DNA of 64,000 nt. Source: a virus. The position numbers and the translations under genes are program-made. The notes under the pieces were generated by a model that saw nothing but the letters and a program-made list of their open reading frames with translations, did no database searches and was not told the origin of the DNA. Each line of letters starts with the position of its first letter. Positions within the stretch are counted from its first letter, which is position 1. Below are positions 1 through 64,000 of the stretch, one piece after another. The stretch lies in the IMG/VR virus record IMGVR_UViG_3300046501_000246, one strand, 5' to 3'.

Positions 1-1
1 G

Positions 2-1405
2 GCTCGACAAGGCGCTGGCGCGGTTTACCTAAACGTTCACCACCCCGACATTTTGGAATTTCTTGACACGAAGCGCGAGAATGCTGATGAGAAGATTCGT
101 ATCAAGACACTTTCCCTCGGGCTAGTCGTACCAGATATTACGTTTGAACTGGCGAAGAAGAATGAAGACATGTTCCTGTTTTCGCCTTATGATGTTGAGC
201 GCGTCTATGGCAAGCCAATGTCTGAAGTCTCTATCACAGAGAATTATTACGACATGGTAGCGAATACTGAGATTCGTAAGAAGTCAATCTCGGCTCGTGA
301 ACTGTTTCAAATCATTGCTAAGATTCAGTTTGAATCTGGTTATCCATATCTGATGTTTGAAGATACTGTCAATAAGTTAAATCCGATTGACGGCGTTATC
401 AACATGTCTAATCTTTGCTCAGAAATCCTACAGGTAAACACTCCTTCTGTTTACGAAGACGATCTCGGATATAAGGTTATTGGTAAAGACATTTCTTGTA
501 ACCTCGGCTCGCTTAACATTTACAACGCGATGAAGTCTGATGATCTTGGCAGGCTCGTTAGAACTTCTATCCTTGCCTTAAACACTGTATCGGAAATGTC
601 GTCCCTAGACAGCGTGCCTTCGATTCGCGAGGGAAATGCTAAGAGCCACGCCATCGGCTTGGGGCAAATGAATCTTCACGGCTATCTCGCCAGTGAAAAA
701 ATTCATTACGGCTCGGAAGAATCTATTGACTTTACGAATATTTACTTTTATACAGTTTTATATCACGCGCTGAAAGCTTCTAACGAACTGGCTAAGCTCC
801 GTGGCAAATCATTCGACGGTTTCGAAAAGAGTGCTTATGCTGATGGTTCATTTTTTGATAAATACATTAATCAAAAATGGGAACCTAAGACAGAACGCGT
901 CAAAGAACTTTTCGGCGGCAAGTTTATCCCGACACAGGGTGATTGGGTCGATCTAGCTCAAGCCATTGTGATTGATGGACTGTATAATCAAAACCTTCAG
1001 GCCGTCCCTCCTACAGGTTCGATCTCGTATATCAATAACGCCACCTCGTCAATTCACCCAATTGTCGAAAAGATCGAAGCTCGTAAAGAAGGCAAGATTG
1101 GTCGCGTCTATTATCCCGCACCTCATCTCACAAACGATAATGCGGAATATTTCGCTGATGCTTACGAAATCGGGCCAGAAAAAATTATCGATATCTACGC
1201 CGCCGCTACTCAGCATGTGGATCAAGGCTTGTCACTGACACTGTTCTTCCCTGACACGGCGACGACCAAAGATATCAACAAGGCTCAAATTTATGCGTGG
1301 AAGAAAGGTATCAAGACAATTTATTATATTAGAATTCGCAAAAAGGCTTTAGAAGCAAAAACAATTCAAGTAACTGAAGACTCTTGCGAAAGCTGTGTAC
1401 TATGA
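2..1405 (+). CDS. nrdE: Ribonucleotide reductase class Ib alpha subunit, 5' partial
   Basis: Frame is open from base 2 ([20 protein letters not shown]); motifs [29 protein letters not shown] and C-terminal CESC. Confidence 0.97.
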
Positions 1406-2349
1406 ATTTCTCTGGCGCTATTAATTGGAATAAATTAGAAGATAACACGGATTTGGAAGTCTGGAATCGTATGACTTCCAACTTCTGGCTCCCCGAAAAA
1501 ATCGCAATATCAAACGATATTGTGTCATGGTCCACGATGAGTGAAATAGAACAAGGTACAACGGTGAAAGTCTTTACCGGTCTTACATATCTTGACCACT
1601 TACAAAGTTCAGCCGGTGCCCCTTCTCTCATGGTAGATGCTGTGACGCAGCACGAAGAAGCTAATCTAGCTTTCATTAGTGCTATGGAGGCAATTCATGC
1701 CCGATCTTATTCTTCAGTGTTTGCCACGCTGTGTAGCTCTTCTGAAATCGCAGAAGCGTTTGAATGGGCAAAAAACAATAAGCATCTTCAACAGAAATAT
1801 GAAATAGTAAATAAGTATTATTCTGGCAATGATCCTCTTATGAAGAAAGCGGCTTCGGTATTCCTAGAAAGCTTTATGTTTTACTCAGGTTTTTACTTGC
1901 CTCTTAAACTGTCGGCAAGGAAAAAACTTACTAATACTGCGGATATTATTAAATTAATTATTGCAGACGAAGCGGTACATGGATATTACATTGGATATAA
2001 ATTCCAAGTAGCTGCCCGCAAGCTTTCTCAGCCAGAGCGAGACGAGTTGGAGCAAAAAGTTAAAATCCTTCTCAACTCACTTTACGCCGTAGAAACGGCA
2101 TATGCCTATGAAATTTATAAAGATATAGGTTGGTACGAAGAAGTAATTCCGTTCCTAAATTACAATGCAAACAAAGCTCTGATGAATTTAGGCTATGACG
2201 AAATGTTTGACTTCAGTGAGACTCAAGCCGATCCTTCTGTCATTGCCGCACTAACTTCAGACGATAACCACGACTTCTTCTCAGGCGCAGGTTCAAACTA
2301 CGTCATGGGTAAAGCAGTAGATACAGACGATTCAGATTGGGATTTTTAA
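1402..2349 (+). CDS. nrdF: Ribonucleotide reductase class Ib beta subunit
   Basis: ATGA overlap with nrdE; [44 protein letters not shown], ends DWDF. Confidence 0.96.
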
Positions 2350-2350
2350 A

Positions 2351-2596
2351 ATGTTCACAGTTTACAGTAAAGATAATTGCGGATTTTGTGTCAAGGCCTA
2401 CGCCTTGCTGGACCTGAAAGGCGCGGCTTACAGGAAAGAAATTCTCGACACGGAAGAAAAATTGCAAAGTTTTAAAGCTCGCGGCTTCAGGCAAGTTCCT
2501 CAGATTTATTTTAATGATGAATTGATTGGCGGATTCGATAAGCTTGAAGCTTGGTACAAAGAGCGCGGCACGACAGACAGCGCCTTTGATGATTAA
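2351..2596 (+). CDS. nrdH: NrdH-like glutaredoxin
   Basis: CGFC motif, RQVPQI, IGGFD; directly after nrdF. Confidence 0.88.
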   Translation: MFTVYSKDNCGFCVKAYALLDLKGAAYRKEILDTEEKLQSFKARGFRQVPQIYFNDELIGGFDKLEAWYKERGTTDSAFDD

Positions 2597-2628
2597 AAAG
2601 AAACCCCGCAAAAGCGGGGTTTTTCTTT
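2595..2628. terminator. Bidirectional intrinsic terminator
   Basis: AAAAAGAAACCCCGC-AAAA-GCGGGGTTTTTCTTT between convergent genes. Confidence 0.9.
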
Positions 2629-2893
2629 ATCCTCGGAAGCCGTAAGCGGAACTTAGTCCGTATCGGCCTTCTATCGCTTTATTTAAAGCAGTAGCTCCTT
2701 TTGCAATGTCTTGTGCAACAGATTCTTTTATAGATAGCTCAACAGAATTATCGAAGACATTTTCTTTAATTTCTACCGCATCGCTAAAACTACCGATATT
2801 TAGAAATTTAAGAACTACGTCAGAGCCGATTTTTGCAAACTCCTCTGCCGTAATGTCTATTACAATTTCTTCTTTTGTTCGGGTTATAAACAT
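2627..2893 (-). CDS. Small protein homologous to the tape measure C-terminus
   Basis: ATG overlaps the o-spanin stop (TAATG); its C-terminal 25 aa match the TMP C-terminus at 19/25 positions. Confidence 0.75.
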   Translation of the reverse strand: MFITRTKEEIVIDITAEEFAKIGSDVVLKFLNIGSFSDAVEIKENVFDNSVELSIKESVAQDIAKGATALNKAIEGRYGLSSAYGFRG

Positions 2894-3198
2894 TACTTCT
2901 GGCCCCACTCTTCTTTGAGCTTGAGCGCGTTTTCGTTCTGCTTATCGATCAGGTTGACGATCTCTTTGAGCTTGAGTTTGCAGTCACGTCGGGCCGCGTT
3001 TAATTTAATAATAAATTCAGCTACTTCACGCTCTGTGTAAACTCCCGAAGGCCTCGTGGGGAGGCCAGCACAGGTACGAAGTGCGGCAGGGATTTCAACC
3101 GTATAAATTAAAGGTCCGTATTTAGTCGTCGCCGCGCAGCCCGCTAATGCCACGCTGCAAGAGAGGAGACACAGCCCCATTATCGCTTTCAGGTTCAT
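2893..3198 (-). CDS. o-spanin (Rz1-like lipoprotein)
   Basis: Signal peptide with lipobox LAGC; Pro-rich; overlaps the i-spanin 3' end. Confidence 0.8.
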   Translation of the reverse strand: MNLKAIMGLCLLSCSVALAGCAATTKYGPLIYTVEIPAALRTCAGLPTRPSGVYTEREVAEFIIKLNAARRDCKLKLKEIVNLIDKQNENALKLKEEWGQK

Positions 3199-3457
3199 TT
3201 CTTAAATTCTCCAAGTCTTGTTCTAATTGTTTTGTTGCTTCGTTCTGTTGTGTCAGTAAGTTTTCTAGAGAAGTCTGAGCCGCTTTAGAATTATCAGCTT
3301 CTAATTTTTTAGATTGGAACGCAGCTTTCGCATTGTCCCTTTCGATACTGACTTGTAGAACTTCATTTTTTAAATGTTGGTTCGCGGCATAGAGCGAACT
3401 GAGCGCTCCAAATGCCAAGAGACCAATGATCAGATATGCGCCAATTTGATTAAACAT
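3122..3457 (-). CDS. i-spanin (Rz-like)
   Basis: N-terminal TM followed by coiled coil; downstream of the endolysin. Confidence 0.8.
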   Translation of the reverse strand: MFNQIGAYLIIGLLAFGALSSLYAANQHLKNEVLQVSIERDNAKAAFQSKKLEADNSKAAQTSLENLLTQQNEATKQLEQDLENLRNEPESDNGAVSPLLQRGISGLRGDD

Positions 3458-4534
3458 TTATTTATCCTCAAACGCTTTTTTATAGTTTGTGTAAGCCTTG
3501 ATGATTTTATCTTGGGCCAGAATGCCTAGGACAGCTAGAACGATAAGGCTCAAGAAGATGGCAACAAGAATTCGCCAGTCCTGAAACCAAGCGAGTCCAC
3601 CCGCGAACGGGATAGATGAGAACCAATAACCGAAGCGGCTGAAGAAACCGGCTTGAATAGCTGGTGGTTGGCCAAGAACTGCACTTGGGTCTTGCCCCTG
3701 TTCCTCGACAACTTCAGCAAGCTTTTGTTTTGTCAATGCTCCAACTTCGCCATCTGGCACGAGGCCATTAGCTTCTTGGAACTGCATCACGACTTCTTGA
3801 GTGTGGCCACCGAAATCACCATCAGCATCAACATCATATCCAGCGGTTTGTAGCGCGCTCTGCACCGCTTCAACATCTGCACCCTTTGTGCCAATATCAA
3901 CAGTTGGATTGCTATAAGAAACAGGTGTGAACTTAGAGCTATTGAGTTTGGCTTGCCACTTGCGATCCGCATTTAAAAGCTTGATATGATAGTTGTTAGC
4001 TTTGTACGCTTTGCCATTATAACCAGCGGCAAAAACTTCCCACTTACCATTTTTAAGAGCTTCAAAAATACCTTTGGCTTGAGCAAATTTCACGATGCCT
4101 TCAAGCTGATTTGCTTCGCTCAATGCAAGCCACTGAACCATGGAAAGCGCGGTTGGGAAACCGAGCATGCCGTGGTTAAAGCCCATGCACTGGCCCATGC
4201 CAAACGAAGTTGACATTGCGGCGATCTCTTCGCCCGCGATAGAGGCGCAAAGATCGATCCTGTCATAAGAAGTTTTAGGATAATTTCTTACCCAATCCTT
4301 ATAAGCAATACCGGCCTTAACGAGCTTGTCTCTTACCACACCCTTGGTGTATTTATAAGCGATATGCGGCTCGTACAGAGCGATTAGGCGGTTCAGGCTG
4401 TCGTAACCCGTTCCGCGTGCTTCTACTTCTGCAACGGCTCTCAGGCGCGATTCTGCGATGTTGTATTTCTTTGCTAGAGCGGCAAAATCAGCAGCGCTAA
4501 TTTTTCTGCCCGTTCCGTAATAAAATCTTGTCAT
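3458..4534 (-). CDS. Endolysin: DUF3380-type N-acetylmuramidase + PG-binding domain + C-terminal TM
   Basis: AVAEVEARG, LYEPH, SFGMGQCMGFNH, FAAGYNG; PG_binding_1-like DGDFGGHT...NGLVPDGEVG; hydrophobic C-terminus. Confidence 0.88.
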   Translation of the reverse strand: MTRFYYGTGRKISAADFAALAKKYNIAESRLRAVAEVEARGTGYDSLNRLIALYEPHIAYKYTKGVVRDKLVKAGIAYKDWVRNYPKTSYDRIDLCASIAGEEIAAMSTSFGMGQCMGFNHGMLGFPTALSMVQWLALSEANQLEGIVKFAQAKGIFEALKNGKWEVFAAGYNGKAYKANNYHIKLLNADRKWQAKLNSSKFTPVSYSNPTVDIGTKGADVEAVQSALQTAGYDVDADGDFGGHTQEVVMQFQEANGLVPDGEVGALTKQKLAEVVEEQGQDPSAVLGQPPAIQAGFFSRFGYWFSSIPFAGGLAWFQDWRILVAIFLSLIVLAVLGILAQDKIIKAYTNYKKAFEDK

Positions 4535-7500
4535 TATGCTGCTGTCCTACTAAATTGTGTCGAATAAAGATAACCATTGCCACCAGCATAGCTATCGATG
4601 GTACTAACTCTGTAATAATAAGTCGTACCTGAAGCCAAACCAGTAATTGAGCAACCTAGGGCGTTTGCATCGAATACTCTGTTTGACGTGGCTGGCGCAA
4701 ATCCATTTACAGTGCTCATGAATACTTGATATTTAGTGATATCCGATCCAGATACGGCGCTCCATGTAATATCAATTCTTCCAGCTGACGGACTGGTTGA
4801 AGAGATAGTTGTTGGCGCAGCTGGTGCGTTATCCGCTATATTCAACGTAGTCTCAGGGCCGGTCAAACTTGCATTTTCAGCGCTAACTCTTACTGAGAAA
4901 GAGCGCCAAGGACCGCCATCTGCTATCAGTTGTGAGTTACTGTAGAAGTATGAGTTAGTTGTAACAGTCGTGTTCTTTACTTGCGTGCCAACGTTATTAA
5001 AAATCTTAACTCTATATAACGCGGCGTTTGCTACGGAATTCCACTGGATGTTAGATTCCACACCAGTATATGGATTGGTAAGAGATAAGCCCGTTACCGC
5101 ACCAAGTGTAATGCCTAGGATTTGATCTACAACTGGCGCAGATTCACCATAATCATTAATGGAATAAACATTAACCTGAATTCGTGACCAAGGTCCTCCT
5201 ACCGCTGTTACTTCTGAAGAAGTCCAAGCAAGGAATGGAGAACTTACCGTCTTTGTAAGTTTAACTGTATTGAACGTTCCACTTCCGGGAGAGCTTTCAA
5301 TTAATACTGTACCTCTATATGACGTGGCGCGAGGGGCAGCATTAAATGTAGCCTGAATCGTTCCAGCATTCACGTCTGCTGCGGCGTCAAGATTGCTAAC
5401 AAGACCCGGAAGTAGCGAAGGTGTTCCGAAGTTTTGAGGATTAGGATCGATATACTTCCATGGCCCGATAATAGTATTAACAGCTGCTACTCTTACATAA
5501 ATGTCACCAGCGTTGGCAGTAATTTGGAAATTAGTTCTGGTGCCACTATAAACAGTAATCCAGTTAATACCGTCGTAAGAAATTTGAAGAATATAACTTA
5601 CAGCCCCAATAGCACCGGACCAAATAGCGTTTATCAATACCGGATCACTACCACTCAATGGGTCCTGTGAAATGTGCAAGCTGTCCACTACTGGACCGTC
5701 TGCAATAACGCCGGGACCATAATAGCTAACACCGGGAGGTGGTGTGCCAGCATCAGCGGCATAAACTCTAGGATCGTCAATGACTAGGTCTAGATCTACT
5801 TTGTCAACGCCGCGCATCGTGGAACCGACAACTATAAATCTTTTCTTGTATTCTGTTGTCGAGCCTAGAACGAAGGCAGTGTCTTTGGCTTCTCCGTCAA
5901 GAGAGAGGACTTCTTCGATTTCCATGCCCTGCGAAAGTTCGAGAGCCTGTAATGAACCAGATTCTAAAGACACTTCGTTGGCAAATTCCGTGGCTGTAAC
6001 TTGAATAGGGCCAAACTCTTTGCCATCACGTCTTCTTAAGGAGATGTAGTTAGTTTGTGAACTACTTAAGCTTACGTTTCTATCGAAAATTAGAATCTTA
6101 TCGGTTGGCAAATAATCCACTACCAGACCATTCTGCGACCATCCCGGAACGTCATGGCTGACAATGACTGGATCGCCTTTAAGCAAGAGTCTTCCATCAG
6201 CTTCCGTTGATACCGAAGCAAAAATTCTTCTGTAGGAGTTAGAGGCGGCACGATACATGCCCTCACGCCAAGCCTGAGACCTATCTGTAATTCCAAAAAT
6301 TTGAATTCTAGCAGGCTTTGTTGACGCAGAACCCGGCAATGTGCATTGAACTTCCGAATTCTCCCATGTCGTGCTATCCATAAACTCGACAATTACGTCA
6401 TCTGCACTATCTTCGCCCTTTGCAATATGGGTCGATTTGAAAGTGTTTTTCAAAATTGACTGAGGTGTGATAACTGTGCGGGCCAAAGATCGTTGCTGAT
6501 CTCTAACAAACGTTACCATGCCAGCAACTAGGATAGGCTGAGTTCTAACAACAGAGAGAACGGAAGTCAGAGCATCCCATAGAGTTTTCGACGTGTCGAA
6601 AATCCCATTGAATGCATCGCCTCTAGCAGTGTAGACAGCCGCCAAATCTCTCAATTTCTCCAAATCAATACGGCTATCAGGAATTGCGGCTCCATAAACA
6701 GTGTTTCGAAGAATATCAGTAGCAACCCAAGCCGGATTGTCGCAAGGAGCGTTACCAGACCAAGCACCATCCCAAACAGGAATTTTACTTACTTGAACAA
6801 CATTAACTTGGGTAGAGCTTTGATTCGTCAGCTGATTCGAAGCTCTGATTTTAATTGCAAGTAATGTAATATCTTGATAGATATTGTCATCTGGAATGAA
6901 CGCACGAAGCGCTTGCCAAACAATATCATTGCCATAACGGGCATCTGTTTGCTTCGTGCTAGTTCTTCTGACCTGTACCTCATATCTACCAAGGCTGACA
7001 TAAATATCGCGGGTATAGCGGCGCTGAGTTGAATCGGCTAGAGTAAACGTCTCATTTAATACAGTGACAAACCCGCCTAACGGATCGCCTAAATTATCAA
7101 TAGCCCTAACTTGAACCGTGTAGCTTACTGACGCATTGCTTAGACCACCAGAATCGTTGGCGTAATACAATCCACGAGGTAGAACGATATCTATCTGAAG
7201 GTGGTCCGTAGCTTGGTTATTAGGGTTAGCCACATAAGGACCGACCCAATCAGAAGTGTTTACCATTTCCTGTCCATTTACTTCTGACGAAGTATTGACA
7301 TTAGATGGGAACAGAGTTATACGTCCACCGGGAGGAATGATCTCAATCTGGACATTCGAGAACGTGTCACTATAGCCAGAAACGTTATTCCACAGTTCTG
7401 TTTCGCCAATGTTGATTTTTTCAACTACATATTCCCCAACCCCTAGGCAGAGCAATTCATACAGATATTGATCGTTATTTTCGAAATTCTGGTAAGGCTG

Positions 7501-8025
7501 TGACGCAAAGTCTGGATATATGATATGCCTGCCATAAAGCCTAGGGATAGGCTCTAGGAGGCGCGCTCTGTTCCCTTGAGCCTCCAAGTTATACGTAGGG
7601 CTGGCCGCTTCAGTCGTTTGCTGAGCCTTGCTCTTTTGAGCGTTAGGACCAAGAAAAGCGTTAATTAAGAAAGTGCCGCCAATGACAATAGCAGCTGAAA
7701 CAAGCGCAAAGCCAATCGTACCCGCAGCGAATCCTAAAACTGTAGCGATAGGACCAGCGAGAATGCCTAAAGCAATAACGGCAATTGTTCTTAGAATATT
7801 TTTAAATGTTTGGCCGCGAGGTACGATGATGAACCTGATCTCATCCTCTTTCATGCCGACGACGTTACCCCAATCCTTTCGGAAAACAGGTTCACCATTT
7901 CTAACACAAATTACAGGTTCATTTTTATAAGGCACACCTAGTTTGTTCGCGATATCGTAATAGGTATCGGAGCAAACATAGTTGTCTATTTTTAATTTTG
8001 AAAATGGTGTACTATATTCAATCAT
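4534..8025 (-). CDS. Tail tip / central fibre protein (lambda J-like) with FN3-type C-terminal domains
   Basis: 1163 aa; PIPRLYGRH, NPAW, FNGIFD motifs; after NlpC gene; FN3-like repeats. Confidence 0.88.
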   Translation of the reverse strand: MIEYSTPFSKLKIDNYVCSDTYYDIANKLGVPYKNEPVICVRNGEPVFRKDWGNVVGMKEDEIRFIIVPRGQTFKNILRTIAVIALGILAGPIATVLGFAAGTIGFALVSAAIVIGGTFLINAFLGPNAQKSKAQQTTEAASPTYNLEAQGNRARLLEPIPRLYGRHIIYPDFASQPYQNFENNDQYLYELLCLGVGEYVVEKINIGETELWNNVSGYSDTFSNVQIEIIPPGGRITLFPSNVNTSSEVNGQEMVNTSDWVGPYVANPNNQATDHLQIDIVLPRGLYYANDSGGLSNASVSYTVQVRAIDNLGDPLGGFVTVLNETFTLADSTQRRYTRDIYVSLGRYEVQVRRTSTKQTDARYGNDIVWQALRAFIPDDNIYQDITLLAIKIRASNQLTNQSSTQVNVVQVSKIPVWDGAWSGNAPCDNPAWVATDILRNTVYGAAIPDSRIDLEKLRDLAAVYTARGDAFNGIFDTSKTLWDALTSVLSVVRTQPILVAGMVTFVRDQQRSLARTVITPQSILKNTFKSTHIAKGEDSADDVIVEFMDSTTWENSEVQCTLPGSASTKPARIQIFGITDRSQAWREGMYRAASNSYRRIFASVSTEADGRLLLKGDPVIVSHDVPGWSQNGLVVDYLPTDKILIFDRNVSLSSSQTNYISLRRRDGKEFGPIQVTATEFANEVSLESGSLQALELSQGMEIEEVLSLDGEAKDTAFVLGSTTEYKKRFIVVGSTMRGVDKVDLDLVIDDPRVYAADAGTPPPGVSYYGPGVIADGPVVDSLHISQDPLSGSDPVLINAIWSGAIGAVSYILQISYDGINWITVYSGTRTNFQITANAGDIYVRVAAVNTIIGPWKYIDPNPQNFGTPSLLPGLVSNLDAAADVNAGTIQATFNAAPRATSYRGTVLIESSPGSGTFNTVKLTKTVSSPFLAWTSSEVTAVGGPWSRIQVNVYSINDYGESAPVVDQILGITLGAVTGLSLTNPYTGVESNIQWNSVANAALYRVKIFNNVGTQVKNTTVTTNSYFYSNSQLIADGGPWRSFSVRVSAENASLTGPETTLNIADNAPAAPTTISSTSPSAGRIDITWSAVSGSDITKYQVFMSTVNGFAPATSNRVFDANALGCSITGLASGTTYYYRVSTIDSYAGGNGYLYSTQFSRTAA

Positions 8026-8434
8026 TTTTATACTTATAAAAGTTAAATCTGCGCCAGCCAGAAGCTTTTAAAATAACCAGTGGGTCAAAGGTTACGCCAG
8101 CAACTGAGCAATGGAGAATACCACCGCCATCAATATCGAGATAAACTCCGACGTGATTGGGGTGGTAGGAATTAGAAAGTTCAACAACGCCACCGTGAAC
8201 CGGCTCGTCAACTTTAGTCCAATTTTGATGTTCTGGATGTGATTTAATAAATTTTATTAAATCTCGAACTTTATCCGAAGGTGGTTCGATGATCTGAAGT
8301 TCGCGGCCAAAAGCCTCGTTCTGAACATAGCGGACCAATCCCCAACAATCGAATGTCTCTGGACCCATTGCACCAGATTCATATTTCGTGCCTAATACGG
8401 CATATACTAAATCAATTAATTCTTTTTCATCCAT
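8018..8434 (-). CDS. NlpC/P60 tail assembly protein (K-like)
   Basis: FDCWGLV catalytic Cys and HVGVY His; position in the tail tip module. Confidence 0.85.
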   Translation of the reverse strand: MDEKELIDLVYAVLGTKYESGAMGPETFDCWGLVRYVQNEAFGRELQIIEPPSDKVRDLIKFIKSHPEHQNWTKVDEPVHGGVVELSNSYHPNHVGVYLDIDGGGILHCSVAGVTFDPLVILKASGWRRFNFYKYKND

Positions 8435-9009
8435 TAAATCAATCCTCGGAATTCTTCGGGTCTATATAGTTTTCCGGGGAAATTTCTGTTGATTAGATCA
8501 GCAAAACTAGCAGTGGCTGTGACGCGAGTTACTGTAGAATCAATAGATTGGATCGACATACCATTTAGGATAAATTGCGGGACTTCCAAATCGTTTATTA
8601 TATATTCTCTATATGTAATTTCAATGTTGGAATCTAATTCAACAACTGAGTCCAGATACTTGCCTACTTCTTTGGTGACGTTATCTATAATAATTTCAAT
8701 TGTTGGTAAGCTGCCTTCTTGCTGCGAGGGCAATTCAAAGTCAAACATGCAAGATACAAATTTAACAGTTTGTCCAGCATTCGCCGGGGCATCGCCTTCT
8801 AATGTTAGCTCATATCCATAAATATCTGGATCGCCTTCTTCAAGAAGAACACCAAAATCTCTTACCAATCTAATCGGAGAAAGATTTCCTTGAGTGTCCA
8901 CAAAAGATGGATGACGAAGTTCCAAGGTATATAAAATAATTACGTCGCTCGGCGCTGAAGCGTAAGCTTCTTGGAGCGCCAAGCTCCAAATTTCATCGGA
9001 TGTAGTCAT
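8434..9009 (-). CDS. Minor tail protein (DUF1833/L-like)
   Basis: ALQEAYASAP, TLELRHP, FPGKLYRPEEFRGL; synteny. Confidence 0.75.
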   Translation of the reverse strand: MTTSDEIWSLALQEAYASAPSDVIILYTLELRHPSFVDTQGNLSPIRLVRDFGVLLEEGDPDIYGYELTLEGDAPANAGQTVKFVSCMFDFELPSQQEGSLPTIEIIIDNVTKEVGKYLDSVVELDSNIEITYREYIINDLEVPQFILNGMSIQSIDSTVTRVTATASFADLINRNFPGKLYRPEEFRGLI

Positions 9010-9491
9010 TAATCGTAATCAACCATAATTGCCGGATAAGTTTCATTTACTATAACTTGAAGTTGGTCAGATAAACTTATAGCGAAGTTAGTTCCGTACA
9101 AACTAATCAAATATGTGGCAAACGCGTCGTAGTAGAAATAATCTCTTACATCTAGTTTAATCGTTACGGTGTACTGATTCCACCCTTCGTCTTTAACTTG
9201 ATATTTTTCTGCGAAACGAGCTTTCTTTGGATTATAACTCAATCCTTCCCAAACGGGGAAGTTAAACCAACGGCTTCCTTGATTTAAAGAATTAAAATAA
9301 AAACTTCTAAATACAAGAAATTCGTCATTCGTTAGAGTGAGCGTTCCATTATAAAGCAAAGGAGGGTTATTAAATCTAACCCTGACCAATTGCGGGCCGT
9401 CATCAAAATCAGTTCTAGAGGGCTCTCTCTCTTCAAGAGAGAACGATCCTCTATCTAATAAATAATTAAGATTTGGTGGCCACTGTTCCAT
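9009..9491 (-). CDS. Distal tail / minor tail protein (M-like)
   Basis: Immediately after TMP; RTDFDDGPQLVR and LNQGSRWFNFP patterns. Confidence 0.7.
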   Translation of the reverse strand: MEQWPPNLNYLLDRGSFSLEEREPSRTDFDDGPQLVRVRFNNPPLLYNGTLTLTNDEFLVFRSFYFNSLNQGSRWFNFPVWEGLSYNPKKARFAEKYQVKDEGWNQYTVTIKLDVRDYFYYDAFATYLISLYGTNFAISLSDQLQVIVNETYPAIMVDYD

Positions 9492-9494
9492 AAA

Positions 9495-12400
9495 TTATCT
9501 CTTATTGCCTGCGGCAGCTGATGAGCCGTAACGGCTTTCAATTGCTTTGTTTAGGCCTGTTCCGCCCTTGGAAATATCTTTCGCTACGCTATCTTTGATT
9601 TGTTCAAGAAGAACATTCACATCTAGAGAACCGTCTGAGTTCTGCTTAGTTGATGTGGTCGCGGTAGCATTAGTTCCATTATTTACAATGCTTATATTAA
9701 CTTTAGGCTGAACAAAAACAGATGAAGATGAAGCCTGAACCGCACCACTAGCTTGAACACCTAATGAACCATCAGCCGCTCTTTTCAGAGGTATAATCGC
9801 TTCAGGTCCAGCCTCGCCCATTAAGCCAGTTTTATTTCCTGACATTTCAAACATGGTAGGTGAAGTAACTATACCATTGTTTGAACCGTTTGTCAAGCCC
9901 CCATTAGCAAAAGGAATGACATTTCCTGAATTAAATGCTCCACCTTTGGCGTAAGTCATTGGCGTGGAAATAGCAGTCGCACCGCTTCCGAGATTAAATC
10001 CTCCGAATGAACTTCCGCCTCCAAACATCCCACCCATTATACCAGATAATGCTTGAATGATTGGCTGAATTACAGTGTAACGAATGACAATTCTTGCGAT
10101 ATCACCTAAGATGCTTTGAGCTAAGGATTTGAAATCCATTTTACCAGTTGTGACCCAATCGGTTAAAGCGTCTTCAAGTCCGCCGAAAGCATTTGATACA
10201 GCACCCGCAACATCGTTGGTGAAATCCTCGGATGTTTTGGTTAGATCGGTCAAACCTTTATTGATACCGGCAATCCATGGGGAACTACCAGCTGAAGCCG
10301 CTTCAGAATATTGCTTCTTCAGCCTTGTCAATAGCTCAGTGTACTCCTGAAGGTTACCAGTATTGGCAAATTCTTGATCAAGAAGCTGCTTTTTCTTGGT
10401 AAATTCATCAAGGGCAGTGGTTGAAGGCATAAGCTCGCTGCGAAGCTTCTCAAAGTCAGATTGGAACTGACTCGTGCCTGCGGCTACATCACCATATTGG
10501 GCTTTTAATTTTTCCAACGCGGTGTTATACTCAGACTGAGTCATCTGCCCCTTCTTGAGCATTTTCTCAAGAGCTTCTTGGGCTTTATTGTATTGGACCG
10601 TCTTTTTTGTCGCGTCATCCAGATACGAAGAAGCTGCGCCTCCGGTGTGATCTACTTTTGGCTTTCCTCCACCAGCAGCCGCTTTTTCAGCTTCTTTTAG
10701 TTGCTTCTGTAAGTTAGCAATAGCATTATTTCTGCTATCCGCAGTACCGTAGCTAGACTTATTGATAGCCGCAATTCTGTCTCTAAGGTCGTTGATCTTC
10801 TTAGATGAAGTATCAGCTGCATCGCCATACTCTTCCAAGTCCTTCTTGATCTTATCGCCTGCATCACTTTGTGTTTGGGCGCGTTCAACCGCTTTGACAG
10901 AATTACCAATTCCGTCAAGTGATTTCTTATATGCTTGACCAGCTTGCGCCAAGGCTTGAATTGCACCAGCAGGATCAGTTTTGGCGGTTGCGTTAATAGT
11001 TTTTACAGTGTTGGCGTATGACTCTTCAGCTGCATCGAAATCCTGTGAAAATTTAGCAGCCGCTTTAGAGCGGTTTAATTCAGCGATTGCTTTGTTAGCT
11101 CTAGAGGCGGCTGAAGCTACAGCATCGGCCATACCAGAAGCCGCAGTCGCGACAGCATTCATTTGGCCTACTGCATTACTGGAATTCATGCTACCAAACG
11201 TATCTTGAATAATTTTCAACTTCTCGTTGGCATATTCACTCTCTTTGCCAGCGATAGATACGGCGTTGTTGTAGTTTAGAATTGCAGCAGACAACGCTTG
11301 AGCATTCTCGGACTTCCATTCGGTATTTGCTATCTTCATAGCAAAATCGTCCATGTTACCGCCAGTCTCTTTAATGACTGCCTGTACATCTCTAAATTGC
11401 TTCAGCAGTCCGTTAAATTCAGCACCACCTCCCGCTCTACCTTGACCAGCAACAAGTTGTTGTAACGCAACGCCAGCATCATTGGCAGCTTTTTGACTAT
11501 CTAAAAGGGCTTGCTTAACTTTTTGCTGCTCGCTAATAAGCTGCGCACCAGTGTACATAGCCACTGAATCTCTATATCGATCCAGAGAGGCGGTAGACAT
11601 ATCTACAACTGTAGTGAATTTTTCTGCGCTCTCACTTGAAGTTAACCAATAAGTTCCTACAACCCCAAGCAGGCCAATGACAATACCGATAGGTCCAGAA
11701 AGAGCTTCAGCCGCAGCCGCAGCAAAGCCAAACGTTCGGGCAGCTAATGTTGCAGTATTGGAAGCGGCAGAAAAATTAGCAAATGCACTAATTAAATCTT
11801 TCAGACCAAAGCTCATACCTTTCATTTTCGCGATAGCTTCAAGAGTAGAAACAGCAAACGATTGGAAATATCTGGCAATATTTACGGCTAGTAAGATCTT
11901 CAGTCCATCAATCACGTAATCGATATTTTTAATCAGGAAGGCTAAGACAGAACCTAAAGCCTCTACAGCCTTGCCAGTTCTTTCTCCGAACTGAGAAGCA
12001 AAACTTAGAAATTCGGGCGCAGAAATGGCGTCTCTAACTTTGGCAAAAGCAGCACCGAGAGCTTCCATAGCTCCGCTCTGACCGATAATCACTTGTAGAT
12101 CATAGACAGCATCATAAAGCAAGTTGAACTGAGCCACCGCACCTTTAAGAGCGAACTGTAGCGAGCCTCCATAAGTCTTTTGTACTTCCGCAGCAAACTT
12201 AGGGAGGGCTTCAGATGAAAGAATATTACCAGCCTTAAGCATGTCTTGAAGCTTGGCAGTATTTACACCTAATGCGCGAGCCATCAAGTTTACGCTACCT
12301 GGGAGTTGCTCGCCTAGCTGTCTACGGAGTTCTTCACTACTCACGGTTCCTTTCGACATCATCTGTTCAAGTGCAAGTAGTGCTAATTTAGTTCTATCGC

Positions 12401-13769
12401 TTGAACGGTGTAGAACGGTCATAGCCGTAATTGTGGACTCGAAAATTTGTCTTGTCTGCTCAGTTGAGACACCAGCCAATTTAGATGATACTGAGAAGGA
12501 ACCAAACGATTCCTGAATGTCATCGATACGCTGGCCAAGTCGCTTCGCCATATCTTCGGTATAACGCATTTCTTCGCCGGTAGCTTGTAAGTTACCTTCG
12601 TTAACAGCGAGCAGTGTGCTCTTGAAAGCTGTGAAGCTCGTGTTGACATCGTAAATGGACTTAGATAATGTGCCGAGCGTGATAGAACCAATAAGGGTAC
12701 GGAATACCGACGCGGCTTGGAACGTGCCGCTGAAGGCGTTCTCTAAGCCACGAAGGTTCGTTGTCATACCAGAGGTTTGATTTGAGAACTTACCCCCACC
12801 AATGTTGCCGAGATTGGTTCTGAAGTTATTTAAAAATTTATTAGCTGTTCCAGCTGCCAATCCGATCTTTTCGATATAAGCCGCGATCTGTGGCGCGTTG
12901 ACTGGAACTTTTAAATTCCCCAACATCTTAACGAATGATTCTACGTTCTTAATCTGAGACGGTGTAGGGCCTTTGAAATTAGAAAAGGCTTGCGTAATCG
13001 CTGAAATAGAGCTTGTGCCGCTAATCGGCCTGAAGGTCGATAGGGCAGAAAATAGGTCACGAAGATTCTTAACGCTTGTAGAGCTAGGAGCCTTCATACC
13101 GCCGACAGCACTGCTTAAATTAATGATGCCTGTAATTAGTGAGCCACTTACGTTAGCCTTAGCGCCGCTGTTGTTTAACGCACTGAAGAAAGCTTTCATG
13201 TTAGACACAGCCTTCTCAGAAGGCGCGCGGAAACCGCCTAGAGCGTCACCTAGTTTAGTGATGCCAGCGAAATTTCCAGAGATACGAAGAAGGGGAGCGA
13301 CTTCCGAAAGAGAAGTACCAAATGTTTTTAAAGCATCAATCTTTGATGCGCTTGGGACTTTGAATCCAGCCAGTGAGGCGCTGATCTTATTAACGGATTC
13401 AGCAAAGTTCCCGCTAACATTGAAGCTGTTTAGCAGGGCCGGAATAGATGTGGCAAAAGTATTAATGTTTTTTAATGCAGCAGGGCTAGGCGCTTTTAAA
13501 TTTTTAAAAGCGTTGCCAATGCTGTTAATGCTCTTAACAGCAGCTGGATTGATATTGATGTTGTTGAGTTTGCCTAAGTCTTTAGCGAGCTTAGTAAAGT
13601 CGCCGCCAGAGGCACCACCCGCCATCAGTTTGGAGAAAGCGGCTTGGGCCTTGGCGTCTAGGTTGTCTAAACCTTTATTAATAGAAGAAATGGCCGAAAC
13701 AAACTTTTTCGCCCCCGCTTCGGCGCGAGAGGCGTCAATTTCGAAGCGTAAGGAAAATGTGTCGGCCAT
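9495..13769 (-). CDS. Tail tape measure protein
   Basis: 1424 aa Ala-rich helical protein; QMMSKGTVSSEELRRQLGE tape-measure motif; C-terminal MGEAGPEAIIPL. Confidence 0.95.
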   Translation of the reverse strand: MADTFSLRFEIDASRAEAGAKKFVSAISSINKGLDNLDAKAQAAFSKLMAGGASGGDFTKLAKDLGKLNNININPAAVKSINSIGNAFKNLKAPSPAALKNINTFATSIPALLNSFNVSGNFAESVNKISASLAGFKVPSASKIDALKTFGTSLSEVAPLLRISGNFAGITKLGDALGGFRAPSEKAVSNMKAFFSALNNSGAKANVSGSLITGIINLSSAVGGMKAPSSTSVKNLRDLFSALSTFRPISGTSSISAITQAFSNFKGPTPSQIKNVESFVKMLGNLKVPVNAPQIAAYIEKIGLAAGTANKFLNNFRTNLGNIGGGKFSNQTSGMTTNLRGLENAFSGTFQAASVFRTLIGSITLGTLSKSIYDVNTSFTAFKSTLLAVNEGNLQATGEEMRYTEDMAKRLGQRIDDIQESFGSFSVSSKLAGVSTEQTRQIFESTITAMTVLHRSSDRTKLALLALEQMMSKGTVSSEELRRQLGEQLPGSVNLMARALGVNTAKLQDMLKAGNILSSEALPKFAAEVQKTYGGSLQFALKGAVAQFNLLYDAVYDLQVIIGQSGAMEALGAAFAKVRDAISAPEFLSFASQFGERTGKAVEALGSVLAFLIKNIDYVIDGLKILLAVNIARYFQSFAVSTLEAIAKMKGMSFGLKDLISAFANFSAASNTATLAARTFGFAAAAAEALSGPIGIVIGLLGVVGTYWLTSSESAEKFTTVVDMSTASLDRYRDSVAMYTGAQLISEQQKVKQALLDSQKAANDAGVALQQLVAGQGRAGGGAEFNGLLKQFRDVQAVIKETGGNMDDFAMKIANTEWKSENAQALSAAILNYNNAVSIAGKESEYANEKLKIIQDTFGSMNSSNAVGQMNAVATAASGMADAVASAASRANKAIAELNRSKAAAKFSQDFDAAEESYANTVKTINATAKTDPAGAIQALAQAGQAYKKSLDGIGNSVKAVERAQTQSDAGDKIKKDLEEYGDAADTSSKKINDLRDRIAAINKSSYGTADSRNNAIANLQKQLKEAEKAAAGGGKPKVDHTGGAASSYLDDATKKTVQYNKAQEALEKMLKKGQMTQSEYNTALEKLKAQYGDVAAGTSQFQSDFEKLRSELMPSTTALDEFTKKKQLLDQEFANTGNLQEYTELLTRLKKQYSEAASAGSSPWIAGINKGLTDLTKTSEDFTNDVAGAVSNAFGGLEDALTDWVTTGKMDFKSLAQSILGDIARIVIRYTVIQPIIQALSGIMGGMFGGGSSFGGFNLGSGATAISTPMTYAKGGAFNSGNVIPFANGGLTNGSNNGIVTSPTMFEMSGNKTGLMGEAGPEAIIPLKRAADGSLGVQASGAVQASSSSVFVQPKVNISIVNNGTNATATTSTKQNSDGSLDVNVLLEQIKDSVAKDISKGGTGLNKAIESRYGSSAAAGNKR

Positions 13770-14179
13770 TATTTATTCTTCTTTATTTTATTAGCAGTTT
13801 CATCAGCCAACCTTTTCTTTTTATCCTTTTCGTAATAATCCTCTATCCAAAGACTATCCAAAAGTTTTACAAAGTCGGCAAAATCTATTTTTTTCCTGTA
13901 ATCATCTATGCCATAGAGTTGACAATAATTGTTGATTTCGGAAAAAGAAATGTGCATCGGGCCAGCCATTCCGGCAGGTCTGGAAGCAGAAAGAATTAAA
14001 AATCCTTCCCAAACCCAAATCAAATCCTCAAAAAGTGTAGGCCCTTCTTCTTTGACTTCCTGTACTTCTACAGGAAGTCCTTTTTCTCTTCGTACCTTAG
14101 CTATCCATTCATTATCTTTTTTGGAGATTTTATGATTGACTTTGGATAGTGAATAGTTAAGGTATTCTGTTAGTTTTTT
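13769..14179 (-). CDS. Tail assembly chaperone GT extension, reached by -1 frameshift
   Basis: The -1 frame from the slippery site is open (KLTEYLNYS...EDLIWVWEGF) to the stop at 13769. Confidence 0.8.
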   Translation of the reverse strand, partial: KKLTEYLNYSLSKVNHKISKKDNEWIAKVRREKGLPVEVQEVKEEGPTLFEDLIWVWEGFLILSASRPAGMAGPMHISFSEINNYCQLYGIDDYRKKIDFADFVKLLDSLWIEDYYEKDKKKRLADETANKIKKNK

Positions 14180-14571
14180 TCTGCTTCTGCCTTGTTCTGC
14201 ACTTTGAACGCGTCATCATCAGTTACGAGCTTGGCAATTAGGTTGCGGAATTCGCGGTACTTAGTTAGCTGCTCTTCGGCGGTCTTGATGCTGAAAGGAA
14301 GATCAGTTTCTTCATCTTCTTCTGTAAAACCTTCCCAATCAACGACAATGGCCTGAGCCATCTGGCGGATAAGTAGGCCTTCCTGTTCGCCCTGTGGGAT
14401 ACCTTTACCGGAACGCTTCATGGCTAGGTAAGGGGCTTCAAGAGCTTCACGGACTTCCTGTGAGCGCTTGCTCTGGAAAGAACGGAGCTTAATGCGAGCC
14501 TTTTCGCCAAGTTCGAACCACTTACCAGTTTCTTCAGATTCAACGTCGGTAGCAAATGTAGAGAATTTCAT
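14170..14571 (-). CDS. Tail assembly chaperone G
   Basis: Between tail tube and TMP; ends GAA AAA AAC TAA. Confidence 0.85.
   Translation of the reverse strand: MKFSTFATDVESEETGKWFELGEKARIKLRSFQSKRSQEVREALEAPYLAMKRSGKGIPQGEQEGLLIRQMAQAIVVDWEGFTEEDEETDLPFSIKTAEEQLTKYREFRNLIAKLVTDDDAFKVQNKAEAEKN
14173..14179 (-). other. -1 programmed frameshift slippery heptamer A AAA AAC
   Basis: X XXY YYZ heptamer just before the G stop; the -1 frame joins the downstream ORF. Confidence 0.8.
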
Positions 14572-14763
14572 GTTTTCGGGTTTCCTATTATATTAAAATT
14601 TCGGGTTATTAATTGAGACAAAAATGGCGGCGGCACCCGACAACCCCCGCCATTTCCTATTAAGCCTCTTGGCTTAAATTTTTAATCATTGGTCAGACTG
14701 AGAAGTAGTCCGAGAGGCGACCCACTAGTCCCGCCGCCCCCGCCTGTAGGAGGCGAGACCGCA

Positions 14764-16611
14764 TCAGGAGCAGACGTTACTCACGTCGCTCCATCTATCG
14801 ATCTGGAACATAGTTCCGGTCGAAGCATCACGGAAAGCAACGAATTCAAGAGGTTCAACAACGTCTTGGTCAATACCCTGAGCCGCAATGTTATCGCTTG
14901 AGAACTTAACAGCTGGTAGGGTGTACTTGTAGGTGTTACCGTCAACGTCAGTAAACTTGAAAGCCAATGAAGACGTTTCGTGGTTAATGAAGTCGTCGTA
15001 GAATGGGCTACCAGCTTCAAAGTAAGCCGTAACAGTTCCGGTTAGGTTGAAACGGCCTGTACCGATACCACGAGCGAACTTAGAACCAACGGCGGGCTGC
15101 TGACGCAGTGTAGCATCGCCCTGAAGAGCAATTGACTGAAGGGCTGAAGAAAGTTCAACACCATCTTTTTCAATCGAGCCAACGTTAGTCGTAGCGTTCA
15201 TAACTTCCGTACCAGTCGAACGAAGTGGAGTATAAGGAGAAAGAGCCAACTTAGAAACGTTGGTGATCTGACGCTTAGTTTCCTTACCTTCGAATGAGTA
15301 AGTACCGGTAACGATGGCACCAGAGCTTACGTCCATTGAGAACGAACCAACACGTAGACCGTTGTGAACGAAGAACTGGTTAACGTCGTTGTAGGCTGAT
15401 TCAGCAGAGAAGCTTTGAGCTACGATTTGCTGGTGAGGCAGTGATCCGGTCCCGTCAGGGTTACGAAGCATTGAACCTTTAATAGTTACACCAACAGTAC
15501 CGCCGTTAGCGTCTGTAGCTGGTGCAGGGAAAACAGTTAGAACGTCATCAGCAACGGCTAGGATTTTGAAGAAACCTCCAGAAGCTAGACCACCGCTGAA
15601 GTTAGTTGTAACAGCATTGGTAGAAACGTCAGCAAGTGTGCCGCCAGTTCTACGAAGATTGGTTACAGTAACTGTGGCAGTTGATACAGTAGCTTTAGCC
15701 TGAAGACGACCGTCTACGCGAGCTTGGTTGATAGCAGCAGCGATGTTAGTAGCAGTTACAGAACCGGAACCACCGAGCGTTACAATCTGGTTACCGGCTG
15801 TTGCGCCGCCATCTGAAGATACTTCGAAAATAACTTGGTTCAGACCGTCGTACACAGTGAATGTGTCGTGGTTAGAAGCATTAGTCGTGAAGTTGATCGT
15901 ACCTGACTCGCGGCCTGAAGCGTTATCTACATAGATGTTCTGACCGGCGACAAGGTTGCCAGCTGTAATTGCAGCGGCGAAAGCATTTGTACCATTTGAG
16001 TCGATAGTAGAAGCGCCGCTAGTTCCGAAACGAATAGCGGTATTGTTAAGAATAATGACATCGTTAGCATCTTGAACCTTCGTGAACGCTGTACCGGCTT
16101 CAACAACCGCAGTCGTTGTAGTCACAGTAATTTGAGTTGAACCGCCTGAGAAACCAAGAGCAGAAATTTCTACGTACTTGTTGTTTAGCGGGTTCAAGAA
16201 ACCAGAGGTCTTTAGGCGACGGCCAACAGTAAAGTAATCACGGAAATCGCCACCAGCAATCGTGAGAATGTTATTAGCAGTCCAAGAAACACCAACACCC
16301 TTGAAGAAGTCAAACTCCATTGGGCGGCTCCAAAGGCCGAGCACGAAAGCTTGCATAAGAATGTCGTGGGAGCCCGCGCTGAATTCGTAGTTAATGTCAC
16401 CGCTTGTAGAAGCAGAAACTTCAACAACCGAGCTAACCATACGGTCGGCACGAAGTTCGTCAGAAACAACAGTTTCTTTAGCAGCTGCTAGAGAGTGTGA
16501 AGTGATACGAATTTCACGAGTCTTACCAGAAGCGGGCGTCGTGCCCCAAGTAAGATTGTTTTCTTGAATGATGCGAATGCTATCGCGGTTGCTATCAGCA
16601 AAGTTGGCCAC
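14764..16611 (-). CDS. Major tail tube protein with inserted beta-rich domains
   Basis: GTG start with GGAGA RBS; N- and C-terminal tube motifs (IVSDELRADR-like; GRFNLTGTVTAYF). Confidence 0.85.
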   Translation of the reverse strand: MANFADSNRDSIRIIQENNLTWGTTPASGKTREIRITSHSLAAAKETVVSDELRADRMVSSVVEVSASTSGDINYEFSAGSHDILMQAFVLGLWSRPMEFDFFKGVGVSWTANNILTIAGGDFRDYFTVGRRLKTSGFLNPLNNKYVEISALGFSGGSTQITVTTTTAVVEAGTAFTKVQDANDVIILNNTAIRFGTSGASTIDSNGTNAFAAAITAGNLVAGQNIYVDNASGRESGTINFTTNASNHDTFTVYDGLNQVIFEVSSDGGATAGNQIVTLGGSGSVTATNIAAAINQARVDGRLQAKATVSTATVTVTNLRRTGGTLADVSTNAVTTNFSGGLASGGFFKILAVADDVLTVFPAPATDANGGTVGVTIKGSMLRNPDGTGSLPHQQIVAQSFSAESAYNDVNQFFVHNGLRVGSFSMDVSSGAIVTGTYSFEGKETKRQITNVSKLALSPYTPLRSTGTEVMNATTNVGSIEKDGVELSSALQSIALQGDATLRQQPAVGSKFARGIGTGRFNLTGTVTAYFEAGSPFYDDFINHETSSLAFKFTDVDGNTYKYTLPAVKFSSDNIAAQGIDQDVVEPLEFVAFRDASTGTMFQIDRWSDVSNVCS

Positions 16612-16687
16612 TATTGTCTCCAAATATTTTGTTATTGTTATTAGATGGGGCTTTTAGTGGCCCAAACTTTTTCTAAATTTGAACTGC

Positions 16688-16716
16688 ATGATACTACAAT
16701 TTTTAAAAAAAGTCAA
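16688..16716 (-). promoter_or_regulatory. sigma70-like promoter with T/A-tract spacer
   Basis: TTGACT-ttttttaaaaattgtag-TATCAT (17-nt spacer). Confidence 0.75.
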
Positions 16717-16740
16717 GAAAAATCTTCTTTGTACAGAAAA

Positions 16741-16771
16741 TTAAACCCACTAAATTACTTAGTGGGTTTAA
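16741..16771 (-). terminator. Hairpin / probable terminator
   Basis: TTAAACCCACTAA-ATTAC-TTAGTGGGTTTAA inverted repeat after the 16800 gene. Confidence 0.65.
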
Positions 16772-16799
16772 CATTTTATTTTTGTAAAAGTTTAAGATA

Positions 16800-17657
16800 T
16801 TAAACTGATACGGTGTGCAGCGTAACGGTGTAAACTGAAGCAGAGTTAGGAGTGTAAGCGCCGTTCGTAACGAGATAGCCGTACACGTTAGCCGAAGCTA
16901 ATTTAATCTGCTTATTGATGTTTGTAACTTCACAATACAGAGTGGAACCTAGATCGGCTGGCGTGCCAAGATCGATATAACCAAGGAATGAAGACCTGTC
17001 ACCAGATGGCAAGTCCCAAGCAGCGTTATCGGCTAGGGCAGAAGGAGGAGTGACATTATAAAGATAAAGTCTGAAGTTTGTCATACCAGATGGGATGGCA
17101 GAAACATCAATTTCCAGCTGAGCACAAGTGATCAGAGTAGCAGCGCCAGAAACACCTACAGATGCGAAGGTTAGGGCAGCGGCTGTTGGGCCAACAACGT
17201 CATTCGCAGTATAAGCTGTGGTATCAGCAGGACGAGTCGCAGAAACAGCTACGTCAAAGGCTGAAGTTACTTGGTTAATTGGAACAGTTGCTTGGTCAGA
17301 AGCAAGAACTACAGCCAATGAAGCTGCGCTTGTCTTGGCACCAAGGGAAGCTGGAAGCAAAGCAATAAGTGAAGTTAGACGCTGAGCTACGCGCTGTAGA
17401 CGACCGTTCAAGCCGCTAGAAGCGGTATCTGAAGCTGGTGCGGTTTCGGTTACAATGCCAAGCTTAGCCTGAACGTCGTCATCGCTGGCGATGGTGACGG
17501 GAAGCGAAGCCGCTTTGTTGCCCTGACCCGGAGCTAGATCGGTAGCAGTACCGTCTGGACCTACAGTAAGTTTGACACGTTGAATAAGTACGCCGCCTAC
17601 GTCATCGGCACCGATGGTAACGCCTGTTCCGGGAGTTACTGTGATATTATCAGCCAT
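16800..17657 (-). CDS. Probable virion structural protein (Ala/Thr-rich)
   Basis: 285 aa with RBS GAGGT; repeated AASLxVxxASD motif; within the structural region. Confidence 0.6.
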   Translation of the reverse strand: MADNITVTPGTGVTIGADDVGGVLIQRVKLTVGPDGTATDLAPGQGNKAASLPVTIASDDDVQAKLGIVTETAPASDTASSGLNGRLQRVAQRLTSLIALLPASLGAKTSAASLAVVLASDQATVPINQVTSAFDVAVSATRPADTTAYTANDVVGPTAAALTFASVGVSGAATLITCAQLEIDVSAIPSGMTNFRLYLYNVTPPSALADNAAWDLPSGDRSSFLGYIDLGTPADLGSTLYCEVTNINKQIKLASANVYGYLVTNGAYTPNSASVYTVTLHTVSV

Positions 17658-17664
17658 TTTTAAA

Positions 17665-17865
17665 TTACCTCGTTAAGATTAAAAGTAGGCCAATTGGCGT
17701 ACCTAAAGTTTCTGGAGGGTTAACCACAGGTGTAAGCGGCTTCCGTCCTGATTTTTTGTTATTTTTCTTCGGAGAAACTTCTCTAAAGGGTTCTGTAGAT
17801 ATTTGATCCGTGAATACAATTCGTTTATTCGCCGGATTATACCTGATGTTTTTAGGCGTGCCCAT
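17665..17865 (-). CDS. Hypothetical basic protein
   Basis: ORF downstream of the promoter at 17899-17926. Confidence 0.5.
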   Translation of the reverse strand: MGTPKNIRYNPANKRIVFTDQISTEPFREVSPKKNNKKSGRKPLTPVVNPPETLGTPIGLLLILTR

Positions 17866-17898
17866 GATATATAATCCAGTTTATAATTTATTGATTTC

Positions 17899-17926
17899 AT
17901 TATACCATAATTTTTTAAAAAGTCAA
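17899..17926 (-). promoter_or_regulatory. sigma70-like promoter
   Basis: TTGACT-ttttaaaaaattatgg-TATAAT. Confidence 0.75.
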
Positions 17927-17956
17927 GATAAAGTGATTTAATCCAAATTTTAAATA

Positions 17957-19663
17957 TTAAGAGGCTTCGTAACATCCAATATTGGCTGTACCGCCAGCAG
18001 ATAATGCGTTGCCAAACAAATCAATCGAACCTAGATTAATACTAAATAGTGAGTTAATATTCTGTCCCGCATTCTTGGCAGGAGAAGAAGACTGTAATTT
18101 ATATGGAGCTAGTGCTGCAATACTAAAGCCGTTGGTATTCCCAACTGGAACAGTACCTTGCAATAATGGATCACCGCTTACTGATACGTTAGTGCTTGTG
18201 ATAGTTTCTTGTGTAGAGAAAGCGCCACGCCACGCACCGATTGAGGTGTAAGTAGAAGCTCCCCATTTAATAGATACAGAAGCGACAGTGCTATAAAGAT
18301 TTCCTATAAACCTAATAGCAGGCGTTAAGCTTGTGGATGAGTTGATGAGTTTTGTCGTTGCGCCAGTTAGATAAAAAATGTTGTTACAGAAATACGTTGT
18401 TGTAAATTTATCTGGATTGGAGTAGACGTAAACACCATTAATCGAAGCAACACTGCTGTAGATCGTATTATTATAAATAGAATTTCCCGGTGCGGCTCTT
18501 GATGCTTCCGCTGTACCGATGAGGATGCCTCCCTTTGCGGTAGGAGCTTGTGTGCCATCATTCTCAGAAATATTGAATCGAATCGTATTACCACTCAACG
18601 CCAATACAGTTGAATCGTTGAACTGATAAAGCTGGTAGCCTGAGCCATAATTGTCGTGGCTGTAACAAAACTGGACAATGCAGTTCTGGCACCCGCCGTC
18701 GATATCAAAGCCTCCACCGTCAGACGTTCCAACGCCCGTTTTATTGTGGTGACTTTCGCAATACTGAATAACGGAGTTTGTGCACTCGTAGAACCAAATC
18801 CCTACCGGACCAGACGCGAAGGTATTGTTTGCGCCGTTGTTATATGCTTCGCAGAATTCAATTAATGCGTTGTTACACTGACCTAAAATAATACCGTTGC
18901 CACAGTGAGAAACTGTTATACCAGTCTTACCGGTGCAGTTATATACTTTACAATTTCTGACCACTGGATTTGTGTGACTTGCAGCATTAGCTACTAGGCC
19001 GTATAGTCCTTGAATTGTAAGACCATTGCCGGTATAATCGCCACAGTTACCGGTGCAATCATGTACAACGCAACTATCTATTAGGGGAGCGTCCCAACCC
19101 GAAGAAGAATTAGCGGCATACGCTGTATCGCCAGTATAAAGAGAAATACCATCAACCCCATAGCTAGAAACATCTAGTCTGAGGAGTGTAAGGCCTTTTA
19201 ATTTAGAATTGCTGAGTAGGTCGTTGACACAGCGAATACCAGTAGCCGTGCTAACAGTGGTTCCAGTGCCTACAAAAATTAAATCTTGAACAGTGACGTG
19301 ATGCGGATTAAGTAAATAAGCTCCGCTGTCACTGTTGCCTGAAGCTTGAATAGTCGCTTTGCCAGTGCCATAAGAACCGAATACCGTTACCGCTCCACTA
19401 ACTCCATAGTGCTGGCCTTCGACAAGCGTAAGAGCGCCTGAGAAAGTAGCTCCACCTTTAAAGAGCACCCAAGCTCCTGCCGGAATAGTCGCTCCATTCA
19501 CTTTGGAAAGAGTTTGCCAAGGTGTGGCAGGCGACAGTCCGCTATTTGAATCCGACCCGTTAGGGTCAACATAATAAATAGCTACGGGCTGAGAGACGCC
19601 CTTTTTCGCAACAGGTGCGCTAGAAGTAATAACGTTTTTTGTTTTCTTTCGACCTAGGGGCAT
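17957..19663 (-). CDS. Right-handed beta-helix (pectin-lyase-like) protein, probable depolymerase
   Basis: YYVDPNGSDSNSGLSPATPWQT motif and PbH1-like repeats; starts MPLGRKKTKN (alternative start 19669). Confidence 0.8.
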   Translation of the reverse strand: MPLGRKKTKNVITSSAPVAKKGVSQPVAIYYVDPNGSDSNSGLSPATPWQTLSKVNGATIPAGAWVLFKGGATFSGALTLVEGQHYGVSGAVTVFGSYGTGKATIQASGNSDSGAYLLNPHHVTVQDLIFVGTGTTVSTATGIRCVNDLLSNSKLKGLTLLRLDVSSYGVDGISLYTGDTAYAANSSSGWDAPLIDSCVVHDCTGNCGDYTGNGLTIQGLYGLVANAASHTNPVVRNCKVYNCTGKTGITVSHCGNGIILGQCNNALIEFCEAYNNGANNTFASGPVGIWFYECTNSVIQYCESHHNKTGVGTSDGGGFDIDGGCQNCIVQFCYSHDNYGSGYQLYQFNDSTVLALSGNTIRFNISENDGTQAPTAKGGILIGTAEASRAAPGNSIYNNTIYSSVASINGVYVYSNPDKFTTTYFCNNIFYLTGATTKLINSSTSLTPAIRFIGNLYSTVASVSIKWGASTYTSIGAWRGAFSTQETITSTNVSVSGDPLLQGTVPVGNTNGFSIAALAPYKLQSSSPAKNAGQNINSLFSINLGSIDLFGNALSAGGTANIGCYEAS

Positions 19664-19697
19664 GGTCATCTTTCTAAAATAAAAATTAAAGTTTATT

Positions 19698-19726
19698 AAA
19701 CTAACATAAATTTTTAAAAAAGTCAA
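19698..19726 (-). promoter_or_regulatory. sigma70-like promoter overlapping an upstream stop codon
   Basis: TTGACT-tttttaaaaatttatgt-TAGTTT; the TGA is the stop of 19723..20154. Confidence 0.65.
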
Positions 19727-20154
19727 GTAATTTCTTCGTCGCGCCTAAACGGAATGCGAACAACTACTCTGTCTGCCCCACGTTCCTGACCAACCACTAG
19801 ATTACTTGCTGTTTTAAATACTAACGTGCCAGCGCTTACTGTGGGAATATTCGTTCTTCGGTAAACTTTTCCGATAAAATCTGCTACATCATTTTGCTTT
19901 TTTGTTCCAATATCAAGAGGCGTTACTACATCAAACTGCAATATGCCAACGTGCCTATCGACTTGTCGAGTGTTGGTTAACTGAGCTTGAATAGAATCCC
20001 CATGAATGATAGAGAGACGGATGTACGTCTTATCGATTGGAGTTTCAAAGGCTTGATTTGGATATTGGATCGGCACATCTGGAAAAGCTGTGGTAAATCC
20101 AGAAGAAATTAATTTTTGCGTAATAGCTTTACGAACTTCATCTAAAGCTGACAT
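19723..20154 (-). CDS. Tail terminator protein
   Basis: Synteny; IQYPNQAFETP and GILQFDVVTP patterns. Confidence 0.7.
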   Translation of the reverse strand: MSALDEVRKAITQKLISSGFTTAFPDVPIQYPNQAFETPIDKTYIRLSIIHGDSIQAQLTNTRQVDRHVGILQFDVVTPLDIGTKKQNDVADFIGKVYRRTNIPTVSAGTLVFKTASNLVVGQERGADRVVVRIPFRRDEEIT

Positions 20155-20636
20155 TATAAACTCCCTGCTTCTAGTCGGGCCAGAACCTGTTCCATGGTGA
20201 TTCCGAACATGCCGTTGGGACTACGAGATACAAATGGATCCCCCGGTAATAGGCCTGCTTCAAGGCCAGAGACACTATCTGCGTTGTTGCTGATGTAAAT
20301 TTTAATGAATGGTTTTTCTGGATTAATAGTCAAATTCGAAAGTGACGTTTCCGCCGCTTTCTCGTTTGCTGGTCTCCTAGGTTCTACGCCTAATGGGAGA
20401 TTATTTGTCTGCCCCGTTGGTCCAGATTCTATAGGGCTATACACCGTGGATGAGGGTGTATTCAAAGTCAGAATATAATTTCTAACCGTGGTGCCCTCAT
20501 GAACCGGTGTTCTTGACATTAAAGTTTTATGCGAGTATCGTGCTATCCGATCCAATCGCTTAGCGAAGTCCTTTTTCCACTTAGGAAAATAGGCATTTAG
20601 CTGACTTTGAAATTGGGGGATATTTGATTTGAACAT
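20154..20636 (-). CDS. Neck / tail completion protein (HK97 gp10-like)
   Basis: SRTPVHEG, IYISNNA, PNGM motifs; synteny. Confidence 0.7.
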   Translation of the reverse strand: MFKSNIPQFQSQLNAYFPKWKKDFAKRLDRIARYSHKTLMSRTPVHEGTTVRNYILTLNTPSSTVYSPIESGPTGQTNNLPLGVEPRRPANEKAAETSLSNLTINPEKPFIKIYISNNADSVSGLEAGLLPGDPFVSRSPNGMFGITMEQVLARLEAGSL

Positions 20637-21007
20637 TAAGCTTTTCTACACTGAAGAATCCAGACGCTGTCACCCGGAACGCTTTTCACAATCCTGACGG
20701 TCCAACGGTGGTCTTTATCATCTAAAAAATAATCATTCTCTTTTGGCTCAACGCCATTCAAATCTTTATTCGCAATAATAAATTTTGCGTCTTTATCAAC
20801 GATAATGGAATCATTAATTTCTTCGGCCTTATATCGGGCCTTTACTGCTTTAACAACTGTCTGTGTGTCAGTGCTGATTTCCGTATCATTAACCGGATCA
20901 TATGTTACATCCAAACCTTTTGAAACATAAGTGATTTGGATGGGTATATCTCCGAGAATTTTAATTGCTGAAGAAACAAGATTATTTAGTGAACCTTTTA
21001 AGGCCAT
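20636..21007 (-). CDS. Head closure / head-tail joining protein
   Basis: Size, beta-rich C-terminus (WILQCRK), synteny. Confidence 0.65.
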   Translation of the reverse strand: MALKGSLNNLVSSAIKILGDIPIQITYVSKGLDVTYDPVNDTEISTDTQTVVKAVKARYKAEEINDSIIVDKDAKFIIANKDLNGVEPKENDYFLDDKDHRWTVRIVKSVPGDSVWILQCRKA

Positions 21008-21012
21008 GACTC

Positions 21013-21528
21013 TTAACTCCTTCTGATTTTAGCTACTGTAGTTGAGCCGCCCTTTATTCTTCCAATGCCTGTAATGAGATCATTGATATAACTAGGTACT
21101 TCGGCCAGCCTGTAACTTTTATCAAATTCAAGTTCAATTACGTCTACGACGATTTTAGTCAAGCCATCGGTTTCTTGCTCAACGGTTCTGTCATTCTCGA
21201 TCAAGAATCTCGCATATTGCGCCGTGGCTTGCTTAAGCTGCTTTGGCACGACGTTAGAAGGGATCGTAACGTTATCCCTATCAACGGTATATTTTCTAGG
21301 CCATCTCAATGCAGAAGAGGGATAGGCTTTCTGCCCATCCCAATCTGCTTTGGTGTCTAAAAGACTTGTGGCCCACGCGAGGAGATATTCTTTATTCGTA
21401 TCGCTCAGAGCTTCCCAAGCAGAATTATGGATGTTAGTAACAAGAATATCGTTAGCCTCGGATAACGAAACATAGGAAGTGGCATTCGGTAATCCGGTGC
21501 CATCCTCAACAACGAACGCGAACGCCAT
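21013..21528 (-). CDS. Head-tail adaptor (DnaT-like family)
   Basis: MAFAFVVEDGTGLPNATSYVS, ALRWPR, VPKQLKQATA. Confidence 0.8.
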   Translation of the reverse strand: MAFAFVVEDGTGLPNATSYVSLSEANDILVTNIHNSAWEALSDTNKEYLLAWATSLLDTKADWDGQKAYPSSALRWPRKYTVDRDNVTIPSNVVPKQLKQATAQYARFLIENDRTVEQETDGLTKIVVDVIELEFDKSYRLAEVPSYINDLITGIGRIKGGSTTVAKIRRS

Positions 21529-21532
21529 GATT

Positions 21533-22261
21533 TCATCCCTTTTGTTTTTCTTTATTGAAAGCGCCGACCCATTCTTTTGCATTAGCAGAACGGACAACGT
21601 CTTCTTCTGTGAATTCGACTACGGCAGGGCTTAGATCGTGTTCATAGATGATATCTATAATTTTTTCTAAACCACTATCGGGGATATCAATCTGATCAAT
21701 ATCGCCGTTGACAACCGTCAAGCTATTTTCACCAATACGAGTTAAAAATAGTTTTAAGTCTGAATAGGTGCAGTTCTGAGCTTCATCCAAAATAATGATA
21801 GCATCATTAAAAGTTCTGCCTCGCATGTGTTCAAAACTTAGGAATTCAATACGTCCTAGATTTTTTAGTTTATCAACATCGGCGGGAGAGACTTCATCAT
21901 TAAATGAAGATAGGATAGGAACAAGCCATGGTCTTAATTTGGCTTCTAGATTTCCCGGTAGAAAGCCTAGCTCGTGTCTCTTCTGAGCCACTGTAGGTCT
22001 TGCAATAATTAGTTTTTCGTATTTATTTTCGACAAGTTTTCTAATAGCAAATCGAGAGGCTAGATAGGTCTTACCAGTACCTGCGCCGCCAATGGCGAAA
22101 ACTTGTGTCTCAGTATTTAGGCATTCAAGATAAAATTTTTGGGTTTCAGTCTTAGGCGTTAAGGGCCTTTTTATTTTTTGTTCCGTTCTATTGTCTTTCG
22201 CATCCCTACGGACACGACGTTTTTCAGATTTGGTTAGTGAAGCGGAATGATCTTGAACCAC
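21533..22261 (-). CDS. phoH: PhoH-like ATPase
   Basis: GGAGTGKT Walker A, GFLPG, RGRTF, ILDEAQN, GDIDQID, VVRS. Confidence 0.95.
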   Translation of the reverse strand: MVQDHSASLTKSEKRRVRRDAKDNRTEQKIKRPLTPKTETQKFYLECLNTETQVFAIGGAGTGKTYLASRFAIRKLVENKYEKLIIARPTVAQKRHELGFLPGNLEAKLRPWLVPILSSFNDEVSPADVDKLKNLGRIEFLSFEHMRGRTFNDAIIILDEAQNCTYSDLKLFLTRIGENSLTVVNGDIDQIDIPDSGLEKIIDIIYEHDLSPAVVEFTEEDVVRSANAKEWVGAFNKEKQKG

Positions 22262-22321
22262 TAGGGGATTACCTTATTTACATTATTATTATTTTTAGTT
22301 TGGTAGTACCCGAAATTTCAA

Positions 22322-22540
22322 TTATGAACCAATTATTTTATCCTTAACAAAATCCCATAAGTAAAACCAAGCTGCTACAACGGCGGCAGCACTTAATAGG
22401 ATAGCCTTAACATAACGCATAACCACATTCATGGCTTCGTCGCGCTCAATCATTGTCATCATTCTGCGATAATCTTTCGCTCGCATCTTAACGACAATTA
22501 ATTCTTCATCTTTATATAGATCGTTATTTTCGTCTGACAT
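22322..22540 (-). CDS. Small membrane protein (single C-terminal TM)
   Basis: Hydrophobic AILLSAAAVVAAWFYLW segment. Confidence 0.65.
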   Translation of the reverse strand: MSDENNDLYKDEELIVVKMRAKDYRRMMTMIERDEAMNVVMRYVKAILLSAAAVVAAWFYLWDFVKDKIIGS

Positions 22541-22559
22541 GGCAAACAGTTAACCCCTT

Positions 22560-22593
22560 TGAAATAAAAAGAGCCACATACAATGTGGCTCTG
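22560..22593 (-). terminator. Intrinsic terminator
   Basis: AGAGCCACA-TTGTA-TGTGGCTCT followed by TTTTTATTT on the minus strand. Confidence 0.75.
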
Positions 22594-22646
22594 AGTTGTT
22601 CACCACGATATTTCATGGTAAAAATAAATTGTTATTTTTATTTTTA

Positions 22647-22997
22647 TTATGACTTTTTCTTGCGACCACGAACAGCCGGAGTAGGTGCAACTACTTCCTT
22701 GACTTCTTCGGTTTCTTCGACTTTAGAAACTTCTTCAACTTCAGATACTACTTCGTCTGGAACGACTTCTGAAATTTCTTCTTTAACTTCTTCGATTGGG
22801 GCGACCACTTCTGGTTCGGCCTCAATTACTGGTTCCGAAATTACGATGGGCTCTTGAACTTCAACAGCGAAGATAGCTGTGTCAGTGCGTGGTTTGTCGT
22901 AACTCCAACCGGCATTAACTACGAGGTCACGTGCGTTAACAGGTGAATTCTCGAACATTTCGCCAGAAGGTGCGTAAACTTTTACCAATTCAGACAT
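22647..22997 (-). CDS. Acidic Glu/Val/Pro-rich protein with basic tail (RGRKKKS)
   Basis: Typical of the gene following capsid/decoration genes. Confidence 0.7.
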   Translation of the reverse strand: MSELVKVYAPSGEMFENSPVNARDLVVNAGWSYDKPRTDTAIFAVEVQEPIVISEPVIEAEPEVVAPIEEVKEEISEVVPDEVVSEVEEVSKVEETEEVKEVVAPTPAVRGRKKKS

Positions 22998-23055
22998 TTC
23001 TCTCTTCTTTCAGGGTTTGGAAGATTAAAGTCTCATTTTATTGAGACTTTAATAA

Positions 23056-23496
23056 TTAACCAACGATAGGAGCAAGATATGCGTCGTAGTCGAGGATTGG
23101 GGTTGTACCAGCAAGTGTGGTATTGATACGGATGAAGGCAGCGTTAGAAACGAGCTTCTTAATTGTGTCCATATCAAGCAAGATGGTGTAAGCACCAACT
23201 GCGGTTACGCCAGAAAGCGTGCCAACAACTGTGTATGAACCGCCAACTAGGTTGGAAACTTCAACAGTGAAGGTGTAGGTTTCATCGCCCGTTGTGCGGT
23301 CGATTGTCTTGACGAGGATGTTTACTGCAAGAACCTGATAAGGTGTGTTACCTGAGTTCCAGTAAGCAGCGCCGTTGTTTAGAGTAATACCAGTTTCAGC
23401 AGTTGACGCCGTAATCTGAGCAGCTGAAGTAGCACGAAGTGTTACCTGAGCAGCCTTGTCAACTAGAAACTTTACTTTAGAATTCATGTTAGCCAT
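23056..23496 (-). CDS. Probable capsid decoration / minor head protein
   Basis: Beta-rich 146 aa directly after MCP; RBS AGGAG. Confidence 0.65.
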   Translation of the reverse strand: MANMNSKVKFLVDKAAQVTLRATSAAQITASTAETGITLNNGAAYWNSGNTPYQVLAVNILVKTIDRTTGDETYTFTVEVSNLVGGSYTVVGTLSGVTAVGAYTILLDMDTIKKLVSNAAFIRINTTLAGTTPILDYDAYLAPIVG

Positions 23497-23522
23497 TTTA
23501 ATTCTCCTAAATGGTTTTATTT

Positions 23523-23553
23523 AAGTCAAGTCAGAATTAATTCTGACTTGACT
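23523..23553. repeat. Perfect hairpin between MCP and decoration gene
   Basis: AGTCAAGTCAGAAT-TA-ATTCTGACTTGACT inverted repeat. Confidence 0.75.
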
Positions 23554-23572
23554 AAATTGTCTCTAGTTGATA

Positions 23573-24505
23573 TTAGAGAGTTACGTTAGCGTTCGTGATA
23601 CCCCAAACGCGGGCAGCAGCGCGACCGTGCTCGACAACCATACCGACATACCATTCAACACGTGTACGATATACAGGTGCAGTCTGAAGCTGGCCAAGGT
23701 CTTGAACGTCAATAAAGCCGTTCTGGATACCCTTGATCTTGCCGGGACCGATTGAGAGGACGTAGATAGAGCTAGAAGTAGCTGCACCACCGGGACCAGC
23801 TTCGTTGAACTGGATCATACGAGCGCCAGATTCATCGTAGTCGGCAATGAGAACTGGAAGACCGTTGTAGTAAGCAACGCGTGTACCAAATTCGTCAAGT
23901 TCGAACTGAATGTCGCCGCCGATACCTGCACGAACAGCTGTTGTAAGCTTGTTGCGCATTGTCTTTGACATTAGAAGGTGGGTAGGAGCATCAACGCGGT
24001 CAATAGCTTCGTCAAGCGCTTCAAGTGAAAGCGGTGAGTTAGCTGAAGGAGCGGTGAGGTTTGAAGGAACAAGCTGATCACCAGTGATACGCTTGCGGAG
24101 ACCGTCAAATTCTAGTTCTGAGTTAAGTTCAGAGTCACCGTTAATCATCTTGTTCATGATTGAAAGTGAAAGTGCCTTAACCTTCATTGATTCCTGTTCG
24201 GTGCGAACGTCATTACCGCGAGTAGCGATAAGGAACTTATCGACATCAAGATCACCACCAGCGATACGAAGAGCTTCGGTGCGCTGATTGATAATGCCCG
24301 TTGATTCTGTGTAAGCGCTGTTGACGCCACGGAAACCAACACCCGGAAGAGCATGCTCTTCAGAGTAGGTGTATGAACCACCCGGAATGTTTTCGAAAGG
24401 AAGAACGCGAAGAAGGTCGGCGTTCATTGCGAACATTTCAACAATAGCTGAACGCTTTACGTCGCCATCATTAATTTTATTTGCTTCTAGAAGCGTAAGT
24501 GCCAT
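23573..24505 (-). CDS. Major capsid protein (HK97 fold)
   Basis: 310 aa; LPGVGFRGVN, GGDLDVDKF, EFDGLRKR, YRTRVEWY; downstream of scaffold. Confidence 0.92.
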   Translation of the reverse strand: MALTLLEANKINDGDVKRSAIVEMFAMNADLLRVLPFENIPGGSYTYSEEHALPGVGFRGVNSAYTESTGIINQRTEALRIAGGDLDVDKFLIATRGNDVRTEQESMKVKALSLSIMNKMINGDSELNSELEFDGLRKRITGDQLVPSNLTAPSANSPLSLEALDEAIDRVDAPTHLLMSKTMRNKLTTAVRAGIGGDIQFELDEFGTRVAYYNGLPVLIADYDESGARMIQFNEAGPGGAATSSSIYVLSIGPGKIKGIQNGFIDVQDLGQLQTAPVYRTRVEWYVGMVVEHGRAAARVWGITNANVTL

Positions 24506-24657
24506 GGGAATTCTCCTTGCTAGGCCATTTTGTTATTTTTTAAAAATTCAGTTTTGGGCTGTAGTTTTTTAAAACTTGGGGAACTTCCCTAAAGATTTTC
24601 CCCGTACACAGCCGTTACGAGGAGTTTGTTTTGCCTAGAAAAGGACTTCAAAGAGAA

Positions 24658-25434
24658 TTACTTAGTACCAAGCTTCTTGTTAGCGAGCGCTAGGCGCTGC
24701 ATCGGAGAAAGCTTATTAAGTTCTTCCTTAGTCATACCGTAACCAGACTGATTACCGCCGTTAGCACCGCCACCATTGGAATCCTTAAAGAGGTAAGGCA
24801 TAGTCTTCTGAAGTGTCTTCATCCACTCTACGGGAGACATTGGCGTAGCGCCGTCTTGACCGTAAATTGTGGAGTCGCCATTCTTCGGAATGATTTTCTC
24901 ACCATCTATTTTAAACACTTTGCGAGCTTCAAGAAGGATGTGTGATTCAGCTTCGGCACGAGCACCGGACTTAGGATCATGAATGGCTGATCGAATATAA
25001 TTATCGATCTGGACGCCCTTAAGCTGATCTGTTACCGTTTCGTACTGGTTCTTCCATGTTGAACCTTCAGTCGCTAGACGACGGAGTTCTTCTTCATGGG
25101 CTTCACGCATTTTCTTTGTACGTTCTGTCAGGACTTCTTCAATCTTCCCTGATTCGGAAAGCGTTCCATCATCTACACGCTGCTTTGTCTTACGAAGCTC
25201 TTGTAGCTCTGTTACGAACTTATCAGGGTCATCTCCAACTACTTTAGAAAGTTTAGCAAGCTGAGCAGCGGCTGTTTCATGTTCCTTGGCGAGAGTAATG
25301 TTTCTCTCCCTGAATTCATCAATCTTCGTCTTGGGAACTAGATTAAGAACATATTTACCGTCGTCGCGCTTCTTTGCTTCTGTGTGTAGTTCCTCTGGAA
25401 CCTGATCAAGTAAGTCGAAAAGAAATTCTGGCAT
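24658..25434 (-). CDS. Capsid scaffolding protein
   Basis: Charged coiled coil with Gly-rich linker (PYLFKDSNGGGANGG) upstream of MCP. Confidence 0.8.
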   Translation of the reverse strand: MPEFLFDLLDQVPEELHTEAKKRDDGKYVLNLVPKTKIDEFRERNITLAKEHETAAAQLAKLSKVVGDDPDKFVTELQELRKTKQRVDDGTLSESGKIEEVLTERTKKMREAHEEELRRLATEGSTWKNQYETVTDQLKGVQIDNYIRSAIHDPKSGARAEAESHILLEARKVFKIDGEKIIPKNGDSTIYGQDGATPMSPVEWMKTLQKTMPYLFKDSNGGGANGGNQSGYGMTKEELNKLSPMQRLALANKKLGTK

Positions 25435-25529
25435 TGGTACATCTCCGATGTAGTATAAGTATTTAAAATAGAAGGTCGCTCTGCAACTCTTACCTAATCA
25501 CCTTGATTAGGATTTCGATTGGCGTAGAA

Positions 25530-25673
25530 TTACGCCTTTTCGGGTTCGTTCACTAATTCAGTTAATTTTCGCTGTGCTGCTCTTCGATCTTTAAAAGGCC
25601 CAACTCGAACTACGATATAGGACTCTTGTGTATCGGGATCAGTCTGTACTTCAGCTAAACCACTTTGTTTCAT
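25530..25673 (-). CDS. 47-aa protein with SPOR-like motif
   Basis: MKQSGLAEVQTDPDTQESYIVVRVGPFKDRRAAQRKLTELVNEPEKA; directly after promoter 25686-25714; below the ORF-track cutoff. Confidence 0.55.
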   Translation of the reverse strand: MKQSGLAEVQTDPDTQESYIVVRVGPFKDRRAAQRKLTELVNEPEKA

Positions 25674-25685
25674 TTTATGTTTCTC

Positions 25686-25714
25686 ATTATATACTAAAAA
25701 ATTAAAAAAGTCAA
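25686..25714 (-). promoter_or_regulatory. sigma70-like promoter for head genes
   Basis: TTGACT-tttttaattttttagta-TATAAT. Confidence 0.8.
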
Positions 25715-25721
25715 GAAAAAC

Positions 25722-25907
25722 CTATTTGGTCCATTTTTTATTTGTTTTTATTTTTACTTTTTCTAAGTATTCTTCTAAACTTTCAAGTTCGATGCCAAAG
25801 AAAGCATCATCCTCATCTGGCATTGATAGTTCAAATTCTTTGAGGAGGGACTCAATGTCGTCCACGTCCTCAAAGTCTGTGTCAAATTTGCTTGGTTTTC
25901 TGGCCAT
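25722..25907 (-). CDS. Small acidic hypothetical protein
   Basis: ORF overlapping the portal 3' end. Confidence 0.55.
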   Translation of the reverse strand: MARKPSKFDTDFEDVDDIESLLKEFELSMPDEDDAFFGIELESLEEYLEKVKIKTNKKWTK

Positions 25908-27501
25908 TGGTACTATTCTTATTTACTTTATTCTGTTGAGCCGTGAAACTTTGCGTCATCTGTAGTTGGGATTGAGCCGCGCTGCGGTCCTTGGCATTCT
26001 CTTCTACCTCAATCTTAGTTGCTGCGTCTGGATAGCCTTCCTGACGTGCTTCGAAGTCTGGATCGTTCGGGAACTGTTCTGAATTCTCAAGCATGCTCTT
26101 AAATTCTTCTACGTCGAGGCCGTCTGGAATAATGTCGGTCTTTTGCAGAATGTCGAAAAGAACATCGATAGGGATGATGTTATCTTGATACATCATTGTG
26201 AATGCTCTAAACTCGCGAGCATCAATCTGAGCGAATAGGAAGTCGCGGTTAACTTCGACCTTAGTTTCTAATGTGTCTAGGTCTTCGTTCTGCCAATACA
26301 TCCACCAAGAAAGTAATTTTGTAAAACCCTCATTTAGAACGGTTGTTACGTTTAAGAGAAGAGACATTTCGTTCTTCTCTTTTACTTTGACAAGGTTGTC
26401 AGATTCTGCGACAGCAGTTGACTTGGTGCCAAGCATTCTGCCACCCATGGCAGAGATATTAGATTCTTTCTCGTCTAAAGCTTTTTCAAGATAAATAAGA
26501 CCTTGGCCATTGTATTCTGCAATGCCGGGAGCCTTATCGCCTTCGTACTCCCAAACGACATTGGGGCCGACGACATAATCGCCACCCTTATCATTTGCGT
26601 TCTTTACTTGGACGTGATAAATTGGAATCGCGGTGTAGAAGCGGCCATGCTCTAATTGAGCAACGGAACGGTAGTGGCTTAAGTTCATTAAACCAATATC
26701 GAGGAGGGGTGGCTTTTCTACTTGGGGATTATTGGAAAGCGTTCCGAAAAATACAAACGGAATAAAATCAAATGGGACACCGAGACGCTTTGGCTCAATG
26801 ACTTCAGGTTCTTCTTCTGTGACCAATGCCAGATTAAAGAACTTAGTTCTGTAGACGTACTGACGGTACACGCCGTCATCATCAAGACTTAGCTTGCGGT
26901 AAACGGCTTTGTAGCGGAGCGTGGTGGTACGAAGCTGAGATGCAGAGGATTCTCTGTCTTCTTCGATCTCGCGTAGCAGGACTTCCTTGAGGACGTAACG
27001 GCCATTCTTTTCTACGACGGACCAGTCCAGAATATTCTCTGCAATGTAATTAACAAAGAAAGGTGTTCCTGCACCAGCCTTATCCATGTCAAGAAGAACG
27101 CCGACGCGGCCCACATCAAAGATTTGATTAGCTGTGTCACGAATAAACGTGTTTAGTGACGTGCCATCTTTAGCGATGGTTTTAACGGATTTTTCAAATT
27201 GTGGGGGAAGGTTTTTTACTTTTGGTTCGCGTCTGAAAATTGTGCCGACTAGGCCATTCGACGTGCGAGATGTCATATTATAAAAATATGCGCGATCCAA
27301 GAATGCGGCATATTCACTTGGGTCTTGCGCTTCCATTCTCGGAAGATACAAAGTACCCTTCTCTTTAACGGCGATTTCACCAAGAAGCGTGTCCCTCATG
27401 GTTTCCCACTTGGAACGCCAATAGTTGTATTCAGGGTGAACCTGAACACTTTCTTGGCCGACAGCCGTAACAACTTGTAGGTTTTTATCGTTAATTGCCA
27501 A
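25882..27501 (-). CDS. Portal protein (DUF4055-type)
   Basis: YLPRME, AAFLDRAYFYNMT, PPLLDIGLMNLSHYR; upstream of scaffold/MCP. Confidence 0.9.
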   Translation of the reverse strand: MAINDKNLQVVTAVGQESVQVHPEYNYWRSKWETMRDTLLGEIAVKEKGTLYLPRMEAQDPSEYAAFLDRAYFYNMTSRTSNGLVGTIFRREPKVKNLPPQFEKSVKTIAKDGTSLNTFIRDTANQIFDVGRVGVLLDMDKAGAGTPFFVNYIAENILDWSVVEKNGRYVLKEVLLREIEEDRESSASQLRTTTLRYKAVYRKLSLDDDGVYRQYVYRTKFFNLALVTEEEPEVIEPKRLGVPFDFIPFVFFGTLSNNPQVEKPPLLDIGLMNLSHYRSVAQLEHGRFYTAIPIYHVQVKNANDKGGDYVVGPNVVWEYEGDKAPGIAEYNGQGLIYLEKALDEKESNISAMGGRMLGTKSTAVAESDNLVKVKEKNEMSLLLNVTTVLNEGFTKLLSWWMYWQNEDLDTLETKVEVNRDFLFAQIDAREFRAFTMMYQDNIIPIDVLFDILQKTDIIPDGLDVEEFKSMLENSEQFPNDPDFEARQEGYPDAATKIEVEENAKDRSAAQSQLQMTQSFTAQQNKVNKNSTNGQKTKQI

Positions 27502-27533
27502 TGTATTAAACTTTATTATTTATTATTACATTG

Positions 27534-27562
27534 ACTATATCATACAAAAATTAAAATGTCAA
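27534..27562 (-). promoter_or_regulatory. sigma70-like promoter for portal
   Basis: TTGACA-ttttaatttttgtatga-TATAGT. Confidence 0.75.
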
Positions 27563-27602
27563 GCTAAAAATTAAAAAAGTACAAAAATTCAGAAGGAAAA
27601 AA

Positions 27603-27809
27603 TTAATCTTCTTTCCAAACGATTTCTACTACGCCATGCAGGACGAGAAAAGTATCCCTGCCTGCTGTATGCCAGTCCCATACTACAACATACCCAAATT
27701 CTATGTCTGCGTAATGAACGGCTTCTTTAAGAACATTGCCGTCTAACTTTACTTCTTTTACCTTATTGGCTAACTCATTTCCGGCACGAAGGAATTTTAT
27801 TCCATCCAT
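27603..27809 (-). CDS. Hypothetical protein
   Basis: Start moved to the ATG outside tRNA-Leu. Confidence 0.55.
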   Translation of the reverse strand: MDGIKFLRAGNELANKVKEVKLDGNVLKEAVHYADIEFGYVVVWDWHTAGRDTFLVLHGVVEIVWKED

Positions 27810-27830
27810 TAAATTAATTCCTTTGAAATT

Positions 27831-27913
27831 TGGTACGGGTAGAGGGACTTGAACCCCCACGCTTGCGCGCCAGAACCTAAATCTGGTGTGTCTGCCAATT
27901 CCACCATACCCGC
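27831..27913 (-). tRNA. tRNA-Leu(TAG)
   Basis: Cloverleaf, CCAGA-TTTAGGT-TCTGG, long variable arm, CCA. Confidence 0.95.
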
Positions 27914-27916
27914 ATA

Positions 27917-27992
27917 TGGTAGCTCCTGCTAGGATCGAACTAGCGCATGTCAGGATGTAAACCTGATGCCTTAACCGCTTGGCGAAGGAGCC
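27917..27992 (-). tRNA. tRNA-Val(TAC)
   Basis: TCAGG-TTTACAT-CCTGA, A73, CCA; the body resembles tRNA-Glu/Gln. Confidence 0.85.
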
Positions 27993-28011
27993 GTATTAAA
28001 TTTTAAATGTT

Positions 28012-28087
28012 TGGACCGTCTTCCTTGAGTTGAACAAGGGTATCGCGATCCACAATCGCGCGCTCTAACCAATTGAGCTAAAGACGG
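28012..28087 (-). tRNA. tRNA-His(GTG)
   Basis: CGCGA-TTGTGGA-TCGCG; U73; A rather than G at -1. Confidence 0.9.
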
Positions 28088-28093
28088 TTGATT

Positions 28094-28167
28094 TGGTTCA
28101 GGATGATGGATTCGAACCACCATAACGAGTACCAAAAACTCGCGCCTTGCCATTAGACGAATCCTGA
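28094..28167 (-). tRNA. tRNA-Gln(TTG)
   Basis: CGAGT-TTTTGGT-ACTCG, CCA. Confidence 0.93.
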
Positions 28168-28173
28168 TAGTTA

Positions 28174-28256
28174 TGGTGGACGTAGATGGAGTTGAACCAC
28201 CAAGCCTTAAGGACCGGAGCTACAATCCGGCGGGCCTGCCAATGCCCAATACGTCC
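28174..28256 (-). tRNA. tRNA-Tyr(GTA)
   Basis: CCGGA-TTGTAGC-TCCGG, variable arm, CCA. Confidence 0.92.
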
Positions 28257-28263
28257 AAATTAT

Positions 28264-28650
28264 TTAAACTTCAACGTCGGAATACTTTTCCTTAAGCTTC
28301 TTCAGTTGTTCTAATTCTTTATTCCTAGCCTTATCGGCTTTCTTCTGCGCCGCTGCTTGATTTTTACGTTTAGCTTCAGCTTTGCGTTCCAGTTCCGCCT
28401 TCGCGGCTCGCTCAACCTCATCCTTAATGGATTTGATTGCTTGTAGCGCGCCACCTTCAGGCTCACGCACCAAAACGTATTGCTGAGAATGCTTATTAGC
28501 TTCCTGAAGAATGTGTAGATTATTTTTAATGTATTCAAAATCTTCTTCAGTAATTTCTTCCCAATCAGAGATACCTTGGGTCAAAACTTGATTATCATAG
28601 TAATCATCAATGAAGACATTTATATACGTGAACAGTTTAACTTTTACCAC
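28264..28650 (-). CDS. Hypothetical protein with basic coiled-coil C-terminus
   Basis: RBS AGGAGG, GTG start. Confidence 0.7.
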   Translation of the reverse strand: MVKVKLFTYINVFIDDYYDNQVLTQGISDWEEITEEDFEYIKNNLHILQEANKHSQQYVLVREPEGGALQAIKSIKDEVERAAKAELERKAEAKRKNQAAAQKKADKARNKELEQLKKLKEKYSDVEV

Positions 28651-28681
28651 GATAACCTCCTTATAATTTAGAAGTAGATAG

Positions 28682-28755
28682 CTTGGGCCGCAGGATTCGA
28701 ACCTGCCATAATCTCATTAACAGTGAGACGCCTCCACCGAGTTGGCTTGACCCAA
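28682..28755 (-). tRNA. tRNA-Asn(GTT), no encoded CCA, acceptor stem extended by flanks
   Basis: TCTCA-CTGTTAA-TGAGA; G73 then CTA; 17-bp flanking inverted repeat. Confidence 0.8.
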
Positions 28756-29044
28756 GCTATCTACTTCAACTTCTCATTTGCGATTCGACATAAACCAAGA
28801 AAGTTTCTTTAGTTTTTCTATGCCGATTTCTTCGATAGCGACTTTAACCGCTTTGGTCAAAGCTACACAGAACTCGCTCTTATAAACTGTTTCGTCATCC
28901 ATGTCAAGTCTCCGTGGTCGTTTTGAAGAACTTTTCCAACACTAATGTTTCTGCGCTGAACGTGTCTTCGAATTTACGGACTGGTTTCTTTAAACCGCCA
29001 TCGTTAGGCATTGCTCTAAACATTAGTTTCTCCTTCAAAATTTA

Positions 29045-29277
29045 ACCAGAAAGTGTGCTGTTACGCCAAATTCTCTGAGGGTCTTACGTAGCATCTAAGG
29101 GGATTCTTGTCCATACCCTCCCCAAATTAATTCGAAGGCTTCGCCCGACGAACGTACCACGCAAACTGCGCTAATTCCTTCCCCTGTTGACCTATTCAGA
29201 CTGTGGACCAGAACTGACGTATTCAACTCGAAACTCTTTAAAAGATGGCTGCTTCTAGGCCAACTTCCTTAACTGGT
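29045..29277 (-). ncRNA. Structured RNA mimicking the 23S rRNA H43-H44 (uL11-binding) domain with a 166-nt insertion
   Basis: AGGAAGTTGGCCTAGAAGCAGCCATCTTTTAAAGAGT ... GCGTAACAGCACACT, closed by ACCAG/CTGGT. Confidence 0.8.
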
Positions 29278-29281
29278 ATTC

Positions 29282-29373
29282 TGGCAGAGGGCAAGGGATT
29301 CGAACCCTCGTACCGCGTTTCCACGGTAATCTCCTTAGCAGGGAGACGGTTTAAGCCACTCACCCAACCCTCT
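29282..29373 (-). tRNA. tRNA-Ser(GCT)
   Basis: TCTCC-CTGCTAA-GGAGA, long variable arm, G73 CCA. Confidence 0.95.
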
Positions 29374-29378
29374 AAATT

Positions 29379-29454
29379 TGGAGACGAGAGCCAGAATCGA
29401 ACTGGCGATTATCGGATTTGCAGTCCAACGCCTAAACCATTCAGCCTTCCCGTC
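29379..29454 (-). tRNA. tRNA-Cys(GCA)
   Basis: TTGGA-CTGCAAA-TCCGA, U73 CCA. Confidence 0.93.
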
Positions 29455-29461
29455 GTCTTAG

Positions 29462-30085
29462 TTAAATTACGCCAGCGCCGCCAGCAGCTTTAGCACGATC
29501 TTCATCACTGAATTCCGAAGCCCACATCAAGCCGCTATCAGCTGAAGCATACAAAGCACTACGGTTTGCTACTGACTTAAATGCTTTGCCGTAATTGCCC
29601 TTAGTCATATTGAGAGTTGAACCGCTCAATACACCTAGACCGCCACTCTGACCGAACGCGTCAAAATCAGCGCCGATAAAGACAACGTCATAATTCTTTG
29701 CCTTGAAATCGTCAATAGACTTTTTGGCATTTTCCATAGTAATTTCGCGGCTCGCATTTTCAAGGCCGTCAGTTACAACAACGATAGAAGCCTTCTTAGG
29801 AGCCTTCAGATAGATGGTCTGAGCCAGAGTGCCAATAGCGTCGAACAAAGGTGTCATCCCGCGTGGCAGAACTTCATTAGCAGCAATCGGAGTCCATTCC
29901 TTGATCTTCACTTCGGAACGAATAACTTTAAAAGGTTCCTGATTGTCAAAAACGGCAACTGTGATATCGCCCTTCTTAACACCATTTTCACTTAGTGCGG
30001 CGGCGTAAGCATTTACCGCGCCAATGGTTTCGGTCCAGTTAGCGGACATAGAACCGGAGCGGTCGATAAGAATATAAATCTTCAA
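29462..30085 (-). CDS. von Willebrand factor A domain protein
   Basis: LIDRSGSM MIDAS, GMTPLFDAIG, VVTDGLENASRE; TTG start outside tRNA-Ser. Confidence 0.85.
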   Translation of the reverse strand: MKIYILIDRSGSMSANWTETIGAVNAYAAALSENGVKKGDITVAVFDNQEPFKVIRSEVKIKEWTPIAANEVLPRGMTPLFDAIGTLAQTIYLKAPKKASIVVVTDGLENASREITMENAKKSIDDFKAKNYDVVFIGADFDAFGQSGGLGVLSGSTLNMTKGNYGKAFKSVANRSALYASADSGLMWASEFSDEDRAKAAGGAGVI

Positions 30086-30105
30086 TTTAGTTCTTTCTGT
30101 GTAAT

Positions 30106-30197
30106 TGGCGGAAGGGGTGGGATTCGAACCCACGGAACCCTTTCGGGTCCTTCGGTTTTCAAGACCGACGCATTCGGCCAGACTCTGCCACCCTTCC
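30106..30197 (-). tRNA. tRNA-Ser(TGA)
   Basis: TCGGT-CTTGAAA-ACCGA, long variable arm, CCA. Confidence 0.95.
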
Positions 30198-30238
30198 ATA
30201 AAAATTAGAGAGTTAAAAACTCTCTAATTCCTTTTTAA

Positions 30239-30472
30239 TTACTTACCTCTGGCGGCACGTTCAGCCATAGTCCTGTCAATGCCTTCCTGAACCGACTTAG
30301 CTTCGGCTTCAGCGGTAACGCCACGGTCAAACTTACAGACACCACGTTCTGTCTCTAGCTGATTGCGTGGAGCTTCACAGGTGGAGCGCTGACCCCAACC
30401 AGAACCAGCAAGTGCTGAACCGGCAGAAAGAGCGAGAGCGGCGGCGAATAGAATAGAAATAGTCTTTGTCAT
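30239..30472 (-). CDS. Small exported protein
   Basis: Signal peptide ending SALA; two Cys. Confidence 0.7.
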   Translation of the reverse strand: MTKTISILFAAALALSAGSALAGSGWGQRSTCEAPRNQLETERGVCKFDRGVTAEAEAKSVQEGIDRTMAERAARGK

Positions 30473-30530
30473 GTTTATTAACTCCGTTTTGTTTTGTTTA
30501 ATAAGTTATGAACCGTTCGTAACTTATAGT

Positions 30531-30612
30531 TGGAGCACTCCGCGAGACTCGAACTCGCATTTTCGTTCCAGTTAGCTTAGTCAGCGTTCGTAGCGCTGCG
30601 GCATAGGAGTGC
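30531..30612 (-). tRNA. Atypical D-armless tRNA-Arg(ACG)-like RNA
   Basis: Acceptor GCACTCC/GGAGTGC+TCCA; T-arm GCGAG-TTCGAGT-CTCGC; anticodon arm CAGCG-CTACGAA-CGCTG only 7 nt after the acceptor strand. Confidence 0.75.
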
Positions 30613-30615
30613 AGT

Positions 30616-30990
30616 TTACTCACCAATTCTCTTTGCGTCTCTAAGAAGGGTAAGTGTATCTATTTCTTGTGGTGAAAAATACTCATTAACAAGTTCAATC
30701 ACTACATCTTCATCATAATCCTTACAGCTAAAAATGTCAAGATAAAAATCTCCGTCACAATCGACAAAGTGACCTGTAATATTTGACGTTTCAATCATTT
30801 GGATAAAGGAAATGCCAGCTTTGATCGGATCATGCGTTGCGAAACGTTCGATCCAAATCGGGCCGTATTTGACCATATCAATCTTTTCGACAAGCTCATC
30901 CACGAACTTAGCGATGTGTTCCTTAGACGTTACGGCAGGAATAGAACCGGCTCTGGCGTCGATAACGATATGCTTGCCCCAATAGTTCAT
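30616..30990 (-). CDS. speD: S-adenosylmethionine decarboxylase proenzyme family protein
   Basis: GKHIVID, IETSNITGH autocleavage-site pattern, LDIFSCK. Confidence 0.85.
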   Translation of the reverse strand: MNYWGKHIVIDARAGSIPAVTSKEHIAKFVDELVEKIDMVKYGPIWIERFATHDPIKAGISFIQMIETSNITGHFVDCDGDFYLDIFSCKDYDEDVVIELVNEYFSPQEIDTLTLLRDAKRIGE

Positions 30991-31340
30991 TATAAATCTT
31001 CCTTGCACTCGGCCCAAGAAACTGGTTGGTTAGTGATCCATTTTTGATTAACGGGATCGTATTTCTTTCTAAATCCACCGGGATAAGAAGTTTCAATGCC
31101 GTTCTTATGTCTTAGTTTTAGATAATGAATTGCGTGATCGGTCTTTAATTTCTCTAAACCTTCTGGTGTAATTCTGTTATCATCGTCTACATCATTGATA
31201 TAATATTGACAAAGATAGTCATTGTAATGGATATTGGACCAATCGGTTAGGCCTATCACATCAATTAAATAATCTTCAAATTGCTCATTGGCTCTTTGAT
31301 AATCTTCTAAAATAATGCCAAACTTAAGCGGCTTCGACAT
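30990..31340 (-). CDS. Hypothetical protein
   Basis: ORF abutting speD. Confidence 0.6.
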   Translation of the reverse strand: MSKPLKFGIILEDYQRANEQFEDYLIDVIGLTDWSNIHYNDYLCQYYINDVDDDNRITPEGLEKLKTDHAIHYLKLRHKNGIETSYPGGFRKKYDPVNQKWITNQPVSWAECKEDL

Positions 31341-31548
31341 TCTCGACTTCTTCAATAAAACCTTGGCGCTTAGAGCCGAAAGGGTAGGTCTTGCCTAGAT
31401 TTAGATAAGGCTCGTAACGTTCGTAGCGAGGCTTGGCATAAGCAACAAACTCACCCTTGACCAAGCGGCCTTCTACGAGTTGATCCAACGGGTGGACCTT
31501 GTAGCCCTTTAGCTTGGCTTCGATGCGGCGTTCAGTCGTGAGGGTCAT
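31324..31548 (-). CDS. Hypothetical protein
   Basis: ORF in the operon upstream of speD. Confidence 0.55.
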   Translation of the reverse strand: MTLTTERRIEAKLKGYKVHPLDQLVEGRLVKGEFVAYAKPRYERYEPYLNLGKTYPFGSKRQGFIEEVENVEAA

Positions 31549-31621
31549 TTCTGTTACAGCAGGAGTAAGTGCTGATGGCGTAGTTGATTCCAAAATAAAT
31601 TTCCTTTTTATATTTTCTACT

Positions 31622-31697
31622 TGGCACGACGTTGCGGAACTCGAACCGCCTTCTTCAGTTTTGGAGACTGAGGTTTTACCTTATAAACTACCGCCGC
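31622..31697 (-). tRNA. tRNA-Trp(CCA)
   Basis: TCAGT-CTCCAAA-ACTGA, G73 CCA; weak acceptor and T stems. Confidence 0.8.
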
Positions 31698-31705
31698 AAA
31701 GAGTT

Positions 31706-31957
31706 TTAGAGTAGTGCTTCAATGGCATCGTGAACCATTTGATCCGCGCTCTGCTTTGAATTTGCATATTCTTCTAATGGATCAAGAAGTTCATATTCCC
31801 ATCCACTATTGCCTAATGGGCGCTTGCCGCTAAAGCTTTCACCTTCGTCCCATAACACAGATAGAAGAGTTACAAGATACTCACGAACCGTGGATGCACC
31901 AGCATCATTCTCTTCTGCATTTAATGGAAGCTCTAAAATTTCTTTGCCTGTTAACAC
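31706..31957 (-). CDS. Hypothetical phage protein
   Basis: LLSVLWDEGESFSGKRPLGNSGWEY; start moved out of tRNA-Phe. Confidence 0.65.
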   Translation of the reverse strand: MLTGKEILELPLNAEENDAGASTVREYLVTLLSVLWDEGESFSGKRPLGNSGWEYELLDPLEEYANSKQSADQMVHDAIEALL

Positions 31958-31981
31958 TTTAATACTTTCTACTTTTATAAT

Positions 31982-32057
31982 TGGTGCAGCTTCTTGGTTC
32001 CGCCCCAAGCTCTCTTATTCTTCAGACAAGCGCTTTCACTAGATTAGCTTAAGCTGC
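31982..32057 (-). tRNA. tRNA-Phe(GAA) with non-canonical T-loop
   Basis: CTTGT-CTGAAGA-ATAAG; T-arm CTTGG-GGCGGAA-CCAAG; CCA. Confidence 0.8.
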
Positions 32058-32062
32058 GAAAC

Positions 32063-32168
32063 TACTAGAAGGTCAAATGGTGGTCAATCCATTCGCGTTG
32101 CCTTCGTAGCAGGAAAGGGGCGCATGTCCAAGACCATTACAGGACAGAGAGGCCTTCTTTCTACTTTA
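32063..32168 (-). ncRNA. Candidate structured RNA (multi-way junction, kissing loops)
   Basis: Closing AGAAGG/CCTTCT; hairpins TGTCC/GGACA and AATGG/CCATT with complementary loops TGGTC/GACCA. Confidence 0.5.
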
Positions 32169-32171
32169 ATT

Positions 32172-32246
32172 TGGAGCGGGTGAATGGTATCGAGCCATCC
32201 TCTTTAGTTTGGAAAACTAAGGCCCATCCGTCTAGACCACACCAGC
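32172..32246 (-). tRNA. tRNA-Gly(TCC)
   Basis: TTAGT-TTTCCAA-ACTAA, U73 CCA. Confidence 0.88.
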
Positions 32247-32255
32247 ATATATTTA

Positions 32256-32369
32256 ATAGAACTATTGGCCTCTGGACCGTTACGGCGGTAATAGCTAATC
32301 TTTCCGTAAAGCAGAATAGTTCGCGCTATTCTTAAAGACTTCGAAGCATATCGTACCAATAGTTCTACA
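32256..32369 (-). ncRNA. Candidate structured RNA
   Basis: 12-bp closing stem TAGAACTATTGG/CCAATAGTTCTA; internal AGAATAG/CTATTCT and TTACGG/CCGTAA stems. Confidence 0.45.
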
Positions 32370-32376
32370 AAAGATA

Positions 32377-32452
<76 letters not shown>

Positions 32453-32465
32453 GTAGGAAAGACGC

Positions 32466-32792
32466 TTACGCGTCGATCCACTTAAACAATTCTTCCCTAG
32501 TGATTTGCTTATCACCGTACTTATTAACCATGGCAAGGACGCGAGGTACAATAATAACCACTAGCTTATTGCTGCTGTGGATTTTTACCTCGACAGACTT
32601 GTAAGCCCTGCCGTCTAGAAACGCGCGAGCTAAGAAAGTGGCTCGATTTTCATTTCTAACTTCCCATGTTCTGTGTTGTCTCAGGGACCAGAACGCGGGC
32701 TTATTTTTTGCTTTTTGCTTCCTCTCTTCGAAACGGATAATTTTTGCTTCTTCAGTGAGGTGCTTAGATTTAACTTTAAGTTCGATGCTCAT
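32466..32792 (-). CDS. Hypothetical basic phage protein
   Basis: LKVKSKHLTEEAKIIR..., RBS GGAG. Confidence 0.75.
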   Translation of the reverse strand: MSIELKVKSKHLTEEAKIIRFEERKQKAKNKPAFWSLRQHRTWEVRNENRATFLARAFLDGRAYKSVEVKIHSSNKLVVIIVPRVLAMVNKYGDKQITREELFKWIDA

Positions 32793-32930
32793 TTGTATTC
32801 TCCATTAGATTATTTTATTGCCGTTGTCAAGTGATTATTTGACGATTTAGGGCGGCGCTCTAATGGAAAGTATTAATGTTTTTTCAAGCTACGTATTATC
32901 GCCCATTTTAAATCCTTTATATGGGTAGTT

Positions 32931-33004
32931 TGGTGGGATTACCCGGAATCGAACCGAGGTAAAAGAGTTTAGAATTCCCTGCTCTGCCATTGAGCTATAA
33001 TCCC
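32931..33004 (-). tRNA. Amber suppressor-type tRNA (anticodon CTA)
   Basis: GGGATTA/TAATCCC acceptor, loop TTCTAAA, canonical T-arm, A73 CCA; weak anticodon stem. Confidence 0.8.
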
Positions 33005-33369
33005 TTTGTGACCGTACTTTCCGGCCTGTCTCCGACCCATCTTTTGTATACGCCTGTAACGGGCGCGACCCGCCCAACAACGCTTCGGGGACGATCTGAC
33101 ACATAATATGTGCTGTGGTTCAGACCCGATTCTTTAAACTTTCTATGTACTCTTTCAAAGCTCCACCTTTGAGTGGCGGGCCAGAAACTTGCTTGCCGTT
33201 TATAAATACGCTAACTGGCTTATCAACGGCTTTGATATGAAATGGAGCTATTGTAACTTTAGGCCAATCAATATTGTCGTTATCGTCCATAACATCCCCT
33301 TAAACTTTGGTCGAAGCTTCTCACTCCGCTGTCGATTGCTTGGCCCATCGATAATGCCGACCGTAAATT

Positions 33370-33449
33370 AGGTCTGAGTGGCAGGATTTGAACCTGCGAC
33401 CTTCCTCTTCATGTGGTGAGGACGCTCTAACCCGCTGAGCTACACCCAA
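33370..33449 (-). pseudogene. tRNA-like gene with 10-nt anticodon loop and CCT end
   Basis: Canonical D- and T-arms; TCCTC-ACCACATGAA-GAGGA. Confidence 0.65.
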
Positions 33450-33462
33450 GTCGTAAAATTAA

Positions 33463-33583
33463 GTTCGGGAACCTCGTAGGCGCGAGGCTTGCTGGACTAG
33501 CATAACGAGCTAGCCTAAGACCCGCTCCGATTACCAGCGACATCTGTCAACCGAATGTACAGTAGCCGATTTCTTCCCGAATT
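33463..33583 (-). ncRNA. Candidate structured RNA
   Basis: Closing TTCGGGAA/TTCCCGAA; internal hairpins CCTCG/CGAGG and GCTAGC/GCTAGT. Confidence 0.45.
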
Positions 33584-33590
33584 TGTTAAT

Positions 33591-33665
33591 TGGTCAGGGT
33601 GAAGTGACTCGAACACTTAACCTCTAGCTTCCAAAGCCAGCACTCCACCATTGAGCTACACCCTG
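33591..33665 (-). tRNA. tRNA-Pro(TGG)
   Basis: CTGGC-TTTGGAA-GCTAG, CCA. Confidence 0.95.
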
Positions 33666-33668
33666 TTA

Positions 33669-33764
33669 TTCTTTTATTGTGGGGCACCAGTACTTAACAA
33701 AATCGACTCGGATGCAGCGAGTTGAAGGTTAAGTTTGCACCCTGAGTGCCACCCAATAAAAGAA
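33669..33764 (-). ncRNA. Candidate rod-like RNA
   Basis: Long terminal stem TTCTTTTATTG..GGCAC / GTGCC..CAATAAAAGAA. Confidence 0.4.
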
Positions 33765-33837
33765 TGTTCTAGGTGAATGACAAAGCGAAGCGCGCTCGTT
33801 TCATCATTCTAAGGACGCCTAGCCGCCCATTCATTTT

Positions 33838-33975
33838 TTAGAACCCGTTCTGCCTAGCAATTTCCTTGATATCACAACGCGAGATACCAAGATCGGCAAG
33901 TTCCCTATTTGTCAAACGCTCAAGTTCGCGAATCGTCTGACGCTGCTTCTTCCACTTTGAGAAAAATTCGAACAT
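33838..33975 (-). CDS. DUF1127 (YjiS-like) small protein
   Basis: 45 aa MFEFFSKWKKQRQTIRELERLTNRELADLGISRCDIKEIARQNGF, with the RELxRLxxRELxDLGIxRxDI signature; RBS GAAGGA; missed by the ORF track. Confidence 0.85.
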   Translation of the reverse strand: MFEFFSKWKKQRQTIRELERLTNRELADLGISRCDIKEIARQNGF

Positions 33976-34360
33976 GTCATATCCTTCTAATGTTCTAGTT
34001 TTCTCCTCCACTTATAAGTGCCGGAATCTTTCCCGGCTGTCAGGGCACGCTTTGTATTCGACGGTTACGGACACTGAAACTAGTAATCAGCGCTCCCACG
34101 CACCTATCAGCCGAACGTTTTCCTTCAACGGCAACTGCAAATTAAATCACCAAAGGCATATTAAACTATCTGTAAAGAAAGGTGTTTACAGAGTGGAGCG
34201 GGACGATCCACATACGATGCTGGTTTTTGCGAAGAGCTTCCTCGCTACTAGCCAAGGTCTGTTTTGTCTAGATCGGTGTACGCCAATCAATCCCTCAAGA
34301 GCCCTTATTGCTGTGGTTCGAAACGTCGTACAACGTAACGGCTTACAGCTATGGTGAAAC

Positions 34361-34437
34361 TGGTATCAGTGACTGGATTTGAACCAATAACCTCTCCCTT
34401 ATCAAGGGAGTGCTCTAACCAATTGAGCTACACTGAC
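34361..34437 (-). tRNA. tRNA-Ile(GAT)
   Basis: CTCCC-TTGATAA-GGGAG, CCA. Confidence 0.96.
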
Positions 34438-34444
34438 TTAATAT

Positions 34445-34710
34445 GCTTGAAGGAAGGTTTATGACTAACCTTATTTAAGTGTGGCGGACAGTACGCGACA
34501 ACACCCTTCAATATTTCTGTTTTTAGACCACACACTCTAGCTTTCTTAACTAGTATGTTTCGCCGCTGTCGCGTCCGATCAGCTGACACCGCTATTAATC
34601 CCGGATTATCCGTTCATTTTTTAACTGACGTGCCGAATGTGAAGTCTAAAAACAGCACCTTGTTCCCTAACTTATCGACTTTTGATCTTGGTTTCAGGAG
34701 GTGCCGTATT
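34445..34710 (-). ncRNA. Candidate large pseudoknotted RNA
   Basis: 12-bp CTGTTTTTAGAC/GTCTAAAAACAG helix plus TTGAAGG/CCTTCAA, GCGACA/TGTCGC, CGGAC/GTCCG and GCACCT/AGGTGC. Confidence 0.55.
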
Positions 34711-34807
34711 GTTAAATTACTTAGTTTCAGAAGTCTTAGATGGTCTAACTTCTACGCCATTAATAAAAACAGCTACGTACTTAGTACCATCTGGATCTTT
34801 AATTTCT

Positions 34808-35011
34808 TTAGTCGTTACCACGTTCGATTTCTCCATAAAATTTCAGGAGAATAATGGTTCTTCCAGTCGGGTAGGGATAACCATCATCTCCATCTACATA
34901 TTCTCTTTCGATATTAATGTCCCTCACATTAACTCTCTTGCCGTCTAAAATAACATTAAAAGTTTTCACTTCATCTGGTTCGGTCGGCTCAGATTTAATA
35001 TAAAGATTCAT
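34808..35011 (-). CDS. Hypothetical protein
   Basis: ORF just downstream of tRNA-fMet. Confidence 0.5.
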   Translation of the reverse strand: MNLYIKSEPTEPDEVKTFNVILDGKRVNVRDINIEREYVDGDDGYPYPTGRTIILLKFYGEIERGND

Positions 35012-35026
35012 TACAGTCTCGTTATT

Positions 35027-35102
35027 TGGTTGCGGGTGCCAGATTTGAACTGGCGTCTCAAGGTTATGAGCCTAGCAAGGAACCTGACTCCTCCAACCCG
35101 CA
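35027..35102 (-). tRNA. tRNA-Met(CAT), initiator-like
   Basis: TGCGGGTTGGAGGAGTCAGG start, CTCATAA loop, CCA. Confidence 0.88.
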
Positions 35103-35128
35103 AAACTTTGTAATCATTTAATGCACGA

Positions 35129-35157
35129 ACTATAACACAGGTTTTTCGTTTTGTCAA
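35129..35157 (-). promoter_or_regulatory. Promoter of the tRNA cluster
   Basis: TTGACA-17 nt-TATAGT just upstream of tRNA-fMet. Confidence 0.8.
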
Positions 35158-35453
35158 GCATTAATTTTGTAATTTTTATTAAAATCTTTTTCAGGAACGA
35201 TTTCGAAGATGTTATCGGGGGCGAAAATTACGTAATCCCCTACTTTTACCGTTTCAGCTGATGCGTCTCCACAAGTAAATGAAACAAAGACTTTTTCATT
35301 TGACAGCACTGAATAATTCTCGGTAGGGAAATGAATTTGAAAATCAACGCAGCCACAATCATAATGCAGTTTTTCAATAATGGAAAGTGCGTTTGTGAAA
35401 TTAAATTGAGCCGCGTCTACATTTTGAGAAATTTTGGTGTAAGTCTTAATCAT
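35154..35453 (-). CDS. Phage protein, paralog family (GDYVIF...F..NY)
   Basis: Similar to 35450 and 35986 ORFs. Confidence 0.7.
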   Translation of the reverse strand: MIKTYTKISQNVDAAQFNFTNALSIIEKLHYDCGCVDFQIHFPTENYSVLSNEKVFVSFTCGDASAETVKVGDYVIFAPDNIFEIVPEKDFNKNYKINA

Positions 35454-35755
35454 GCTTTATATTCCACAAATGTTCCTTGAAATGTGTAACTGTCCATCAC
35501 GCTTACTTCTCCGTCAGGATCGCGCACAAGATATTGACCTTCTGCGATGGTCCACACCGTGCCAACGTTTTCTTGTTTGGTGAGGGTCAGCGTTAAAATT
35601 CTCGTGTCAAAGTCAAGTGAGGCCTTTACATCGTGACCTTGATTGCGCGATGCGCCAACAATAAATTTACTGGCTGCAATGAATGAATCGGCATCTTTGA
35701 CATAAAACTTCGCGGCGCTATATTCAGGTGTTCTCAATTTATAACTGCTAAACAT
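35450..35755 (-). CDS. Phage protein, same paralog family
   Basis: MFSSYKLRTP..AAKF...EGQYLVRDPDGEV. Confidence 0.65.
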   Translation of the reverse strand: MFSSYKLRTPEYSAAKFYVKDADSFIAASKFIVGASRNQGHDVKASLDFDTRILTLTLTKQENVGTVWTIAEGQYLVRDPDGEVSVMDSYTFQGTFVEYKA

Positions 35756-36011
35756 TCTTAATCCATTCCTCAATAATTGCTTTCGTGACAGCGCCAATCT
35801 TCGTCCCGACCAACACGCCATCGCCGTTATAGATTTGCATCGTTGGTACGGCTTTGATTTTCTCTTTTTCTGCTATAGCAGGATTTTTATCAATGTCAAT
35901 CACTTTGTGACGAAATCCGTCTAAATGTTTAACAAGTTCAAGAGAAGGTGCGTCCCACGAAGTGACATAAGCTGTGATGAAATAATTAGTCGAGGACAAT
36001 GGCGCGCTCAT
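35748..36011 (-). CDS. Thioredoxin-fold protein lacking CxxC
   Basis: TSWDAPS in place of WCxxC; IDIDKNPAIA, IKAVPTM, KIGA motifs. Confidence 0.7.
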   Translation of the reverse strand: MSAPLSSTNYFITAYVTSWDAPSLELVKHLDGFRHKVIDIDKNPAIAEKEKIKAVPTMQIYNGDGVLVGTKIGAVTKAIIEEWIKNV

Positions 36012-36411
36012 ATGGGAAAATTCCGTCAGTAGGGAGAGGGCGGGGCTGATAAGGAGTAAAGCCGGGAGGTGTCTGACCGGGAGGTGTCTGACCCGGAGGG
36101 TAGTACCATTCCTGCGTCGTTACTTCTGGTGGAGCAGGTTCGAAAATTTCGTTAAATTGCGCTTCACTCATAACATCATAATCGTTGTCACCGAATACGA
36201 CATAATCACCTTCCTTAATCGTGTCAATAGTGTATTCGTTTACTTCAAATGAAATGACTAAATGGGGAAAGTTGTCAGTTGGGACGCTGACCTCGAATGT
36301 ATCTCGCCTCGCATAAGGCTCCAACTTAATTAAAAGGTCGCCTAAAGTCTCTTTAGTAAATTTGAGCGCTTCGACTTTCGTTGATTTTTTGGGTCTATAT
36401 TTAGTTGTCAT
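35986..36411 (-). CDS. Phage protein, same paralog family, with PPGQT repeats
   Basis: KYRPKKSTKVEALKF...EGDYVVF; 15-bp tandem repeat near 36062-36098. Confidence 0.7.
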   Translation of the reverse strand: MTTKYRPKKSTKVEALKFTKETLGDLLIKLEPYARRDTFEVSVPTDNFPHLVISFEVNEYTIDTIKEGDYVVFGDNDYDVMSEAQFNEIFEPAPPEVTTQEWYYPPGQTPPGQTPPGFTPYQPRPLPTDGIFPYERAIVLD

Positions 36412-36492
36412 GAAATTAAAAAACTCTCCATAAATTTAATTATGAAGAGCTTTAGCATAACGATTTTAGAAAGTCAATAGGGAAATTTAATT

Positions 36493-37125
36493 TTATGGCG
36501 TTTGATCAATCACGACAGGCCAATAAGAATCATCGACAAAGTTATCAGGAATTGGGTCCATATCCTTTATGACACGTCCAGCTGCGATGTGCGCCTGTTT
36601 GTGAACCAGCGCGGTGAAGCCGAAACGAATAACAGTTGGAGCATCCATAGCTACGCGCGTATTATCTGCTGCGATCCACTCGAACATATCAGGTGCAGAA
36701 GGTAATAGAAGCTTTTGCCATCCATAATCACCTTCTTGAGCACCAAGGAAAACGGCACTTGAAGCGGCTTGGACCGCACCAGCAATATTTTCTCTATCGT
36801 CTGGTCTAGCCTGATAAAGAACGTGTTCAAAATAAAAGCCGTTTACGATTCGCCTGTCTCGCTCTATATCTATTACGGTAGAGCTTGGCGGTACTGGTTC
36901 TTCGCTAGGGATATCGTTAATATTTGCGACATATCCCCACTTGCCGTCTCTGAACACTCTGATATTATTATTTTTTACAGGAGGTGGAGTGATCATTGTT
37001 GCGAAGGCTGGAACAAGGAAAGCTCCTGAGTCTAGGCCATCAGGGTTATCCAATGGGTCAGGCACAGCAATGTTAGAGGAGACAAACTCACCTGTCGCTG
37101 GATCATAATTATGAATATAACGCAT
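36493..37125 (-). CDS. Tail fibre assembly / DUF4376-like protein
   Basis: YDPATGEF, FLVPAFATMITPP, WIAADNTRV; follows the fibre gene. Confidence 0.75.
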   Translation of the reverse strand: MRYIHNYDPATGEFVSSNIAVPDPLDNPDGLDSGAFLVPAFATMITPPPVKNNNIRVFRDGKWGYVANINDIPSEEPVPPSSTVIDIERDRRIVNGFYFEHVLYQARPDDRENIAGAVQAASSAVFLGAQEGDYGWQKLLLPSAPDMFEWIAADNTRVAMDAPTVIRFGFTALVHKQAHIAAGRVIKDMDPIPDNFVDDSYWPVVIDQTP

Positions 37126-37141
37126 GTCGGGGTAATTTCCT

Positions 37142-38119
37142 TTAGTATTTAATCGCGAACATCAGCGCAACGTTGACAGGTCTTGATTCATTGCCACCAC
37201 TTGCTTGAATAGAAATATTGGTAGAAGCAGCATAAATACCAATGTTAGAACTGGCCGCAGCGGTGTTAGAACTTCTAAATTGCGTGCCCTGCGATGTACC
37301 GGCCTGAAAACTGTTCGCGCTAACGTTGGCACCACCGCCTCCGTGCGCGTGACCCGGATCGGAAACACTGTGGGCGTGACCCGGATCGCTAACTCCGTGG
37401 GTGTGAGATGCGTTCTGGTTAGCCTGTACCGTACCGAAACCACGTCCGCTATCAACGGCTCTTCCATGATCCCAACCACGAATGAACACGCCACGAAGGT
37501 CAGGAATATTGAACGTGGTTGAACCGTCGCCAGAACCGTGCGCCGTGCCAATTTTAGCATAGAGTGCAGAATAAGTGGTTCTGCTGATCGCAGCACCATT
37601 ACACTCTAAATAACCAGTTGGCAAGGTGGCCATGGCAAAAGTGAAAATGCTACCGACTTGAACAGAGAAAACGTTTGTAATACTCGCTTCGATAGATTGT
37701 AACGAAGTTTCAAGCGTAGAACTGCTGCGTTGAATTTGAGCCGTGTTGTAGTCATTATTTACGGGCACAACACTACCCGACCTCCCGTTGAAAGACGAAA
37801 CACCAGCTACCGCACCAGTCGCAACACCGGCCCAATATTTCGCACTACGTTTTCCCGGTTCAACTTCGTCTGGACTTTCGGCCCAAAGCGCTGATTTATC
37901 TTTGGAAGCTGTTGCAGCTGTTGCAGCGGCTTGCGCCATCGTGACATAACCGCCAGCCGTGGTGCCGATTTGAGCGTAAAATTTGGCAAGGCTAGGAACA
38001 GAGCCACTATCAATTGCCACATCTTGAGTGCTGGTGCCATTAACGATGGCGTCAAGGCGTACCATATTGGTACTCAGTTTGTCAACTTTTGCTTGGATTT
38101 CGGTAGCACTATCTGCCAT
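37142..38119 (-). CDS. Tail fibre with phage tail-collar domain
   Basis: GYLECNGAAISRTTYSALYAKIGT...GDGSTTFNIPDLRGVFIRGWD, SHTH repeats, ESRPVNVA. Confidence 0.9.
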   Translation of the reverse strand: MADSATEIQAKVDKLSTNMVRLDAIVNGTSTQDVAIDSGSVPSLAKFYAQIGTTAGGYVTMAQAAATAATASKDKSALWAESPDEVEPGKRSAKYWAGVATGAVAGVSSFNGRSGSVVPVNNDYNTAQIQRSSSTLETSLQSIEASITNVFSVQVGSIFTFAMATLPTGYLECNGAAISRTTYSALYAKIGTAHGSGDGSTTFNIPDLRGVFIRGWDHGRAVDSGRGFGTVQANQNASHTHGVSDPGHAHSVSDPGHAHGGGGANVSANSFQAGTSQGTQFRSSNTAAASSNIGIYAASTNISIQASGGNESRPVNVALMFAIKY

Positions 38120-38172
38120 TAAGTTTATGCCTTAAATAAAAAATCTCTCAGAGATTATATAATATCTGAGAG

Positions 38173-38201
38173 ACTATAACATAACTTTTTTAAAAAGTCA
38201 A
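38173..38201 (-). promoter_or_regulatory. sigma70-like promoter
   Basis: TTGACT-ttttaaaaaagttatgt-TATAGT. Confidence 0.78.
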
Positions 38202-38226
38202 GTTTTAAATGTAATAATCCAAAATT

Positions 38227-38493
38227 TTAGTAAGCACTGACAGCTGCTTTAGCGCCACCGCCTACGTTACCGGAACGAATGTAAACGTTATTTGAACCTA
38301 GGTCATTTAATTTAATGGTGCAAAGACTTTTAAGTTCATGACCTACAACGTTAGCCAAATCGGATGGAGCAGCAGCTACGCCCCAAAAGACAGGAAGTGT
38401 AGAAGGGTTGTAGATAATGACGGTAGCTTTTGCCGCCGAAACTGCGGTCCAAGTTGAATCGGCTAGGGTGAAGTCAGTTGTTAAAGCAGCCAT
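38227..38493 (-). CDS. Small beta-rich protein (paralog of 43803..44063)
   Basis: N-terminal TLADSTWTAV resembles TVSNSWVLV. Confidence 0.65.
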   Translation of the reverse strand: MAALTTDFTLADSTWTAVSAAKATVIIYNPSTLPVFWGVAAAPSDLANVVGHELKSLCTIKLNDLGSNNVYIRSGNVGGGAKAAVSAY

Positions 38494-38517
38494 AATGGTG
38501 TCTCACTTTTTAAAAGA

Positions 38518-39732
38518 TTAAACAAATTTGTAATAAGGATCGAGGTATGGAACCATGTTCGCTGCGACGACAGCAGCCATATTGGCATGATCTGTTACGC
38601 CGGGGTGAATCTGATCACTTGGATAAGTCGTAAAGTCGCCAGCAGCAGCATTAATGTCATGGTACTGATCGATTAGACCATCAGCGCCAGCAGCTAGCCA
38701 TGCGTTGTAATCATTCCTTACAATATTTCTAGCACTATCGTAAGTTCCGCGCGGGATAATCGATGTGGCATGAATTCTGAGGCGATTGCCGTAAGGCCCG
38801 ATCAGGCCGCGAGCATAACTCGCCAGATCGGTAAATCTGGTTTTCATCGTCGCTAATGAAGCACTGTTGGCAATATCGTTAGTGCCTAATTGAATTAATA
38901 GGTCTGTGCAATAAGGCCACAATTGCTTCTGCAACGGAGCACTAGCTAGTTGCTGGTTTCCTAATGTGTTGGCATCGATAGTCTGTTTATGCCAAGGAAA
39001 GACAACACCATTAACGTTCTGCATCGCTCTGGTTAGAAAGCCTTGAGTCGTGGAAGTGTTAGTATCGTTTAGGTAAGTTGCAATGCTATCACCAACAATA
39101 CAAATAGCAGGCATAGGCACATCTGGAATACCTAAAATAAGGGCGGGCCAAATCGCAGGACCAGAGCCTGTGCCGCTGTTGTTCAGCGAGCCGTTGCTCA
39201 TTAACTGGTTTCCAGATACTGTTCTAAAACCTTGGCTGGCAATACTGTTCAAAGTCATAGCACTAAAGCTGTCAGTATCACTTGGTACAGTTCTATAAAA
39301 ACGTGTATAATTTCTAGAATTCTTGGCCCACGTTATATTGATTTCATCGCTAATAATAAGGCCAGAATTTACGAGGTCAGCCGTGGTGGAACCGCCATCC
39401 CATGTTGCACGCGTCGTAATAGTCCCGTTTTCTACTGATCTTTGCCAAGTGGACGTAGCTGCCGCAGCACCTGATTCAACTCCTGAGCCAGCAGTAATTT
39501 TAAATTGTACATCTACAATTTTAATTCTAGAACAGTTAGCATTACCAATGTCGTGCCCGTTTCTACCTTGGTTGGCAGCATAAGAGCTAGTTTTTTGCAC
39601 CGCGCTTCCATTAGGAACGCCGGTAAAACCTGCAATCAACTGGTGATTGACAGGCTTTGGGTAAACCTTTCCGCTGATCGCGGAAATGTTAGCTGGTGCA
39701 ATGTTTCTTTTTTTATTTTTTGAAATAGGCAT
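38518..39732 (-). CDS. SGNH/GDSL hydrolase (probable esterase)
   Basis: IVGDSIA, LGTND, DQIHP; starts MPISKNKKRN. Confidence 0.85.
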   Translation of the reverse strand: MPISKNKKRNIAPANISAISGKVYPKPVNHQLIAGFTGVPNGSAVQKTSSYAANQGRNGHDIGNANCSRIKIVDVQFKITAGSGVESGAAAATSTWQRSVENGTITTRATWDGGSTTADLVNSGLIISDEINITWAKNSRNYTRFYRTVPSDTDSFSAMTLNSIASQGFRTVSGNQLMSNGSLNNSGTGSGPAIWPALILGIPDVPMPAICIVGDSIATYLNDTNTSTTQGFLTRAMQNVNGVVFPWHKQTIDANTLGNQQLASAPLQKQLWPYCTDLLIQLGTNDIANSASLATMKTRFTDLASYARGLIGPYGNRLRIHATSIIPRGTYDSARNIVRNDYNAWLAAGADGLIDQYHDINAAAGDFTTYPSDQIHPGVTDHANMAAVVAANMVPYLDPYYKFV

Positions 39733-42700
39733 TATGCTGTTACCGTAAGTGAGACAAAATAATCTTTAATATCGATGCCACGAGTTTGACGAAGGATACA
39801 TCCAACGGTCGAACCGTTAGTGACTACAGCCGAACCACGTGCGATATCGCCGTTTGAGTTGACGTAGATAGCTCCACCAGTATAAGCCGTTGGCGCTGTA
39901 GCTGAGTTAAGTAGAACGCGAGTCTCGTTGTTTAAGAGAGCGGGCTGATCAACAATAACGGCGTCTAGCGCAGTGCTGGTAGCTGATAAAGTTCCTGTAG
40001 CCGTTAAGACTGACATAGGAGTTGCTAAGTCACCAGTTCTGGCGATAGGAGTAGACGTTGCATAAGTATCATCATATGCAAGGTTAGTTACTGTGCCATC
40101 TGTAACAACGATGTGGATACGATCTACACGGCTGATCAAACAACCCATGTCGGCGGTCTGGATAACATAGCTAGGACCCGTTGCACCATCGATCCAACGG
40201 CAGTCATAACCCAAATGCTCGGACCAATTAGCTAGCTGAACAACGGGACGGTGACGACGCCATTGATATGAGCGAGTAATTGTTGCACCCGGAAACTGAG
40301 CCAAGATCGCAGATGTATCAAACTCAGTATCTGTGCCGTCAAGTGATTGACCAACGGCGCGAGTTCCAGTGACCACGGCGCGCGTAACAATCGGAGGAGG
40401 AGCAACAACTACGCCCTTGTAGATAAAGTGATCGGACCAAGTGAAGCTCTGCATCGTACCAGCAGTTGGTACATTAGTATCAGTACGTCTCAAAGTGGTT
40501 GTGACGTTGTGGAACACAATACCTCTGAAAATACCTGAAGTAGGTCTGTCAATGCTGATGCCGTTGGCACACTTCCAAATCAATTCGTCATGAACCGCGA
40601 TATCGGCACGATAAGGCTTACCAACGTAACCAGAAACAGAAATACCAGAATAAGAGTGGGCTCTGTTAATGTCGTACCAAGTGTTGTCGTAAATTTCGTG
40701 ACTCAGTGAGCCGCCTTGGTTATCGTAACCACCAATACCGTAACCAAATGAGTAGCTATTCATTTTGGCATGAGTACATTTATTACGGCAGAATACGTGG
40801 AAGTCACCTTCGTCTGTACCCTTTACGAAGTTATTACCGTCTAGTTTATTGTCATGACTATAGACATAGCTCGCCATGTTCGTAACGAGGCAACCCTTAC
40901 CTGAGCTAGTTTTAACGCTAGCCATGTCGAGGAAACAGCCGCGTGCGATGAAACCACGGTTTTTAGTCGTGAAACGATCTTCACGTAACTGAACCGCGTC
41001 ACCTTCGGGAGAGAAGACTGGCTTGGTGTTAACCGTATCTAGAATTACTCTATCTGTGTTATCTAGGTAAATACCATCGGACCAAACACGATCTAGTGTA
41101 ACTCTACGAAGTGTAATGTCGTTACCGTTTTGGAAGAACAAGCCTTGTGAGTTTTCATTCTTCGCGACATAGCCGCAAGGATCGAAGAAGCAATCTTCGA
41201 TGAGCCAGTTGCTACCCTGACGCTGCTGAAGGCCGCGCTGGTTGCCAGCAATGTTCAGGTTTTTAATCGTAACATTGCTTAGGCCTTGAGTGCCGTCTGT
41301 GTATTGGTCGATACCGAAAGTAACACCAGTGCCAATGGTTGGATAACCACCAGTGCCATAAGCATCATAGGTGCGGCTCGCGCCAACAACTAGAGCAGTG
41401 GCCCAAGACGAACCACGCTTAAGGAGGGCGGAACCACTTGAAGTGATTGAACCAGTTCCGGTTAGATTCTGCTTTGCCGTGTCAGGAGTTTGACCATCGA
41501 AACCATCATTACCACCGGCTAGATCGTAATATGTTGCTGGACCTAAAACAGTTAGTGGAGCAGAATAAGCCGTGGTTGAACCAATGCCGTTTGTTGCTGT
41601 TACGCCGACACGAATTCTCTTACCAACATCGCCAGTGGCGGGAACATAGATAGAAGTGGTTGCGCCAGAGACGTTGGCCCAATCGCCAGCATTTAGCGTA
41701 GCTTCTAACTGAACCTGCATCGCGAAAGTGGTTGGCTGGTGATTCCACGAACCAAGTGTGATGTTGTGAGCCACACCGACTCGCGTCTCAGTCGCTGTGA
41801 TGGCCGGAATAACTAGATTGGCAGGCGCAAGGGTTTGAGCCGTAGAGCCTTCTAGAGTGATACCAGCTGTCGTGACATTGTGTGTAAAGCTCGTGTTTGA
41901 ATAGGTAACTTTGGCAGTAATAGCTTTACCGGCGTGTTCGGCGCGAGACGTAAATTTATTTTTACCAAGTGCAAGACCTGTGTAAGCGCCCCAAGGAACA
42001 TCAATGTAGGACTGGCCAGCAGTGGGATCAACCGTGAAGTTATTAGAACCAGACCCAATGTTTGTCATGGCAAGTCTTATACGAAGGAGATCAGTACTGG
42101 CCCACGCGCCTAAATCGGCAGTCACAGAGGTTGTGATCACACCTGTCGTGGCAGGAATAGCTGCGGTTCCCAATGTGCCGTGAACTAGTTGAACTTCTGA
42201 GCCTTGAACCGTGCCGGCTGAGTCGACTCGTGCCGCATAAATTCTAACGCTCATCTGTGAGTTAGGGCTTGAGCTTTTAATAGTTGCAGAATAAAGCTGC
42301 GGCCCATCGTTCTGACCAGCGGCGGTAGTACCGGGCAAGTAGTAGTAATCACTTTCAGTTGTGAAAGGTGAAACAGAAGAAGCGTTTGTGTTAGAACCAC
42401 CATATGCAGATGTCGAAAATCCTCTGGTATAGTTTTGACCTTGAGGGAGTGTGCCGAAAGCTGCTACGGTCTGAGCATAAAATCTTTTTGGCGATCTAGT
42501 GTCGTTAATTTTAATACCATCAGCTTGCCATTCCCAAGCTGCCTCTTTAGCAAAATTAGTGTAAACACCCGGAACGACTGCAATTTCAGAGCCGATAAGG
42601 TTAGTTCCAGATAATGAAGGGGCTGTGGTTACAGCCGTGTCTAAATAAGCAATAGGTCCGATAGCATTGGCACTAACCCAAGCCGATGTGCCAGCAGTAT

Positions 42701-43304
42701 TAACAGCTGCAACTTGAGCCGTAATATTGTCAAAGTCATCGTCTTCTTGAAGTGTATAAGTGCTTGCGTTCGCGCCGGGGATAAGGTACGAGCCTCTGAG
42801 CCAACGATATAGGAAAGTCGTTGGGTTATTGGCCCAAGTTCCCGGATTAACTGTTAGAGTGCTTCCGACAATGGCTGAACCAGTTGTGACAGGGGCAACA
42901 GTATTGGCGGCAAGGAGGTCCCAATGCCAACCCGTAACGTTTTTAATTAGGAAAGCTGAAGCTGTTACTTTAAGGGTGTGGTCGATACCGCGTGTGCCGA
43001 AAGCTGTGAAATCGTAAGTGAAGTCACCATTGGCATCAGTAACGGCAGTTTTAGCCGCAGCGCCATCGAGTGAAAGGGAAACGTTCTGGCCTTCGACAAG
43101 ATTGCCGGGAGAAAGCAAACGACCTGTAACAACTGGCGTCGTATCTGTTCTGACGAGCAAACTAGCGCCGGTTCCGCCGCCGCTGTTAATGTCGGAGATT
43201 TGAACTTTGTAAGGTACACCATTATCATCTACAAGAAGTAATGATCCTGTAGCGATAGCGTCAACCGGGGCTGGTGGTAAAGTTTCTACTGAAACGCGTG
43301 CCAT
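39732..43304 (-). CDS. Large adhesin/depolymerase: Ig-like repeats plus beta-helix
   Basis: Four PxxxG...VG..L....G.W...Y.W repeats around a PbH1-type region. Confidence 0.78.
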   Translation of the reverse strand: MARVSVETLPPAPVDAIATGSLLLVDDNGVPYKVQISDINSGGGTGASLLVRTDTTPVVTGRLLSPGNLVEGQNVSLSLDGAAAKTAVTDANGDFTYDFTAFGTRGIDHTLKVTASAFLIKNVTGWHWDLLAANTVAPVTTGSAIVGSTLTVNPGTWANNPTTFLYRWLRGSYLIPGANASTYTLQEDDDFDNITAQVAAVNTAGTSAWVSANAIGPIAYLDTAVTTAPSLSGTNLIGSEIAVVPGVYTNFAKEAAWEWQADGIKINDTRSPKRFYAQTVAAFGTLPQGQNYTRGFSTSAYGGSNTNASSVSPFTTESDYYYLPGTTAAGQNDGPQLYSATIKSSSPNSQMSVRIYAARVDSAGTVQGSEVQLVHGTLGTAAIPATTGVITTSVTADLGAWASTDLLRIRLAMTNIGSGSNNFTVDPTAGQSYIDVPWGAYTGLALGKNKFTSRAEHAGKAITAKVTYSNTSFTHNVTTAGITLEGSTAQTLAPANLVIPAITATETRVGVAHNITLGSWNHQPTTFAMQVQLEATLNAGDWANVSGATTSIYVPATGDVGKRIRVGVTATNGIGSTTAYSAPLTVLGPATYYDLAGGNDGFDGQTPDTAKQNLTGTGSITSSGSALLKRGSSWATALVVGASRTYDAYGTGGYPTIGTGVTFGIDQYTDGTQGLSNVTIKNLNIAGNQRGLQQRQGSNWLIEDCFFDPCGYVAKNENSQGLFFQNGNDITLRRVTLDRVWSDGIYLDNTDRVILDTVNTKPVFSPEGDAVQLREDRFTTKNRGFIARGCFLDMASVKTSSGKGCLVTNMASYVYSHDNKLDGNNFVKGTDEGDFHVFCRNKCTHAKMNSYSFGYGIGGYDNQGGSLSHEIYDNTWYDINRAHSYSGISVSGYVGKPYRADIAVHDELIWKCANGISIDRPTSGIFRGIVFHNVTTTLRRTDTNVPTAGTMQSFTWSDHFIYKGVVVAPPPIVTRAVVTGTRAVGQSLDGTDTEFDTSAILAQFPGATITRSYQWRRHRPVVQLANWSEHLGYDCRWIDGATGPSYVIQTADMGCLISRVDRIHIVVTDGTVTNLAYDDTYATSTPIARTGDLATPMSVLTATGTLSATSTALDAVIVDQPALLNNETRVLLNSATAPTAYTGGAIYVNSNGDIARGSAVVTNGSTVGCILRQTRGIDIKDYFVSLTVTA

Positions 43305-43309
43305 AAGTA

Positions 43310-43798
43310 TTATTGCTCCAAAAAGTCTACTAGTGTGGCGAAAGAAACTCGTCTAGAGCCATCTTCCGTGACAATGAAAGTGTAGCCAGAAATAGTGGCT
43401 GTGGAATTTAATTCATTTAAAAATTTATTTTGTAGGGTGTGGATACCTACATCATCGGCTTCTCTGTCGCCGGAATAACCAACATTATTTAAAGATTCAT
43501 CTAGAAGAAGTAGGGAAAATTCTTCTGTAGGGGTAGGTGAAGTTACTCCACCACCGGGACCGCCATTGCTGCCACCGTCTCCACTATCGCCATCGTCTGG
43601 ATGCCCGCCGCCATCACTTCCACCGCCGCCTGTGCCGCCACCGGGATTTTGCGCCAGCTTCTTTGCTTCGTCTTCAATCTCAGGGTTGCCGATGTAAAAA
43701 TGGACCTTTCCAATAGACCAACGGATTTTACGCCCACTTTTCTTGATAAAAAAGGAGCGTCGTAATCTATTATTTAATGAAGAGCCACGAATCGACAT
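43310..43798 (-). CDS. Hypothetical protein with Gly-rich linker
   Basis: Basic N-terminus, Gly/Asp run, fibre-attachment-like C-terminus. Confidence 0.65.
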   Translation of the reverse strand: MSIRGSSLNNRLRRSFFIKKSGRKIRWSIGKVHFYIGNPEIEDEAKKLAQNPGGGTGGGGSDGGGHPDDGDSGDGGSNGGPGGGVTSPTPTEEFSLLLLDESLNNVGYSGDREADDVGIHTLQNKFLNELNSTATISGYTFIVTEDGSRRVSFATLVDFLEQ

Positions 43799-43802
43799 GG
43801 AA

Positions 43803-44063
43803 TTAAACCGTCAAGACTTTAACAATAACTTCTTGGGCGGGACATCTAATGAAGATTTTATCGGTATTGGCAGTGAGTGAGGAGGCGCTGAAATTGTCGT
43901 CAGCATCGATCTGCACGAAATCCTGCGTGTTGTCGGCAGGCGTGTCAGGGCCAATAAAAAGTTCAAGATCGAACTGCTTATTGGCAAAAAGGAAAACTTC
44001 TGTAGTATTGAAAGCTACAAGAACCCAACTATTCGAAACGGTGTAAGCCTTAGAAGCGGCCAT
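43803..44063 (-). CDS. Small beta-rich protein (paralog of 38227..38493)
   Basis: Own promoter at 44099-44127. Confidence 0.65.
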   Translation of the reverse strand: MAASKAYTVSNSWVLVAFNTTEVFLFANKQFDLELFIGPDTPADNTQDFVQIDADDNFSASSLTANTDKIFIRCPAQEVIVKVLTV

Positions 44064-44098
44064 GATAATAATCCCTAAAATAATGTATTTTGGAGATT

Positions 44099-44127
44099 AA
44101 TATAACATTAAATTTTTAAAAAGTCAA
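44099..44127 (-). promoter_or_regulatory. sigma70-like promoter
   Basis: TTGACT-ttttaaaaatttaatgt-TATATT. Confidence 0.75.
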
Positions 44128-44153
44128 GAATTTATTACTTGGTCCAAAACTGC

Positions 44154-45329
44154 TTACACGGCCCACTTCTTCAGGGTTGTGGCAAGGAAGTTTCCAAGAT
44201 CAGTATATTGTGCTTCCATAGGATGATTTGCGTTAAACATCCAACCACGACTGTTCAATGTGACCCAATCTACATATCTGCCGTACTGATCAACCATAGG
44301 TAAATTGTTGGTGGCGGCGAGTTTCCTCAATGCTTCCCTGAACTGTTGTTGAACCTGATCAGTAATGGTATCAATACGTGACGGATTACCAGTCATCAGC
44401 AGTACATCAGCCCCGCCAGCTTTCGCCGCGTTGATAATGGATTGCATTTGAGTCGGATAAGTCGTGTTATAAGTTGTGGGGGAAAGAAGGGCGTTGTTAA
44501 TTGTTAAATCAATTATAACTAAATCAGCATCGGAACAATAAGTAGTCAATGCGTTAAGGGCTGACCAAGGGTTTGCTGTCGAAGTCCAATCTGAAGTCTG
44601 CGACGTACAATTTCCTATATTCCAAATATCAATAGCTTTTACCGTATCGTCCCAAGCTCTAACACCTGTTACGAATGCGTTACCTGAATCTCTCTTGATA
44701 TTGAGGGTATGTGAGCCTGTCGATCCGCAGTCGATAATAGTGCTTCTCAAGGTATTTGTTCCGTTTTGAGAAACAACTGTGTCTGAGCCACCGTCAACGT
44801 TGTAAGCAATCGCGCCGCCAGTCGTGATGATAATATCGATCAGTTCGAATTTAGAAACAGAAATTGGTGGGGTATAACTAAAAACACTGGTGGTATCAGC
44901 TGTGTTGGTAAAGAGGCAACCACCAGCCGTGGTAGAGCCTGACAAGACCCAACCGGCTGACGCTGGATTAAACCCCGGCTTAATCGAGTTTCTATTTTCC
45001 GCAATGGTGACGACTGAGGTTCCTACGCCAGAACTTCCAATTTTATTTTCATTAACGGCTGGAACTCCAATCGCGGTAAAAGAAGCCGCAAGTTTAGCGG
45101 GCCAACCTTTGGGCATGCAGCCAACGCGACTTCCGCCTGAGCCGGAACCTTCACCAAAAGTGGTACTGTCTCCGATGCAAACGATCTTACCGCGCCCCGT
45201 TCCGCTCGTGACGCGAGCCAATGCATCACGTGTTTTGCGAAACTGCGTCGAAGAAAAATTATAAAGCCCCGGCACAAGTGTTGCGCCAGAGCCTACAATT
45301 GCTCTTTTCTTACTTTTACCTAGTGCCAT
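44154..45329 (-). CDS. SGNH/GDSL hydrolase
   Basis: CIGDSTT, DLTINN, NANHP; starts MALGKSKKRA. Confidence 0.82.
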   Translation of the reverse strand: MALGKSKKRAIVGSGATLVPGLYNFSSTQFRKTRDALARVTSGTGRGKIVCIGDSTTFGEGSGSGGSRVGCMPKGWPAKLAASFTAIGVPAVNENKIGSSGVGTSVVTIAENRNSIKPGFNPASAGWVLSGSTTAGGCLFTNTADTTSVFSYTPPISVSKFELIDIIITTGGAIAYNVDGGSDTVVSQNGTNTLRSTIIDCGSTGSHTLNIKRDSGNAFVTGVRAWDDTVKAIDIWNIGNCTSQTSDWTSTANPWSALNALTTYCSDADLVIIDLTINNALLSPTTYNTTYPTQMQSIINAAKAGGADVLLMTGNPSRIDTITDQVQQQFREALRKLAATNNLPMVDQYGRYVDWVTLNSRGWMFNANHPMEAQYTDLGNFLATTLKKWAV

Positions 45330-45366
45330 GATACAAAAATACCCCCAAAATCCCAATTTTGAGGGT

Positions 45367-45395
45367 ATATTAGCATTAAATTTTTAAAAAGTCAA
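45367..45395 (-). promoter_or_regulatory. sigma70-like promoter overlapping the protease stop codon
   Basis: TTGACT-ttttaaaaatttaatgc-TAATAT. Confidence 0.72.
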
Positions 45396-46159
45396 GAAAT
45401 ATCGAGTTTTGCCATTTCTTCGCAGATATCATCGCCGGGGATAAGCATTGAAATGCCGGTATATGAACTCATTTGACGAGGTTCAACACCTTTGCTAGGG
45501 TCGTCTGGATCATTGGGGGCAAGGGCATAACCAGCAGGGCCGTTAAGAATTGCATCGTTCAGGCCGATCACTTCACCGTCTACATTGAAGACTGGACCGC
45601 CACTCATGCCGGGGGCAACTGTTAGATCGGTAGGGATAATATCGTAACTAGTAAATTCACTTGAAACTTTATGGCCAGCAACCTTGCCAAATGTTGTGAT
45701 GAACTCTAAGATGGTTGGATTGCCCATCGAGATAATGTCTTGGCCTAATTTAACGGGCTTGCAAGACAGCTTTGATTTTTGTAGATTGGTCTTGTTATTC
45801 ACTGGTTCGAGGAAGGCCATGTCCTTTTCGGGGATTAATTTAACGATTTTGAGGTCTAAAATCGTTCCATCTTCTGTTTTTGCGATGAATTTGGGGGATT
45901 TTGCCCCATTTTCGCCTGCAAAAACGTGATTTACCGATAAAATTAGCCCATTTTCGATAAAAACGCCGCTTCCGTGGCCGATTTCATTATTTTTATCATT
46001 AAGAGCCTCAATTTTCACCACAGAGGCCATCATTTGATCATAATCTGGTGATTTAGGGGCACTATTGAAGTAAGTGAAGCTCGAAAGACCAATAATAGCA
46101 GTCGCCGCAATTAATGCAATTTTAATCATGTTTCTGTTCCCATTTATTTCATTTATCAT
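45392..46159 (-). CDS. Trypsin-like serine protease with N-terminal signal/anchor
   Basis: GHGSGV, SVNHV (His), DMAFL (Asp), PGMSGGPVFN (Ser). Confidence 0.9.
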   Translation of the reverse strand: MINEINGNRNMIKIALIAATAIIGLSSFTYFNSAPKSPDYDQMMASVVKIEALNDKNNEIGHGSGVFIENGLILSVNHVFAGENGAKSPKFIAKTEDGTILDLKIVKLIPEKDMAFLEPVNNKTNLQKSKLSCKPVKLGQDIISMGNPTILEFITTFGKVAGHKVSSEFTSYDIIPTDLTVAPGMSGGPVFNVDGEVIGLNDAILNGPAGYALAPNDPDDPSKGVEPRQMSSYTGISMLIPGDDICEEMAKLDIS

Positions 46160-46269
46160 CTCATATAATTAACGAAATGTCAAGATTTAAATTTTGATCC
46201 AAAAATTAAAATGGTAAGGTGTTGAAATTTTTGAACACTAACTTGTAGTGCAAAATTTTTTTGAGGGTA

Positions 46270-46370
46270 AGGGTATCCTTGGGCCGGGGGGGGTACAAGT
46301 TGGGTTGTATATTTTTGACGCCTGTTGGGCCGGATTCGAGGGGGTAGGGGTATACCCGCCTTGGGTCCCT
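46270..46370. other. G-tract-rich non-coding segment
   Basis: GGGTATCCTTGGGCCGGGGGGGGTACAAGTTGGG and GAGGGGGTAGGGG. Confidence 0.7.
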
Positions 46371-46415
46371 CTCGATTTTAAATCAATAATAGATTAGAGT
46401 CAACAACAATCGACT

Positions 46416-46610
46416 CTAATCATCGCATCTCGTCTCGACAAGCTCAAGTTTAAATTGTTTTAATGATTTATTTAATTCAGAATCCTTTTTATTTATTTCA
46501 TTCTCTTTCATTATGCATTGCTCATATGTGTATTGACCATACACATGCAACGAATCAACATCGGTTGCAGTGTTGTGCACTAGCACGAAGAGAGTAAGCA
46601 ACTTAATCAT
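46416..46610 (-). CDS. Small protein with hydrophobic N-terminus
   Basis: Resembles 47686..47925 in layout. Confidence 0.55.
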   Translation of the reverse strand: MIKLLTLFVLVHNTATDVDSLHVYGQYTYEQCIMKENEINKKDSELNKSLKQFKLELVETRCDD

Positions 46611-46669
46611 AATCGTTTCCCTTTCTATCCCTAGCCTGCTAGGCCATGCGCCTATGCATGCACCATGTA

Positions 46670-46843
46670 TTAGAACATATTAATGATTGCAGTGTATGCG
46701 GCATGCGCTGCTAGCTTAGCTAGTTCACGTATGATGTAAGGCGCAACGTGATCAGTAGTCATCATGTATGCCAGCCCGCAAGCCATAGCAGTAGCAAAGC
46801 AGTTGCTGATATCGGAGAAGAAATAACCAATCTGTTTACGCAT
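46670..46843 (-). CDS. 57-aa hydrophobic hypothetical protein
   Basis: RBS AAGGAG; promoter at 46876-46904. Confidence 0.5.
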   Translation of the reverse strand: MRKQIGYFFSDISNCFATAMACGLAYMMTTDHVAPYIIRELAKLAAHAAYTAIINMF

Positions 46844-46875
46844 GCGCCTTACTCCTTATGTGTTGTGTATGAATA

Positions 46876-46920
46876 GACTATATAGAACAATGTAAGATAA
46901 CGCAATACATTATCTTACAT
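46876..46920 (-). promoter_or_regulatory. Promoter with paired ATGTAAGATA operators
   Basis: TTGCGT-tatcttacattgttcta-TATAGT; inverted repeat ATGTAAGATAA/TTATCTTACAT. Confidence 0.65.
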
Positions 46921-47045
46921 CTATTCAATCTATTATATATTCATATATGATACATAGTGCATATCATATATGCATATATGCATGCCATACCATGCACTAG
47001 GTAGGCTAGGCCATGGCCCATATGGAGCATGGCCTAGCGGGGCTG

Positions 47046-47438
47046 CTAACCCTGCCGTTCTAGCTTCTCAGAAAGGGGGTTTATAACCTCTTGCCAGAGC
47101 GATTCCGTGGTCTCAGTCACGGTATAATCAGCAACCACGTCATAGCCATCGTTACCGTAGATCAGGTCAAAGCGGCCCATAGAAACGCCTTCCGCATTGC
47201 GGAGTTGCAACACATCGGAATCGGTTGTGAAAAGAGCGTTCATGATTTCGGAATATTTGGCCGATTTTTTGACCGGCCATGCGCCGCCATCGTAAACGCT
47301 GCAAACTAGGCCGCGTTCCAGCGCAGCTTTGACAAGAGCGCTACAAATAGCACGTTCCATTTTGATCCGGCGCGCCGTAGCTAAATCGCCTTTTGCGCGA
47401 GCTTCATTGATGTATTTCGTGAATTCAGACATTTGCAT
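47046..47438 (-). CDS. Hypothetical early protein
   Basis: LIYGNDGYDVVADY motif; own operator-containing promoter (47462-47489). Confidence 0.75.
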   Translation of the reverse strand: MQMSEFTKYINEARAKGDLATARRIKMERAICSALVKAALERGLVCSVYDGGAWPVKKSAKYSEIMNALFTTDSDVLQLRNAEGVSMGRFDLIYGNDGYDVVADYTVTETTESLWQEVINPLSEKLERQG

Positions 47439-47685
47439 TTCCTCTTGTTTCGATATCTACACAATAACATTTCCTTACATCTTGGCAAGCGGAATCTTTA
47501 AAAATCTCAAAAATAATCGAGCGTCCTGCAAAGCCTTTTAGAGCTTCACAGAACGCGATTCAGTGTTTTGGCTAGGGCAATACCGGTTAAGCCGGTTAAG
47601 CCGTTCCTAGGGCTGCTATAGCGGCCAAATCACGTAAAGAATAAGACATGAACCAATGAATCCATATAGTGCGAACAAGCCGATT

Positions 47686-47925
47686 CTAGCTCCTTTTCGG
47701 TTTCGTTGCGGGAATGGCGATTCTTTGCCCGTTAGCGTATTCACAGAACGCGAAACGCTCCTTAACGTCGTCTAGTTCATCTGAATAGACGATTCTATTG
47801 GAGGGGCTATTGTTGACCTTCTCAGCCATGGCAAAGCAGGAGTCTTGCGGGCCAATGTCAAACCGCGACAGAGTCGCGGTTTGATCGGGTGAATTGAGGA
47901 TGAGAACAAGGATTAGCTTTTCCAT
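47686..47925 (-). CDS. Small protein with hydrophobic N-terminus
   Basis: ORF abutting the upstream gene. Confidence 0.6.
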   Translation of the reverse strand: MEKLILVLILNSPDQTATLSRFDIGPQDSCFAMAEKVNNSPSNRIVYSDELDDVKERFAFCEYANGQRIAIPATKPKRS

Positions 47926-47928
47926 GCA

Positions 47929-48516
47929 TCAAAGACCGCATTCCGAAAAGTGTTCTTGCAAATCGTCCATTTCCGATTTGCTCATGAGTGTGAAAAGAGC
48001 GGCGCGCGTTTCCTTTACCGCGTTGTAAATCCGTTCCGCCTTGCGGCTATCGTCGTCATAGCCATATTCTTCGCACCATGACTCAAAGCTTTCATCCGCG
48101 TTAGACGCGTCCATAATGAGGCATGAAAGCGTGTCAGTAAGAGTTGGTGATTCCGTATGGCCCGCGCCTTGCGAAAACCAAAACTCATGAGAGCGGGAAT
48201 TCCGCGATATGCAGCAAAGGAAATGGCGCGGCATATCCGACATGTTATCATCGCTGCGCTTGGAACGCAACGGGCCATGCGAGAACGTGAATCCCATTGA
48301 TTCCAAGATGAAATCAAGCGTTTCCTCATCGTTCATATCACAGTTTTCATCATAGGCAGGGCAATGATGATATTGAAGGTCTGTCATGTCGCCTTCCTTG
48401 CAAAGCATATCGGTATAGTTGTTCCATTCTTCGCGCAGCATAATTTCATCGTCGGATGGAATTTCAGCCGCTATCATCGCGAAATTCGCATAAGCCGTTG
48501 CATAAGACATAACCAT
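47929..48516 (-). CDS. Hypothetical early protein
   Basis: RBS AAGGAG; EEWNNYTDMLCK and FESWCEEYGYDDDSRKAERIY motifs. Confidence 0.75.
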   Translation of the reverse strand: MVMSYATAYANFAMIAAEIPSDDEIMLREEWNNYTDMLCKEGDMTDLQYHHCPAYDENCDMNDEETLDFILESMGFTFSHGPLRSKRSDDNMSDMPRHFLCCISRNSRSHEFWFSQGAGHTESPTLTDTLSCLIMDASNADESFESWCEEYGYDDDSRKAERIYNAVKETRAALFTLMSKSEMDDLQEHFSECGL

Positions 48517-48578
48517 GCTCAAAACTCCTTTGTAAGCATTTATTAAACGCCTTGCTGGCAAGGCGTCAATATAAAGGC

Positions 48579-48857
48579 TTAATAGACTGCGATGCAGTGA
48601 TTTGCCCTAAGCCAAGTCCCATTTGTCATGGTAACGCCTTCACACTCAATAAGAGCTTCAAAAGCGCTCTTAAAGCCATATTCGTGGCGAATGGCCCACG
48701 AATAATCATGAGACTGAGTGCAGATGAATTCTGCGATGAAATATGCGCCACGATGGAAAACAATGGCCTTGTCAAGAAACTTGGCGTTAGGACGCTTTTC
48801 AGCGATATCGTCAAGAGTGATTTTCTGACCTTTTGGAGCGGTAAAGATATGTGCCAT
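48579..48857 (-). CDS. Hypothetical early protein
   Basis: Starts after cassette leader CAAAGGAAATACGGAA. Confidence 0.7.
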   Translation of the reverse strand: MAHIFTAPKGQKITLDDIAEKRPNAKFLDKAIVFHRGAYFIAEFICTQSHDYSWAIRHEYGFKSAFEALIECEGVTMTNGTWLRANHCIAVY

Positions 48858-48873
48858 TTCCGTATTTCCTTTG

Positions 48874-48916
48874 TTGACCATGTAAGGAACTTAAATTCTT
48901 TTCCTTACATGGTCAA
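48874..48916. repeat. 43-bp inverted-repeat promoter cassette, copy 1
   Basis: TTGACCATGTAAGGAA-N11-TTCCTTACATGGTCAA. Confidence 0.95.
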
Positions 48917-48930
48917 GCGGTTTTTTAAAA

Positions 48931-49278
48931 TTAAATGCAAGGCTGAATTTCGCGATTTTTCAGGCTTTCACGGAATGCCTTAAGGAGCGGCAAATTGTCT
49001 TTGCCTTCAATGTTCTTTGCCATGAACCAAGTCCAATTTGCGGCGCATTCCTCTTTCGTGTATTTGCCGCATTCCTGCATTTGCTCAGAAAGGAGCGTAA
49101 CCATATGAGTCACGATTCCATGGTCAAGATCATTCTTTTCCTTGCGAAGCTTTCCAGCTTCGATAGGCCAGCAACATAGGTCATGAATTTGCAGCGCAAG
49201 CTCGCCAGATTCGGCCTTAGCTTCGGCAAAGGTATATTCACGACCGCCCAAATAGTTGCAGAAAAATTTGCGTTCCAT
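48931..49278 (-). CDS. Hypothetical early protein
   Basis: Starts after the cassette leader. Confidence 0.7.
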   Translation of the reverse strand: MERKFFCNYLGGREYTFAEAKAESGELALQIHDLCCWPIEAGKLRKEKNDLDHGIVTHMVTLLSEQMQECGKYTKEECAANWTWFMAKNIEGKDNLPLLKAFRESLKNREIQPCI

Positions 49279-49300
49279 TTCCGTATTCCCTTTAATGCGG

Positions 49301-49343
49301 TTGACCATGTAAGGAAGATAGAATCTTTTCCTTACATGGTCAA
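49301..49343. repeat. 43-bp inverted-repeat promoter cassette, copy 2
   Basis: Identical 16-bp arms. Confidence 0.95.
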
Positions 49344-49362
49344 TAGGCATAAAGCGGAATTT

Positions 49363-49488
49363 TTAATAATAGCGCTTTTCAACGCCTTCCCGCTTATCAG
49401 CCGCGACAAAGGCGAAAACGTTGCGTCTAGCTGTCTTGTTCCGGCGCGCGTCCTGAATTGCCTTCTTGTTCATTTTGTTCTGCGACAT
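49363..49488 (-). CDS. 41-aa basic hypothetical protein
   Basis: RBS AAGGAG; MSQNKMNKKAIQDARRNK. Confidence 0.5.
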   Translation of the reverse strand: MSQNKMNKKAIQDARRNKTARRNVFAFVAADKREGVEKRYY

Positions 49489-49550
49489 GCTCTTAACTCC
49501 TTTGTTGTAGAGCTATCGCCGTTCCACCATTGGAGCGGCAATGTTGCGGT

Positions 49551-49871
49551 TTAGTCGTTTTGTTGTTCCAGATATTCGCGCCGTGTTGCCACGGAAACAT
49601 GAATTGCGGAGTGATAGTTTCCCTTTGTTCCATAGGGCAGAACATTAGGATAGAAAGACGGTTTTTCCTTCTTTGCCTCGCGCCACATATGAGCGGCAAG
49701 CGCAGCAACGCCTTTCTTGTTTGCGCCAATGAATCCAGCCTCACGAATATCGCGCGCTTCCCATTCAATCGCGTTTTTCAATTCGCGCCTTGTGTCGCAC
49801 TTGATAACATTAACGCTATCTGGCATGTAACAGCCACGCAAGCCTTGCATTACGGTAAAATACTTTGCCAT
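49551..49871 (-). CDS. Hypothetical early protein
   Basis: RBS AGGAGCTAG. Confidence 0.7.
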   Translation of the reverse strand: MAKYFTVMQGLRGCYMPDSVNVIKCDTRRELKNAIEWEARDIREAGFIGANKKGVAALAAHMWREAKKEKPSFYPNVLPYGTKGNYHSAIHVSVATRREYLEQQND

Positions 49872-49883
49872 TGCCCTAGCTCC

Positions 49884-50105
49884 TTAAGCCTTTTGGAACA
49901 ATTTAATTTCCGCTGCATAATAGAAAATGTCGTCGTTTTCGTAGTTCTCAGAAACGACGGCATATTGAGTAATTCCATCCTTAACAAATTCGTTGTCAAG
50001 AATGCCTACCCAACCTTCATTTTTTGGCCAACCATTATCAACGCCTTTTACGATCATGACATAATCGCCAATTTCGATTTTGTCGTTTTTAATCTTGCGA
50101 GCCAT
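49884..50105 (-). CDS. Hypothetical early protein (possible SH3/KOW-like)
   Basis: IEIGDYVMIVKG; starts after the cassette leader. Confidence 0.7.
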   Translation of the reverse strand: MARKIKNDKIEIGDYVMIVKGVDNGWPKNEGWVGILDNEFVKDGITQYAVVSENYENDDIFYYAAEIKLFQKA

Positions 50106-50120
50106 TTCCGTATTCCCTTG

Positions 50121-50163
50121 TTGACCATGTAAGGAACTTAAACGCTTTTCCTTACATGGTCAA
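50121..50163. repeat. 43-bp inverted-repeat promoter cassette, copy 3
   Basis: Identical 16-bp arms. Confidence 0.95.
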
Positions 50164-50167
50164 TAGC

Positions 50168-50401
50168 TTACTTCCAATTTTTTGCAGTTTCGCCATATGC
50201 CTTTTTGCCATAGGCAACGGCTTCATAACGACGCTTGAAAAGCTTTGCGCTGCATTCGCCTTCTGCATAGCAGTAGGAATCAGAGTTTGGAGTCATCCAA
50301 GCCAAACGCCAAAGGTCTGTCATAGTGTCGCGCTTCACATAAAGCACTGCCGACATGTCGGGCTGCAAACCGCGATTCTCAGTCATTTTGTAAGGCCGCA
50401 T
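50168..50401 (-). CDS. Hypothetical early protein
   Basis: RBS GAGGA. Confidence 0.65.
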   Translation of the reverse strand: MRPYKMTENRGLQPDMSAVLYVKRDTMTDLWRLAWMTPNSDSYCYAEGECSAKLFKRRYEAVAYGKKAYGETAKNWK

Positions 50402-50465
50402 TTCCGTTTCCTCTTGTTTCGATAATTCACAATGTCACGATTCTAAGCGACTTGCAAACGTTTTC

Positions 50466-50687
50466 TTACATGCCAGCCAAATTATTTTTGGCTTCATTCA
50501 TGACACTGAAAAGCGCGCGGCGCGTTCTGGTAAAGCTTGCCGGAACCGATACGCGATTAAGAAGGCCTAGAGCCTTGCACATCGCGTTGTAACGCGTTTC
50601 ATGGCAAACCGTACCATCTCGGCTTTCCTGCCAGCGCAGACGGCTTACAATGTCGCTGATTTCGTTTTTAATGAGAGTGTCACACAT
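50466..50687 (-). CDS. Hypothetical early protein
   Basis: RBS GAGGA. Confidence 0.6.
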   Translation of the reverse strand: MCDTLIKNEISDIVSRLRWQESRDGTVCHETRYNAMCKALGLLNRVSVPASFTRTRRALFSVMNEAKNNLAGM

Positions 50688-50747
50688 AGCGCTTTCCTCT
50701 TTCAAGCGTTTAAGAATGGCGCTCCATTGAGCGCCAAATTTAAAGGC

Positions 50748-50966
50748 TTAACCGGCTGCACTGTAAACGAATTCATGAGGATGGCCGCCATAAACGAGCA
50801 CGTGGTAAATATGCTTGTGCTTAAGCGCTACATCTTCCGAAAGCGAAAGCTTGGAACGGATAAACGACTTTGCGTTTTCCAATCCGCCGTAAATGAATTG
50901 TGTCTTCATTCCGCCTCCGTGCGTTTCAGGAAGATGAATTTCCACAATGTGAGAAGGCGTTGCCAT
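50748..50966 (-). CDS. Hypothetical early protein
   Basis: Starts after the cassette leader. Confidence 0.7.
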   Translation of the reverse strand: MATPSHIVEIHLPETHGGGMKTQFIYGGLENAKSFIRSKLSLSEDVALKHKHIYHVLVYGGHPHEFVYSAAG

Positions 50967-50982
50967 TTCCGTATTTCCTTTG

Positions 50983-51025
50983 TTGACCATGTAAGGAACT
51001 TAAACGCTTTTCCTTACATGGTCAA
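50983..51025. repeat. 43-bp inverted-repeat promoter cassette, copy 4
   Basis: Identical 16-bp arms. Confidence 0.95.
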
Positions 51026-51039
51026 TAGGCTTTTTTAAT

Positions 51040-51345
51040 TTAACGGATTTCTACCTCATTTTCTCGTTTCGGCAAATCCTTGTAAGGGAATATGGTAGGC
51101 AAATATTGGTCGCGGTAGCGTTCTACGCCGCGTTTGCCTGTTACAATGGCGCGACCGTAGCGCCGCGCCTCGGCACGCAACTTGACGCCATTGTCACCAT
51201 AGAAGGTCTCGATATGGTACAAGCAACGTTCATCGGGATAAGCCGTTGATTGTGTGATAATCACGGCATAGGCGGCGCGACAAAAACGCGGATATCCTTT
51301 GACAACTTCAAACTGAAAATCCGTTCTGCTATGGACTCTTGCCAT
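51040..51345 (-). CDS. Hypothetical early protein
   Basis: RBS GAGGA. Confidence 0.65.
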   Translation of the reverse strand: MARVHSRTDFQFEVVKGYPRFCRAAYAVIITQSTAYPDERCLYHIETFYGDNGVKLRAEARRYGRAIVTGKRGVERYRDQYLPTIFPYKDLPKRENEVEIR

Positions 51346-51350
51346 TGTCT

Positions 51351-51626
51351 TTATTCCTCAGTTGCACAAAGTGTTTTGACTTTGTTAATCGCTGATTCTT
51401 TGCTGCTAGCCTCAACATAGGCGCACCATACGCCGCCGCGAGTCCAAACCGCAAACACTCTGCTATGTCCCCAATATGCGCCGCCTTTGTCGTAATAGCC
51501 ATCGCCGCCGCAATGTCTGGCATACAATTTCCCGTAGCCATCCCACGAGTCAGCGTTATGGCCATGCCGCCCCATTGGCGCACCATAGCGGCAATTGAGA
51601 TTTTTGAATGGATCAAATTTCGCCAT
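51351..51626 (-). CDS. Conserved-looking phage protein (GAPMGR...DKGGAYWG)
   Basis: Motif pattern; own promoter at 51655-51683. Confidence 0.7.
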   Translation of the reverse strand: MAKFDPFKNLNCRYGAPMGRHGHNADSWDGYGKLYARHCGGDGYYDKGGAYWGHSRVFAVWTRGGVWCAYVEASSKESAINKVKTLCATEE

Positions 51627-51777
51627 TAGCTCGACTCCTTGTTTCGATAATCACAATGTAAGGAAAAACAAAACGCTAGTCAACTGTAATTTTTAAAATA
51701 ATTTGCCGCTTTTTGTTCCACATATGTTCCGTTTTAAAAATATTGCAGGTTCGCCGTTCCCATCCCACGGATTGAAA

Positions 51778-51807
51778 AAAGACTAGCGCGATTCGTCGCG
51801 CTAGTCA
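51778..51807 (-). terminator. Intrinsic terminator
   Basis: GACTAGCGCGA-CGAA-TCGCGCTAGTC followed by TTTTTT on the minus strand. Confidence 0.8.
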
Positions 51808-51979
51808 AATTAAATTTTTCAATTAACCAAAATAGCGGCATATGTCGCGCCAAACAAACGCGTCACATGATTGCGTAACGTTGCTCTAGCTGCGCTATCC
51901 ATAACGCCTATCCTGTTACGATATGCATTGACATAGATAGCAGCATTTTCCAAGATATGCGGATTCATTACCTAGCTCC

Positions 51980-52174
51980 TCAAAGCTCTACTGTTATCGA
52001 ACGATTATGACGCGTTGCCATAAGAGCGGATTTCACAAACATGGTTTGTGCGTTAATCATCACGTTACGGGTGAATTCCCGATAGGAAACGGCACGCTTG
52101 TTGCCAATTACAGCACAACGCAATTCCGCTCCTTTCCAAGTCTTTACGTCTTTAAAAAACTCCCGCCTTGTCAT
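51980..52174 (-). CDS. Hypothetical early protein
   Basis: RBS AGGAGCTAAG. Confidence 0.6.
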   Translation of the reverse strand: MTRREFFKDVKTWKGAELRCAVIGNKRAVSYREFTRNVMINAQTMFVKSALMATRHNRSITVEL

Positions 52175-52186
52175 CTGCTTAGCTCC

Positions 52187-52396
52187 TTAAAGCCCTAGTG
52201 CTGATTTGATTGCTTCATATCTATAGCAAAGACCGGCAAGGCTTGCAATAGAGAAAATCAAAGTTATAAAAATTAAGCAATAGCACATCATTATTTCGGC
52301 GTTACGTTTCGCGATGAATTCGAACGCGTCAAGATTGATTTCCTTGACAACGTTTTTCGAATTAATTTGAGAAACGTTATTGCGACGGTTTGTCAT
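52187..52396 (-). CDS. Small membrane protein
   Basis: RBS GAGG; C-terminal TM. Confidence 0.55.
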   Translation of the reverse strand: MTNRRNNVSQINSKNVVKEINLDAFEFIAKRNAEIMMCYCLIFITLIFSIASLAGLCYRYEAIKSALGL

Positions 52397-52460
52397 GGCT
52401 TTATCCCTCATAGCGTGATTGCTATGAGGGATAATATAGCGGCAAGGTATGAAGGAAAGG

Positions 52461-52817
52461 TTAACGTGCAAGAGTGAAGACAACGGAATCGTTCGCCAGC
52501 AATTCTTCCAATGGGCAACGGATTTGATAATCCGCGTAATACCAAAAATCGCCTTCAATTGTTTGCGTCCCATCGTCTTCATAATCCATGCACTCGGCTA
52601 TGCATGGCGCGTTTGTCAATCCGACGAATGGATTCCCGTCGCCAGCGTCGAAAGGCGTGTAAGAGCCGTTGCAGGAGTAGGATTCGAACAAGTCGCAAAG
52701 AATGCTCCAAAATTCCCTTGCGCCTTCCATGGCGTCAATCAATTCTTCGCGGCTATCATTGTCCGAAAGAGTAATATTCAAATCGCCATTGGCGAGTCGA
52801 GTGCAAGTTACGTCCAT
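52461..52817 (-). CDS. Acidic hypothetical early protein
   Basis: Stop/start overlap with the upstream gene. Confidence 0.7.
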   Translation of the reverse strand: MDVTCTRLANGDLNITLSDNDSREELIDAMEGAREFWSILCDLFESYSCNGSYTPFDAGDGNPFVGLTNAPCIAECMDYEDDGTQTIEGDFWYYADYQIRCPLEELLANDSVVFTLAR

Positions 52818-53047
52818 TAGCTTTGCTCCTTAATCGCTGCATCGATGAAAGCTTTTGCTTGATCGATTGCATCAAGCATATCGGCTTGTTCGCAGATGAA
52901 AAGAGGCGAATTGCTTTCACCATTGAAGACGGCAAGCCATGGCCTTTGTGGATTAGAGTCAGTCGAAAGGCTTATTTCATAGCCTTTGTAATCAAACTTG
53001 ACGCAAGCATTGATTGGCTTGGCAGTCGGAATGTGCAGGACTCTCAT
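52817..53047 (-). CDS. Hypothetical early protein
   Basis: RBS AGGAG. Confidence 0.65.
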   Translation of the reverse strand: MRVLHIPTAKPINACVKFDYKGYEISLSTDSNPQRPWLAVFNGESNSPLFICEQADMLDAIDQAKAFIDAAIKEQS

Positions 53048-53175
53048 TGGCCTAACTCCTTTAGGCGTTTCGATTAATGTTGCTCAAACTTGTTTGAACA
53101 ACATTTCCTTACATTGAACCTATTAAAGATTCAAGTCAAGTCTTTTTATAACTTTCTGCGATTGATCCAGTAGGA

Positions 53176-53373
53176 TCAAAAAACATAACCATCAACCGGA
53201 TTCCAAGAATATGTAACGGTATAGTCTAATTCACCGTCCCATGCTCTTACTTCACACAAACCGAAACATTGCGTTTCGCGCCGGACTCCTCTTAAAGTCC
53301 AACTAATCGTTTCATTGGCAAATGTGTATGCCAAGCCGTTTTTATCAATTCCGAAGATTATATAATATATCAT
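53176..53373 (-). CDS. Hypothetical early protein
   Basis: ATGA overlap. Confidence 0.6.
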   Translation of the reverse strand: MIYYIIFGIDKNGLAYTFANETISWTLRGVRRETQCFGLCEVRAWDGELDYTVTYSWNPVDGYVF

Positions 53374-53789
53374 GACAAAAATTCCCGCTTCACAAAGTTT
53401 TTCAACTTTGCATTGGAGCGCAACTGTATATCAGTTTCGGGATTCCACCCGTTAGGATTTTCATCTTCGGCTTTGCCGATTTGGACACAACGCGACATTC
53501 TATCATCCAAGCCATGATAGAATTTGAACGCGTCAACAATATCAGCGCGCGTTGCGGTTTCGGGCGTCAAGCCGCAAGACGCAAGCGCACTCTTGAGCTT
53601 TGCCGCGTCATCGATAGGCAAATAGATATTGCCCCATTCAATGACGAATTTGTTATCCGCGCCGCCTGCATCACTACAAGGGATAACATCAACACAAAGA
53701 ACATAATCCTCTGCATCGTCTTCTTTCCAGAAATACCCGCCGTAACGCAAGTCAGTATCACCCAAATAATTCCAGCGATGTTTTGTCAT
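53370..53789 (-). CDS. Hypothetical early protein
   Basis: RBS AGGAGCTAAG; promoter at 53812-53847. Confidence 0.7.
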   Translation of the reverse strand: MTKHRWNYLGDTDLRYGGYFWKEDDAEDYVLCVDVIPCSDAGGADNKFVIEWGNIYLPIDDAAKLKSALASCGLTPETATRADIVDAFKFYHGLDDRMSRCVQIGKAEDENPNGWNPETDIQLRSNAKLKNFVKREFLS

Positions 53790-53849
53790 GGCCTTAGCTC
53801 CTGTTTAATCTTTCCTTACATTGAACCTATTAAAGATTCAAGTCAAGCG

Positions 53850-54098
53850 CTATTCTTCACTTTCTAGATAAAAATCAAACGATTTCCAGCAAGAACCGGT
53901 CGCCTCTTTAGTGTGGCGCGTCTCAGCGTAATATTCAGCGCAACCGCGATAAATATAGCCATTAGGCGTTGCAATCGTTACGTCGTTTGCCATGGCCCAT
54001 TTCCTGCAATGGAATTCAGGATCAATTGACTCGTTTGGCGCAAGGCGGCGCAACAATTCCTGAGTCCCGCTTTGATTGTGATAGATCGAAATGAACAT
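53850..54098 (-). CDS. Hypothetical early protein
   Basis: RBS AGGAGCTAAG. Confidence 0.6.
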   Translation of the reverse strand: MFISIYHNQSGTQELLRRLAPNESIDPEFHCRKWAMANDVTIATPNGYIYRGCAEYYAETRHTKEATGSCWKSFDFYLESEE

Positions 54099-54102
54099 GG
54101 TC

Positions 54103-54297
54103 TTAGCTCCTAAGCTTCAAACGTTTGCTGCATTCCTCGCAAGTAACGCGTTCAACAAGTAGCGTTCCCTTGGCGTGGAAATTGCCAGTCCTGCAAAGCT
54201 TTTCAGGACATGCCAGCCAATCGCTATGGCATTTATAGCCTACATTGGCGCGATATTCTTCATAGGTCATTTCGTAGTGTACTGACGTATCAGGCAT
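54103..54297 (-). CDS. Cys-rich small protein
   Basis: CH...C...C and CEEC motifs. Confidence 0.6.
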   Translation of the reverse strand: MPDTSVHYEMTYEEYRANVGYKCHSDWLACPEKLCRTGNFHAKGTLLVERVTCEECSKRLKLRS

Positions 54298-54356
54298 GGT
54301 TTGCGCTCCTTAAGCGTTAAAGAATCCTGCCCCTATAGGGCAGGAAATTTTAAGGC

Positions 54357-54599
54357 TTAATATTCATTCCGCTCCGCTATTTTGACGCGGCGTTTTTCCT
54401 CCCAATCTTCTAACGCCGCTTCATCTTCATATGTCCATTCCGGTTCTGGAATGTCGAATTCCTGCCAATCGTCCAAACATTCAATGTCGTATTCATCCGA
54501 CGCCCAATCAATAGCCGCGTCAAACTTCTCCGCATCTAAAGATTGCTGATAAAGAAAATCCAATTCTTCAGGCGACATTGTGCTAGACGCGAAAGCCAT
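54357..54599 (-). CDS. Highly acidic small protein
   Basis: Asp/Glu/Trp-rich; promoter at 54638-54666. Confidence 0.65.
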   Translation of the reverse strand: MAFASSTMSPEELDFLYQQSLDAEKFDAAIDWASDEYDIECLDDWQEFDIPEPEWTYEDEAALEDWEEKRRVKIAERNEY

Positions 54600-54690
54600 G
54601 GCCCAAACTCCTTAAGGCGTTGATTGACTGTGACCTAAACATATTCTTACATTCGGGAAACGTCAAGAGGCTTTTTTGAATTTTTTTATT

Positions 54691-55284
54691 TTACCCGAAT
54701 CGCGTTCCATCTGCCGTAAACGTATAGCCATTAGCGATTATAGATTCTTCCACTACCTCTTGACTTGTCAAATAATCGTGGTCGCGTTCCAGTTGATTGT
54801 AAATCCAGTCCATGAAATCCCGCAACGTTTCGGAGATTGATTCATCGATATCTGATTCAGCCCAATCGCTTTGATTGAAGACGTGAATCGAAGTGCAACG
54901 GGAATGATAGTAATGGCCGCTATGTGTCACCTTAGCAGAAAGGCGATAGAACGCCTTACGTTGCGTTTCCTGCAAAGCCCTAGCAATGCGCGGCAATGTT
55001 TCATCTTGCGGCGCATAGTCGGCTACGGCCTTAACAGCGCCTTTTGCATATTCGTAACTACCTTCAAAGCAAGCTCCATCGCCTTGCGAGCTAAAGCCTG
55101 TAAAATAGATTTTGTCGATTGTGATTCCCATAAGAGCGCCAACGGTTTTGGCGTCTTCATAGACTGCATCAAACCAATCATCATGTAGCGCGCCAGCCTG
55201 ATAAAACCAATCTCTTGCCCTGTTCTTTGCCGACTCGCTTAATTCATTGTATGTGAAAACCGTTGTCTCGATTGTTTCCGGCAT
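54691..55284 (-). CDS. Conserved phage/plasmid-type hypothetical protein
   Basis: TVFTYNELSESAKNRARDW, FSSQGDGACF, NGYTFTADG. Confidence 0.75.
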   Translation of the reverse strand: MPETIETTVFTYNELSESAKNRARDWFYQAGALHDDWFDAVYEDAKTVGALMGITIDKIYFTGFSSQGDGACFEGSYEYAKGAVKAVADYAPQDETLPRIARALQETQRKAFYRLSAKVTHSGHYYHSRCTSIHVFNQSDWAESDIDESISETLRDFMDWIYNQLERDHDYLTSQEVVEESIIANGYTFTADGTRFG

Positions 55285-55375
55285 TGCCTTAGCTCCTATG
55301 TGAAACGTGCTCCATTGCAGTCAACTTAGATGTAATAAAAAGTATGGTCAAGAGTGAATTTTAATTTTTTATATA

Positions 55376-55404
55376 TTGACTTTATATAAAATGTATGGTA
55401 CACT
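55376..55404 (+). promoter_or_regulatory. Promoter of the HNH gene
   Basis: TTGACT-17 nt-TACACT. Confidence 0.7.
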
Positions 55405-55432
55405 TTATTTTTTGTCAAATTTGAGAAATGTT

Positions 55433-55990
55433 ATGAATTTACCTAAGCCTTTACCAAACATTGAAACTTTGTACGACTTGTTAGAATTGAAAGAGGATTT
55501 TACTTTATATTGGAAAGTAAGACCTGTAAAATATTTTGCTGGAAACAATCCAGAGTTAGCCGCGAAGCGCTACAATAGCAGAGATGCAGGAAAGCCCGCA
55601 TTTGATACTATAAGCTCGAAAGGTTATTTGCACGGTCATATATTTAAAGAGCAATACTTAACGCATAGAATTATCTGGAAAATGATTCATGGTTACGATC
55701 CTCAATATATTGACCATATAGACGGAAATCCTTTAAACAATCATATAGACAATTTGAGGGATGTAACGTTTAGTGAAAATATGAAAAACCAAAAAATTAA
55801 ACGAGAAAATCCTAGTAAAGTCATGGGGGTTTCATTAAGGAAAGATTTAATTTCAAAGCCTTGGCGCGCCGTTATTGGTATTGATGGTAAATCTAAAACT
55901 ATTGGATATTTTTCTTCTAAAGAAGAGGCTATTGCAGCAAGAAAAGCCGCTGAGATTATCAACGGCTTTCATGTCAATCATGGCAGGTAA
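55433..55990 (+). CDS. HNH homing endonuclease with AP2-like C-terminus
   Basis: HRIIW, IDHIDGNPLNNHIDNLR, WRAVI...IGYFSSKEEAIAARK. Confidence 0.9.
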   Translation: MNLPKPLPNIETLYDLLELKEDFTLYWKVRPVKYFAGNNPELAAKRYNSRDAGKPAFDTISSKGYLHGHIFKEQYLTHRIIWKMIHGYDPQYIDHIDGNPLNNHIDNLRDVTFSENMKNQKIKRENPSKVMGVSLRKDLISKPWRAVIGIDGKSKTIGYFSSKEEAIAARKAAEIINGFHVNHGR

Positions 55991-55992
55991 GG

Positions 55993-56211
55993 TTATTCGA
56001 CCTTTGCAATCAAGCCGTCGCGCATCGTGACCTTTGCGAAAAATTCCCTGCCGCCGATATGCGGATTGATTGCCGGTCTATGCGCCACAACGAAAGAGCC
56101 ATTGGCTTTGAATTCTTCGCCAAACATAGATGTTTCGCGATACTTAAGCGGCTTGCCCGTCGCCTCTTTAAGCTCTTTCTTGCTCTTGTAGCCAGTTACC
56201 AAAAGTGTCAT
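55993..56211 (-). CDS. Hypothetical early protein
   Basis: YKSKKELKEATGKPL; RBS GAGG; promoter at 56241-56267. Confidence 0.7.
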   Translation of the reverse strand: MTLLVTGYKSKKELKEATGKPLKYRETSMFGEEFKANGSFVVAHRPAINPHIGGREFFAKVTMRDGLIAKVE

Positions 56212-56379
56212 GCCGTTTGCTCCTCTTGTTGATGCATACATAATGACATGTAAGGAAACGGAGTCAAGCGGAAATCTTTATAAAAATAATTTTATTTCGT
56301 GCTATTTTTCTATTGACTACATGTCAGAATCATCATATTCTAAAAACAATTCAAAGACGCCGCAAAAGCCCGAAGGGCG

Positions 56380-56575
56380 GGGCCGAGGATGGGAACGGCG
56401 AACCTGCCCGCTTCAAAGAACGGAACATAGAGGGAACGAACCATGAACTGAAACAAAACGGGAACAAAGATATAACATTTAGGGAACAAAACTGTAACAA
56501 AAAGGGAACGGTGAAACAAATCGTGAACAAACCAAGAACGTGCCAAATGTTCTGGTTTTGTTCCCCTCGATTCAT
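56380..56575. repeat. Cluster of short (G)GAAC/AAAC repeats
   Basis: More than a dozen GGAAC/GAAC/AAAC words in about 200 bp on the + strand. Confidence 0.7.
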
Positions 56576-57107
56576 AGAAATTTTTGAAATAATTTTAAAT
56601 AAAATTGAAACGCTGGCGTGCCAAAAATCGCCGGTTCGCGCCAGAAAAAATGGGACATTGTGATGAGGGAAAAATGGACTCTCGTGATAAAAAAATTACG
56701 AGTCTGTGATGAATGAAAAAACCGGCTCTCTCGATCCGCGTGATGCGATAAGGAGGATCGCGTCATGGGAGAGATGAGCCGGTTCTTAGCAGCATTTGGT
56801 AAAGAGGTTGAAACCAAATGCTGTTTCTGCGATAAAGATTAAAAATGATGCCACGTTCTAGGTGTATGAAGAGAAAGAGGTTACAAATCCAACATAGCAG
56901 GGCTTTAACCTGCGCACCAATTATGATTGAAAGTCTGTTAGGTTCGCCACCGTCAAGCCGCTTGTTGCAGTTCACGGCTTCCTAGAAATTGAACCATCAT
57001 CATCTCATACGATGCCTCTATGACTCGTTACAATCACTAATGCTGCAAACATTAGTTAGAGGTTCGTTCCAATCATGCCACTTGTGTACTTGACCTAAAT
57101 GATTCTG

Positions 57108-57338
57108 TCAAGCGTTAATTTTCGAAACGCGTCTCGCTTCGAATTCAGGATCGTTTACCGTCTCGCCACTGAGCCGAACCGCGACACGACGCACGGTGCA
57201 GTGTTCAGCGCCGGGATACTCCTTGAAGAAGTCTCGTGTTGCCTGTTTGATCTCCCGGTACGGCTTAGTTACTCTGATTGCGCCACCAGTAATGCCAAAC
57301 GCGACATATTTGTTGTAAATCATCTTTTGTTCTCCCAT
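57108..57338 (-). CDS. Hypothetical protein
   Basis: ORF in a minus-strand operon. Confidence 0.55.
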   Translation of the reverse strand: MGEQKMIYNKYVAFGITGGAIRVTKPYREIKQATRDFFKEYPGAEHCTVRRVAVRLSGETVNDPEFEARRVSKINA

Positions 57339-57351
57339 AGATTAGCAAATC

Positions 57352-57564
57352 CTAAATCGTGATTTTTCTGTGTGACAAGTAGGCCCTTTCCAAATTTTCT
57401 GAGGGTCCCTGACCCTGACGAAATTTTTCATGGGTCCCTGCCTCGTCCATGACCTTATGGAACCTACCCCTAGCGAGCGAGCATGCCAGCACGACAAGCT
57501 CAGCCAGATCAAGGTCTGCCGTTTTGATGATAGTATTATTATCGCTGTCCCTCACTGAATACAT
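57352..57564 (-). CDS. Hypothetical protein
   Basis: RBS GGAG. Confidence 0.6.
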   Translation of the reverse strand: MYSVRDSDNNTIIKTADLDLAELVVLACSLARGRFHKVMDEAGTHEKFRQGQGPSENLERAYLSHRKITI

Positions 57565-57735
57565 TGGTCAACTCCCCCAAATACTGTTCTTCCAATTAAT
57601 TGGAGGAACAATGCCACTATGAGTCGTTTTAACATATGTTAGATGTAAGGTAAAGTGAAAATCATAGAAAAAGTCCGGTGGATTACTCTACCGGACCTTG
57701 ACTTATTATATTGATTAACGCAGCGCCTGAGTGAT

Positions 57736-57987
57736 TCAAGCAACAGACTTCCAAGACTTGCTCAGGTTGATCAGCTGCTTGCCGCGAGCCGTTGCGCCAT
57801 AGACGATCTTCTTGCGGCCCCGAGTCGCGGCCTTAATAGCTTCCGTGGTAACGCGTTCCTTTTCAGCGATGTAGCCGAGGTCGATCAGTTCCTGTTTAAC
57901 CGCGTAAGGCACAACATCCTGATTGGTCAGGAGGGCCTTAAGCTGAGCCACGATGCCGGGGTTGGTGCGAAGTTCCTTGCGAGCCAT
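57736..57987 (-). CDS. Hypothetical (winged-helix-like) protein
   Basis: RBS AGGAG; LIDLGYI...YGATARGKQL. Confidence 0.7.
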   Translation of the reverse strand: MARKELRTNPGIVAQLKALLTNQDVVPYAVKQELIDLGYIAEKERVTTEAIKAATRGRKKIVYGATARGKQLINLSKSWKSVA

Positions 57988-58102
57988 GATGTAATCTCCT
58001 TTTCAGTTGGTTGATGGACTTTCTTGTCCGTTTCAATGACCTTAATCTAGTATTCTTTTCTTACTTCGTCAAGCGGTATTTTTAAGTTTTGTAGATTATT
58101 TT

Positions 58103-58315
58103 TCAGTCTTCGAAAACAAATGAGTCCAGTTCCCGCTCATCTATCTCTGCGTAGACAAAGGACTCGTAACGAGTGTGACGATCTTCTTTATAATGCTCCT
58201 CGACCTTCCTTAGAGCTTTGACGGCCTTCTCATTGGAGGAGAATACACCATGATTTTTTGTCGTGTCGCAATATTCATTGCGGGTATAATGAGCAGTTAC
58301 GAGAAATATTTTCAT
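58103..58315 (-). CDS. Hypothetical protein
   Basis: GVFSSNEKA motif; ATGA overlap. Confidence 0.65.
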   Translation of the reverse strand: MKIFLVTAHYTRNEYCDTTKNHGVFSSNEKAVKALRKVEEHYKEDRHTRYESFVYAEIDERELDSFVFED

Positions 58316-58500
58316 TCTGCATCCTCCCCAATCGGATCACGTGTTTCGCTGCTATGGTGCCAGCCCCTGACACCATCACGTTCACGCCTAACGTAATATG
58401 AAGTCTCTCCGAAGCTGGTCTTATGATCGACAACGATGCCGTTCTCAAAATCCTTGGTAAGAGCATTCTTAACGCTCACTGAATCGCCAATCTTTCTCAT
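58312..58500 (-). CDS. Hypothetical SH3-like protein
   Basis: KIGDSVSV; RBS GGAGG. Confidence 0.65.
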   Translation of the reverse strand: MRKIGDSVSVKNALTKDFENGIVVDHKTSFGETSYYVRRERDGVRGWHHSSETRDPIGEDAE

Positions 58501-58789
58501 CAGAACCTCCTGCTTTTGTAGTCCATAATCTTTAATAAATTCACAATAAGCCGAGCGGAGTCCCCTGTCAAGGGGAATTGTAAGGAAAGTGCGAGAATAT
58601 TACATCGAAACTTGTAAGAAAATAAATTCAATAAAATCAACATACTTAGCATATTAGCTATATGTGAATAGGAAAACATTCAGGTGTCCTTTGTCCTAGG
58701 ACTGAGGACAGATAATATTTTCTTACAAGATTGATGACATGAAAAAGGCCAGCGGTAGGCTGGCCTAGGTTAAATTTTTAGTGGGTCCC

Positions 58790-58990
58790 TTAAACGGCAA
58801 GAAGTTCGATCACTACCACGTCCCATCCATCGTAAGGCGAGTGGATGAAATGTATAGACGTAACTCTGCCTACTTTATCGGGGATAGAAACTGTTGATCC
58901 AATAGGCGGGATCACAGGTGAATGCATTGTGAAATCTTTTTCGGTATGAACGGTATTGTCCCACCATTTGAATTTGATTGTCTGATCCAT
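58790..58990 (-). CDS. Hypothetical protein
   Basis: RBS AGGAG; PPIGSTV motif. Confidence 0.6.
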   Translation of the reverse strand: MDQTIKFKWWDNTVHTEKDFTMHSPVIPPIGSTVSIPDKVGRVTSIHFIHSPYDGWDVVVIELLAV

Positions 58991-59045
58991 TTTGTCTCCT
59001 TCGTTATTCATATTAGAGAGATGTGAAGTGGGAAGCTCACATTTT

Positions 59046-59258
59046 TTAAAGTTGATTGTACTGCTGGATGGCTTCATCGAGCGTGGCGAATCCGCCAGTG
59101 TAAGAGCCGTGTGTGCCGGTCTGCTCGACACGATACATAAAGTCATTATCGTATGGAGAGAAGATGAGTGTGAGGGTCTTATTATCTTTTTCAGAACCGG
59201 CAAGCTGATGCTTCACCAAGTGCATAACGTAATTATTGATGTGAACTGTGTGTGCCAT
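59046..59258 (-). CDS. Hypothetical protein
   Basis: RBS AGGAG. Confidence 0.6.
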   Translation of the reverse strand: MAHTVHINNYVMHLVKHQLAGSEKDNKTLTLIFSPYDNDFMYRVEQTGTHGSYTGGFATLDEAIQQYNQL

Positions 59259-59626
59259 ACAAATTCTCCTTTTCGAGTAAGAAATCAATTGTTTAAACTT
59301 TATAATTTGAATGTAAGAAAATGTAAAAGCCTTGTCAAGCCCTCGTTGCGCCAATTTTCAATTATTTTTTGATTTAAATTGAAGTTTAATTTTTAAAAAA
59401 TTCCAAATAATGGAACATATAGCTGGTTGGCTATGGATCGAGCGCTTCAAACCTTCAAAAATTAGGGATTTTTAAAAGATAGCCTAAGAATCGGAGGAAA
59501 AAATGCGATTTTGTTTATAAAAATTAAAGCTTAACTTTTAAAAAATTTAAAATCGCGCAGGTAAAATCACATTAAATGTATCTTTGTAATTGGTGAAAGT
59601 TTGCACTGAGTGCAAAAATTTAGTGA

Positions 59627-59655
59627 TTGACACGTATATTATAATGACTTAGATT
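59627..59655 (+). promoter_or_regulatory. Promoter at the strand switch
   Basis: TTGACA-17 nt-TAGATT. Confidence 0.65.
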
Positions 59656-59684
59656 GCAGGAAATAATTGTAAGGAGGTTTTGTC

Positions 59685-60032
59685 ATGCTCGAACGCTCTA
59701 CTAAATTCATGGAAGAAGCGCTTCAAAAGGCTCAAGACGCTTTAGACACTCTCGTACTTACAGAGACGGTCGAGTTGGTGGAAGATTGGAATAAGCGCTT
59801 TCCTCGCTATGAGTTTCAGATTGGTTGTCATGATCTTTGCAGTTTTCGTTACCGAAAAAAGAATGAGGAAAATTGGGAAGAGCTGGATCATTACAGTCCA
59901 TCAGATTACAAAGGAACACTTCTTAAGGTGGCGCTTGAAGCCAGTAAATTCAGTGACGCGTATTGCGCTCTTGACACACGGTTCTGCGCCTCTAGTTTTG
60001 GCTGGATCGGAAAAGAAGGATACGAGGGATGA
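59685..60032 (+). CDS. Hypothetical protein
   Basis: RBS AGGAGG. Confidence 0.7.
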   Translation: MLERSTKFMEEALQKAQDALDTLVLTETVELVEDWNKRFPRYEFQIGCHDLCSFRYRKKNEENWEELDHYSPSDYKGTLLKVALEASKFSDAYCALDTRFCASSFGWIGKEGYEG

Positions 60033-60256
60033 AAGCCAAAAAGCATTGCGCCGGTAGCTATGAGTATTCAGCTGGTGGCTTCACGGTCTCGGTGTATGAG
60101 GTTGAACCTAATCCTGCATACGGTGACACTAAGCCTATGTGGATCGCTAAAGCCGATTGGACCAGCGATATCTATACCGATCCTTTGGACACGAAGAGGC
60201 AAGCAGTAGATCAGGCTCGCAAGATGCTGAATGAGAAATTGGGAGGCGTAGTATGA
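60029..60256 (+). CDS. Hypothetical protein
   Basis: ATGA overlap. Confidence 0.7.
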   Translation: MKAKKHCAGSYEYSAGGFTVSVYEVEPNPAYGDTKPMWIAKADWTSDIYTDPLDTKRQAVDQARKMLNEKLGGVV

Positions 60257-60555
60257 AACTGTTTCATTGGAACACTTGCGAAGCATTGAGCCGAGTCGGT
60301 TGGGGCCATATCATTGTCATGGCACATGATTTAGAATTCGCGCGGCTTATTGCGGAAAGGAATTTCGTTCTTTATCTGATGGAGGATGAAAGTGCTCCGC
60401 GACATTGGGTAGTTGATCTATACGGCCCTGATGTTGACAAATGGGACGAAGATGATCAGCAGGAATATTTTGATTTGATCAAAAGATTTAAAGCCGATAT
60501 CGCCAAGGAACCTGTTGACAACAAAATCGCTTTGTTTATACAGGGTAGTGAATGA
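60253..60555 (+). CDS. Hypothetical protein
   Basis: ATGA overlap. Confidence 0.7.
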   Translation: MKLFHWNTCEALSRVGWGHIIVMAHDLEFARLIAERNFVLYLMEDESAPRHWVVDLYGPDVDKWDEDDQQEYFDLIKRFKADIAKEPVDNKIALFIQGSE

Positions 60556-60752
60556 TGCGAATCTTAAAAGAAGTTGAAGGCTCAGCCGGGACACGTTTCG
60601 TATCTGAGATAGATTATTTCAAAATCGAATTGGCATCTAATTCGATTTGGTATTTCTTCGAAGGTACGATAATTCAGAATGGCGCAATGTCTCTTGAGCA
60701 ATTGTGCTATATGAATGGTGTGACGCTGGTCTATCAGGAAACAAAGAATTAA
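60552..60752 (+). CDS. Hypothetical protein
   Basis: ATGA overlap. Confidence 0.6.
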   Translation: MMRILKEVEGSAGTRFVSEIDYFKIELASNSIWYFFEGTIIQNGAMSLEQLCYMNGVTLVYQETKN

Positions 60753-60835
60753 ATAAAAATAACTGTTGACAAGGCAATCTAAATCTTCTAAAACTTAATC
60801 ATCGAAGCAGAGAAATTAAGTTTTAGGAGGTTGAC

Positions 60836-61036
60836 ATGGCTACGGATCGTGCTACTTACACCAACACTAAAGGCAGTCACGCTTACGAAGTCTATGTCTA
60901 CGAGGATAAGCAGTGCCGAGTGACTAAGAATTTCAAAGAGAAAATCTTTGAGGTTCATGCTTCAAATCGTAGCCAAGCCGCACGGCGTGTCGAAAAGGAT
61001 GGTTACGAGGTTTGCTCAGTTAATATGATTGGTTGA
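60836..61036 (+). CDS. Hypothetical protein
   Basis: RBS AGGAGG; promoter TTGACA at 60766. Confidence 0.7.
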   Translation: MATDRATYTNTKGSHAYEVYVYEDKQCRVTKNFKEKIFEVHASNRSQAARRVEKDGYEVCSVNMIG

Positions 61037-61048
61037 GAGGAGGGTAAA

Positions 61049-61231
61049 ATGTCTTTCAAAATCGTTGCAGGTGCCCATCAAACAGTCATGGAATTTGGTG
61101 GTGAGAATTCAACACTGGAAGAAATGATCGAAAAGGCAAAGGGTATCGCGAAGAAATACGAAATCGATGAAGTGCTTGTTCTGGAAACGAAAGAGGTTTT
61201 TTCTACAAAAAGAAATAAAAAATCTTCTTGA
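61049..61231 (+). CDS. Hypothetical protein
   Basis: RBS GGAGG. Confidence 0.65.
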   Translation: MSFKIVAGAHQTVMEFGGENSTLEEMIEKAKGIAKKYEIDEVLVLETKEVFSTKRNKKSS

Positions 61232-61271
61232 CATTTCAGATAGTTGGTGTTAAGTTAGAATCATCAAAAGA

Positions 61272-61358
61272 GCGGGCTTGGTGTAATTGCTAGCCACGAC
61301 AGACTTAAAATCTGTTGACCTTTGTGTCGTACCGGTTGGAGTCCGGTAGCCCGTACCA
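61272..61358 (+). tRNA. tRNA-Leu(TAA)
   Basis: ACAGA-CTTAAAA-TCTGT, variable arm, CCA; promoter TTGACA-17-TAAGTT upstream. Confidence 0.92.
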
Positions 61359-61774
61359 ATTGAGTTATGAAAATACAGCGTCCCTCAGAAGCGTTCGCGC
61401 CACGAGGGTTACAAATAGTAAGAGGTACAGAACAGGCCGTTGGCTTGCTTATGAGAAGACTATGGGCTGTGTTTTTATAATTGAATGAAACTGTTTAGGT
61501 GGGGAATGCTGGTTATGCTGATGACCTTGTTCCTTCAAGGTCTAATGAGGAAAGAAGTAGTTTCGAAGGCGGTTGCGACTGGCAGAGAAACATAAGGATA
61601 CTTGGTTCGATTCCCCTCAGTTCCCTTCCTAAATAGTTTGGCTCAACCTGAATTGACAGGTACTGAACCGCTGGAACAGAGGCGCAAAGCCTTGATCGAG
61701 CGGAATGGATAAAGTAAATGTAACAAGCCGTTTCGACGGGAGATAACATTGCTTCGATCCAGCCTTTTTTCTTC

Positions 61775-61851
61775 GGGCGCTTAGCTCAGTTGGTTAGAGC
61801 ATCTGCCTTTTAAGCAGAGGGTCGAGGGTTCAAGTCCCTCAGCGCCTACCA
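61775..61851 (+). tRNA. tRNA-Lys(TTT)
   Basis: Canonical cloverleaf, CCA. Confidence 0.97.
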
Positions 61852-62092
61852 AGAATTACTCATGCCACGAATTGACGTGGGCTGAGATATGCGAGATTAC
61901 TTAGCTAGCGCTGGCCAAGTAATTCACCGGTATCTTGCGATGTAGGCTCCGACTCTGAATCGGATGATGCTTGCGGTGAGTACAAAGTTTAGCGCAACGT
62001 GAGAGTTGCACTTATATACGTGAGCTAGCTACCACGATATGAGGGATGGGTGAGAGACCGATTGCTAATACGAAATTCTAATAGGTGTAGTC

Positions 62093-62356
62093 ATGATTAT
62101 CAAACTACTTCAAGAAAATTGGGATAAAATACTACAAATCGGTGTAGAAGCCGAGAAACGGATGGAGGCTCACATGTCTAAAAACTTCATCCTTGAGGGG
62201 ATTACACGCAAGGGCAAGAACAGGATCAATGAGCACGGCGCGTGCTGGAAATTGGTTGACGTAAGAGATGGAAAGATGCTATTCGAATCCTTGAACACGC
62301 CGGGATACCTCAAGTGGGGTCCAGAGCCGGATTTCAAGATCGTGGAGGGAGACTAG
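62093..62356 (+). CDS. Hypothetical protein
   Basis: GITRKGKNRINEHG motif; the real start may be the ATG near 62174. Confidence 0.65.
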   Translation: MIIKLLQENWDKILQIGVEAEKRMEAHMSKNFILEGITRKGKNRINEHGACWKLVDVRDGKMLFESLNTPGYLKWGPEPDFKIVEGD

Positions 62357-62360
62357 CATC

Positions 62361-62561
62361 ATGGGCGAGACCATTCTTATATATGATGAACGTTACGAAA
62401 GTGGGCCAAGATTTATTGGCTCTTTCAGGAACGTGCCAGAGGATTGGACCGCGAAAGAAACGCTGGTTCGTTACGGGATAGGCGAGCATCTATGCGTGTA
62501 TCGCGATACCTTCGTTCCTAAGAATTGTATTCATCACGGAAAAAGATTTAGATCGGATTAA
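62361..62561 (+). CDS. Hypothetical protein
   Basis: Tightly packed operon. Confidence 0.6.
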   Translation: MGETILIYDERYESGPRFIGSFRNVPEDWTAKETLVRYGIGEHLCVYRDTFVPKNCIHHGKRFRSD

Positions 62562-62562
62562 T

Positions 62563-62769
62563 ATGAAAGATCAGTTTGGTTATACTCCCAATACGGGAAG
62601 CTATCCGCCTTACTTTAATATTACTAAAGTTGACTGCGGTTATCGTGTGACGGTTAGGCGTAAAGCCGAATGGGATGGTGATCTTTGTCTTCCCATGGGT
62701 GGTAATATTGTGGAAGAAACCTTCCCTGAAGATTTCATTGATAAACTGAAAGAGTTTGTCAATGGCTAA
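62563..62769 (+). CDS. Hypothetical protein
   Basis: Tightly packed operon. Confidence 0.6.
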   Translation: MKDQFGYTPNTGSYPPYFNITKVDCGYRVTVRRKAEWDGDLCLPMGGNIVEETFPEDFIDKLKEFVNG

Positions 62770-63088
62770 AAAAGTTGGAAATTATAAAATTCCGTTTGAT
62801 CGTAACGGGAATCAGCTGCATTATCCTGAGAGTTATTGGAGCGGCAATGGGCGTGTCGAATGTGAGATGCGTGATAATCACGCCTTTGAAGACACGATAG
62901 TTTTTGATTCTATGGAGCGGGGTCGCAGTGCTGCTTACTTCTATTTTAAGCGATCCACAGGTGAAAAACTTGTTGTCTTTATGAAAGATTTGTGCGACAT
63001 GATGCCTCACGTTATTAATGGTACTGTAACAGGTACATTCACTTTCGTTAAGCGTGGCGCTAATTTCGGCACGGCTTTAATTAGTTAA
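62762..63088 (+). CDS. Hypothetical phage protein
   Basis: MERGRSAAYFYF...FTFVKRGANFG. Confidence 0.75.
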   Translation: MAKKVGNYKIPFDRNGNQLHYPESYWSGNGRVECEMRDNHAFEDTIVFDSMERGRSAAYFYFKRSTGEKLVVFMKDLCDMMPHVINGTVTGTFTFVKRGANFGTALIS

Positions 63089-63093
63089 ACTAT

Positions 63094-63183
63094 CTACACG
63101 TACCGGTCAGGGTTTCTACCCCTTAGTAACCGTAATTGGAGGCGATAACATCAATGGGGGTTCGAGTCCCTCCGTGTAGGCCA
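63094..63183 (+). tRNA. Atypical D-armless tRNA-Arg(TCT)-like RNA
   Basis: Acceptor CTACACG/CGTGTAG+GCCA; T-arm GGGGG-TTCGAGT-CCCTC; AGGG-TTTCTAC-CCCT right after a short linker. Confidence 0.7.
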
Positions 63184-63193
63184 TTTTTAAGAA

Positions 63194-63268
63194 GGAGGAT
63201 TAGCACAATGGTAGTGCCTGCGGCTCATAACCGTTTCTACGTTGGTTCGATTCCAGCATCCTCTACCA
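63194..63268 (+). tRNA. tRNA-Met or Ile2 (CAT)
   Basis: TGCGG-CTCATAA-CCGTT, canonical arms, CCA. Confidence 0.9.
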
Positions 63269-63746
63269 AAACTTGTTTTCGCCTTTTATAAGATTCTTTC
63301 ATAGCCTCAACATGAGCAGGCGACTTTGGTTTACCTTTTAATTTTAAACCACCCTTCCTGCCATTTTCTCTAAGCTCTTCTTTGGTCAAAAACAATGCAG
63401 GGCTACGTCCTTTAAGCGGGCCGTGTAACTCTAATCGTTTCTCAGCGCCAGCTTTTGCTGCTTCTGAAGTGAATCCACCTACACCGCCTAAGCGCATATT
63501 GTAGGTGAAATTTTTATCGTAATCATTAGTTAATTCAATTTCTTTTAAATAAGCTTCTTCTTTAGAAGAAGTTATGAATAGTATTTCTTTTCTAAAATTA
63601 TGTTTACCGTGTGCTTTTATTGCTTGTTTAATGGCTACGCCAGAGCCATAATATCCATCGTAAGGATTATTAGTTAGATGCACTCCAATGTAGTATTTGT
63701 TATTGATGTTATTAGTTATTTTATAAACAGTGTATACTTTATCCAT
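63237..63746 (-). CDS. GIY-YIG homing endonuclease (Seg-like)
   Basis: VYKITNNINNKYYIGVH, YYGSG, FRKEIL, TYNMRLGG; own promoter. Confidence 0.9.
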   Translation of the reverse strand: MDKVYTVYKITNNINNKYYIGVHLTNNPYDGYYGSGVAIKQAIKAHGKHNFRKEILFITSSKEEAYLKEIELTNDYDKNFTYNMRLGGVGGFTSEAAKAGAEKRLELHGPLKGRSPALFLTKEELRENGRKGGLKLKGKPKSPAHVEAMKESYKRRKQVLVEDAGIEPT

Positions 63747-63834
63747 TTAACGTATCTTTGTTTTTATTATATTTTTAATGGCTTTAGTATATCATATTTA
63801 AATTAAAAGTCAAGTTAATAATTAGGGAAGTCTC

Positions 63835-64000
63835 ATGCATGAGAAAGCTGTAGATTTATTCGTTCATGATCTTGGCCATGACAATCAGCTAAGAATCGTT
63901 TTTTATAACGAGGACGGTGATAATTTTTGGTACGACATAAAAGCTCATGCCGGTAGGGATGACTACTTTTGGTTCCCTGAATCTCTTGGATATGTTAAAT
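63835..64000 (+). CDS. Hypothetical protein, 3' partial
   Basis: ATG after a GGAA RBS-like sequence; open to the window end. Confidence 0.45.
   Translation, partial: MHEKAVDLFVHDLGHDNQLRIVFYNEDGDNFWYDIKAHAGRDDYFWFPESLGYVK

Follow-up and report, generated by a model that had tools for sequence, protein, structure and literature searches.

The GTPase-associated centre (GAC) of 23S rRNA is the seat of ribosomal protein uL11 and a contact site for EF-G, EF-Tu, IF2, RF1/RF3, and the RelA-activating tRNA; it is also the target of thiopeptide antibiotics and of at least one toxin. The isolated 58-nt rRNA fragment covering positions 1051-1108 (E. coli numbering, used throughout) folds and binds uL11 tightly by itself. 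Off-ribosome RNAs that imitate an rRNA protein-binding site are represented by the leaders of ribosomal-protein operons, such as the L10 leader (RF00557), which are cis-acting 5' UTRs of cellular ribosomal-protein genes with a loose resemblance to rRNA. GOLLD and ROOL are phage-borne, structured non-coding RNAs of unknown function, which are found near tRNAs, span several hundred nucleotides, and contain no rRNA-like domain. Phage tRNA clusters, in turn, replace or evade host tRNAs that are hit by defence nucleases. We know of no mimic of the uL11 site, and to our knowledge a functional ribosomal RNA domain has not previously been found in a virus as a separate copy maintained by selection.

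Analysis of a 64-kb window (the whole stretch of viral DNA considered here, from a large tailed phage) revealed a 233-nt non-coding RNA on the minus strand, the ends of which jointly rebuild the piece of 23S rRNA that is bound by uL11 and met by translation factors. Its 5-bp closing stem encloses a near-copy of helices H43 and H44. With the GAC of 23S rRNA (the 58-nt uL11/thiostrepton fragment) the phage element shares the sequence of H43/H44, including the loops with A1067 and A1095, the 1082:1086 pair, A1084/A1085, U1060, A1088, the 1072/(1092-1099) triple, and G1055:C1104. It differs from the GAC in that it is not part of an rRNA but is encoded in phage tRNA clusters; its closing stem is short and of free sequence, so that neither the uL10 site nor Kt-42 is present; U1090 and G1091 are separated by an arm of 37-380 nt; and there is an extra UUUG and a replacement of U1101 by A. 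In contrast to the ribosomal-protein leaders, the element is a near-exact copy, is phage-borne, lies among tRNAs, and has no adjoining ribosomal-protein gene whose 5' UTR it could form. It shows no match in sequence or structure to GOLLD or ROOL. The setting is that of the tRNA clusters evading defence nucleases, and the logic is the same too, a component of translation being supplied as a copy; unlike a phage tRNA, however, a copied rRNA domain cannot enter the ribosome and can therefore act only as a free ligand-binding surface. New here are the covariation seen in the tertiary triple, the insert-linked A1101/UUUG signature, the form without an insert, and the anatomy of the arm class to which the window element belongs, as well as the negative search for neighbour genes, the finding that the nearest relatives lack the element, and a weak link to suppressor tRNAs.

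Layout of the locus

The minus strand carries, in order, an ORF ending at 29462, tRNA-Cys, tRNA-Ser, a 4-nt spacer, the element, two small coupled ORFs, and more tRNAs (Table 1). The element itself consists of ACCAG, a UU bulge, AAG, the copy of 1055-1090, a 162-nt insert, UUUG, the copy of 1091-1104, UUU, and CUGGU. Over 36-37 nt, identity of the H43-side half with E. coli 23S rRNA is 89-92%, and this is observed in all 5426 complete E. coli genomes. A preliminary description of this DNA had reported the sequences and coordinates of the two GAC-like halves, the retention of the A1067 and A1095 equivalents, a position directly after the CCA of tRNA-Ser, and the absence of further rRNA from the window; all of these observations hold, the tRNA ending at 29282, four bases upstream of the element.

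Table 1. Features of the rRNA-like element and its surroundings, in the order of the minus strand; rRNA positions are those of E. coli 23S rRNA
Feature	Position	Strand	Remarks
tRNA(CUA), amber-suppressor type	32931-33004	-	ARAGORN tRNA-Pyl; same tRNA cluster as element
tRNA-Cys(GCA)	29379-29454	-	Upstream, same transcription direction; ARAGORN; Rfam tRNA, 55.5 bits
tRNA-Ser(GCU), CCA encoded	29282-29373	-	ARAGORN, Rfam
Spacer GAAU (4 nt), tRNA-Ser to element	29281-29278	-	Sequence
Whole element, 233 nt	29277-29045	-
5-bp closing stem, ACCAG / CUGGU	29277-29273 with 29049-29045	-
Closing H42-like stem, 5' strand: ACCAG, UU bulge, AAG (to G1055)	29268-29277	-	Stem covaries in family
H43-side half, AGGAAGUUGGCCUAGAAGCAGCCAUCUUUUAAAGAGU	29269-29233	-
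H43 copy (1057-1081)	29242-29266	-	A1067 = 29256; 1058:1080 is A:U here
Junction 1082-1090	29233-29241	-	U1082:A1086 pair, A1084, A1085, G1087, A1088, G1089, U1090
Insert domain, 162 nt, class B	29071-29232	-	Comparison, alifold
Pa helix UUC/GAA, 3 bp, adjoins core	29232-29230 with 29073-29071	-	100% paired, 4 pair types
Tandem G.A pairs	29229-29228 with 29075-29074	-
Pb local hairpin	29227-29186	-
Pc helix AGGG/CCCU	29185-29182 with 29081-29078	-	94% paired, compensatory changes
Pd helix, 10 bp	29164-29155 with 29093-29084	-	Covaries in 8 members
Hairpin GGC-GAA-GCC inside Pd	29152-29131	-	Conserved
Hairpin GGGGA...UCCCC inside Pd	29123-29099	-	Hairpin at same position in relatives
UUUG linker 5' of G1091	29067-29070	-	Signature of insert-bearing members
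H44-side half, GCGUAACAGCACACU	29066-29052	-
H44 copy (1091-1102)	29055-29066	-	A1095 = 29062; 1101 is A, U in rRNA
A1103 and closing stem, 3' strand (C1104, UUU, CUGGU)	29045-29054	-
39-codon ORF	28904-29023	-	GAAGGAG ribosome-binding site; starts 22 nt past element; context only
42-codon ORF	28902-28774	-	Coupled to 39-codon ORF

At gathering thresholds, Rfam finds 20 tRNAs in the 64-kb window and nothing else, rRNA included. At E <= 10 it adds a partial 66-nt LSU match, in which the H43 part is aligned with the archaeal LSU model at 12.8 bits (gathering score 50); no full-length 23S gene surrounds the element, which does not belong to the LSU rRNA families (RF02541/RF02540). The Rfam comparison proposed in the preliminary description thus yields no full-length match to an existing family. 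The same description had considered membership in GOLLD, which can be discarded: neither GOLLD (RF01998) nor ROOL (RF03087), nor any intron or leader, matches the region 28950-29400 even at E <= 10. Inspection of the insert by eye for other rRNA-like words (SRL, H99-like) gave none that was backed by a covariance-model search. The two small downstream ORFs have no PHROG match. The ORF upstream of tRNA-Cys (about 212 aa, 29462-30100, minus strand) lies between tRNA genes and matches phrog_7371, whose annotation is function-less, with E 1.5e-35; in the window, the tRNA cluster is interleaved with protein genes.

The phage is a large siphovirus, as seen from its tape measure, tail fibre J, and portal proteins, the latter being 42-49% identical to portals of 100-150-kb phages of Alphaproteobacteria and Microcystis. 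In its five nearest named relatives by portal (Mwe-JY26, vB_EliS-L02, RcXuper, Cp1R7A-A1, and Lacusarx) the element is absent, as determined by the same search that recovers it in Ralstonia phage RSP15 and Aeromonas phage 4_4572, and it is therefore dispensable for this phage type and represents a patchily distributed accessory. Promoter-like sites were detected upstream on the minus strand, at 30740 and 35157, and a search for a terminator-like site between tRNA-Ser and the element found none; the element is probably co-transcribed with the tRNA cluster.

A phage RNA family with a selected GAC fold

A blastn search identified the same motif in unannotated intergenic DNA beside tRNA genes of RSP15 and 4_4572. 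Scanning IMG/VR with patterns built around the H43 loop or the H44 hairpin gave at least 173 complete elements of one shared architecture (at least 145 unique, at least 127 after clustering), with lengths of 118-449 nt among the complete matches listed. An exhaustive IMG/VR scan with a narrower variant pattern produced 61 loci, about a quarter of them already known from the broader scans. Further carriers are the phages GAP32, CBB, Serratia BF, Erwinia pEa_SNUABM phages, Yersinia fHe-Yen9-04, XacN1, XbC2, pf16, Acinetobacter ME3, one Vibrio phage, and one Paenibacillus phage; the element is annotated in none of the named carriers. A scan of prokaryotes, with one genome per species (185,579 species, 596 Gb), gave 69 matches. 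Full elements account for 34 of these and lie mostly on MAG contigs rich in tRNAs. A further 32 of the 69 lack the H43 half and were rejected, since their number equals the chance expectation for 18-mers in 596 Gb. The family is essentially restricted to phages and mobile elements.

A covariance model (R1), seeded with 25 short members and with the window element left out, matches the latter over the full model length with 69.4 bits and E 8e-16, as the sole match in 64 kb, which is far beyond chance. The window element displays all family signatures, namely the closing stem, the H43 copy, the insertion after U1090, UUUG, and the H44 copy with A1101. Its closest relative among the matches listed is carried by at least four near-identical contigs from different metagenomes (L004, L007, L012, and L014), where A1095 is replaced by C. 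Rfam 15 contains no family for a phage GAC-copy RNA, and no description of such an RNA was found in the full-text literature that is accessible without subscription.

The evidence for structure is comparative; the minimum-free-energy fold of the element alone (RNAfold) is ordinary and indistinguishable from shuffles (z = 0.44). In the alignment of 25 members, 88% of cells in the core structure are paired, versus 70% in shuffles, and 13 of the 19 core pairs have changed on both sides; none of 500 shuffles reaches the observed values, and the class alignment agrees with this result. All eight pairs of the closing stem covary in the same alignment, with changes on both sides. Compensatory changes maintain helices H43 and H44 and the 1082:1086 pair of the GAC fold, and the tertiary triple and the A-minor contact A1085/(1055:1104) are kept as well. 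In particular, 1058:1080 occurs as UA, AU, GC, and CG, 1082:1086 switches from UA to CG, and 1092:1099 from CG to UA, so that the covariation proposed as a check is seen in homologues at all of these pairs.

Positions 1072, 1092, and 1099 correspond to the known base triple that reportedly holds the two GAC hairpins together. Among the 145 unique members listed, 1072/1092/1099 is CCG in 142 and UUA in three, and the mixed state does not occur. Although the flanks of L118 and L031 are nearly identical, none of the three bases is the same in these two members. The three bases change as a unit, and the tertiary fold is therefore under selection.

Positions U1060, G1071, A1084, A1085, and A1088 are invariant or nearly so among the members listed, and A1084/A1085 are invariant in alignment A1. 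In E. coli, A1085 makes an A-minor triple with G1055=C1104 (PMC1919483), and this receptor, 1055:1104, is GC in 133 and AU in eight of the unique members listed. Samples unbiased by the search pattern retain A1095 in 87 of 88 members, with an almost invariant H44 loop, and A1067 in 44 of 54, with G in eight. The H42-like stem has 5-9 bp and no conserved sequence (all 8 pairs vary), and the uL10 site and Kt-42 are therefore not copied. The preliminary description had interpreted the element as a selected stand-alone mimic and not as debris; the large family, the compensatory changes, the closing stem, and the covariation of the triple bear out this interpretation.

Same-strand tRNAs are present at 125 of the 173 loci listed, opposite-strand tRNAs alone at none, and at 61 of the 173 a tRNA lies within 15 nt of the element. 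Both the abutment and the strand bias fit release by tRNA-processing enzymes. Same-strand tRNAs are the sole constant neighbours at these loci: in an all-against-all blastp comparison of proteins encoded within 3 kb on either side at the 127 loci listed, the largest cluster spans five loci. The absence of a recurring neighbour protein suggests that the partner of the RNA is probably supplied by the host or by a phage gene outside these neighbourhoods.

Anatomy of the insert arm

The arm starts at the same point, after U1090, in all 145 insert-bearing members listed, and all 145 have A at position 1101 (U in rRNA). Among the unique members, UUU precedes the linker G in 138 of 145, and the linker G itself is also kept in 138. 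Pairing of the linker G with C1102, as drawn by RNAalifold, was rejected, since C1102 stays the same in six of the seven cases in which this G has become A; the native G1087:C1102 pairing is thus kept. The inserts of the members listed measure about 37 to 380 nt and form distinct classes with their own conserved motifs and covarying helices. The class of the window element is also found in RSP15, GAP32, CBB, and several uncultured phages.

At the base of the insert, the tandem G.A pairs, a 3-nt bulge, and Pc match the sequence pattern of a k-turn/k-junction. The pattern NNC-RA... / ...CCC-YNA-GA-GNN fits 12 members of class B at the sequence level, geometry apart, and both Pa and Pc covary. 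Helix Pd has 8-10 bp and lies directly 5' of GACCC, and its sequence is completely different in eight members. Five insert helices had been proposed in the preliminary description, three of which stand: TACGT/ACGTA forms part of the 10-bp Pd, covarying completely in eight relatives, the GGC-GAA-GCC hairpin is conserved in position, and at the position of GGGGA/UCCCC a hairpin is conserved in relatives. The other two are wrong or unsupported, as GAGGGT/ACCCTC conflicts with the covariation-supported Pc AGGG/CCCU, and TTCTGGTCC/GGACAAGAA, with 8 of 9 pairs, is not conserved in the closest relative among the matches listed (L004).

Insert-free versions of about 70 nt, in which U1101 is kept, were detected in viral contigs without surrounding LSU rRNA (L060 and L121). 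Their existence identifies the core as the common functional unit and the arm as an accessory. In one of them (L060, 4352-4425, minus strand), position 1095 is C.

Other variations of the arm were noted. A second hairpin is inserted inside H43, between 1077 and 1079, in several members (L031, L114, L049, L077, L134, and others). Another insert class, present at about 25 of the loci listed (e.g. L002, 1720-1760, L003, L059, and L163), ends with CACCCCGUAAnUGGUAAGG; its arm begins with a purine-rich internal loop GAAG/CAAAG, its inner stem covaries as CCG/CGG, CCA/UGG, and CCU/AGG, and its loops are GNRA or UAAN.

Possible functions

Most likely, the element functions away from the ribosome by imitating the GAC, and we assign a probability of roughly one half to the reading that the free copy captures a ligand of this site, most probably host uL11, as a sponge or decoy. 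A stable non-coding RNA would be transcribed along with the phage tRNA cluster and freed by the enzymes that trim the adjoining tRNA-Ser. Its two ends would fold into the three-dimensional structure of the GAC (the top of H42, H43, and H44), with the accessory structured arm sprouting between U1090 and G1091, and the RNA could then present, off the ribosome, the same surface as the ribosomal site. It would most probably capture host uL11, and with it possibly the factors docking there, and so might alter the control of host translation during infection. An effect on RelA, binding of translational GTPases, or decoying of a defence is conceivable. Titration of uL10-bL12, another suggestion of the preliminary description, is unlikely, judging from the non-conserved H42 part. 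Phages are known to acquire bL12 domains, another part of the same stalk region (PMC6375957).

Binding of uL11 appears the most economical reading because the family preserves the nucleotides that build an autonomous uL11-binding fold. It is favoured further by the retention of the exposed loop bases A1095 and A1067 and by the absence of a conserved protein neighbour, which points to a host partner. On the other hand, the arm, inserted in the 5' strand of H44 beside A1088, together with U1101A and UUUG could alter the surface seen by uL11 or the factors; about 15% of unbiased members have G in place of A1067; and the five nearest named relatives manage without the element. Moreover, uL11 is mostly ribosome-bound, which makes sponge action within one infection cycle hard to explain. 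If imitation of the GAC is as widespread among phages as the family suggests, phages would have a hitherto overlooked means of manipulating or protecting the translation of the host, and some of the non-coding DNA in their tRNA clusters, so far unexplained, would thereby be given a function. The element would also provide a natural, compact RNA tool for probing the GAC, and the cultured carriers RSP15, 4_4572, GAP32, CBB, pf16, and XacN1 make it directly testable.

Capture of a different ligand is conceivable but rather doubtful: the free copy might absorb a host defence or a competitor toxin that modifies or cuts H43/H44, much as phage tRNAs are believed to stand in for, or protect, the tRNAs that anticodon nucleases attack. 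An enzyme aimed at this site is known in the Rhs toxin Tre23, which attaches ADP-ribose to H44 at 1095-1098 and blocks the GTPase of EF-G (PMC8661411), and the almost invariant H44 loop, the location in tRNA clusters, the patchy, accessory-like distribution, and the spread of carriers over phages of many host phyla are all consistent with a decoy of this kind. However, Tre23 is an inter-bacterial weapon, not known as an anti-phage system, no phage-defence system targeting the GAC was found in the literature searched, and a stoichiometric decoy must compete with tens of thousands of ribosomes.

It is also unlikely that the rRNA-like fold serves only as a handle, stabilising the RNA or recruiting a protecting protein, with the variable insert as the working part. 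Such a division of labour would suit the insert classes (about 37-380 nt) with motifs and covarying helices of their own, and the members with a second insert inside H43. It is at odds with the insert-free members and with the fact that the rRNA-like core is the only universally conserved part, down to exposed loop bases that would be superfluous for a mere scaffold.

A further lead, improbable as it stands, concerns translation termination. By tying up uL11, or RF1 via uL11, the RNA might weaken RF1-dependent termination at UAG and aid a phage amber-suppressor tRNA, so that the phage would turn on read-through or recoding of chosen genes through an RNA sponge and a suppressor tRNA; if true, a virus would here be controlling the meaning of a stop codon by means of an RNA. 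Limiting L11 reportedly raises read-through of UAG and lowers that of UGA. Domain 1 of RF1 touches uL11's N-terminal domain (PMC3677378). The window carries a tRNA(CUA) on the same strand as the element, and CUA tRNAs occur at 13 of 68 mimic loci versus five of 77 phage tRNA loci that served as controls and hold at least 5 tRNAs (p = 0.025), about 2-3 times more frequently, the controls being matched neither for phage size nor for habitat; UCA tRNAs number 0 versus 2. Per tRNA, though, the enrichment is not significant (13/877 vs 5/750, p = 0.15), and at least 80% of the sampled mimic loci, which are partial contigs, show no CUA tRNA. The link to suppressor tRNAs is suggestive per locus, not per tRNA, and represents a lead rather than a result.

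Very little speaks for a cis-acting leader that regulates the small downstream ORFs in the way in which ribosomal-protein mRNA leaders imitate rRNA sites. The 39-codon ORF has a good ribosome-binding site and begins 22 nt past the closing stem, but the lack of a conserved downstream gene in the 127 representative loci listed largely refutes this explanation, many members have tRNAs on both sides, and no ribosomal-protein gene lies near the window element. Finally, the possibility of a functionless fragment of host 23S rDNA acquired by the phage, which the high identity to 23S over 36-37 nt might suggest, is refuted by the comparative data, namely the compensatory changes, the triple changing as a unit, the self-closing stem, and the family signatures A1101, UUUG, and fixed insertion point among the 145 members listed, and no other rRNA sequence accompanies the element in the window.

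As a minor observation on the same phage, a 1190-aa protein encoded at 39732-43304 on the minus strand matches phrog_36166, a family with a function-less annotation, along that family's full length, with 1091 bits.

What the first reader, a model, noticed from the sequence alone, without database searches (positions are those of the whole stretch)
30531..30612. tRNA-Arg(ACG) with no D-arm and a D-loop-like sequence moved behind the anticodon arm
Seen: acceptor(7 bp)-TATGCCG-anticodon arm(CAGCG/CGCTG, ACG)-ACTAAGCTAACTGGAACGAAAAT-T-arm-acceptor-TCCA. The 23-nt insert contains AACTGGAA, like a D-loop with G18G19 and the Arg identity base A20. Stems and CCA are perfect, arguing against decay. No ordinary tRNA-Arg is in the window. 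Inference: a re-wired tRNA topology that rebuilds the elbow from the variable region, perhaps evading host tRNA nucleases.
Basis: partly seen in the sequence, partly recalled or inferred. Interest (0 to 1): 0.85.

Follow-up and report, generated by a model that had tools for sequence, protein, structure and literature searches.

The report
Rewired phage arginine tRNA gene
This 82-base phage gene is very probably a working arginine tRNA in which one D-stem strand lies before the anticodon arm and the other strand plus the D-loop lie after it; about a hundred phage contigs share the layout, gene finders miss it, and I found no paper describing it.

Summary
Window 30531-30612 (minus strand) has a perfect 7-bp acceptor stem, a 5-bp anticodon stem with loop CUACGAA (anticodon ACG), a 5-bp T arm and an encoded CCA. 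It has no D hairpin and carries a 23-nt stretch behind the anticodon arm. ARAGORN misses it, and Rfam's tRNA model scores it 30.1 bits against a cut-off of 29.

It is not decay. Three related phage contigs carry the same gene with compensatory stem changes and unrelated flanks. An anticodon-free pattern scan found 97 such genes in viral contigs, against 5 in 596 Gb of cellular genomes.

All 75 distinct members carry arginine anticodons. The 5' connector pairs with the insert (two pairs, 75/75 paired, 22 and 16 double changes). So a D-like stem exists, but the anticodon arm sits inside it and the D-loop-like AAYUGGAA follows it.

The window holds a second member (UCU, 63094-63183) and no ordinary tRNA-Arg. 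Together the two cover 437 of 443 Arg codons counted. Cultured phages carry members, unannotated or mislabelled.

Charging, the L-shape and any nuclease evasion remain untested. This scan has already noted the family on other DNA.

The parts
30606..30612 (-). Acceptor stem, 5' strand (RNA 1-7, GCACUCC)
   Evidence: Pairs 7/7 with 30535-30541. In the family all 7 pairs show double-sided changes and 98.5% of cells are paired. The U5-A pair becomes G-C in L001.
30604..30605 (-). U8 A9 junction
   Evidence: U and A in 75/75 distinct family members. These columns were not fixed by the search pattern.
30600..30603 (-). 5' strand of the long-range D-like helix (UGCC). Geometrically it takes the place of canonical 22-25
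   Evidence: G-C and C-G pair with 30575-30576, flanked by U.U and C.A. The family columns 13-48 and 14-47 of A3 are paired in 75/75, with 22 and 16 double-sided changes. Same result on A1.
30599..30599 (-). Single G between the D-like helix and the anticodon stem (position-26-like)
   Evidence: Sequence. In A3, 73 of 75 members have two residues in columns 15-17, which lie after the two modelled D-like pairs and before the anticodon stem. Column 15 is the optional third pair or the C.A position, leaving one residue like this G.
30582..30598 (-). Anticodon arm: 5-bp stem CAGCG/CGCUG and loop CUACGAA, with anticodon ACG at 30589-30591
   Evidence: The stem shows G-C to U-A in L001 and G-C to G-U in L003. 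C35 and A37 are 75/75 and U33 is 74/75.
30578..30581 (-). Linker ACUA between the anticodon stem and the 3' strand of the D-like helix
   Evidence: In A3, columns 36-46 hold 4-6 residues in 73 of 75 members; this count includes the optional third-pair residue of column 46. The segment is A-rich at its 3' end.
30574..30577 (-). 3' strand of the D-like helix (AGCU). Geometrically it takes the place of canonical 10-13
   Evidence: Pairs with 30600-30603. Covariation as above.
30566..30573 (-). D-loop-like AACUGGAA (A14 A15 C16 U17 G18 G19 A20 A21 equivalents)
   Evidence: Sequence. GGA is kept in all 21 members found only by the covariance model, which no pattern constrained.
30559..30565 (-). 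Variable-loop-like linker CGAAAAU, ending in A-U before the T stem
   Evidence: The final A and U are each 74/75 in A3. This U fits a Levitt-type partner for the A15 equivalent, which is inference.
30542..30558 (-). T arm: GCGAG / UUCGAGU / CUCGC
   Evidence: C-G becomes G-U and A-U becomes G-C in L001. G53, T54, C56 and A58 are 75/75.
30531..30541 (-). Acceptor 3' strand GGAGUGC, discriminator U (30534), encoded CCA (30531-30533)
   Evidence: Conservation ends exactly at G1 and CCA in the relatives.
63094..63183 (+). Second rewired tRNA-Arg in the window. Anticodon UCU at 63115-63117, 5' strand CCGG (63103-63106), 3' strand CCGU (63130-63133), AAUUGGAG, 14-nt linker, T arm, CCA
   Evidence: Model R1 scores it 45.5 bits, E 2.7e-8. 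Sequence. ARAGORN and Rfam at gathering miss it. The complete relative G003 has a counterpart at 23943-24022.
30616..31017 (-). Upstream gene: S-adenosylmethionine decarboxylase. Its stop codon lies 3 nt before the tRNA
   Evidence: PF02675, E 3.1e-13; phrog_3125. It was the synteny anchor used to find the relatives.

Best explanation
This is a functional phage tRNA-Arg(ACG) with a non-cloverleaf secondary structure.

Structure. After U8-A9 the chain enters a short helix whose partner strand lies behind the anticodon arm. The anticodon arm and this D-like helix therefore form one continuous arm. The strand leaving the helix carries a D-loop-like AACUGGAA, followed by a short linker ending in U, and then a normal T arm. 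In canonical numbering, segment 10-21 (D-stem 5' strand plus D-loop) has changed places with segment 22-43 (D-stem 3' strand plus anticodon arm).

Inferred fold. The joins that change (9 to 22, 43-45 to 10, 21 to 46-48) connect residues that are neighbours in the L-shaped core. The RNA can therefore keep U8-A14, A15-U48, G18/G19 with the T loop, and the stacking of the D stem on the anticodon stem.

Inferred working. The gene is transcribed within the tRNA array. It is cut by RNase P at G1 and trimmed to the encoded CCA. Host ArgRS charges it through C35, G36 and the A20 equivalent. Host TadA deaminates A34 to inosine, and the tRNA then reads CGU, CGC and CGA. The second rewired tRNA-Arg(UCU) in the window reads AGA/AGG.

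Shown versus inferred. Shown: the anatomy, its conservation, the covariation, the restriction to Arg anticodons, the absence of any ordinary tRNA-Arg in the window, and the codon fit. Inferred: the 3D fold, processing, charging and use in translation. Why the layout is kept is unknown. A likely origin is duplication of the 10-43 region followed by loss of one copy of each half.
For: 1. Anatomy. The stems are perfect, the anticodon loop is canonical and CCA is encoded.

2. Close relatives. L001/L002 and L003/L004 carry the gene directly downstream of the same AdoMetDC gene, with unrelated flanks. The stem changes are compensatory: acceptor U-A to G-C, anticodon stem G-C to U-A, T stem A-U to G-C. 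The two linkers are invariant except for one A-to-G change.

3. Family size. A pattern that does not fix the anticodon matched 102 stretches of viral contigs. Together with the loci already held, that gave 107 places, and 97 of them have a 5-bp T stem with at most one unpaired position and a 7-bp acceptor with at most one mismatch. The same pattern in 596 Gb of cellular genomes gave 99 hits, of which only 5 are real.

4. Covariation.
- On 54 distinct sequences, 94.0% of cells are paired and the covariation score is 0.819, against 0.227 when shuffled and at most 0.13 when slid.
- On 75 sequences aligned by the model, the D-like pairs are CG53/GC12/AU7/UA3 and CG59/GC10/UA4/AU2, with no unpaired cell.

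5. Arg specificity.
- Anticodons among the 75 are ACG 38, UCU 25, UCG 9, CCU 2 and CCG 1. C35 is 75/75.
- An anticodon-agnostic descriptor search of about 1.3 Mb of phage tRNA-rich DNA found the layout only with Arg anticodons. The 11 other hits were ordinary cloverleaf tRNAs that had been misparsed.

6. Tertiary-contact residues not fixed by the pattern are invariant: U8 and A9 in 75/75, A58 in 75/75, C61 in 74/75. GGA is present in all 21 members found only by the model.

7. Role in the tRNA set.
- The window has 21 ordinary tRNAs and none for Arg.
- The complete 185-kb relative G003 has 15 ARAGORN tRNAs, none for Arg, plus one rewired Arg(UCU).
- Five loci with 19-26 tRNAs hold no canonical Arg gene.

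8. Codon fit. The counts are AGA 145, CGT 126, CGC 100, AGG 36, CGA 30 and CGG 6. ICG plus UCU therefore read 437 of 443 Arg codons.
Against: - There are no expression, processing or aminoacylation data.
- The L-shape is inferred from known tRNA tertiary contacts, not modelled.
- In this window's clade the D-like helix has only two Watson-Crick pairs, flanked by U.U and C.A. The minimum-free-energy fold does not predict it, and the fold z-score is only -1.57.
- The discriminator is U here and varies across the family (U 30, G 27, A 18).
- Most family members were collected with a pattern that fixes the D-loop-like motif and part of the T arm. Conservation of those columns is therefore partly by construction.
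- Model R1 was built from an alignment that includes this gene, so its 84.7 bits are not independent.
- Some phages also carry a canonical tRNA-Arg nearby, in a few cases with the same anticodon. The rewired form is therefore not always needed to supply Arg decoding.
Confidence: 0.85

Rival explanations
1. A tRNA-like RNA that is not used in translation. For example, it could be a decoy or sponge for ArgRS, for a tRNA-modifying enzyme or for a host tRNA-cleaving defence, or it could be a processing or regulatory element of the tRNA array.
For: The architecture is non-canonical. Standard tRNA finders reject it. Some phages carry canonical tRNA-Arg genes next to it, sometimes with the same anticodon. 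No charging data exist.
Against: - The anticodon loops are fully canonical, and only Arg anticodons occur, across five isoacceptor types. A decoy would not need to track the codon table.
- The phage's Arg codon usage matches the two anticodons supplied.
- The complete relative G003, and several arrays of 19-26 tRNAs, have no other Arg tRNA.
- The 7/5 acceptor/T branch and the encoded CCA are kept.
Confidence: 0.08
2. A truly D-armless, flexible tRNA of the mitochondrial kind. In this window's clade the two possible pairs between connector and insert do not form, and the insert is just a long floppy variable region.
For: Only two Watson-Crick pairs are possible here (G-C and C-G), flanked by U.U and C.A. 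RNAfold does not predict the helix.
Against: - The same two columns are paired in 75/75 family members through many double-sided changes.
- The connector and the insert are the most conserved parts among the close relatives, which is not what a floppy spacer would show.
- The T loop and the GG motif needed for an elbow are intact, unlike in D-armless mitochondrial tRNAs.
Confidence: 0.05
3. A decayed or rearranged tRNA pseudogene, or an assembly artefact that scrambled the order of a normal tRNA-Arg.
For: The layout is what a local rearrangement of a normal tRNA-Arg gene would give. Rfam's score is marginal.
Against: - The identical order occurs in independent metagenome assemblies and in finished genomes of cultured phages: Mildred21, Cp1R7A-A1, RHph_I1_18, XacN1 and CM1.
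- The stems stay perfect through compensatory changes while the flanks diverge.
- Covariation is strong.
Confidence: 0.02

Closest known systems
Canonical class I bacterial and phage tRNA-Arg (Rfam RF00005; E. coli argQ-type tRNA-Arg with anticodon ACG/ICG)
   Same: 7-bp acceptor, 5-bp T arm with a T-loop of the usual sequence, and a 5-bp anticodon stem. The anticodon loop CUACGAA is identical to that of E. coli tRNA-Arg(ICG), from my own knowledge. C35 is present, a D-loop-type motif carries an A right after GG, and CCA is encoded.
   Different: There is no D hairpin between positions 9 and 26. The D-like helix is formed across the anticodon arm. The D-loop-like segment lies 3' of that arm. 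The result is a three-way junction instead of the four-way cloverleaf. ARAGORN misses it, and RF00005 scores it 30.1 bits against 47-75 for most neighbouring tRNAs.
D-armless mitochondrial tRNAs (mammalian mt-tRNA-Ser(AGY), nematode mt-tRNAs; reviewed in PMC7609411)
   Same: No local D hairpin, and a short connector between the acceptor and anticodon stems.
   Different: The mitochondrial forms have lost the D-loop/T-loop elbow contacts and are shorter and more flexible. This RNA is longer (79 nt to the discriminator). It keeps a canonical T loop and a GG-A motif, and it rebuilds a D-like helix by long-range pairing.
Circularly permuted and split tRNA genes (Cyanidioschyzon merolae, Nanoarchaeum; own knowledge)
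   Same: The order of tRNA segments in the gene differs from the cloverleaf order.
   Different: Those are gene-level permutations, and processing restores a normal cloverleaf RNA. Here the termini are normal (G1 ... CCA) and the swap is internal, so the mature RNA itself must be non-cloverleaf.
Class II tRNAs (Leu, Ser, bacterial Tyr) and allo-tRNAs with 8/4 or 9/3 branches (PMC5389517)
   Same: Extra nucleotides lie between the anticodon and T arms. Allo-tRNAs are non-standard tRNAs found in phage and bacterial metagenomes.
   Different: The long variable arm of class II tRNAs is a self-contained hairpin, and those tRNAs still have a D arm. Allo-tRNAs change the acceptor/T split. Here the 7/5 split is standard and the extra segment pairs with the 5' connector. 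Neither the paper nor the review describes this layout.

Membership tests
Canonical cloverleaf tRNA (Rfam RF00005) | 7-bp acceptor stem, 5-bp T stem with a 7-nt T loop (T54 Psi55 C56 ... A58), discriminator and CCA end | tested here: met
   All pairs are Watson-Crick, the T loop is UUCGAGU and CCA is encoded.
Canonical cloverleaf tRNA (Rfam RF00005) | 5-bp anticodon stem and 7-nt loop with U33 and a purine at 37 | tested here: met
   CAGCG / CUACGAA / CGCUG. In the family, U33 is 74/75 and A37 is 75/75.
Canonical cloverleaf tRNA (Rfam RF00005) | D-arm hairpin between positions 9 and 26 | tested here: not met
   Only 7 nt separate the acceptor and anticodon stems. cmscan deletes the D arm, reducing 15 model positions to 4.
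Canonical cloverleaf tRNA (Rfam RF00005) | Score at or above the curated gathering threshold; found by standard finders | tested here: inconclusive
   30.1 bits against 29 in a 351-nt search. It is not reported in the whole-window or 9.5-kb searches. ARAGORN misses it and all 50 family loci tested. tRNAscan-SE was not available.
tRNA-Arg identity (bacterial ArgRS determinants: C35, G36 or U36, A20; own knowledge of the E. coli identity studies) | C35 and G36/U36 in the anticodon | tested here: met
   The anticodon is ACG. C35 is 75/75, and position 36 is G in 48 and U in 27.
tRNA-Arg identity (bacterial ArgRS determinants: C35, G36 or U36, A20; own knowledge of the E. coli identity studies) | A20 in the D loop, presented to ArgRS | tested here: inconclusive
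   An A directly follows GG in 74/75 members, including all 21 found only by the model. Whether it occupies the spatial place of A20 cannot be tested with these tools.
tRNA-Arg identity (bacterial ArgRS determinants: C35, G36 or U36, A20; own knowledge of the E. coli identity studies) | Aminoacylation with arginine | not testable with these tools
   This needs an ArgRS assay or charged-tRNA sequencing.
Rewired (segment-swapped) phage tRNA-Arg family, defined here by model R1 | Long-range D-like helix enclosing the anticodon arm, supported by covariation | tested here: met
   In the window: G-C and C-G, flanked by U.U and C.A. In the family the two columns are paired 75/75, with 22 and 16 double-sided changes.
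Rewired (segment-swapped) phage tRNA-Arg family, defined here by model R1 | U-A-A ... G-G-A motif directly 3' of the helix, then a linker ending A-U before the T stem | tested here: met
   The window has U AACUGGAA CGAAAAU.
Rewired (segment-swapped) phage tRNA-Arg family, defined here by model R1 | Arg anticodon | tested here: met
   The window's anticodon is ACG. The family has ACG 38, UCU 25, UCG 9, CCU 2 and CCG 1.
D-armless mitochondrial-type tRNA | The D arm is replaced by a short unpaired connector, and the D-loop/T-loop elbow contacts are lost | tested here: not met
   The connector pairs with the insert. The GG motif and a canonical T loop are present.
Class II tRNA (long variable arm) | The extra region forms its own stem-loop, and a normal D arm is present | tested here: not met
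   The 23-nt stretch has no internal hairpin, and there is no D hairpin.
Circularly permuted tRNA gene | The 3' half is encoded upstream of the 5' half, so the acceptor ends are internal to the gene | tested here: not met
   The acceptor strands are at the two ends of the gene, with CCA at the 3' end.

The most novel reading that the evidence does not exclude
The swap is adaptive rather than a frozen accident. Moving the D-stem 5' strand and the D-loop behind the anticodon arm would keep the L-shape and the ArgRS determinants, but it changes the backbone path through the tRNA core. Phage Arg tRNAs of this kind could then escape a host factor that reads the D arm or core of tRNA-Arg, such as an antiviral tRNase or a modification or quality-control enzyme. 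They would still be charged and used by the ribosome. If so, this is a second natural solution to the tRNA fold, maintained by an arms race.
Probability: 0.2. Interest if true: 0.95.

Novelty: new variant of a known kind. Interest (0 to 1): 0.85.

Why it matters
Outside mitochondria, every elongator tRNA described so far follows the cloverleaf order. A conserved family that is very probably functional and whose core segments are strung in a different order would have several consequences:
- It would show that the L-shape, not the cloverleaf, is what translation requires.
- It would give a natural test case for how RNase P, ArgRS, TadA, EF-Tu and the ribosome read tRNA shape.
- It would offer a new scaffold for tRNA engineering.

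There is also a practical point. Standard finders miss these genes: ARAGORN found none in 50 of 50 loci. At least one GenBank record labels one as tRNA-Phe. Phage tRNA inventories therefore undercount arginine tRNAs. Here a phage that seemed to lack any tRNA-Arg in fact supplies two, which cover 98.6% of its Arg codons.

Tried and rejected
- blastn of the 351-nt region against 50,697 phage records found no match. The close relatives exist only in metagenomic viral contigs.
- The first strict pattern in viral contigs gave 0 hits.
- The pattern had a gap one base too long for the window's own clade, but by luck it found the wider family.
- The pattern had two wrong gap lengths and found nothing, so that scan was wasted.
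- The minimum-free-energy fold of the 82-mer gives the acceptor and anticodon stems but not the D-like helix or the T arm, with z = -1.57. It is therefore uninformative for the core.
- Hits of the T-arm half in hundreds of T5-like phages led to an unannotated tRNA-like remnant. In Escherichia phage EscoHU1 it has a mismatched acceptor and no Arg anticodon arm, and it scores 31 bits. It is not a member.
- Rhizobium phage AF3, the closest cultured relative by a tail protein, has no member.
- Relatives L005 to L008 lack the gene at the syntenic place.
- The Rhodobacteraceae lead: model R1 found nothing in the other genomes drawn from the family (121 genomes searched, 1 match) or from the genus (41 searched, 1 match) of the one carrier. 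Only part of the candidates was scored, so this means 'not found in those searched'.
- The 11 non-Arg hits of the descriptor search were ordinary cloverleaf tRNAs that had been misparsed.
- Eight literature searches and two papers read found no description of the layout.

Full report
**1. What is at the coordinates**

On the minus strand, window 30612 to 30531 reads as follows:
- a 7-bp acceptor stem
- the connector UAUGCCG
- a 5-bp stem closing the loop CUACGAA (U33, anticodon ACG, A37)
- 23 nt that contain AACUGGAA
- a 5-bp T stem with loop UUCGAGU
- the acceptor 3' strand, discriminator U and CCA

All 17 stem pairs are Watson-Crick. ARAGORN reports 20 tRNAs in the window but not this one, and none of them is for Arg. 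Rfam at gathering thresholds also lists 20 tRNAs without it. In a 351-nt search the tRNA model reaches 30.1 bits against a cut-off of 29. It does so by deleting the D arm and inserting 20 nt in the variable region.

**2. Setting**

The window is phage DNA. It encodes a tape-measure protein, a tail tube, a J-like tip protein and a portal-type domain. Its large tail protein is about 45% identical to proteins of Rhizobium and Stenotrophomonas phages. The element lies in a tRNA array on the same strand as 17 other tRNAs. It starts 3 nt after the stop codon of an S-adenosylmethionine decarboxylase gene. A sigma-70-like site (11 of 12 matches) lies about 100 nt upstream, but that is only a consensus match.

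**3. Close relatives**

I searched viral contigs with the decarboxylase protein and obtained eight loci. Four of them represent two distinct sequences, and both carry the same 82-nt gene directly downstream.
- The flanks are unrelated. Similarity begins at G1 and ends at CCA.
- The differences inside the stems are compensatory: acceptor U-A to G-C, anticodon stem G-C to U-A or G-U, and T stem C-G to G-U and A-U to G-C.
- The 7-nt connector is unchanged, and the 23-nt stretch has a single change.

Unpaired parts that are more conserved than the stems point to selected tertiary structure rather than decay.

**4. A large family**

I wrote a pattern covering only the D-loop-like motif, the linker and the start of the T arm. 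It does not fix the anticodon or the 5' half.
- It matched 102 stretches of viral contigs. Together with the loci already held, that made 107 places, and 97 of them have a T stem with at most one unpaired position and an acceptor stem with at most one mismatch.
- In 596 Gb of bacterial and archaeal genomes it matched 99 stretches, of which 93 are chance and only 5 are real.

The family is therefore overwhelmingly viral. A covariance model (R1) then found further members that do not fit the pattern. These included second and third copies in the same contigs.

**5. The D stem is not missing; it is re-threaded**

Across the family the nucleotides after U8-A9 pair with the nucleotides just before the U-A-A...G-G-A motif.
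- On 54 distinct sequences the three inner pairs have no unpaired cell. They switch among C-G, G-C, A-U and U-A.
- On 75 distinct sequences aligned by the model, the two modelled pairs are paired in 75 of 75, with 22 and 16 double-sided changes.
- For the whole structure the covariation score is 0.870, against 0.228 for shuffles and at most 0.15 for slid partners.
- A third pair is present in 28 of the 32 members that have the extra residue. The rest mostly show C opposite A.
- The outer position is U opposite U in most members and A-U in 16.

In this window the helix is U.U, G-C, C-G, C.A. The secondary structure is thus a three-way junction of the acceptor, one composite arm (D-like helix, internal loop, anticodon stem-loop) and the T arm.

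**6. Why the L-shape can be kept (inference)**

This step rests on established knowledge of tRNA tertiary structure. In a normal tRNA the strand 22-25 runs on through 26 into the anticodon stem, and strand 10-13 runs on into the D loop. Here the 5' strand runs into the anticodon stem, so it takes the place of 22-25. The 3' strand runs into A-A-Y-U-G-G-A-A, so it takes the place of 10-13, followed by 14-21.

The new order is 1-9, 22-43, linker, 10-21, a short linker ending in U, then 49-76. The three changed joins connect residues that are neighbours in the folded core:
- 8/9 lie next to 21/22, through the U8-A14-A21 contact.
- 44/45 lie next to 10, through the 45-10-25 triple.
- 21 lies next to 46-48.

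Consistent with this, several residues that no pattern fixed are nearly invariant: U8 and A9 (75/75), A58 (75/75) and C61 (74/75). The 21 members found only by the model all keep G-G-A and nearly all keep the final A-U. Conservation of the motif itself in the other members is partly by construction, because the pattern demanded it. No 3D modelling tool was available.

**7. It is an arginine tRNA**

- All 75 distinct members have Arg anticodons: ACG 38, UCU 25, UCG 9, CCU 2 and CCG 1. C35 is invariant.
- A descriptor search ignored both the anticodon and the D-loop sequence. It covered about 1.3 Mb of phage DNA rich in tRNAs and found the layout only with Arg anticodons. The 11 exceptions were ordinary cloverleaf tRNAs that had been misparsed.
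- C35, G36/U36 and A20 are the known bacterial ArgRS determinants (own knowledge). An A directly after G-G is present in 74 of 75 members.

**8. Role in this phage**

Model R1 found a second member in the window at 63094-63183 on the plus strand. Its anticodon is UCU, and it lies just upstream of a tRNA-Met. No ordinary tRNA-Arg is present among the 21 conventional tRNAs.

In 28 long open reading frames the Arg codons are AGA 145, CGT 126, CGC 100, AGG 36, CGA 30 and CGG 6. An inosine-modified ACG tRNA plus a UCU tRNA would read 437 of these 443 codons.

The complete 185-kb relative with terminal repeats has 15 ARAGORN tRNAs, none for Arg, and one rewired Arg(UCU). Among 50 family loci ARAGORN called none of the rewired genes. 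Five loci with 19-26 tRNAs hold no canonical Arg gene. Eighteen loci do have canonical Arg genes, mostly with other anticodons.

**9. Cultured phages and cellular copies**

Members exist in finished genomes of isolated phages:
- Mesorhizobium phage Cp1R7A-A1 (unannotated)
- Xanthomonas phage XacN1 (unannotated)
- Rhizobium phage RHph_I1_18, which has two copies; the copy whose annotation I looked at lies partly under an annotated protein start
- Stenotrophomonas phage CM1, whose record has no annotation

Streptomyces phage Mildred21 also has one. Its gene is annotated tRNA-Phe(gaa), although the 7-nt loop places UCG as the anticodon.

Three Rhodobacterales assemblies (two labelled Rhodobacteraceae) carry a rewired Arg(UCG) directly next to a canonical Arg(GCG). 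In the one locus whose genes I examined, the pair lies among housekeeping genes, between uvrC and a CDP-alcohol phosphatidyltransferase gene. The model found nothing in the other genomes drawn from that family (121 searched) or genus (41 searched). The search had limited sensitivity, so cellular copies look sporadic.

**10. Comparison with what is known**

Eight literature searches turned up no description of this layout. I also read the 2020 review of non-canonical tRNAs and the allo-tRNA paper, and neither describes it. The library holds only open-access papers, so this is not proof of absence.
- D-armless mitochondrial tRNAs lack the elbow contacts that this RNA keeps.
- Permuted tRNA genes are restored to cloverleaf RNAs by processing.
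- Class II and allo-tRNAs keep a D hairpin.

The gene works like a tRNA-Arg but fails one defining feature of the cloverleaf model, the local D arm. I therefore file it as a new variant of a known kind.

Earlier agents of this scan reported the same family on other genomes and reached the same reading. I formed my reading before I saw those notes, and I tested each point here myself.

**11. Verdict**

The re-wiring idea is supported and sharpened: it is a split D stem that encloses the anticodon arm, not a lost D arm. Function as a charged, decoding tRNA-Arg is very likely (0.85) but rests on comparative evidence only. The reason for the layout, including the nuclease-evasion idea, remains open.

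Noticed in passing
window 63094-63183 (+): A second rewired tRNA-Arg, with anticodon UCU and an unusually long 14-nt linker before the T arm, lies 10 nt upstream of tRNA-Met. ARAGORN and Rfam at gathering both miss it.
   Followed up: yes
window 31985-32057 (-): Rfam scores a tRNA here at 40.7 bits that ARAGORN misses. By my reading it is tRNA-Phe(GAA), syntenic with the tRNA-Phe of L001, but its T loop reads GGCGGAA instead of the usual TTC-type loop.
   Followed up: partly
window 32931-33004 (-); L001 1485-1558; L004 442-517: There is a tRNA with the amber-reading anticodon CUA, which ARAGORN labels 'Pyl', in the window and in L001. L004 holds one with the opal-reading anticodon UCA ('SeC'). 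These are possible suppressor tRNAs. I did not check whether the phage recodes stop codons.
   Followed up: no
window 31622-31697 (-): tRNA-Trp(CCA) scores only 29.4 bits with Rfam, just above the cut-off. It may be another structurally deviant tRNA of the array.
   Followed up: no
L113 6990-7146; L122 1344-1499; L195 (about 127-283): Three Rhodobacterales assemblies (two labelled Rhodobacteraceae) carry a rewired tRNA-Arg(UCG) in tandem with a canonical tRNA-Arg(GCG). In L113, the one locus whose genes I examined, the pair lies among housekeeping genes (uvrC, pgsA-like, moaE) and not in a prophage. The model found no copy in the other genomes searched in that family (121 searched) or genus (41 searched).
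   Followed up: partly
L226 304-379 (Streptomyces phage Mildred21, MF155946 91367-91442): GenBank annotates this family member as tRNA-Phe(gaa). With the 5-bp stem and 7-nt loop the anticodon is UCG (Arg), so the label is probably wrong. Sister phages (Braelyn, Persimmon, WhereRU, Navo) show only an HNH endonuclease CDS under the match and no tRNA annotation.
   Followed up: partly
L225 370-441 (Escherichia phage EscoHU1, NC_133119 about 43874-43945): Hundreds of T5-like phages share an unannotated tRNA-like stretch. It has a good T arm and an AACUGG motif, but the acceptor is mismatched and there is no Arg anticodon arm. It is not a member of the family, and its nature is unknown.
   Followed up: partly
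L005 about 3403-3490: In the 185-kb relative, the slot after the AdoMetDC gene holds a long Ser-like tRNA (loop with UGA) that ARAGORN does not call.
   Followed up: no
window 29462-30199 (-): The longest ORF for the phrog_7371 protein starts inside tRNA-Ser(UGA) at 30106-30197. The family match begins at residue 34, so the true start is probably downstream of the tRNA.
   Followed up: no

What the first reader, a model, noticed from the sequence alone, without database searches (positions are those of the whole stretch)
63094..63183. Second, sequence-independent D-armless tRNA-Arg (TCT) with the same rearranged architecture
Seen: CTACACG-TACCGGTC-AGGG[TTTCTAC]CCCT-TAGTAACCGTAATTGGAGGCGATAACATCAAT-GGGGG TTCGAGT CCCTC-CGTGTAG-G-CCA. 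Again there is no D-arm, the anticodon is Arg, and a D-loop-like AATTGGA sits 3' of the anticodon arm. Two different sequences 32 kb apart sharing one odd layout and one amino acid suggest a real RNA class that standard tRNA finders would miss or call pseudo.
Basis: partly seen in the sequence, partly recalled or inferred. Interest (0 to 1): 0.85.

Follow-up and report, generated by a model that had tools for sequence, protein, structure and literature searches.

The report
Rewired phage arginine tRNA (UCU)
This 90-base phage gene is very probably a working arginine tRNA whose D-arm is wired in a different order from the universal cloverleaf; it belongs to a large family, found almost only in phages, that gene finders mostly miss and that I found in no paper.

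Summary
It has a 7-bp acceptor stem, a T-arm, G73 with encoded CCA, and a canonical anticodon loop reading UCU. There is no D hairpin, and a D-loop-like motif lies 3' of the anticodon arm.

It is not decay. Three other phage sequences share the core and carry compensatory changes in every stem. A pattern scan plus a covariance model recovered about 125 distinct relatives; 93 of the 104 I could parse carry Arg anticodons.

The four bases after U8-A9 pair with the four bases just before the D-loop-like motif, and these pairs covary strongly. So the D-stem closes around the anticodon arm instead of forming its own hairpin. The Levitt pair covaries as well (A15-U48 92 times, G15-C48 11, G-U once, A-C never), so the canonical tertiary core seems to be kept.

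The window has no ordinary tRNA-Arg. Its two rewired genes (UCU here, ACG at 30531-30612) cover about 88% of its Arg codons.

ARAGORN and the Rfam tRNA model miss both genes, and GenBank records leave relatives blank or misname them. Charging and decoding are inferred, not shown.

This scan reached the same reading earlier on other phage DNA. I found no publication describing the layout.

The parts
63094..63100 (+). Acceptor stem, 5' strand
   Evidence: Pairs 7/7 with 63173-63179. All 7 pairs covary across 92 relatives, 98.9% paired.
63101..63102 (+). U8 and A9
   Evidence: TA in 104 of 104 parsed relatives, although no search pattern required it.
63103..63106 (+). Strand X (CCGG): D-stem strand that runs straight into the anticodon stem, taking the structural place of canonical 22-25
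   Evidence: 63104-63106 pair with 63130-63132. In the family, X2:Y3 and X3:Y2 are paired in 103/104 and 104/104 members, with 4-5 pair types each.
63107..63107 (+). Single base between X and the anticodon stem (position 26 equivalent)
   Evidence: One base in most relatives.
63108..63124 (+). Anticodon arm: 4 pairs plus a C-T mismatch at 27:43, 7-nt loop, anticodon TCT at 63115-63117
   Evidence: U33 and A37 are present. A-T changes to C-G at 28:42 in Phosso. The stem covaries in the family, 95.6% paired.
63125..63129 (+). Linker 1 (5 nt), bulged between the anticodon stem and strand Y; probable stand-in for the first part of the variable loop
   Evidence: 3-8 nt in nearly all parsed relatives, one outlier of 13. 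The role is inferred.
63130..63133 (+). Strand Y (CCGT): D-stem strand that leads into the D-loop-like motif, taking the structural place of canonical 10-13
   Evidence: Pairs with X. Its last base T is conserved and mostly faces a mismatch, as canonical 13:22 often does.
63134..63140 (+). D-loop-like motif: A14 A15 T T G18 G19 A20
   Evidence: GG is kept in all members found by the model alone. Position 15 covaries with the base before the T-stem. The base after GG is A in all 17 Arg members for which the pattern did not force it, and in only 3 of 12 non-Arg members.
63141..63150 (+). 10-nt insertion after A20, specific to this subtype
   Evidence: The model treats it as an insertion. It is present in the three closest relatives with one A/G difference and absent from other subtypes.
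63151..63155 (+). Linker 2 core, ending in A then T (position 48 equivalent)
   Evidence: The last base is T whenever position 15 is A (92/92), and C in 11 of 12 cases where it is G.
63156..63172 (+). T-arm: 5 pairs, loop TTCGAGT
   Evidence: 100% paired in the family, and 4 of 5 pairs covary. GGGGG/CCCTC here becomes GGGAG/CTCTC in phage OC.
63173..63179 (+). Acceptor stem, 3' strand
   Evidence: See the 5' strand.
63180..63183 (+). Discriminator G73 and encoded CCA
   Evidence: CCA is encoded in 64 of 104 relatives.
30531..30612 (-). Second rewired tRNA-Arg (anticodon ACG, loop CTACGAA) of the same phage
   Evidence: Same layout. 72.6 bits with the family model. E 8e-10 with the leave-out profile. 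Relatives L007 and L008 show compensatory changes.
63194..63268 (+). Ordinary tRNA-Met (CAT) 10 bases downstream; probably co-transcribed
   Evidence: ARAGORN and Rfam at 54.8 bits. A tRNA with a CAT anticodon also follows the homologue in L003.

Best explanation
It is a functional phage tRNA-Arg(UCU) that reads AGA (and probably AGG) and is built on a non-cloverleaf secondary structure.

[quoted passage not shown] The D-arm is rewired:
- After U8-A9 the chain runs straight down one strand of a short helix (X) into the anticodon stem.
- After the anticodon stem and a 5-nt bulge it comes back up the other strand (Y).
- It then presents a D-loop-like A14-A15-Y-Y-G18-G19-A20 segment and reaches the T-stem through a linker ending in U48.

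The result is a three-way junction in which the X/Y helix stacks on the anticodon stem, 5 + 4 layers as in a normal D/anticodon stack. The single-stranded D-loop segment can still make U8-A14, R15-Y48, G18-psi55 and G19-C56. In effect, canonical bases 10-21 have been moved into the variable loop.

Shown here: the helices, their covariation, the 15:48 covariation, and the distribution of the family.

Inferred: the L-shape, processing by RNase P, charging by the host ArgRS through A20 and C35, and decoding.
For: 1. Conservation with compensation. Three relatives keep the core while the acceptor, T and anticodon stems change on both sides.

2. Family size. 86 distinct sequences there have this layout, and the model added about 20 more.

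3. Structure. 92.9% of cells are paired against 57.1% in shuffles and 35-45% with slid partners. The covariation score is 0.909 against 0.21. The two central X/Y pairs never break and use 4-5 pair types.

4. Tertiary pair. 15:48 is A-T 92 times, G-C 11, G-T once and A-C never. Position 48 was not part of any search pattern. U8-A9 is invariant in 104/104.

5. Arg identity. 93 of 104 anticodons are Arg. A20 is kept in 17 of 17 Arg members not forced by the pattern, against 3 of 12 non-Arg members. By established knowledge, A20 and C35 are the main ArgRS determinants. All 17 ACG members keep the loop CTACGAA of bacterial tRNA-Arg(ACG), the TadA substrate.

6. Need.
- The window (43.6% GC) uses AGA for 29.5% of Arg codons and CGT+CGC+CGA for 59%.
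- It has 20 ordinary tRNAs but no ordinary tRNA-Arg.
- The complete genome of phage OC has an ordinary Arg(ACG) and, for UCU, only the rewired gene.
- 25 viral loci have 10 or more ordinary tRNAs. In the 15 distinct ones that hold both an ordinary and a rewired tRNA-Arg, the two never share an anticodon.

7. Independent membership. The leave-out profile gives E 3e-11.
Against:
- For this particular sequence the proposed fold is worth only -12.6 kcal/mol against an MFE of -26.6, in which the G-run of the T-stem pairs with the C-run of the anticodon stem. The MFE z-score is -0.55. The ACG gene does not have this problem (-25.5 against -26.4).
- Here X/Y has only 3 standard pairs, and the anticodon stem has a 27:43 mismatch.
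- The 10-nt insertion after A20 is unique to this subtype and unexplained.
- The A14, A15, GG and A20 statistics in the largest subset were partly forced by the search pattern. Only the smaller subsets are unbiased for those bases.
- The tertiary fold was not modelled.
Confidence: 0.8

Rival explanations
1. It is a tRNA-shaped RNA that is not used for decoding. It could be a decoy or sponge for a host tRNA-Arg-directed nuclease, for ArgRS or for a modification enzyme, or it could serve as a primer or regulator.
For: - The layout departs from every tRNA known to work on bacterial ribosomes.
- Phage clusters do hold tRNA-shaped RNAs of unknown role, for example the T5 'tRNA-like stable RNAs' annotated.
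- No charging data exist.
Against: - The anticodon loop is fully canonical and almost always Arg.
- Where ordinary and rewired Arg genes occur in one cluster, their anticodons complement each other instead of duplicating.
- The window and phage OC would otherwise lack a tRNA for their most-used Arg codon while carrying near-complete sets.
- A20, the discriminator and CCA are kept.
Confidence: 0.12
2. The function is the same but the local structure differs. U8-A9 form two Watson-Crick pairs with the conserved T-A that precedes A15. This extends X/Y into one long hairpin with a single bulged base, rather than forming the canonical U8-A14 reverse-Hoogsteen pair with a 13:22-like mismatch.
For: TA after the acceptor and TA before A15 are both invariant and complementary. 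The base between A9 and the paired part of X faces Y4 as a non-pair in 85 of 104 members.
Against: All four bases are invariant, so covariation cannot decide. The 15:48 covariation and the conserved GG argue that the segment after Y behaves like a real D-loop.
Confidence: 0.3
3. It is a decaying pseudogene, or a chance tRNA-like sequence.
For: Rfam tRNA and ARAGORN reject it. The MFE fold is unremarkable.
Against: The core is identical in four unrelated phage backgrounds, with compensatory stem changes. More than 100 relatives show strong covariation. Stems are perfect and CCA is encoded.
Confidence: 0.02
4. It is a precursor that becomes a normal cloverleaf after removal of an intron or other RNA rearrangement.
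For: ARAGORN's intron mode exists for such cases.
Against: Removing any one contiguous segment cannot put Y and the D-loop motif in front of X. ARAGORN with introns allowed still of 92. Both ends already form a normal acceptor stem.
Confidence: 0.03

Closest known systems
Canonical class I bacterial and phage tRNA-Arg (Rfam RF00005), e.g. E. coli tRNA-Arg(UCU)/argU and tRNA-Arg(ACG), and the T5 tRNA-Arg annotated in NC_005859
   Same: - 7-bp acceptor stem, 5-bp T-stem with a TTCGA-type loop, and a 5/7/5 anticodon arm with U33 and A37
- U8; A14-R15...G18-G19-A20 motif; Y48; G/A73; CCA
- Arg anticodons, and the same anticodon-loop sequences
   Different: - The order of the parts differs: the D-loop motif and one D-stem strand lie after the anticodon arm.
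- The D-stem encloses the anticodon arm, giving a three-way instead of a four-way junction.
- The variable loop is split in two.
- The T5 tRNA-Arg is an ordinary cloverleaf.
Metazoan mitochondrial D-armless tRNAs, e.g. mt-tRNA-Ser(AGY) and nematode mt-tRNAs (reviewed in PMC7609411)
   Same: There is no D hairpin between the acceptor and anticodon stems; a short connector takes its place.
   Different: - Those tRNAs are short, lack the G18-G19 motif and the D/T-loop contact, and work on specialised mitoribosomes.
- This family is 75-90 nt long, keeps the D-loop motif and a D-stem, and must work with bacterial factors.
- The review mentions neither phages nor this layout.
Circularly permuted tRNA genes of Cyanidioschyzon merolae (from my own knowledge)
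   Same: The order of tRNA parts in the gene is changed.
   Different: There the permutation is undone by RNA processing and the mature tRNA is a normal cloverleaf. Here the ends are the normal acceptor ends, so the rearrangement must persist in the mature RNA.
tRNA-like structures with altered chain topology: the TYMV-type viral 3' TLS and the tRNA-like domain of tmRNA (from my own knowledge)
   Same: These show that an L-shape with a D-loop/T-loop-type elbow can be built with a different strand connectivity, or without a D-stem.
   Different: Those RNAs do not decode codons through an anticodon. This family has a complete anticodon arm.
allo-tRNAs with 8/4 or 9/3 acceptor/T branches (PMC5389517)
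   Same: Noncanonical bacterial or phage tRNAs found by metagenome mining and missed by standard rules.
   Different: allo-tRNAs keep the cloverleaf order and a D hairpin. The departure here is topological.

Membership tests
Canonical tRNA (Rfam RF00005 / cloverleaf) | 7-bp acceptor stem directly stacked on a 5-bp T-stem with a T-psi-C loop, then discriminator (and CCA) | tested here: met
   7/7 and 5/5 pairs, loop TTCGAGT, G73, CCA.
Canonical tRNA (Rfam RF00005 / cloverleaf) | Anticodon arm with a 7-nt loop, U33 and a purine at 37 | tested here: met
   loop 63113-63119. The stem has 4 pairs plus a 27:43 mismatch.
Canonical tRNA (Rfam RF00005 / cloverleaf) | D hairpin (stem 10-13/22-25 closing the D-loop) between position 9 and the anticodon stem | tested here: not met
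   Only 7 bases lie between the acceptor and anticodon stems. The stem partner and the loop lie 3' of the anticodon arm.
Canonical tRNA (Rfam RF00005 / cloverleaf) | Reaches the Rfam gathering score, or is called by ARAGORN | tested here: not met
   No RF00005 match even at E up to 10. Not in the ARAGORN list.
Rewired (D-stem-around-anticodon-arm) phage tRNA family, as defined here | Helix between the bases after U8-A9 and the bases just before the D-loop-like motif, enclosing the anticodon arm | tested here: met
   63104-63106 pair with 63130-63132. Family covariation.
Rewired (D-stem-around-anticodon-arm) phage tRNA family, as defined here | A14-R15-(Y)Y-G18-G19 segment after strand Y, with R15 matching the base before the T-stem | tested here: met
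   AATTGGA at 63134-63140, with T at 63155. Family counts.
Rewired (D-stem-around-anticodon-arm) phage tRNA family, as defined here | Significant score against a family profile that excludes the gene and its near relatives | tested here: met
   nhmmer 38.7 bits, E 3.2e-11; ordinary tRNAs of the window score 6.6 bits or less. The full model gives 67.9 bits, but that model was trained on this gene.
tRNA-Arg (functional identity) | C35 with U36 or G36, and A20 next to G18-G19 (ArgRS determinants, established knowledge) | tested here: met
   Anticodon TCT; A at 63140 directly after GG.
tRNA-Arg (functional identity) | Arginylation by ArgRS and decoding of AGA on the ribosome | not testable with these tools
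   No RNA data were obtainable. Support is only indirect, from codon use and anticodon complementarity.
Mitochondrial-type D-armless tRNA | Short tRNA (about 55-65 nt) with the D-arm replaced by a connector and without the G18-G19 elbow motif | tested here: not met
   87 nt without CCA. The GG motif and a D-stem equivalent are present. ARAGORN's mitochondrial mode gives inconsistent calls on 29 of 92 relatives.

The most novel reading that the evidence does not exclude
The rewiring is adaptive. By changing the D-arm topology while keeping the ArgRS, EF-Tu and ribosome contacts, phages obtain arginine (and some isoleucine, lysine and valine) tRNAs that escape something which recognises the cloverleaf D-arm of host tRNA-Arg. 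That could be a host tRNA-targeting defence nuclease, or a phage-encoded factor that removes host tRNAs. The rewired set would then keep phage translation running when ordinary tRNA-Arg is destroyed.
Probability: 0.2. Interest if true: 0.92.

Novelty: new variant of a known kind. Interest (0 to 1): 0.8.

Why it matters
Outside mitochondria, the cloverleaf is treated as universal for tRNAs that work on ribosomes. Here a topologically different design has been maintained by selection in well over a hundred phage lineages.

One subtype alone occurs in 267 cultured phage records, including E. coli, Salmonella and Klebsiella phages (121Q-type jumbo phages, about 140-kb myoviruses, T5-like Klebsiella phages). 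It is absent from 5,426 complete E. coli genomes.

If these tRNAs are charged and decode, several things follow:
- The L-shaped core can be threaded in more than one way and still satisfy RNase P, ArgRS, EF-Tu and the bacterial ribosome.
- Phage tRNA inventories are systematically undercounted and mislabelled: blank, 'tRNA-OTHER', 'tRNA-Leu(taa)' or 'hypothetical protein'.
- There is a natural scaffold for orthogonal tRNA design.
- Whether phage tRNAs evolve to evade tRNA-directed defences becomes testable in laboratory E. coli phages.

Tried and rejected
- **Single-sequence folding.** The MFE is not tRNA-like and the z-score is -0.55. It is uninformative, and for this gene it favours a competing fold.
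- **Rfam at permissive threshold.** Only weak tRNA-Sec and YrlA matches, well below their cut-offs. Rejected as family assignments.
- **A local D-hairpin made from strand Y, the D-loop motif and linker 2.** Impossible in subtypes whose linker 2 is 4 nt.
- **A stem ATTGG/TCAAT around the 10-nt insertion.** It would consume G18-G19 and has no counterpart in other subtypes. Not adopted.
- **blastn of the ACG gene against cultured phages.** No match.
- **Promoter and terminator scan of 60800-64000.** Counts are within the shuffles, so no own promoter or terminator is claimed.
One copy lies between uvrC and pgsA, not in an obvious prophage. But only 1 of 121 sampled genomes of that family has it, so it is sporadic. 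No match in E. coli genomes.
- **Literature.** Seven full-text searches and two papers read gave no description of this layout.
- **T5.** Its own tRNA-Arg is an ordinary cloverleaf.

Full report
**1. The observation**

- a 7-bp acceptor stem (63094-63100 with 63173-63179)
- seven bases
- an anticodon arm with four standard pairs plus a C-T mismatch, and a 7-nt loop with U33, TCT (63115-63117) and A37
- 31 bases that contain AATTGGA (63134-63140)
- a T-arm (63156-63172, loop TTCGAGT)
- G73 and CCA

ARAGORN finds 20 ordinary tRNAs in the window but not this gene. The Rfam tRNA model does not match it at the gathering score, nor at E up to 10. The best match is tRNA-Sec at 17.9 bits against a cut-off of 47. 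Single-sequence folding is uninformative (z -0.55).

**2. It is under selection**

With a 1.7-kb query, only these 90 bases match cultured phages:
- Ochrobactrum phage vB_OspM_OC, 89.6% identity
- Sinorhizobium phage Phosso, 94.7% identity

One IMG/VR contig also holds it. In these three sequences the inner 7-base and 31-base segments are almost unchanged. The acceptor stem, the T-stem and pair 28:42 change on both sides. The ACG gene has two relatives with the same behaviour.

**3. It belongs to a large family**

I scanned viral contigs for the D-loop-like motif placed 8-24 bases before the T-loop, a spacing ordinary tRNAs cannot have. 86 distinct sequences there have the same order of parts.

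A covariance model built from 92 of them found about 20 further members in the same loci that do not fit the pattern. These include variants of the D-loop motif and of the T-loop. A second scan for the G15 form added 12.

Of 104 parsed members, 93 have Arg anticodons: TCT 55, ACG 17, TCG 12, CCT 6, GCG 2, CCG 1. The rest are Ile (GAT, TAT, CAT) and Val. The model alone also found a Lys CTT.

A sequence profile built without the window's genes and their near relatives finds the UCU gene at E 3.2e-11 and the ACG gene at E 8.1e-10. The window's ordinary tRNAs stay at E 0.33 or worse. The model finds no third member in the window.

**4. The structure**

The four bases after U8-A9 (strand X, 63103-63106) pair with the four bases just before the D-loop-like motif (strand Y, 63130-63133).

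On the 92-sequence alignment:
- The four helices are 92.9% paired, against 57.1% in shuffles and 35-45% when partners are slid.
- The covariation score is 0.909 against 0.21.
- The two inner X/Y pairs are essentially never broken and use four to five pair types.
- The outer pair next to the anticodon stem is paired in about two thirds of members.
- The pair next to the D-loop motif is mostly a T-T or C-T mismatch, as canonical 13:22 often is.

So the D-stem exists but encloses the anticodon arm. The secondary structure is a three-way junction.

Read against the canonical numbering:
- X takes the place of 22-25.
- Y takes the place of 10-13.
- The motif is A14-A15-Y-Y-G18-G19-A20.
- The linker before the T-stem ends in position 48.

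Two observations support this mapping:
- U8-A9 is invariant in 104 of 104, although no pattern asked for it.
- Position 15 covaries with the last linker base: A-T 92, G-C 11, G-T 1, A-C 0. This is the Levitt pair. The G-C form occurs in several different anticodon groups.

Stacking the 5-bp anticodon stem on the 4-layer X/Y helix gives the same length as the normal anticodon/D stack. That the chain can be threaded this way in three dimensions is an inference; I could not model it.

A local rival cannot be excluded: U8-A9 may pair in Watson-Crick fashion with the conserved T-A before A15, with one bulged base. All four bases are invariant, so covariation cannot decide.

**5. What is special in this gene**

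Compared with its nearest subtypes, the window's gene and its three close relatives carry a 10-nt insertion right after A20 (63141-63150). This is where ordinary D-loops also vary in length. Its role is unknown.

For this sequence the proposed fold is worth only -12.6 kcal/mol against an MFE of -26.6, in which the G-run of the T-stem pairs with the C-run of the anticodon stem. That is a real caveat. The covariation argues for the tRNA-like fold, and the ACG gene does not show this gap (-25.5 against -26.4).

**6. Function**

The evidence for decoding is indirect but consistent.
- The window is 43.6% GC. AGA is its most-used Arg codon (29.5%), and CGT, CGC and CGA make up 59%. A UCU and an ACG (inosine) tRNA would therefore cover about 88% of Arg codons.
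- The window has 20 ordinary tRNAs and no ordinary tRNA-Arg.
- The complete genome of phage OC has 23 ordinary tRNAs, including Arg(ACG). For UCU it has only the rewired gene, at the edge of the same cluster.
- 25 viral loci have 10 or more ordinary tRNAs. In the 15 distinct ones that hold both an ordinary and a rewired tRNA-Arg, the two never share an anticodon.
- In the subsets where the pattern did not force it, the base after G18-G19 is A in 17 of 17 Arg members and in 3 of 12 non-Arg members. By established knowledge, A20 and C35 are the main ArgRS determinants.
- All 17 ACG members keep the loop CTACGAA. This is the loop of bacterial tRNA-Arg(ACG), which TadA deaminates and recognises through the anticodon arm alone (established knowledge).

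The gene starts 6 bases after the stop codon of a small ORF and lies 10 bases before tRNA-Met. No promoter or terminator stands out. Co-transcription followed by RNase P/E-type processing is therefore inferred. Expression could not be checked.

**7. Distribution and annotation**

The host of the window's phage is probably an alphaproteobacterium. Its portal protein is 41-49% identical to those of large siphoviruses of Rhodobacterales, Rhizobiales and Sphingomonadales, and its tail genes are siphovirus-like.

The family itself is much wider:
- One subtype alone is found in 267 cultured phage records. These include E. coli, Salmonella and Klebsiella phages, and almost all lack a feature at that position.
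- Phage 121Q labels it tRNA-Leu(taa), Klebsiella phage Roth37 labels it tRNA-OTHER, and phage OC has a hypothetical protein on the other strand.
- Rfam's tRNA model does reach 10 of 15 tested relatives, but only at 32-39 bits, while ordinary tRNAs mostly score 40-74.
- ARAGORN of 92, with wrong ends.

**8. Comparison with what is known, and novelty**

It works like a tRNA-Arg, but it fails the defining cloverleaf feature: a D hairpin between position 9 and the anticodon stem.
- It is not like mitochondrial D-armless tRNAs, which are short and have lost the elbow motif.
- It is not like permuted tRNA genes, whose mature product is canonical.
- The nearest conceptual precedents are tRNA-like structures that reach an L-shape with a different chain topology.

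Seven full-text searches and a 2020 review of noncanonical natural tRNAs gave no description of this layout.

After I had derived the structure, a look-up showed that this scan has reported the same family several times on other phage DNA, with the same reading. Those are AI notes and not independent evidence. Here I re-derived the helix, the size of the family and the failure of the tRNA finders. I also found 15:48 covariation, an association of A20 with Arg anticodons, anticodon complementarity with ordinary tRNA-Arg genes, and a description of this subtype's insertion.

**9. Verdict**

The gene is most likely a functional, non-cloverleaf tRNA-Arg(UCU) (confidence about 0.8). It is a new variant of a known kind and is directly testable in laboratory phages. 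Why phages keep this design is open. Escape from something that recognises the ordinary D-arm is the most interesting reading that the evidence does not exclude.

Noticed in passing
window 32931-33004 (-): An ordinary-looking tRNA with anticodon CTA, which reads UAG (ARAGORN labels it 'Pyl'), sits in the big tRNA cluster. Only 2 of 46 long ORFs in the window end in TAG. It may be an amber suppressor or a sign of UAG recoding.
   Followed up: no
window 63237-63746 (-): A SegE-like GIY-YIG homing endonuclease gene runs convergently into the 3' end of tRNA-Met, right behind the rewired tRNA. Homing endonucleases also pepper the T5 and Klebsiella phage tRNA clusters.
   Followed up: no
L256 (phage T5, NC_005859 about 41432-41503, minus strand, inside 'RNAX'): A tRNA-shaped piece has an acceptor stem, a T-arm and the family's Y-strand/D-loop/linker motif, but only about 10 bases where the anticodon arm should be. 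It scores 33 bits with the family model. It lies in a T5 'stable RNA with unknown functions'.
   Followed up: partly
L265 9990-10147 (-) (Rhodobacteraceae chromosome); the same pair in L266 (Rhizobiaceae MAG): A canonical tRNA-Arg(GCG) is followed after one base by a rewired tRNA-Arg(UCG). In L265 the pair lies between uvrC and pgsA, in housekeeping surroundings with no obvious prophage. Only 1 of 121 genomes sampled from that family has a rewired gene.
   Followed up: partly
L254 1195-1276; L255 1195-1276; L001 1524-1724: Rewired tRNA-Arg(UCU) genes are misannotated in GenBank: 'tRNA-Leu(taa)' in phage 121Q, 'tRNA-OTHER' in Klebsiella phage Roth37, and a 'hypothetical protein' on the opposite strand in Ochrobactrum phage OC. 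Most of the 267 matching records have no feature there.
   Followed up: yes
L104 12513-12594, L115 4841-4922, L284, L324, L274, L283, L330, L305, L102 11003-11080, L109 7364-7441: The same rewired layout also carries non-Arg anticodons: Ile GAT, TAT and CAT (mostly with G15-C48 and T instead of A after GG), Lys CTT and Val TAC. The design is therefore not strictly tied to arginine.
   Followed up: partly
L046 2679-2928 (-): A permuted tmRNA (Rfam RF04321, 91.8 bits) lies on a viral contig that also carries a rewired tRNA-Arg.
   Followed up: no
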